Of a stretch of 17,444 nt of DNA, positions 1 to 17,444 are shown piece by piece. The notes below the pieces were generated by a model. It did not search any database, was not told the origin of the DNA, and worked only from the letters and a program-made list of their open reading frames with translations. The stretch comes from Deltaproteobacteria bacterium (lineage in GTDB: Bacteria > Myxococcota_A > Polyangia > Nannocystales > Nannocystaceae). Position 1 is the stretch's first letter. Every line of letters begins with the position of its first letter. Location: the NCBI GenBank assembly GCA_022601155.1, contig JAHZJA010000309.1, forward strand, positions 1 to 17,444, given 5' to 3'. A program made the position numbers and the translations under genes.

Positions 1-243
1 GGCGCCTGCTTGCACCAGCGGCTCGGCGGCATCGCGGCCCGAGGTCAGCACGCGGAGGTCGAAGCCCGCGCAAAAGCGACCGGCTCGACCGGCGAGGACG
101 ACCGCCTTGGCCTCCTGTTCGGCGCGATCGAGCGCAGCGCCGAGCGAAGCCACCATCGCGGGAGAGAGGGCATTGACCTTGCCGTCGTCCATCGTGATCG
201 TGGCGACGCCATCGTCCAAAACGTAGTGTGCAGGCTCGGTCAT
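1..243 (-). CDS. Enoyl-CoA hydratase/isomerase (crotonase) family protein, N-terminal fragment; continues past the left edge of the window
   Basis: This ORF is not in the track because it runs off the window. My own translation of the reverse complement from the ATG at 243..241 reads MTEPAHYVLDDGVATITMDDGKVNALSPAMVASLGAALDRAEQEAKAVVLAGRAGRFCAGFDLRVLTSGRDAAEPLVQAGA. It shows the classic crotonase N-terminal layout (IT...K.NAL..., then vvLxGxxxxFCAGxDL). It starts 26 nt downstream of the lspA stop on the same strand. Confidence 0.6.
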   Translation of the reverse strand, partial: MTEPAHYVLDDGVATITMDDGKVNALSPAMVASLGAALDRAEQEAKAVVLAGRAGRFCAGFDLRVLTSGRDAAEPLVQAGA

Positions 244-269
244 GGTGCTCGTCGTCGGGCGGTGCGTGG

Positions 270-1106
270 TCACGCGTCGGCTTCGGGGTCGGGCGCGTCC
301 AAGACGTCGCCGTGGCGCAGGAGGAAGATGAGCAGCAGCAGCACCCCGGCCACCAGGGCGACGTCGGCCACGTTGAACGTGGGCCACGCCTTGCCCTTCC
401 AATAGAAGAGCCGGATGAAGTCCACGACCCCGTGGCGCATCTCTCCGCCGACCTCCGCCATGCGGAAGAACCGGTCGTGGAGGTTACCCAGCGCTCCCGA
501 GGCCACCATTGCAATCGCGACGAAGGCCGAGCCAAAGCGTGTGGGCAGGTTCCGGGCCAGGTGCGCCATGTACAGCAGCGCGAGCACGGTGATGCCGATG
601 AACAGCATCCGGCTCCAGGAGGCGTCGCGCAGCAGGCTGAAGGCCGAGCCGGTGTTGAACCCAAACTCCAGGTAGGCCCAGCCCTCGATGAGCATCCGGC
701 CGGGTTGGTCCTTGAGGTTGTCCCAGGCCCACTGCTTGGTGACCAGGTCGAGCGCGAGCAGCACCCCGGTGACCACGGCCACCATGATCAGTCGGCTGGC
801 GCGGGAGGGTCCGTCCGGGATCACCACTGGCGGCGGGCTCGTGTCGGCGCCAGCTTCGTCGTTGGCGGCAGCTTCGTTGGCGCCAGCTTCGTCGTCGGCA
901 GCTTCGTTGGCGGCAGCTTCGTCGTCGGCAGCTTCGTCGGCACCGGTCGCTTCGTCGTCCGCAGCCGCGTTGGCGCCAGCTTCGTCGGCACCGGTCGCAT
1001 CGTCGCTCGTGGCATCGCCCACGGTGTCTTGCGCAGCCGCGGAGTCGGGCGGCACGGGAGCGTCGGAGTCGGCGTCGGGCTCGGCGTTGCGATCGTCTTC
1101 GGCCAT
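270..1106 (-). CDS. lspA: Lipoprotein signal peptidase (signal peptidase II); the conserved core is about 270..824 and the N-terminal ~95 aa acidic repeat extension is uncertain
   Basis: ORF 270..1106(-) starts at an ATG at 1106..1104. The C-terminal ~180 aa carry the LspA hallmarks: LLALDLVTKQW, GFNTGSAFSLL (the FNxGxAFS box) and PTFNVADVALVAG (the FNxAD catalytic Asp box). There are four hydrophobic segments. The N-terminal part is Ala/Asp/Glu low complexity encoded by a 15-nt tandem repeat. In-frame alternative GTG starts at 827 and 824 would give a normal-length LspA. Confidence 0.85.
   Translation of the reverse strand: MAEDDRNAEPDADSDAPVPPDSAAAQDTVGDATSDDATGADEAGANAAADDEATGADEAADDEAAANEAADDEAGANEAAANDEAGADTSPPPVVIPDGPSRASRLIMVAVVTGVLLALDLVTKQWAWDNLKDQPGRMLIEGWAYLEFGFNTGSAFSLLRDASWSRMLFIGITVLALLYMAHLARNLPTRFGSAFVAIAMVASGALGNLHDRFFRMAEVGGEMRHGVVDFIRLFYWKGKAWPTFNVADVALVAGVLLLLIFLLRHGDVLDAPDPEADA
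852..998. repeat. Imperfect tandem repeat, mostly 15-nt units (agcttcgtcgtcggc / agcttcgttggcggc / agcttcgttggcgcc), inside the lspA 5' region
   Basis: Read directly from the sequence. Consecutive units begin with agcttcg at about 852, 870, 885, 900, 915 and 930. An exact 21-nt copy, agcttcgtcggcaccggtcgc, occurs at 930..950 and again at 978..998. On the minus strand the repeat encodes A-[AD]-[DN]-E-A pentapeptides in the lspA frame and T-K-L-P-type repeats in the +1 frame. Confidence 0.9.
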
Positions 1107-1175
1107 CGGGTGAGGCGCAGCATAGCAGGCATGCGTGCGCTCTCGGAGGGGGCCGCTGGACGGCGGTCGTCGTGG

Positions 1176-2039
1176 TCAGGGCGCGGGGCGTGCCGTGCGG
1201 CGCAGCCCCCAAACGCCCAACACGACCATGCCCAGGGCGATGAGCTGCGAGACCGACAGCAGCAATGGCTGATCGGCGGCCAGGCCCAGCGCGCGTGCAA
1301 CGGGGGGGATCGGGAGGTCGAACACCATGCCTCGCGAGGGATCACCGCGGAACATCTCCACCGTGAAGCGCAGCAGGCCATAGCCCAGCGCATAGCGGCT
1401 GGCCTGCCTCCATGGTGTCTCGACACCGCGTTGGCGTCGAATCCACACCAGCACGATGAACAGCAGCGCCAGCCCGCCCGCTTCGTACAGCTGGGTCGGG
1501 TGCAGGGGCACCGTGTGGCCACCGACGCGCGCGACCTCGCCCGCGCCGTAGGCCACCGCTTCGGCGTCGAAACGAATCGACCAGGCGACATGCGTGGGCG
1601 CGCCCCAGCAGCAGCCGGCCATCAGACACCCGACGCGACCGAACGCGTGGCCCAGCGGCATCCAGGTGGCCCCGGCATCGCAGACCTCGGAAAACCGCGT
1701 CTCGTAGCGGCGTGCGAGCCAGGCAAAGCCGCCGACGATCGCGAGCATCGAGCCAAAGAACACGAACCCGGTGGTGTCCAGTGCCCACAGTCGAGAGGGA
1801 TCGTCGATGTACGGGCCGGGGGCCGTGAGCACGTGCAGCACGCGGCCCCCGATGGCCGCGCCGAAGATCAGCACGAGGTAGAGGTCGAGCAACATGGTGC
1901 CCGGCCGCTCGCGACCCATGCCCCGCTGGCGCAGCTCCCAGTACGCGCCGGGCATCGCGATCGCCCCGCCGAGCAAGATGAGCGTGCCGTAGGCGTTGAA
2001 GGGACCGAGCCCGGGCAGCTCGAACAGGACGGGGTTCAT
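1176..2039 (-). CDS. lgt: Prolipoprotein (phosphatidylglycerol) diacylglyceryl transferase
   Basis: The track ORF 1176..2096(-) begins at a TTG with a Pro-rich 19-aa leader. The ATG at 2039..2037 gives MNPVLFELPGLGPFNAYGTLILLGG, a typical Lgt N-terminus. Family motifs are present: GHAFGRVGCLMAGCCWG (the GRxGCxxxGCCxG box), HPTQLYEA, and multiple TM segments. Confidence 0.9.
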   Translation of the reverse strand: MNPVLFELPGLGPFNAYGTLILLGGAIAMPGAYWELRQRGMGRERPGTMLLDLYLVLIFGAAIGGRVLHVLTAPGPYIDDPSRLWALDTTGFVFFGSMLAIVGGFAWLARRYETRFSEVCDAGATWMPLGHAFGRVGCLMAGCCWGAPTHVAWSIRFDAEAVAYGAGEVARVGGHTVPLHPTQLYEAGGLALLFIVLVWIRRQRGVETPWRQASRYALGYGLLRFTVEMFRGDPSRGMVFDLPIPPVARALGLAADQPLLLSVSQLIALGMVVLGVWGLRRTARPAP

Positions 2040-2129
2040 GGTGGGGCCGGACTCGGGCCGCGGCCGAGGCGGTGCCGCGGTGGGTGAGCCCGGCAACGAT
2101 AGCGTGACGCCGCCCTGGGGGCGATCGGC

Positions 2130-3038
2130 CTACGCGGGCGTACGCAGCAGGTCGTACAGCGCGGCCTTGCGTCGACGCGGCCACTCCGAGGGGGTTCGCG
2201 ACAGCGCCCGACGACCGCGGGAGACACGTTGGTCCATCGCTTGCCGGGACATACCCTCCAATGCCACCGGTCGCGCCTGTTGCAGCTCGCGGAGCTCCAT
2301 GCGGGGCTCGTCCAGCAGCGACGACAGTGCGTTGTTGAGCAGCACGGACTCGGGCAGGCGAAGCTCCCGAAGGGCAGCCCGCAGGCGGGCGCGCATCGCC
2401 AGGCGCTCGCGCAGATCTGGGCCGGAGATCCGCAGGGCCGAGGCGCGCTCGGCCGCCTCGCGGGCCACCGACACGCGGGCCGCCGCGTACATCAGCAACC
2501 CCGGGCGGACCTGTTGCTCGTCCATCGCGGGATCGTCGAGCAGCTGCTCGACCTCGGCCCAGGCGATGGCATCGATGTCGCTGTCTTCACCGCCGAGCCG
2601 CTCGAAGTCTTCGGTGCCCCACACGGCCAGCAACAGACGGAGACGCAGGCCCTCGAACACCAGCAGCTCGGCCAGCGCGCGCTGCAGCGGAGCCGAGGGA
2701 TCGTCGCTGGGTCCAGCTGCGCGCGCCAGATCGGCCAGCGCATCGACGAAGCCCACTGCGCCGTGGTCGGCTCGATCGACGCCGCCCTCGACCCAGCTGC
2801 GCAGGTCGCCGGGAAGCTCTACGAACAGCGCGTCGCGGAGGTCTTGGTGGAACTGCACCAGCTCGGGGAATTGAGGATCTGCCACTGCACATGACAGCGG
2901 GATGCCTTGGTCGAGAGCGTCCCGGGCTTGATGGGCCACGGTCTCGAGCTCGGCGCGCAGATCACCGAGATCGACGGCGTTGCGCTCCACGGGGGCGGGC
3001 AGGGCGTTGGATACCGCTTCGGTGACTGGGCCGTACAT
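2130..3038 (-). CDS. Hypothetical protein (302 aa), acidic and Leu/Arg-rich and probably helical; a weak HTH-like stretch lies near the C-terminus
   Basis: ORF 2130..3038(-) has an ATG at 3038..3036 and codon usage like its neighbours. It sits in a co-directional array 43 nt downstream of the SDR-like gene and 90 nt upstream of the lgt ATG. I recognise no family. The stretch LEGMSRQAMDQRVSRGRRALSR loosely resembles an HTH recognition-helix region. Confidence 0.5.
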   Translation of the reverse strand: MYGPVTEAVSNALPAPVERNAVDLGDLRAELETVAHQARDALDQGIPLSCAVADPQFPELVQFHQDLRDALFVELPGDLRSWVEGGVDRADHGAVGFVDALADLARAAGPSDDPSAPLQRALAELLVFEGLRLRLLLAVWGTEDFERLGGEDSDIDAIAWAEVEQLLDDPAMDEQQVRPGLLMYAAARVSVAREAAERASALRISGPDLRERLAMRARLRAALRELRLPESVLLNNALSSLLDEPRMELRELQQARPVALEGMSRQAMDQRVSRGRRALSRTPSEWPRRRKAALYDLLRTPA

Positions 3039-3081
3039 GGGACTGCACGCGGTTTAATCATCGCCACGCGCAGCGCAAGGG

Positions 3082-3945
3082 TTACCGTGCCGATTGCTCT
3101 TCGAGGCGATGCATCGGCACGGTCAGTCGCACGCCGAGCAATTGCTTCAATCGTCGGTTGGAGACCCGTTTACCGCGGGGCACGGCGTTTGGCCGGGCGG
3201 GCTCGGCCCACTCCACCGCGTCGATTCCCCGTACTGCCGCGATGCGTCGGTACATCTGTCGCCGTGGCGTGTGGTCGTCGTCGACCACATGCACCACGCC
3301 AGACAGTGACGGCGGCGCCGCCATCGCCGCCAACACCGCCGACACCGCATCGTCGCGATGGATCAGGTTGGTGGGGGCCATGCCATCGCCCGGCAGCGGG
3401 CCTTCGCGCCTGCGACGGTAGAGCCGATCCAGCGCGCGGTCGGGGCCGTACAGACCGCCCAGACGCAGCACCAACCATGGGATGCCGCGGGCGGAGGCAT
3501 GGTCGATGACCACTTGCTCGGCCCGTCGCTGCACGATGCCGCGCTCGCTGGTCGGCCACACGTCGCAGCGTTCGTCGAGCCAGGCATCGCGGTCGGGGAG
3601 GGCCGAGGTCGAGCCCACCCACACCAGTCGTCGCAGTGTGCCCGAGGGCCATCGATCGAGCAGGCGTCGGGTGCCCTCGACGTACAGCGCGTGGCGGTCT
3701 TGGGTGCGCCCTGGCGCGTAGCACATCACCGCTGCGGTGGCGGAGCCGAGGCCTTGCGGCTGGAGGTCGGCATCGCCGACATCCAGCGAGAGCATTCGAA
3801 CGCCAGGCGGGGTGGGCCCGTCCCGCCATTGTCCCGTGCGGGTGGACGCGATGACCGAGGCCGGAGCGGCGTGGGCCACGGCACTGCCGAGGTAGCCCGC
3901 GCCGATCACCGCCCAGGTAGGCGGAGCGTCGTCGGTGGTGCTCAT
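3082..3945 (-). CDS. NAD(P)-binding Rossmann-fold protein, SDR / NAD-dependent epimerase-dehydratase-like
   Basis: ORF 3082..3945(-) has an ATG at 3945..3943. It has an N-terminal dinucleotide-binding loop, WAVIGAGYLGSAVA (GxGxxG). A later stretch, LVLRLGGLYGPDR, is typical of the extended-SDR/epimerase family. It starts 13 nt after the stop of the upstream thioredoxin-like gene. Confidence 0.65.
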   Translation of the reverse strand: MSTTDDAPPTWAVIGAGYLGSAVAHAAPASVIASTRTGQWRDGPTPPGVRMLSLDVGDADLQPQGLGSATAAVMCYAPGRTQDRHALYVEGTRRLLDRWPSGTLRRLVWVGSTSALPDRDAWLDERCDVWPTSERGIVQRRAEQVVIDHASARGIPWLVLRLGGLYGPDRALDRLYRRRREGPLPGDGMAPTNLIHRDDAVSAVLAAMAAPPSLSGVVHVVDDDHTPRRQMYRRIAAVRGIDAVEWAEPARPNAVPRGKRVSNRRLKQLLGVRLTVPMHRLEEQSAR

Positions 3946-3958
3946 CGGCGGCCCGGCT

Positions 3959-5701
3959 TCACTGGGGTTTGGGGGCCGCGAGCACGTCGTCGAGCATCGC
4001 GCCCACCGTCGAGCCGCTCAGCTGCGGAGAGGTGGCGATGATCGTGCCGTTTTCGTCCAGCAGCACCGCGTACGGGATGCCGTAGATTCCAAACAGTCCG
4101 CTGGCGGTCGCGAAGTCCATGTGCCCGTTGCGCCACGGCATCGGGAACCGGTCCTTGCGGAACTCGACGACCTCTTCGGTGCCCTTGTCGACGGAGATGC
4201 TCAGGATGTCGAACTGTCGGTCGCCTCGCTTGGTCTTGCGCTTGGTCTTGTACTGGTCGTAGGCGGCGTGCAGCTCGTCCATCTCGGCGATGCATGGCTT
4301 GCACCACGTCGCCCATACATCGACCAGCATCACCTTACCGGTCAGGCTCTCGTTGTTGATCGTCGTGGCCTTGGCCCCCGGGCGCGACTCGATGCTCTCG
4401 ATCTCGAAGGCGGGCATCGTGCCGCCCTTCTTCACGGCGCGGTCTGGGTCCATCTGCTTGGCGATGAAGAAGTACGGGGTGGTGGAAAACCGCTGGTTCT
4501 GCAGCCGATCGAAGGCGTCGCGGATGCCCGCGGTGTCGCCCTTGGTGCTGGCTTGGTCCAGCCGGCCAAAGAGGATCTGCGCGGCGACCATCGGGGGTAG
4601 CTCCTCGTCGAGCATCGTGTCCAGGCGTTGGCGATCACCCGCGTCATCGGAGAGCTTCACTGCGGTGACGAGCGCGTCGGAGAACATCTCCCAGCCGGGG
4701 TGGGTGGCCGACAGCTCGCCGATGAGCTCCTTGGCACGGGCACGGTCGCTGTCGGAGGCTTGGTCGGCCTCGTAGGGGCCGAGGCCGAAATAGGCGGCCA
4801 GAGCCATTTGCCGCACGTTGGGGTCGCTCTCGCCCTCGAGCACCTGCACCAACTCGGCGCGGGCGGGGCTCCAGTCGTACCCCTCATAGAGCGCCTGTGC
4901 CTCCTGCCGATTGCCCGGCTTGTGCTCGGTCAGCAGGTCGCGGAAGCCCTGCTGAAGCTCATCGGCGCGGTCGTCCAGGGCGACGAGTCGAGCCGAGGCC
5001 CCGCTGGGATCGGCAAAGGTCAGCGAACGCTGCGCGTCGGAGGGCGGGAGCTGGGACGGGTCGACGGTGACCCGAGTGCGACCCGATGCCGTGGCCAGGA
5101 TCGTGCGGTAGTCACCGCCACCGTCGTACTCGACGGTGGACGAGCCCGGGGCGTTGGTCGAGCGACCTCCCGCGTGGCCGGAGATCTGAACCCAGATCTG
5201 AGGGGCGTCGGTCTCGACGTCGACGCTGTAGATCCCATCCTCACCTTTTTCGAGGGACTTGCGCTCGGGAGGAGCCTTGTCCGGGGCGCCGGTCCACACC
5301 AGCGCATTGATCGCCTCGATCGGCTCGGTGCGCTCGTACGTGCCCAGCTTGATGTCGACGCGAAGCGGCTTCGGTCCCAGGACGACGGCGAGCTTCGTCT
5401 GTGCGTGGTCGATGCCCGTGATCTCGAGCCGGGCCAGTCCTTGACGCTCGGCCGACAACGAGAACGCACCGTCGGGACCGACGAGGGTCTCGATCGCGTC
5501 GTCGTCCTCGCCGCCCAGCACACGGACGTGGGCCACCTTCAGCGGTGCGCCATCGTGCCCCACGACGGTGCCTTCGATCGTGCTGATGGCCGGGGCGGGG
5601 GTCGAGGGGATCGCCGTCTGGGGCGTTGTCGTCGGTTCCGGATCGCCCTTGGAACACGAGGTCGAGAGGATGACGGCGAGTAGCAGCAGGGAATGGCGCA
5701 T
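3959..5701 (-). CDS. Lipoprotein with a C-terminal TlpA/ResA-like thioredoxin domain (thiol:disulfide oxidoreductase) and a large N-terminal region of unknown function
   Basis: The track ORF 3959..5743(-) starts at a TTG. The ATG at 5701..5699 gives MRHSLLLLAVILSTSC, a signal peptide plus lipobox (Cys codon at 5656..5654). The C-terminus has GKVMLVDVWATWCKPCIAEMDEL, with the CxxC motif WCKPC at 4292..4306, as in TlpA/redoxin-family proteins. Near the N-terminus, IEGTVVGHDGAPLKVAHVRVLG looks like a carboxypeptidase-regulatory-like beta-sandwich. Confidence 0.8.
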   Translation of the reverse strand: MRHSLLLLAVILSTSCSKGDPEPTTTPQTAIPSTPAPAISTIEGTVVGHDGAPLKVAHVRVLGGEDDDAIETLVGPDGAFSLSAERQGLARLEITGIDHAQTKLAVVLGPKPLRVDIKLGTYERTEPIEAINALVWTGAPDKAPPERKSLEKGEDGIYSVDVETDAPQIWVQISGHAGGRSTNAPGSSTVEYDGGGDYRTILATASGRTRVTVDPSQLPPSDAQRSLTFADPSGASARLVALDDRADELQQGFRDLLTEHKPGNRQEAQALYEGYDWSPARAELVQVLEGESDPNVRQMALAAYFGLGPYEADQASDSDRARAKELIGELSATHPGWEMFSDALVTAVKLSDDAGDRQRLDTMLDEELPPMVAAQILFGRLDQASTKGDTAGIRDAFDRLQNQRFSTTPYFFIAKQMDPDRAVKKGGTMPAFEIESIESRPGAKATTINNESLTGKVMLVDVWATWCKPCIAEMDELHAAYDQYKTKRKTKRGDRQFDILSISVDKGTEEVVEFRKDRFPMPWRNGHMDFATASGLFGIYGIPYAVLLDENGTIIATSPQLSGSTVGAMLDDVLAAPKPQ

Positions 5702-5870
5702 GACGTGGACTCCGTCGCGGCCAGGCCGGTCGCGAGGCACCAATGCTACGCGATACGAGGCCGGCTCGGTCGTGGTGTCGCTGCTTCGTGCCGCGGACGC
5801 CCTGGCACTGTTGTTCTGGTGCGGGGCCTCGGGTGATGCGCCGTCCTGGCGCCGATCCGTTCGCGATCGA

Positions 5871-6350
5871 TCAAGACGAGGGCGCTGTCGGCTGCGGGCC
5901 GCTATCGTCCGTCGGTGGGGTCTCGCGCCCCGACAGCAGCACCAGGCCCACGAACGCGAACGCCAACCCCAGTGCCTTGCGCCCGCTCAGTCCCTCACTG
6001 AACGCGACCAGCCCGATGGGCAGCAGGACCACAGCGACGGCGGCATTGGAGTACAGCGCAGCCACGCCGATGTCCCAGCCGGCCCGGTACGCGAGCAGGA
6101 ATCCCAGCTCCAGCAACACCACCGTCACGCCCAGGATGGCGCTGGCTGGTCCGAGCTTGCGCAGGGCAGGGCCCAGGCTCTCGCCGCCACCGAGCCACGG
6201 CCAAAGCAGCGCAGAGACGATCAACGCCACGGCATACGTGACCATCAGCGAGGCGGCCGGGCTGGCATCGGGGCGGATGGCCTTTTGGCACAGGTGGTAT
6301 CCGATGTTGGCGACGATGGTCAGCCCGATGGCGAGTGCGTACAGCGGCAT
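5871..6350 (-). CDS. Half-size EamA/DMT-superfamily membrane protein (159 aa, about 5 TM)
   Basis: The track ORF 5871..6713(-) is Arg-rich junk for its first 121 codons, which overlap the 3' end of the upstream gene. The internal ATG at 6350..6348 gives MPLYALAIGLTIVANIGYHLCQKAI and five hydrophobic segments. The protein ends LLPIGLVAFSEGLSGRKALGLAFAFVGLVLLS, which is typical of an EamA domain C-terminus. Confidence 0.65.
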   Translation of the reverse strand: MPLYALAIGLTIVANIGYHLCQKAIRPDASPAASLMVTYAVALIVSALLWPWLGGGESLGPALRKLGPASAILGVTVVLLELGFLLAYRAGWDIGVAALYSNAAVAVVLLPIGLVAFSEGLSGRKALGLAFAFVGLVLLSGRETPPTDDSGPQPTAPSS

Positions 6351-6400
6351 GGGATCCGTTCCACCGCGTACTCTAGACCACAACCGAGCGCGTCGAGCCT

Positions 6401-7525
6401 TCAGCGGGCCGACCCGGCGCCCGCGGGGTCGATCCCCAGCCGCCGCAGGACCTCGTCGGCGATGGCGATCGATGAGGTCAGCCCCGGGCTCTCGATGCCG
6501 AACAGGTTGCACAGGCCGGGGATGCCGTGGTCTCGCGGACCGTCGATGCGAAAGTCGGCGGCGGGCTGGCCCGGCCCCACGATCTTGGCTCGAATGCCGG
6601 CGTAGGCGGGCTGGAGCATCGACACGTCGACCTGCGGCCAGTAGCGCGCTGCCGCCTGGGCAAAGTGTCGAGCCCGCCCGGGATCGACGGTGTAGTCGAT
6701 GTGATCGACCCACTGCTGATCCGGGCCCAGACGAACACCGCCCCCTATGTCGAGGGTGACGTGGATGCCCAGGCTGTGGGTGTCGGGAACGGGGTAGACC
6801 AGGTGCGACAGCGCAGGCCGACCCGCCACGGAGAAGTAGCTGCCCTTGAGCAGATGGGAGGTGGGGATGTGGTCGGGGGACAGGCCCGCGATCGACTGCG
6901 CCACGGCGGTCGCCCCGAGGCCCGCGGCATTGACCAGCAGCTGGCAGCGGACGGTGGTCGAGCCCGCGTGGACATCGTTACCGTCCTCGCGCGGAACGTC
7001 GGACTCCAACGGGGTGGCCAGGGCGAGCGAGGCGCCCAGGTCGTGGGCCTCGGACCACAACGCACGCAGGAGCCCCTCGCTGTCTACGATGGCCGTGGAG
7101 GGGGACCACAGCCCGGCCACGGCCACCACTCGGGGCTCGATCGCGGTGATGTCGTGGGCATCGAGCGGGCGCAGATCGTCGACGCCGTTGTCGTGGGCAC
7201 GCGCGCGCAGGGCAGCCAAGGTGGCGCGCTGGGCCTCATCGGTGGCGACGACCAGCTTGCCGATCGGGCGATACCCCACGCCCCGGGAGGCGCAGTAGCG
7301 CGCGAGGGCATGGCGGCCCTCTACGCAGAGCCGGGCCTTGAGGCTCCCGGGCGGGTAGTACAGGCCCGCATGCACCACCTCGCTGTTGCGAGAGGAACCG
7401 TGCTGCCCCATCCCCCGTTCGCGCTCGATCAAGACCACTTCGCGCCCAGCTCGGGCCAGGGCGCGGGCCACCGCCACACCCACCACTCCGGCGCCGACCA
7501 CCAGCGCCTGCACCCGCTCGGGCAT
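6401..7525 (-). CDS. FAD-dependent oxidoreductase, L-2-hydroxyglutarate oxidase/dehydrogenase (LhgO)-like
   Basis: ORF 6401..7576(-) has its track start at a GTG. The ATG at 7525..7523 gives MPERVQALVVGAGVVGVAVARALA (FAD GxGxxG), and alternative ATGs lie at 7537 and 7534. SSRNSEVVHAGLYYPPGSLKA and the C-terminal FGIESPGLTSSIAIADEV are characteristic of the LhgO/L2HGDH-type subfamily of DAO-family flavoproteins. Confidence 0.75.
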   Translation of the reverse strand: MPERVQALVVGAGVVGVAVARALARAGREVVLIERERGMGQHGSSRNSEVVHAGLYYPPGSLKARLCVEGRHALARYCASRGVGYRPIGKLVVATDEAQRATLAALRARAHDNGVDDLRPLDAHDITAIEPRVVAVAGLWSPSTAIVDSEGLLRALWSEAHDLGASLALATPLESDVPREDGNDVHAGSTTVRCQLLVNAAGLGATAVAQSIAGLSPDHIPTSHLLKGSYFSVAGRPALSHLVYPVPDTHSLGIHVTLDIGGGVRLGPDQQWVDHIDYTVDPGRARHFAQAAARYWPQVDVSMLQPAYAGIRAKIVGPGQPAADFRIDGPRDHGIPGLCNLFGIESPGLTSSIAIADEVLRRLGIDPAGAGSAR

Positions 7526-7620
7526 CACCGCCATCATAACCGTGCGAGTGGGACCCGGCCGCGTGGTACAAACCACACCGGGACACTCGCTAGTTGGAAA
7601 CGCCGACGCCGGATCCCGAG

Positions 7621-10600
7621 ATGACCGTCCAGACGGTCGACACGCTCGGACACGCCATCGACGGGGCCCTGCACTGGGATGCCATCGAGGAGCATCGTGC
7701 GCTGGCCCAGATCGAGCAGAAGATGTTCGCGCGCGCGCGCGATCCGGTGCGCCTGTCTCGGTATCTGCTGCTGCGCCCCCTCGGCTCGGGCGGCACGGGG
7801 GTGGTCTACGACGGCTACGATCCCGAGCTGGCGCGGCGGGTGGCGGTCAAGGTGTTGCGAGCGGGCCGCAAGAACCTCGAGTCGGTGGTGCGGGCCCGCG
7901 CCCGGTTCGTTCGCGAGGCGCAATCGATCGCTCGGCTGTCGCATCCCAACGTGATCGCCGTCCACGACGTGGGGACCTATGCCCCCGAGGACCTCAGTCG
8001 CGAGGCCCGTCAGGGGCTCGAGCACGGCAGCGACGACGCGGGCGTGTTCATCGTGATGGAGCTGGTCGACGGCCATGACGCCAGCACGTGGCTCGAGCGT
8101 GAGCGCCGGGGTTGGCGTGAGGTCCTCGATGTGTTCCTGGCGGCCGGGCAGGGCCTGGCCGCGGCCCATGCCGCAGGAATCGTCCACCGCGATTTCAAGC
8201 CGGGTAACGTCCTCGTGGGTGAGGACGGCCGGGTCAAGGTGGTGGACTTCGGGCTGGCCGTGACCTATGGCGGCAGCGTGTCCGAGTCGCCGACCGGTGA
8301 CGTCGACACCCTCACCCCGGTGCCCTCGGAGTTGGCCAGCCTGACCAGCTCCAGCGCGGGTGAGGACGAGCCGCCGCTCGACAAGCTCACCCGGACGGGC
8401 ACCCTGCTGGGAACTCCCGCGTACATGGCTCCCGAGCAGCACCGGGGCGAGCCTGCCGATCAAAAAGCCGATCAGTTCGCGTTTTGTGCCTCGCTGTATC
8501 GTGGGCTCTACGGCCGGCACGCGTTCGCTGGGCGTCAGGTCGAGGCGCTGTTCGCCAGCAAGATCGAGGGCAAGGTCCGTCCTCCGCCCGACGACTCGCG
8601 TGTGCCCGCGTGGGTCCATCGGGTGGTGATGCGGGGCCTGGCGACCGAAGCGGACGATCGGTTCGCGAGCATGGAGGAGCTGCTGCGCATGCTTCGGGCC
8701 GACCCGGCGCTGCGCTGGCGCCGTGCGGCTCGGCTGGTGGCCATTCCGCTGGCGGTAGGCGCACTGGGCTACGCGGGCTTCGTGGCGACCCGCCCCGGTC
8801 GCGTGGTGGTGAGCACGGGGGCCGCAGGTCGGCCCGTGCCTGGCGTGCAGGTCTACGTGGACGAGCACGAGCTGCCGGGCGGACGTGGTGAGGTGGCGGC
8901 GGGGCTGCACCGCGTGCGAGCGGTCGCGCCCGCGTACCAGCCCGTGGAGACGGTGGTCGACGTCAGTCGCGGGGGCGTGCACGAGGTCGCGCTCGAGCTT
9001 CAGCACGAGCAGGGCGTGTTCGATCTCGAGCTGGAGCCGGGGGGGGGCCGGGTGCTGGTCGACGGGGTCGACTACGGCTCTCGACTGACCAACCTGCGGG
9101 TCGACACCGGTCCCCACGAGATCGTCGCGCGGCACGTGGGCTATGTGGACGAGCGACTGTCGTGGGACGCGGTCGCAGGGGAGACCAAGCGCGGGTTCGT
9201 GGCGCTGCGCAAGGCGCTGGCCTGGTCGCGGCCGGCCTCGGGAACGTTCCTGTTCAATACCTGGCTGGGCGACATCAACGGCGATGGGCTCGACGATCTG
9301 GTCGCGCGGCGGTTCACCACACTGACCGCGTACGATCCGTGGAACGACCGCGAGCGTTGGCGCATCGTGCTGGGCCTCAGCCCGTTTTTTCGTACGTGTG
9401 ATGTCGACGGCGACGGAACCCTCGACGTGGTGACCCTGCGCGCGGAGAAGACGGGCGTGGCGCTTCAGGCCTACTCGGGCCGAACGCAGCAACGCCGGCC
9501 CGACCCGAGCTGGTCGGTGCCCTTGCCTTCGGTCGCGTTCGATACGGAGCTGGAGCACCCGCCCGGAGACCTCACCTGCATCCCGCGGGCTGGCGGGGGT
9601 GATGATCTGGGGGTGGTCCTGACCTCGGGTCGAGTGATGCGAGCGGCGGGTGGCGACGGCTCGATCATGTGGTCGCAGATGCAGGACGAGCCTGCGGTCC
9701 ACGTGCTGATGCTGGAGCCGGGCTCCGCACAGCCGAGCCTCGTGGCGGTGGGACAGCGCGGTGTTCGTGCCCATGCAGCAGACGACGGGCATCTGTTGTG
9801 GTCTCAGCCGCTTCAGGTGGCGCGCATGGATGCCTCGGGCGAGATCGCTCCACAGTGGCACACGGCCAGCGAACGCATCCACAACGAAGGCCAAGCCTGG
9901 GCGGTCGCGGCCGACATCGGGTTCGAGCGCGAGGATGTCTTGGTGCAGGCCGCCGGCGAGGGGGCATCGCCGTACGCCCTGGTGGCGCTGTCGGGCATCG
10001 ACGGCCACGAGCTGTGGCGAGCGGACAGCGCTCACATGGTCAACCTCGCGGCCGGCCGACTGGGTGATGCCGATGGCGACGGCGGGTTGGACGTGTTGCT
10101 GCCGCGTGGAGAAGGCCCCGACACCATCAACCTGGTCTCGGGTCGGAGCGGTCGGACCTTGTGGTCACGACCGGCGGTTCGGTTGGCCCGGATGCTCGCG
10201 ACCGCCCCCGAGCTGTTGGTGGTGGAGATCGATGGCAATGCCGTCGTGCTGGTCGACGGCGCGACCGGGAGGCAGGTCGCCAACACCCAGGTACCGTCGC
10301 CGCTGATGGCGACGGCGGCGGTCTACGACTGGGATGGTGATGCACGCCTCGATGTCTTACTGGGCACGCGTGATGGCGTGCTGTGGGCATTCGATACCCG
10401 GCTGCGTCGGCTGGGGACGGTACCGCTGACGATCCCGCTCAGTAGGATCTCGGCCGATCGTGACGCCAACCACGACGGCTTTGCGGACATCTTGCTGCAG
10501 GCACGTGGCCCCGCGGTGTTGGTGGGCCCCAAGGTTCGCTGGGAGCGACGTCCGCTCGATGCGATTCGGGCCACCCCGGTGGTGGCCGATCTCGATGGTG

Positions 10601-11673
10601 ACCGGCAGCCCGAGGTGGCGCTGTTCGGCACGCTGGCCAGCAGCAATCGGCTCGAGATCCTCGATGCCCGCACCGGGTTGGTGGAGGCCTCCAGCACCGC
10701 GTCGGAGACCCCCATCGTGATTCGTCCCCCGGCCGTGATTCGGGCCGCGCAAGGGGCGGACTTGCTCGCGGTCGGAGGCGGGATCAAGCGGTACTCGGGT
10801 CGGGATGCTTCGCTGCTGGGTTCGTTCGCCACGCGCACGGCCTACGCCAGTCCGACGGTGGCCGACCTCGATGGCGATGGTCGTGACGAGATCCTCATGG
10901 TCAGCTGGCAGGACCCGGGGGTCCTGTACGTCATCGACGTGGAGACGCTCGAAGCTCGGTGGAGCCGCGAGCTCGGTCCCACCGGGTCGTTCGATGCACC
11001 CTACGTCGGCGACGTCGACAAGGACGGCGAGCTCGATCTGTTGATCGCCACACTGGGGGGGAAGGTGCTGTGCTTGTCCCGTGATGGCACCCCCAAGTGG
11101 GAGGCCGAGATTGGCGGTCGGCTCAACCATCGTCCGACGGTGGCCGACCTCGACGCCGATGGCACCCAGGAGGTGATGGTGGCGCCCCAAGACGACACCG
11201 ACCCACTGGTGGTGCTGCGGGGTACAGATGGCGTGGAGATTGCGCGGTGGCCTGGGGTCGCCAGTCGCCGGACGCGTCCGCTGGCCAGCGATCTCGATGG
11301 CGACGGGCGACCCGAGATCTTGACGTCCAGCGAGGACCGCGGCCTCATCAGCCTCGCGGGGGACGGGAGCATTCGCTGGCGCTACGGTTTCGCGGATGCG
11401 GACGGCTTGCAGCCGGCCGGGACCGCATCGCCCGTGCTGGCCGATCTCGACCGTGACGGGCGTCCGGAGCTCATCGCGGGCTTCGAGGACGGCTCCCTTC
11501 ATGTCGTCGACGCCCGCGATGGGACCCTGGTGTGGCGGTTCAGTATCGGCCGCGAGGAGATCGAGGCCTCGCCCGCCGTGGCCGATGTCGACGGCGACGG
11601 CGATCTCGAGGTGGTCATCGCCGGGCATGACCGGCAGCTGCTGTGCCTGGATCACCGCCCCGGTGGCGGCTAG
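7621..11673 (+). CDS. Receptor-type Ser/Thr protein kinase: cytoplasmic Hanks kinase domain, one TM segment, two PEGA-like domains, and a large extracytoplasmic FG-GAP/PQQ-like beta-propeller repeat region
   Basis: The track ORF starts at a TTG at 7594. The first ATG is at 7621, and another in-frame ATG lies at 7723. Kinase motifs:
- G-loop LGSGGTGVV
- VAVK Lys codon at 7849..7851
- HRDFKPGN, with HRD at 8185..8193
- DFG at 8245..8253
- GTPAYMAPE, with APE at 8428..8436
The TM segment is AARLVAIPLAVGALGYAGFVA. After it come repeated DxDxDG-type loops alternating with G..LW strands through to the C-terminus. Confidence 0.9.
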   Translation: MTVQTVDTLGHAIDGALHWDAIEEHRALAQIEQKMFARARDPVRLSRYLLLRPLGSGGTGVVYDGYDPELARRVAVKVLRAGRKNLESVVRARARFVREAQSIARLSHPNVIAVHDVGTYAPEDLSREARQGLEHGSDDAGVFIVMELVDGHDASTWLERERRGWREVLDVFLAAGQGLAAAHAAGIVHRDFKPGNVLVGEDGRVKVVDFGLAVTYGGSVSESPTGDVDTLTPVPSELASLTSSSAGEDEPPLDKLTRTGTLLGTPAYMAPEQHRGEPADQKADQFAFCASLYRGLYGRHAFAGRQVEALFASKIEGKVRPPPDDSRVPAWVHRVVMRGLATEADDRFASMEELLRMLRADPALRWRRAARLVAIPLAVGALGYAGFVATRPGRVVVSTGAAGRPVPGVQVYVDEHELPGGRGEVAAGLHRVRAVAPAYQPVETVVDVSRGGVHEVALELQHEQGVFDLELEPGGGRVLVDGVDYGSRLTNLRVDTGPHEIVARHVGYVDERLSWDAVAGETKRGFVALRKALAWSRPASGTFLFNTWLGDINGDGLDDLVARRFTTLTAYDPWNDRERWRIVLGLSPFFRTCDVDGDGTLDVVTLRAEKTGVALQAYSGRTQQRRPDPSWSVPLPSVAFDTELEHPPGDLTCIPRAGGGDDLGVVLTSGRVMRAAGGDGSIMWSQMQDEPAVHVLMLEPGSAQPSLVAVGQRGVRAHAADDGHLLWSQPLQVARMDASGEIAPQWHTASERIHNEGQAWAVAADIGFEREDVLVQAAGEGASPYALVALSGIDGHELWRADSAHMVNLAAGRLGDADGDGGLDVLLPRGEGPDTINLVSGRSGRTLWSRPAVRLARMLATAPELLVVEIDGNAVVLVDGATGRQVANTQVPSPLMATAAVYDWDGDARLDVLLGTRDGVLWAFDTRLRRLGTVPLTIPLSRISADRDANHDGFADILLQARGPAVLVGPKVRWERRPLDAIRATPVVADLDGDRQPEVALFGTLASSNRLEILDARTGLVEASSTASETPIVIRPPAVIRAAQGADLLAVGGGIKRYSGRDASLLGSFATRTAYASPTVADLDGDGRDEILMVSWQDPGVLYVIDVETLEARWSRELGPTGSFDAPYVGDVDKDGELDLLIATLGGKVLCLSRDGTPKWEAEIGGRLNHRPTVADLDADGTQEVMVAPQDDTDPLVVLRGTDGVEIARWPGVASRRTRPLASDLDGDGRPEILTSSEDRGLISLAGDGSIRWRYGFADADGLQPAGTASPVLADLDRDGRPELIAGFEDGSLHVVDARDGTLVWRFSIGREEIEASPAVADVDGDGDLEVVIAGHDRQLLCLDHRPGGG
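7762..8700 (+). other. Protein kinase catalytic domain of the receptor kinase
   Basis: The domain runs from YLLLRPLGSGGTG to about EELLRMLRA and contains all the Hanks subdomain motifs listed for the CDS. The DFG-to-APE segment is unusually long (see findings). Confidence 0.85.
8725..8787 (+). other. Single predicted transmembrane segment of the receptor kinase
   Basis: A hydrophobic stretch, AARLVAIPLAVGALGYAGFVA, is preceded by RWRR (positive-inside). It is the only clearly hydrophobic helix-length segment in the protein. Confidence 0.7.
8797..9213 (+). other. Two PEGA-like beta-sandwich domains directly after the TM segment
   Basis: VQVYVDEHELPGGRGEVAAGLHRVRAVAPAYQPVETVVDV and RVLVDGVDYGSRLTNLRVDTGPHEIVARHVGYVDERLSWDAV both fit the PEGA pattern (v.vDG...G.....l..G.h.v.....Gy......v). 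This assignment is by eye only. Confidence 0.5.
9268..11652 (+). repeat. Array of about 12 clear (plus about 2 degenerate) FG-GAP/PQQ-like blade repeats, coding, inside the kinase gene
   Basis: Recurrent loops:
- GDINGDGLDDLV
- CDVDGDGTLDVV
- GDADGDGGLDVLL
- YDWDGDARLDVLL
- DRDANHDGFADILL
- ADLDGDRQPEVAL
- ADLDGDGRDEILM
- GDVDKDGELDLLI
- ADLDADGTQEVMV
- SDLDGDGRPEILT
- ADLDRDGRPELIA
- ADVDGDGDLEVVI
Each is followed by a D/G-G-x-x-x-W strand (DGHLLWSQ, DGHELWRA, GRTLWSRP, DGVLWAF, GTPKWEAE, GSIRWRYG, GTLVWRFS). At the DNA level the motif GCCGAYCTCGAYGGYGAYGG recurs at 10585, 10861, 11143, 11287, 11440 and 11581, with a variant at 11008. The period over the last six units is about 135-153 nt. 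Confidence 0.8.
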
Positions 11674-11692
11674 GAGTACCTAGCGCCATGGT

Positions 11693-11720
11693 TTGATCCG
11701 CCGCGCTCCCCTGCTATTTT
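11693..11720 (+). promoter_or_regulatory. Candidate sigma70-type promoter for the ECF sigma gene (TTGATC-N16-TATTTT)
   Basis: This is a locally AT-rich patch in a very GC-rich window. TTGATC lies at 11693..11698 and TATTTT at 11715..11720, separated by a 16-nt spacer. A GGGAG Shine-Dalgarno-like element follows at 11735..11739, and then an in-frame GTG at 11750. If the promoter is real, the TTG used by the ORF track (11693) is the -35 box rather than a start codon. Confidence 0.4.
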
Positions 11721-11749
11721 GCGGGCCGGGAAGAGGGAGCGACCACCAC

Positions 11750-12388
11750 GTGGATCCGGATATCGAGCTGTTGGACGCATGGAGGTCGGGGGACAACTCT
11801 GCGGGCTCCAAATTGCTGCGGCGGCACTTCCGAACGCTCTTTCGGTTCTTCCGCAGCAAGGTCACCCAAGGGGTCGAGGATCTGGTTCAGCAGACGATGC
11901 TCGCCTGCGCCGAGGGAGCCCACCGGTTTCGCGGTGACTCCAGCTTCAAGACCTACCTGCTGGCCATCGCGCGCACCCAGCTGCTGATGCACCTGCGCAA
12001 GTACTCGCGCAAGGGCAAGCAGCTCGATCAGCTCGAGTCGTCCATCGCCGACGTGCTCGGCTCGCCGTCGGTGGTGGTCGCGGGCAAAGACGAGCAGAAG
12101 CTCGTGCTCACGGCGTTGCGCCACATCCCCATCGATCTGCAGATCGCAGTGGAGCTGCACTACTGGGAAGAGATGCGGATCGACGACATCGCCGTCGTCA
12201 TCGGCGTGCCCTCGGGTACGGTCAAGAGCCGCCTCAATCGAGCGCGACGGCTGGTCCGGGAGTGGATCCTCAAGGCCGAGGCCTACCCGGCCGCGCTGCG
12301 GGAGACGACCGCGGGCGACGTGGAGAACTGGGCCCGCTCGCTGCGCGAGAAGCTGCTCGAAGACAAGGCCGACGACGCCGAGGGCTGA
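11750..12388 (+). CDS. ECF-family (group 4) sigma-70 RNA polymerase sigma factor
   Basis: The track ORF 11693..12388 starts at a TTG. I prefer the GTG at 11750 (VDPDIELLDAWRSGDNSAGSKLLRRHF), which gives the usual ECF N-terminus and has an upstream GGGAG. Region 2 reads VEDLVQQTMLACAEGAHRFRGDSSFKTYLLAIARTQLL. The region 4.2 HTH reads MRIDDIAVVIGVPSGTVKSRLNRARRLV. About 40 aa of charged C-terminal tail follow region 4. Confidence 0.85.
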   Translation: MDPDIELLDAWRSGDNSAGSKLLRRHFRTLFRFFRSKVTQGVEDLVQQTMLACAEGAHRFRGDSSFKTYLLAIARTQLLMHLRKYSRKGKQLDQLESSIADVLGSPSVVVAGKDEQKLVLTALRHIPIDLQIAVELHYWEEMRIDDIAVVIGVPSGTVKSRLNRARRLVREWILKAEAYPAALRETTAGDVENWARSLREKLLEDKADDAEG

Positions 12389-12409
12389 GACGGGCGGGGG
12401 CCTGTGTCA

Positions 12410-12423
12410 CACGCGGCCGCGTG
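12410..12423. other. Perfect 14-nt palindrome CACGCGGCCGCGTG in the 51-nt gap between the convergent sigma and lipoprotein genes
   Basis: Read directly from the sequence: the reverse complement of CACGCGG is CCGCGTG. It could form a short GC hairpin in transcripts from either strand. There is no U-tract, so its role as an intrinsic terminator is doubtful. Confidence 0.3.
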
Positions 12424-12439
12424 CCCGGCCGCTCGCTCG

Positions 12440-13387
12440 TCACATCGGAAGGGCGCACACCCCGACGTCTTCGTATCCGGGCAGCGGCACCTCGTCGCGG
12501 CTCTCGTACCAAGACTGACAGGTCTGCCCGTCGGGCGCGCCCGTGCACTGGGCATCGCCGGCCGGGTCGGTGATGTCGCAGACCTCGGCGCAGCAGCCCG
12601 CGGAGCCCGTGCAATCGGGGGTCGCAGCTACGCCGAAGCAGATGAGGCCGGGATTGCAGACGTTGATGAACTCGCAAGGGTCGCCGTGGGCACCCATATC
12701 CCCAGAAGCATCGGGAGCGCAGACCCATGAACTCGAGACCGGGTAGCACGCCTGGTCTTGCGGACAGTCTTGTTGGAGTGGGTCACACACGGGCAGGCAC
12801 CACATGACGGCGCTGCCGCCATCGATGGAGCACTGGGTGTCAGGGTCTTCGCACACGGGGTTGCCCCGCGTTCCGGTGCACATCCCCACGCAGGTGCCGG
12901 TGTTGGTCTTGGGATCGACGTCCCAGCACACGGAGCCCAACTCGCAGTCGTCCACGCCGCTGGTGTCAGAGCCTTCGACCATGCAGGGATCCCCGGGCTC
13001 GCCGGGGTTGTCGGCAATGGGGGAGCAGCGTGTGGCGTTCCATGCTCCGCCGCCGTCGTCGGCCCACGGCATGCATTTTTGGCCCTCGGGGCAGTCCTGA
13101 GTGAACAGATCGCACACGAACCCGCCCTGTCCACCGTCGTGCTCGGGGACGAACCCGCCGCTGTCGGTACTGGGATCCAGCGTGGTCCCGAGCGCGCTGG
13201 TGCCAGGGAGCATCGTGGTGTCTGCCCGACCCCCGGTGTCGGTGGTGGTCACCGAACCGGTCGATGCGTCGTGGGTGGTGTTCTCCGCGTCCGCGGAGGT
13301 GTTGGTCTGAGCGGGCTGGACCGCTCCGCATCCACCGAGCGCGAGTGCCACGGACATGACTGCCGTGCGATGGTGGTCCTCGAGCAT
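12440..13387 (-). CDS. Cysteine-rich secreted lipoprotein with a Thr/Ser-rich linker and two tandem homologous Cys-rich domains; function unknown
   Basis: The track ORF 12440..13456(-) starts at a TTG. The ATG at 13387..13385 gives MLEDHHRTAVMSVALALGGC, with the lipobox-like LGGC (Cys codon at 13330..13328). A Thr/Ser/Asp/Gly-rich linker of about 70 aa follows. After that come 26 Cys residues arranged in two related modules starting CDLFTQDCPEGQKC and CDPLQQDCPQDQAC. Confidence 0.7.
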   Translation of the reverse strand: MLEDHHRTAVMSVALALGGCGAVQPAQTNTSADAENTTHDASTGSVTTTDTGGRADTTMLPGTSALGTTLDPSTDSGGFVPEHDGGQGGFVCDLFTQDCPEGQKCMPWADDGGGAWNATRCSPIADNPGEPGDPCMVEGSDTSGVDDCELGSVCWDVDPKTNTGTCVGMCTGTRGNPVCEDPDTQCSIDGGSAVMWCLPVCDPLQQDCPQDQACYPVSSSWVCAPDASGDMGAHGDPCEFINVCNPGLICFGVAATPDCTGSAGCCAEVCDITDPAGDAQCTGAPDGQTCQSWYESRDEVPLPGYEDVGVCALPM

Positions 13388-13748
13388 GTGCAACCCAACC
13401 TGTGGTGGGCACTGTGCGCCCACGTTCACTGTGGGCTGAAAGGAACGAGCGCACAACGGGCTGCACCATGTCGACGATCGACGTCCGCGAAATGGTGTTC
13501 CTCGACGGACTTATGGTGGGGTGCACGTGGCTCGTACCGACTGTCTCGGGGCCTACCTGTCGGCATGGCATCGGCGTACGGGCGAGTCGAGCCCAGGTCG
13601 GCCTCGGCTCGTGTGGTGGCGCAGCTGTGGCCCGGGGCCTCGAACGTGTCGTCAGCCCGCGCGACGAAGCCGAGGGCTCGGGGGTCCTTGTCGCGCGCAC
13701 GTGCGCGTGGACGCGCTGACGGCGTGGAGTGACGAGTACGACACCGTC

Positions 13749-13780
13749 ATGACCGATGAGGGGTTCGGGCCGTCGGTCAT
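13749..13780 (-). terminator. Possible stem-loop just downstream of the PrsW-family gene (ATGACCGA-N16-TCGGTCAT)
   Basis: A perfect 8-bp inverted repeat lies at 13749..13756 and 13773..13780, starting 4 nt after the stop codon at 13784..13786. No U-tract follows on the minus-strand transcript, so this is a weak terminator call. Confidence 0.3.
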
Positions 13781-13783
13781 CGG

Positions 13784-14572
13784 CTACGCATCCGGGGCTC
13801 GATGTCCGTGTCCCATCGACGCGATCTTCATCGCAATCTCATCGGCGTCGTCGTCGGCCACGGCGCGCCGGGCCACCGCCCGGAGCAGCAGCGCCCCCCC
13901 GCCGATCATGATCGCAGGCACCACGTAGATCAGCACGGGTAGCGGTCCCACGCTGAGCGCCAGCCAGGTCTGGCCATCTTGGATGGCGACGGGTGCACAA
14001 AACAGCCACGCATCGTAAAGCCCGTGCATCGCCACCGCAATAGCGAGCCCGCCCCACCACCCCGGGCCACGGCCATCGAAACGGCGACGGGCGGCGAAGT
14101 ACCCCGCCAGCCCCCCCCAGATGGCGTGACCGGGCACCGCGAGGATCGCTCGTCCGATGTACACGGTGAAATATTGCGACAGGCTGTGCGGGAGCAGCAG
14201 CAGGTAGGCGACGTTCTCCACCAGCGCAAAGCCGAGGCCAGCGCGGGCTCCGTAGACGATGCCGTCCATGCGCTCGTCGAACTCGGGACGCCGCCATGCC
14301 ATCAGGTACACCGACGCGAGCTTGGCCGCTTCCTCGGGCAGCGCCGCGATCACGAACGACATGTACAGCGCGCCGCTGTACCCGACACCGGGCCCCATGA
14401 GCTTGAGCAGCTCGCCCACCAAGATGACCGGCAGCGCCGAGATCGATCCGGCCAGAGCCACACGACGGAGCGTGGATCGTGGCTCGGGCCGCTTGGCGTC
14501 CATGCGATCGATGACCGCCATGGCGATGAGCGCGGGGGCAGCCCCCAGTATGACGAGCTCGATCTCCTCCAT
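13784..14572 (-). CDS. prsW: PrsW-family intramembrane glutamic/metallo-protease
   Basis: ORF 13784..14572(-) has an ATG at 14572..14570. It is polytopic. Family motifs: DRMDAKRPEP near the N-terminus, AALPEEAAKL (the EExxK box), GLGFALVENVAY, PGHAIWGGLAGY and AMHGLYDA. Confidence 0.75.
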   Translation of the reverse strand: MEEIELVILGAAPALIAMAVIDRMDAKRPEPRSTLRRVALAGSISALPVILVGELLKLMGPGVGYSGALYMSFVIAALPEEAAKLASVYLMAWRRPEFDERMDGIVYGARAGLGFALVENVAYLLLLPHSLSQYFTVYIGRAILAVPGHAIWGGLAGYFAARRRFDGRGPGWWGGLAIAVAMHGLYDAWLFCAPVAIQDGQTWLALSVGPLPVLIYVVPAIMIGGGALLLRAVARRAVADDDADEIAMKIASMGHGHRAPDA

Positions 14573-14980
14573 CGCAGCGACGGTTCCGAGGATACGTTGG
14601 TGGCCTGCACCGGGGCGAGAAAACGGGGCCTAGTGGCTCCGCACGGCGATTTTGACGGGGTGGAGCGCCGCGAGCGGAGTCGCAGGCAAGGTGCGAGGCC
14701 GCGGATGTCTGGGGCCGAGCCCCGGGGAGCGACAACCTAGGCCATGGGGGCGGGGGCGGTGGTGCAAGTCTCGAAGGTCCCGGTGTCGAGGTATTCGAGC
14801 CGTGATCGGTCGGATGCCACGGCTATTGGGGGTGGGTGGCTTCTCCGCGTGCCGGCCATGGGCCCCTCGGGGGTTGCGTCTGTCGGTAATCGTGTCGCAC
14901 TCGACCTGGTCGGTGGGGCTGGTGCCTGTGGTCGTGGGGAAAGCAAAGCGGCAGCGCCGACTCGAGTTGGAGGGCCTGCT

Positions 14981-15919
14981 CTAGCTGCGTGCGCACAGCC
15001 GTTGGCGCCACTGGTGGAGGGCGGCCACGTGGCCCGGTGTGGTCCGACAACACCCGCCCACGATGCGAGCTCCGGCTCCATGCCAGCGCTGTGCAAGCGC
15101 GACCATCTGGGCCGGGGTGGTCCGTGAGCCGCACCACTGGCCGTCTTCGTAGCGCTCCCCCGCGTTGGGGTAGACGACGATGGGTCGATCGGTGACCGCA
15201 CGCAGGCGAGTCACCAGTGGCTCCACGTACCGAGGGGCGGTGCAGTTGATTCCCACCGCGACCACCGAAGGCACCGCGGCGATGGCCGCCGCACACGCCT
15301 CGATCGGCTCGCCGTGCCCCACATGGGCACCGTCGCGGCAGCAAAACGCGATCCAGGCCGGTACGGGGACGTCCGTGAGCACGCGAGCCAGGCACTGGGC
15401 CTCACGCAGGCATGGGATCGTCTCGCACGCGACGAGGTCTGCATGCGGAGCCACGATCTCCAGCCGTTCGCGGTGGTAGCGGGCCAGACCCGCGTCATCG
15501 ATGGAGTACTCGCCGCGGTACTCGGAGCCATCGGCCAGGTAGGCCCCGTAGGCACCCAGCGAGGCGATGGCGAGGGGGCGTGGGCGGCCGGGTCGCGCCG
15601 CGGCGGCGCGATCACATGCCCGACGGGCCAACCCTACCGCCCGCTCGAGCAGGGCGCGGGCCTGGTCCGAAGACAGGCCCCGCGCGCGCAGTCCGGGGAG
15701 GCTTGCCTGATAGGTGGCCGCGATGGCGACATCGGCTCCGGCCCGCAGGTAGTCGTCGTGGACTTGCTCGATTGCGGCGGGCTCGTCGAGCAGGACCTTG
15801 GCCGACCACAGCGGATCATCCAGATCGTGACCGCGCGCCGTCAACTCGGTGGCCAGCCCACCATCGAGCAGCATCGTGGCGTCGTCGGCCAACAACGGGC
15901 CGAGCGGATCGAGGGTCAT
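14981..15919 (-). CDS. mmuM: Homocysteine S-methyltransferase (MmuM/YagD-type, Pfam S-methyl_trans fold)
   Basis: The track ORF 14981..16459(-) is Arg/Pro junk upstream. The internal ATG at 15919..15917 gives MTLDPLGPLLADDATMLLDGGLATELTARGHDLDDPLWSAKVLL, the typical N-terminus. The Zn-ligand cysteines are present in VAVGINCTAP and IVGGCCRTTPGH. The ATG overlaps the stop of the upstream gene (ATGA). Confidence 0.85.
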   Translation of the reverse strand: MTLDPLGPLLADDATMLLDGGLATELTARGHDLDDPLWSAKVLLDEPAAIEQVHDDYLRAGADVAIAATYQASLPGLRARGLSSDQARALLERAVGLARRACDRAAAARPGRPRPLAIASLGAYGAYLADGSEYRGEYSIDDAGLARYHRERLEIVAPHADLVACETIPCLREAQCLARVLTDVPVPAWIAFCCRDGAHVGHGEPIEACAAAIAAVPSVVAVGINCTAPRYVEPLVTRLRAVTDRPIVVYPNAGERYEDGQWCGSRTTPAQMVALAQRWHGAGARIVGGCCRTTPGHVAALHQWRQRLCARS

Positions 15920-16998
15920 CGAAAACCGAGCTGCCCGGCGAGGGAGGGGTTGTGCGGTCCGACCCGCCAGATGTAGCGATCGAGCACGTAGTGGGTGGCC
16001 TGCGGCACGGTGAGCAGCGCGACGACGGCCGCCATGGCCAGCGACTGGGGGGCGAGGATGATGTCCCCGGATCCGAACAGGCTCGGGTGGTCGTGCCAGA
16101 CCCAGCGATCCCACAGCGCTTCCTCGGCGGTCGCCAGCGCGACGAGCAGGCCGTAGTAGGCCCCCAGGACCAGGGCACCCGCGCAGCCTCGACGGCCCAG
16201 CGCCCCGCGTACTCGCTCGCGGCCGCCCGCCACCCAGACCAGTGCGAGGTAGGGCACCCCGTGCAGGAAGACGTTGGTGATCGTGAAGATGCGATCGTCG
16301 TCGAAGACCACGATGCCCAGGTGCCAGTTGATGGCCGGAATGAGCACCAACCAGGGGACCATGGGATGCCCCTGCCCGCGGTGTCGCAGCTGCAGTCGGC
16401 GTACGATGAACACGAGCCACACGGGGACTTGCGCGGCCAGGGCGACCGTACCCGCCCACGCGGGGAGCCCGGTGAGCAGGTCACCGGGCATGAACCACAC
16501 GAAGCGCGTGGGCAGATGGGCGTGCCACCACAGCACCGGGCCGGCGGTCGAGGCCCAGATCGCCAGCTCGACGAGGCGGCGATCGGCGGAGCCCTCGGCA
16601 CCCGCACGGACGTAGATGAGGGCGAACCCCACGTGCTGCTTGATGAAGTGGAAGATCGCCACGTAGGCCAGCACCGACCAGAACAACGCAGGCGATTCCA
16701 GGTGCAGCAGGAGGCCGATCCACGCGCAGGCCAAGGGCGTGACGATGAGGCGCCGACAGTGGAGCCGCCGTGCCACCGGGTCGAGATACGTGCGGTACAG
16801 CGACGCCCACACGTGCGCCACGTCGACCAGCAGGACGCCTGCGATCCACAGTCCCACGGGGGTATCGGAGGCCGGTCGCGGATCGAGCAGCCCCAGGGCG
16901 AGGGCCGCCACAGCTGCCGCGACGCCGGGGACGACGAACCACGTGAAGTCGTAGCGAAGCCGGCCGAGGATCGCGTGCGCAGCGGGGGCCGGGCTCAC
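15916..16998 (-). CDS. Polytopic integral membrane protein (about 10 TM) with conserved-looking intramembrane His residues; family not recognised
   Basis: ORF 15916..16998(-) has a GTG start at 16998..16996 that overlaps the upstream TGA (GTGA). Its own stop overlaps the mmuM ATG. It has about 10 hydrophobic segments, with His-containing stretches VDVAHVWASLYRTY, FHFIKQHVGF, INWHLG, NVFLHGVPYLALVW and QATHYVLDRYIW. Confidence 0.65.
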   Translation of the reverse strand: MSPAPAAHAILGRLRYDFTWFVVPGVAAAVAALALGLLDPRPASDTPVGLWIAGVLLVDVAHVWASLYRTYLDPVARRLHCRRLIVTPLACAWIGLLLHLESPALFWSVLAYVAIFHFIKQHVGFALIYVRAGAEGSADRRLVELAIWASTAGPVLWWHAHLPTRFVWFMPGDLLTGLPAWAGTVALAAQVPVWLVFIVRRLQLRHRGQGHPMVPWLVLIPAINWHLGIVVFDDDRIFTITNVFLHGVPYLALVWVAGGRERVRGALGRRGCAGALVLGAYYGLLVALATAEEALWDRWVWHDHPSLFGSGDIILAPQSLAMAAVVALLTVPQATHYVLDRYIWRVGPHNPSLAGQLGFR

Positions 16999-17444
16999 AG
17001 CATCACCTGCGACGGCGGGTGTCCCAGTCGCGTGAGTGCTCGCTCAGCCGCTCGCACGCCGCCACAAAACGCCTCCTCGAACAGGGGCAGTCCCGCGACA
17101 TCCGAGGCACAGGGCTGGACCCGCCCCACCGCTGCCGCCGCGACCATCCGCTCTCGACCGAACAGCACCCCCGGAGCCGGCCGCACCATCGCGTGTCCCC
17201 AGCGCGTGATGTGCATGCGTCGGATGTCGCGCTCGATGCCCGGGTGCATGGCGTCGAGCTGACCGGTGACATGGGTGCACCAGTGGTCGAGCGATCCGGC
17301 GAGCAGCTGTTGCCTGCGCGCTCGCAACCCCGGCCCGTCGTCGGCGGGCAACGGCTGGTAGTAGGTGAGCACGGTGCTGTCGAGGGGGTTGGCGGTGAGC
17401 GGCTCGAGGTGCGTGGCGACCACGTAGCCGAGGTTGTCTGCACC
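16995..17444 (-). CDS. FAD-dependent oxidoreductase of the amine-oxidase/phytoene-desaturase-like superfamily, C-terminal fragment; the N-terminus lies beyond the right edge
   Basis: The frame is open to the window edge. Translating from 17444 gives GADNLGYVVATHLEPL, so the GTG 'start' at 17423 is internal. The C-terminal stretch HITRWGHAMVRP...CASDVAGLPLFEEAFCGGVRAAERAL matches the usual C-terminal FAD-binding end of flavin amine oxidases (g....g....eGA..sG..AA..). Confidence 0.55.
   Translation of the reverse strand, partial: GADNLGYVVATHLEPLTANPLDSTVLTYYQPLPADDGPGLRARRQQLLAGSLDHWCTHVTGQLDAMHPGIERDIRRMHITRWGHAMVRPAPGVLFGRERMVAAAAVGRVQPCASDVAGLPLFEEAFCGGVRAAERALTRLGHPPSQVML

Follow-up and report, generated by a model that had tools for sequence, protein, structure and literature searches.

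Only two ECF sigma factors, both from group ECF43, have been shown to be under the control of a Ser/Thr kinase. This group, represented by EcfP with its kinase PknT in Vibrio parahaemolyticus and by EcfK with PknS in Xanthomonas citri, is defined by the loss of the acidic DAED patch of region 2.2 and a conserved Thr in its stead (QTTA/STTA) (PMC13147305, PMC8999054). The Thr is found in 88% of members, in which the DxxD positions typically carry no charge, and the kinase phosphorylates the ECF directly, at sites that include the linker (PMC13147305). Association with kinases has also been described for ECF59–62, ECF217, ECF267 and ECF283, together with subgroups of ECF27, ECF40 and ECF210 (Casas-Pastor et al. 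2021, PMC7826278). Outside ECF43, the kinase-linked groups retain an acidic motif resembling DAED and act by an unknown mechanism (PMC8999054); according to reviews, groups with such a patch are still uncharacterised and must function in a different way (PMC8999054, PMC7826278). Where an ECF lacks an anti-sigma factor, a short C-terminal extension is believed to modulate its activity (PMC7826278).

Here, we analysed a stretch of 17 444 nucleotides (the window) in which a receptor Ser/Thr kinase gene is followed by an ECF sigma factor gene (table 1). We conclude that the two make up a genuine module of an ECF and its linked kinase, with no anti-sigma factor, of the type found in Nannocystaceae and marine-type myxobacteria; kinase–ECF pairing as a kind is already known, and the locus adds another case. 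An ORF check bore out the arrangement given in an earlier note on this DNA: the kinase ORF stops at TAG 11671–11673, the sigma gene starts with GTG 11750 on the same strand and ends at 12388, the next gene is convergent and the gene before the kinase divergent. A database protein that begins at the same residue matches the 212-residue sigma product at 100% identity. For the kinase, the earlier note had the right ORF but began it at ATG 7621; TTG 7594 is the more likely start because the N-terminus that it encodes, (M)ETPTPDPE, is conserved in orthologues, where the start codon is GTG, TTG or ATG.

Table 1. Features of the kinase–sigma locus (window coordinates).
Feature	Position	Strand	Basis or remark
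DAO-family FAD oxidoreductase, L-2-hydroxyglutarate-oxidase-like	6401..7537	-	Pfam DAO 1.2e-58; NCBIfam PRK11728 230 bits, under cut-off
Conserved GCGTGGTACAAAC element in ~54-nt divergent DAO–kinase spacer	7561..7573	+	Resembles extended -10
Kinase then sigma pair	7594/7621..11673 and 11750..12388	+	76 nt between
Single-pass receptor Hanks-type Ser/Thr kinase, 1359 aa from TTG 7594	7594..11673	+	Pfam Pkinase 1.3e-30, PEGA, FG-GAP_3 1.4e-34, PQQ_2
Cytoplasmic kinase domain	7768..8703	+	All catalytic motifs; 61-residue Ser/Thr-rich activation segment
Sole predicted transmembrane helix LVAIPLAVGALGYAGFVATRP, aa 381–401	8734..8796	+	Top Kyte–Doolittle window of the protein
Extracytoplasmic sensor region: PEGA, then 14–16 FG-GAP/PQQ-like repeat units with DxDxDG	8842..11670	+	Pfam PEGA 417–472, FG-GAP_3
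Promoter-like TTGATC-16-TATTTT in kinase–sigma spacer	11693..11727	+	Conserved core CCCCTGCTATTTTGCG, 11708–11723
ECF (group 4) sigma factor, 212 aa	11750..12388	+	Sigma70_r2 2.4e-11, Sigma70_r4_2 3.1e-13
Region 2.2 core G41-V-E43-D44-L-V-Q47-Q48-T49	11870..11896	+	Acidic pair kept; Gln for canonical Glu of 'QE'
Sigma2–sigma4 linker motif S98-I-A-D-V-L-G-S105-P106-S107	12041..12070	+	Near-invariant in 95 family sequences
C-terminal tail after sigma4 (T187, W194-A-x-S-L-R)	12275..12385	+	Conserved; two predicted helices
Cys-rich secreted protein, convergent to sigma	12440..13387/13393/13456	-	No Pfam match
PrsW-family intramembrane metalloprotease	13784..14572	-	Pfam PrsW-protease 1.9e-35

The kinase carries the full set of Hanks-type motifs (GSGGTG 64, VAVK 83, HRD 198, DFG 218 and APE 279), and the catalytic motifs are kept in 43 sigma-adjacent kinases. 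Ahead of the kinase domain lies a conserved N-terminal helix (aa ~28–50) whose motif is common to most sigma-adjacent kinases. A home-made repeat HMM recognised 14 repeat units in the sensor region in a first pass and 16 in a second, which probably make up two beta-propellers; the count is consistent with the roughly 14 blades proposed earlier, which are a prediction from sequence. Orthologues of 1340–1407 aa have the same architecture, and homologues of the sensor region that share it range from 31 to 65% identity.

The flanking genes are less constant. The DAO gene also lies upstream of the kinase in six related loci (L004, L005, L006, L008, L087 and L089), and the PrsW-family protease gene, 1.4 kb from the sigma gene, adjoins it in L004–L006 and L089. 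We regard both as context: membership of the DAO gene in the module, and a functional tie between PrsW and the pair, are hypothetical. The GCGTGGTACAAAC element may be the kinase promoter, as a TGGTAYA-type element occupies the same place in five orthologous loci, and TTGATC-16-TATTTT may be a housekeeping-type promoter of the sigma gene, with a core (CCCCTGCTATTTTGCG) that is identical in L004 and similar in L005. A consensus promoter scan did not call the first element and scored the second under its threshold. With a promoter-like element between them, the two genes are possibly not strictly co-transcribed.

The earlier note had seen neither an anti-sigma ORF nor an HxxxCxxC motif nearby, and our searches agree. 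A GC3-based gene call found no small co-oriented ORF beside the pair, and no coding frame of the whole window contains HxxxCxxC; the sole H...C..C match in its six frames falls in a non-coding frame, at ~1011. The window thus holds none of the co-encoded domains (ASD/ZAS, RskA, FecR etc.) of a classical ECF/anti-sigma module. No anti-sigma Pfam domain recurred among 120 non-kinase neighbours of family members.

Conservation of the adjacency in relatives, a check proposed in the earlier note, proved to be strong. Each of the orthologous loci examined (L004–L008, L088 and L089) has the kinase gene followed by the sigma gene, and in these loci the sigma factors are 73–89% and the kinase ectodomains 50–65% identical to those of the pair. 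We then considered the wider sigma family, taken as the paralogues in Nannocystaceae/Polyangia (79 loci). A kinase lies within 1 kb of the sigma gene in 41 of the 79, compared with ~6% expected (p ~1e-28) from a background of 27 kinases in 880 kb of fetched flanks (0.31 per 10 kb). This enrichment is ~8-fold, the pairs occur in four different orientations, and adjacency persists when the loci are collapsed to lineages at <55% identity (10/18, p = 2e-8). Clusters of sigma factors match those of the adjacent kinases (Mantel r = 0.82, a value reached by 0 of 2000 permutations; ARI 0.66), so the pairs are inherited as units. The sensor modules of the partner kinases are unrelated to each other (PEGA+FG-GAP, TPR, AAA_16, tandem kinase), so the constant element across loci is the combination of sigma factor and kinase domain. 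About half of the family loci have no adjacent kinase. Distant kinase homologues of the same architecture (31–39% ectodomain identity) have no sigma gene nearby, which makes the pairing clade-specific and not a property of this type of kinase. By sequence, the sigma factor belongs to a large paralogous family of anti-sigma-less ECFs, habitually paired with Hanks kinases whose predicted sensors are interchangeable; at E ≤ 1e-30 the family comprises 1406 cluster representatives (50% identity).

The sigma factor itself is an ECF, with only sigma2 (Sigma70_r2, 22–87) and sigma4 (Sigma70_r4_2, 118–167) domains, joined by a short linker. It scores 78.8 bits against TIGR02937 (cut-off 42.9) and reaches the cut-off of no specific NCBIfam family; the top Foldseek matches of its AlphaFold2 (AF2) model (pLDDT 91.9, pTM 0.89) are all ECF sigma factors. 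Region 2.2 reads KVTQGVEDLVQQTML, in which T39 is codon 11864–11866; the G-V-E-D patch, the VQQ and this Thr are as the earlier note had read them. The first Asp of DAED is replaced by Gly (G41). Among 95 family sequences, however, the position of E43 is acidic in 89 (Glu in 51, Asp in 38; 94%) and that of D44 in all 95 (Asp in 89, Glu in 6; 100%); Q48 is almost never acidic (Gln in 45, Arg in 42). With this pair retained, the sequence gives no sign of an intrinsically inactive sigma factor. Conservation of hydroxyl residues is concentrated elsewhere. In the linker, Ser or Thr occupies position 98 in 92/95, 105 in 94/95 and 107 in 94/95, around a P106 present in 95/95. In the tail, position 187 is Thr in 82 and Ser in 9, and W194 is kept in 89. 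The tail is modelled as helices 181–189 and 191–211, with pLDDT of at least 90 to about residue 200, and AF2 returns the same closed sigma model with and without it.

Taken as a whole, the locus is best explained, on a finely balanced judgement, by control of the sigma factor through phosphorylation by the kinase, via a route other than that of ECF43. The kinase, catalytically competent by its motifs, would sense an envelope or extracellular cue through PEGA and ~14 FG-GAP-like blades and would control sigma activity by phosphorylation; we infer its action on the sigma factor, the directness of that action and the site. Region 2.2 would not owe its charge to phosphate, unlike in ECF43/EcfP, a route set aside because the negative charge of E43-D44 is already built in. 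The acceptor could be S98 or S105-P-S107 in the linker, by analogy with the EcfK linker phosphosites, or T187 in the tail; conservation makes the S98/S105-P-S107 linker the best candidate region. A more elaborate proposal is a new phospho-switch in a so far uncharacterised myxobacterial ECF family, in which a closed sigma2–sigma4 resting state, its acidic beta-prime contact already in place, would be licensed at S98/S105-P-S107 or T187 by interchangeable sensor kinases (FG-GAP propeller, TPR, STAND-ATPase or tandem kinase) that possibly dock via the N-terminal helix. In this complete form we think it rather unlikely.

An appreciable, if clearly lesser, possibility is that the two genes are merely inherited together and that the sigma factor is not a substrate of the kinase. 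Its activity could be set by abundance (through its own promoter or proteolysis), by a soluble anti-sigma factor that is unlinked or has escaped recognition, or by the C-terminal tail, with the kinase having other targets or sitting in the sigma regulon. The intact acidic patch fits this, since the sigma factor could be constitutively competent, as does the conserved TTGATC-16-TATTTT-like element directly upstream of its gene. C-terminal extensions have the suspected modulatory role noted above, and soluble anti-sigma factors without known domains may exist (PMC7826278). Moreover, S98, S105, S107 and T187 are equally conserved in 18 family members with no kinase within 3 kb or more, and the kinase-less half of the family has lost neither the tail nor any of the conserved Ser/Thr residues; these residues could therefore have a structural role or be acted on by kinases encoded elsewhere. 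On the other hand, the ~8-fold enrichment, the four gene orders and the unrelated sensors are hard to explain without a functional tie, kinases are the sole recurrent candidate regulator among the neighbours, and a search upstream of the sigma genes revealed no autoregulatory promoter motif in common.

The kinase could conceivably serve less as an enzyme than as an anti-sigma-like partner that docks the sigma factor or tethers it to the membrane, its N-terminal amphipathic helix binding the sigma factor until signal-induced autophosphorylation or receptor cleavage, perhaps by PrsW, releases it. The motif hE..R..hA.h...hF[GAK]R...P does occur in most sigma-adjacent kinases, whatever the sensor type, yet also in roughly one in two kinases without a neighbouring sigma gene; an N-terminal extension of unknown role is conserved in PknS, too (PMC13147305). 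The AF2 model fits closed sigma factors bound to anti-sigma factors (SigW/RsiW, TM 0.81 at 3.2 Å; CnrH/CnrY, 0.75; EcfG/NepR, 0.71) and lies far from RNA polymerase-bound forms (rmsd ~27 Å), although AF2 may favour closed sigma states through its training data. PrsW adjoins the pair in the closest orthologues but is missing at L007, at L008 and at every paralogue locus. Conservation of all the catalytic residues indicates that catalysis matters, and we consider such a tether improbable.

More improbable still is the ECF43/EcfP-type switch suggested by the earlier note, in which region 2.2, devoid of acidic residues, could not bind the RNA polymerase beta-prime subunit until phosphorylation of T39 restored the charge. 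G41 and Q48, in place of the first Asp of DAED and the Glu of 'QE', point that way, as do the kinase linkage without an anti-sigma gene, an N-terminal ELLxAWxxGDxxAG common to EcfK and this sigma factor, and detectable homology between the two (hhalign probability 93.5%). However, the retained E43-D44 pair is the opposite of what is typical of ECF43, and the position of phospho-Thr51 in EcfK is taken by E43. T39 is poorly conserved: only 39 of 95 homologues have Ser or Thr at this position, 1 of 41 kinase-adjacent paralogues has Thr, and most paralogues have Gly, Asp or Pro. As for ECF43 membership, which the earlier note had raised, the match to PF07638 is marginal, at 22.7 bits (cut-off 21.1) compared with 87.4 for an EcfK sequence rebuilt from published peptides, to which the sigma factor is 26% identical. 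The T39 switch is thus contradicted at the sequence level. Finally, myxobacterial genomes encode hundreds of Hanks kinases, as the 27 in our flanks illustrate, but adjacency by chance is barely conceivable and is effectively refuted by the enrichment, by its persistence across independent lineages and by conservation of the pair in orthologues while other neighbours change. None of the findings that the earlier note held would count against kinase control, so far as they could be checked here, was encountered.

The module and its family offer a natural test case for the kinase-linked groups beyond ECF43: the acidic patch is intact, the invariant candidate acceptors are few (linker SPS, S98 and tail T187), and many sensor kinases of different kinds share one sigma chassis. 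Direct phosphorylation, if true, would provide a second mechanism of sigma licensing and a set of orthogonal kinase–sigma pairs; if false, this is a further uncharacterised ECF in a genome rich in kinases.

Among described systems, the kinase-associated groups (ECF59–62 etc.) share with this family a conserved Ser/Thr kinase linkage, usually without an anti-sigma gene, and the non-ECF43 groups among them keep the DAED-like motif, as here; their representatives come from Planctomycetes/Actinobacteria whereas our family is from Nannocystaceae/Polyangia, and the comparison is by description only. ECF238 (CorE/CorE2 of Myxococcus xanthus) likewise has a myxobacterial host, no anti-sigma gene and a short conserved post-sigma4 extension with a possible modulatory role (PMC7826278, PMC4937300), but its Cys-rich metal-binding tail motif is absent here, where T187 and W194-A-x-S-L-R are conserved instead. 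With SigW/RsiW/PrsW of Bacillus subtilis, the locus has in common the closed sigma model, matching SigW of the RsiW complex, and a nearby PrsW-family gene; it differs in having no anti-sigma gene or HxxxCxxC, and PrsW is linked to the pair only in the closest orthologues. ECF43 shares the conserved adjoining transmembrane Hanks kinase and the lack of an anti-sigma gene. In contrast to the uncharged QTTA/STTA of that group, our family has E43-D44 in region 2.2; it also differs by its conserved tail at the C-terminus and by the invariant SPS motif of its linker. In a BLASTP alignment at 26% identity, T106 and S108, the linker phosphosites of EcfK, pair with E96 and S98, an equivalence that is uncertain. 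The sensor here, predicted to be PEGA with FG-GAP propellers, sets this kinase apart from those of ECF43, although PknS is a TPR kinase and several of the paralogous partner kinases in our family are TPR kinases too.

The locus is a genuine, conserved module of a receptor Ser/Thr kinase and an ECF sigma factor without an anti-sigma gene. Its layout, as described in the earlier note, was confirmed: the sigma gene starts at GTG 11750, 76 nt past the kinase stop codon, and the pair is flanked by a divergent and a convergent gene (table below). The kinase start was revised. The note had placed it at ATG 7621, but the peptide (M)ETPTPDPE, read from TTG 7594, is conserved in the orthologues together with its DNA, with GTG, TTG or ATG at that position, so the start probably lies 27 nt further upstream. 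G+C content is about 69% across the window, and a GC3-based gene call detected beside the pair no small ORF on the same strand whose GC3 was of coding type, while a six-frame search of the whole window for the zinc anti-sigma motif H...C..C gave a sole match, in a non-coding frame. The observation that no anti-sigma gene accompanies the pair therefore stands.

Features of the kinase–sigma locus and its surroundings
Feature	Position	Strand	Remarks
lspA (signal peptidase II)	270-827	-	left end of window, adjoins lgt
lgt (prolipoprotein diacylglyceryl transferase)	1176-2096	-	left end of window, adjoins lspA
580-aa protein	3959-5701	-	CarboxypepD_reg-like domain and C-terminal thioredoxin-like/redoxin domain
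DAO / L-2-hydroxyglutarate-oxidase-like flavoprotein	6401-7537	-	upstream of kinase, divergent
GCGTGGTACAAAC	7561-7573		conserved non-coding; 54-nt divergent spacer before kinase
Receptor kinase ORF	7594-11673	+	1359 aa; Pkinase, PEGA, FG-GAP_3
Amphipathic N-terminal motif hE..R..hA.h...hF[GAK]R...Ph+hxR[YF]	7675-7745 (kinase aa about 28-50)	+	directly before Gly-rich loop
CCCCTGCTATTTTGCG	11708-11723		conserved non-coding; 27 nt before sigma start, inside TTGATC-16-TATTTT
ECF sigma gene	11750 (GTG)-12388	+	212 aa; Sigma70_r2, Sigma70_r4_2, TIGR02937
Cys-rich, Thr/Asp-rich secreted protein	12440-13393	-	convergent, between sigma and PrsW; no Pfam match
PrsW-family intramembrane metalloprotease	13784-14572	-	1.4 kb from sigma

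A protein encoded in a 'Deltaproteobacteria bacterium' MAG matches the sigma factor at 100% identity; after it, the nearest homologues are those of MAGs assigned to Nannocystaceae and Myxococcota and of Paraliomyxa miuraensis. No specific NCBIfam family scored above its cut-off. The sigma family is large, with 1406 matches at E ≤ 1e-30 when a profile was searched against 1.84 billion cluster representatives. In the orthologous loci (among them GCA_039028615, HK-STAS-MYXO-16, P01_E01_bin.52, an SRR6227243 bin and P. miuraensis; 77-89% identity for the sigma tblastn match), a kinase with a homologous ectodomain lies directly upstream of the sigma gene on the same strand, and the other neighbours vary. 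The sigma gene likewise lies immediately downstream of P0122 and P0131, two kinase homologues whose ectodomain identity is at least 50%. A 43% kinase homologue (L087) keeps the DAO neighbour; a Cys-rich ORF follows downstream, and there the contig ends, short of any sigma gene. Four loci with kinase homologues of the same architecture but only 31-39% ectodomain identity, one of them assigned to Brocadiia, have no sigma gene within 6 kb. Seen from the kinase, the pairing is thus not deeply conserved; it is clade-specific rather than a property of the kinase architecture.

Scanning 185,579 species genomes with the family alignment gave 369 matching stretches. The best 79 loci, which were analysed, all belong to Nannocystaceae/Polyangia, and a genome may hold several paralogues. 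Kinases in these loci were found by comparing the window kinase domain with six-frame ORFs. A kinase gene lies within 1 kb of the sigma gene in 41 of these best 79 loci, against about 6% expected from the distal flanks (27 kinases in 880 kb). The adjacency on which the earlier note had made its proposal depend is kept in orthologues and enriched across the family. When lineages were collapsed below 55% sigma identity, the kinase was still adjacent in 10 of 18 (p = 2e-8). The arrangement is kinase-then-sigma in 20 cases, sigma-then-kinase in eight, divergent in seven and convergent in six. Sigma clusters match the clusters of the adjacent kinase domains (Mantel r = 0.82, reached by none of 2000 permutations; ARI 0.66), so the pairs are inherited as units. 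This correlation is weak among pairs below 60% sigma identity (r = 0.19), which argues against an ancient joint duplication of the two genes.

The sensor modules of the partner kinases are unrelated, comprising PEGA with FG-GAP, TPR_12/TPR_10, AAA_16, a tandem kinase or none. P. miuraensis carries a second pair, a sigma gene followed by a TPR kinase gene, 7 kb from the orthologous pair (L003, 12646-16354, minus strand); this second sigma shares the N-terminal motif and the SPS linker motif but lacks the C-terminal tail. In one paralogue group from Nannocystis and relatives (L015-L021, L025, L030, L031, L038 and L052), the order AAA_16 kinase, sigma and a co-oriented SppA-type signal peptide peptidase (about 594 aa) is conserved.

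No anti-sigma domain recurred when 120 neighbours of family sigmas, kinases excluded, were scanned with Pfam. Kinase-less loci have SppA, SDR, IF-1, amidohydrolase, metallophosphoesterase, sugar kinase and RlmI-like methyltransferase genes as conserved neighbours; the SppA, SDR, IF-1, metallophosphoesterase and methyltransferase assignments dismiss these neighbours as anti-sigma factors. The convergent gene in the window was rejected as a hidden anti-sigma gene, since its product is a Cys-rich secreted protein that is not conserved in orthologous loci, as was the gene that follows the Paraliomyxa sigma gene in the same orientation, whose 197-aa product is a lipoprotein-like secreted protein. 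Homologues of the Cys-rich protein occur near other family sigmas in two loci (L062 and L080). A soluble anti-sigma factor, either unlinked or unrecognisable, may exist.

In Bacillus, PrsW carries out the site-1 cleavage of the anti-sigma factor RsiW. In the closest orthologues (L004-L006 and L089) PrsW is encoded next to the sigma gene or within one gene of it, and it is absent from the orthologous loci L007 and L008 and from all paralogue loci. With its linkage limited to the closest orthologues, PrsW was rejected as a component of the module. A homocysteine S-methyltransferase gene also lies further downstream of the pair. The lipoprotein-maturation genes lspA and lgt have no evident tie to the kinase–sigma pair.

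The kinase has an N-terminal Pkinase domain (Pfam, 1.3e-30) with the full set of Hanks motifs (GSGGTG 64, VAVK 83, HRD 198, DFG 218 and APE 279) and a Ser/Thr-rich activation segment of 61 residues. A single hydrophobic helix (aa 381-401) separates this domain from a PEGA domain followed by long FG-GAP/PQQ-like repeats (FG-GAP_3, 1.4e-34). A repeat profile built from six clean C-terminal units detected 14 repeat units in a first pass and 16 in a second, which makes the previous figure of roughly 14 propeller blades a fair estimate, as far as sequence repeats can stand for blades. The amphipathic N-terminal motif is common to most sigma-adjacent kinases (L004-L082), whatever their sensor type. 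About half of the non-adjacent kinases in these loci have it too; it may serve in docking, though not specifically.

The earlier note had proposed an ECF43 switch of the kind known for EcfP, with phosphorylation of a Thr (T39) just upstream of the region 2.2 sequence G-V-E-D. We took the criteria for ECF43 from the literature (PMC13147305, PMC8999054, PMC8103513 and PMC7826278). In ECF43, uncharged residues replace the acidic DAED/DxxD patch of region 2.2, and a conserved Thr (consensus QTTA; STTA in EcfP, QATE in EcfK), which 88% of members possess, is the phospho-acceptor (PMC13147305, PMC8999054, PMC8103513). As a reference we used EcfK (Q8PF57), 94% of which was rebuilt from published MS peptides. 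This partial EcfK sequence scores 87.4 bits against PF07638, compared with 22.7 for the window sigma. The two proteins share 26% identity (BLASTP, E = 5e-6), and hhalign relates the family profile to EcfK with 93.5% probability. The family is related to the PF07638/ECF43 lineage and has the ELLxAWxxGDxxAG N-terminus in common with it.

The reading of region 2.2 as G-V-E-D and VQQ was correct. However, among 95 family sequences with 44-88% identity to the window sigma, E43 is Glu or Asp in 89 and D44 is Asp or Glu in all 95, so the uncharged region 2.2 that defines ECF43 is not present. Of these sequences, 67 have Gly at position 41 and 87 have Gln or Arg at position 48. EcfK T51 falls opposite E43 of the window sigma in both the BLASTP and the hhalign alignments. 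T39 is not a conserved site, being Ser or Thr in only 39 of the 95, and Thr in one of 41 kinase-adjacent genome paralogues. This conservation pattern contradicts a phosphorylation switch of the ECF43 type at T39.

Other Ser/Thr positions are far more constant. Near-invariant residues of the linker between sigma2 and sigma4 are S98 (Ser or Thr in 92 of 95 sequences), S105 and S107 (Ser or Thr in 94 each) and P106 (all 95). T187 (Ser or Thr in 91 of 95) lies in a conserved C-terminal tail, which also holds W194-A-x-S-L-R. T49, at a position commonly occupied by a small residue in ECF sigmas, is invariant in the family. The EcfK linker is phosphorylated in vitro at T104, T106, S108 and S110, and T106 is critical for function (PMC13147305). 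In the BLASTP alignment, E96 and S98 of the window sigma face T106 and S108, in a register that is tentative at 26% identity. S98, S105, S107 and T187 are just as conserved in 18 family members without a kinase within 3 kb or more, and they are therefore not a signature specific to kinase-adjacent sigmas. These residues may be structural or may be served by unlinked kinases.

An AF2 model of the sigma factor, made with the 95-sequence alignment, was predicted with high confidence (pLDDT 91.9, pTM 0.89) and has the C-terminal tail as two helices. In a Foldseek comparison with the PDB, the model as a whole most resembled ECFs in the closed state, bound to an anti-sigma factor (TM 0.81 and rmsd 3.2 Å for SigW/RsiW, TM 0.75 for CnrH/CnrY and TM 0.71 for EcfG/NepR), and was far from RNAP-bound ECFs (rmsd about 27 Å). 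The closed state may partly reflect the AF2 training set. Residues 1-175, modelled without the tail from the same alignment, adopt the same closed fold with the same confidence (pTM 0.88; SigW/RsiW TM 0.84), which leaves a role of the tail as a staple of the closed state unsupported.

Both conserved non-coding elements, GCGTGGTACAAAC and CCCCTGCTATTTTGCG, look like housekeeping-type -10 regions, and a consensus sigma70 scan of 7300-12700 called no promoter, at these elements or elsewhere. The regions upstream of 40 representative sigma genes yielded no shared bipartite (ECF-type) promoter above shuffled controls; a promoter common to the family was therefore rejected, and there is no sign of autoregulation.

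Comparative genomics lends good support to a functional coupling of kinase and sigma factor. Direct phosphorylation of the sigma would be the most economical mechanism and has precedent, and we give it an even chance. There is a modest chance that a different switch, one built on the linker or the tail, operates in the family. Kinase-linked ECFs without an anti-sigma factor are already known, EcfP/PknT and EcfK/PknS among them, and so are groups of this kind whose acidic patch is intact; the pair thus belongs to a recognised class of modules.
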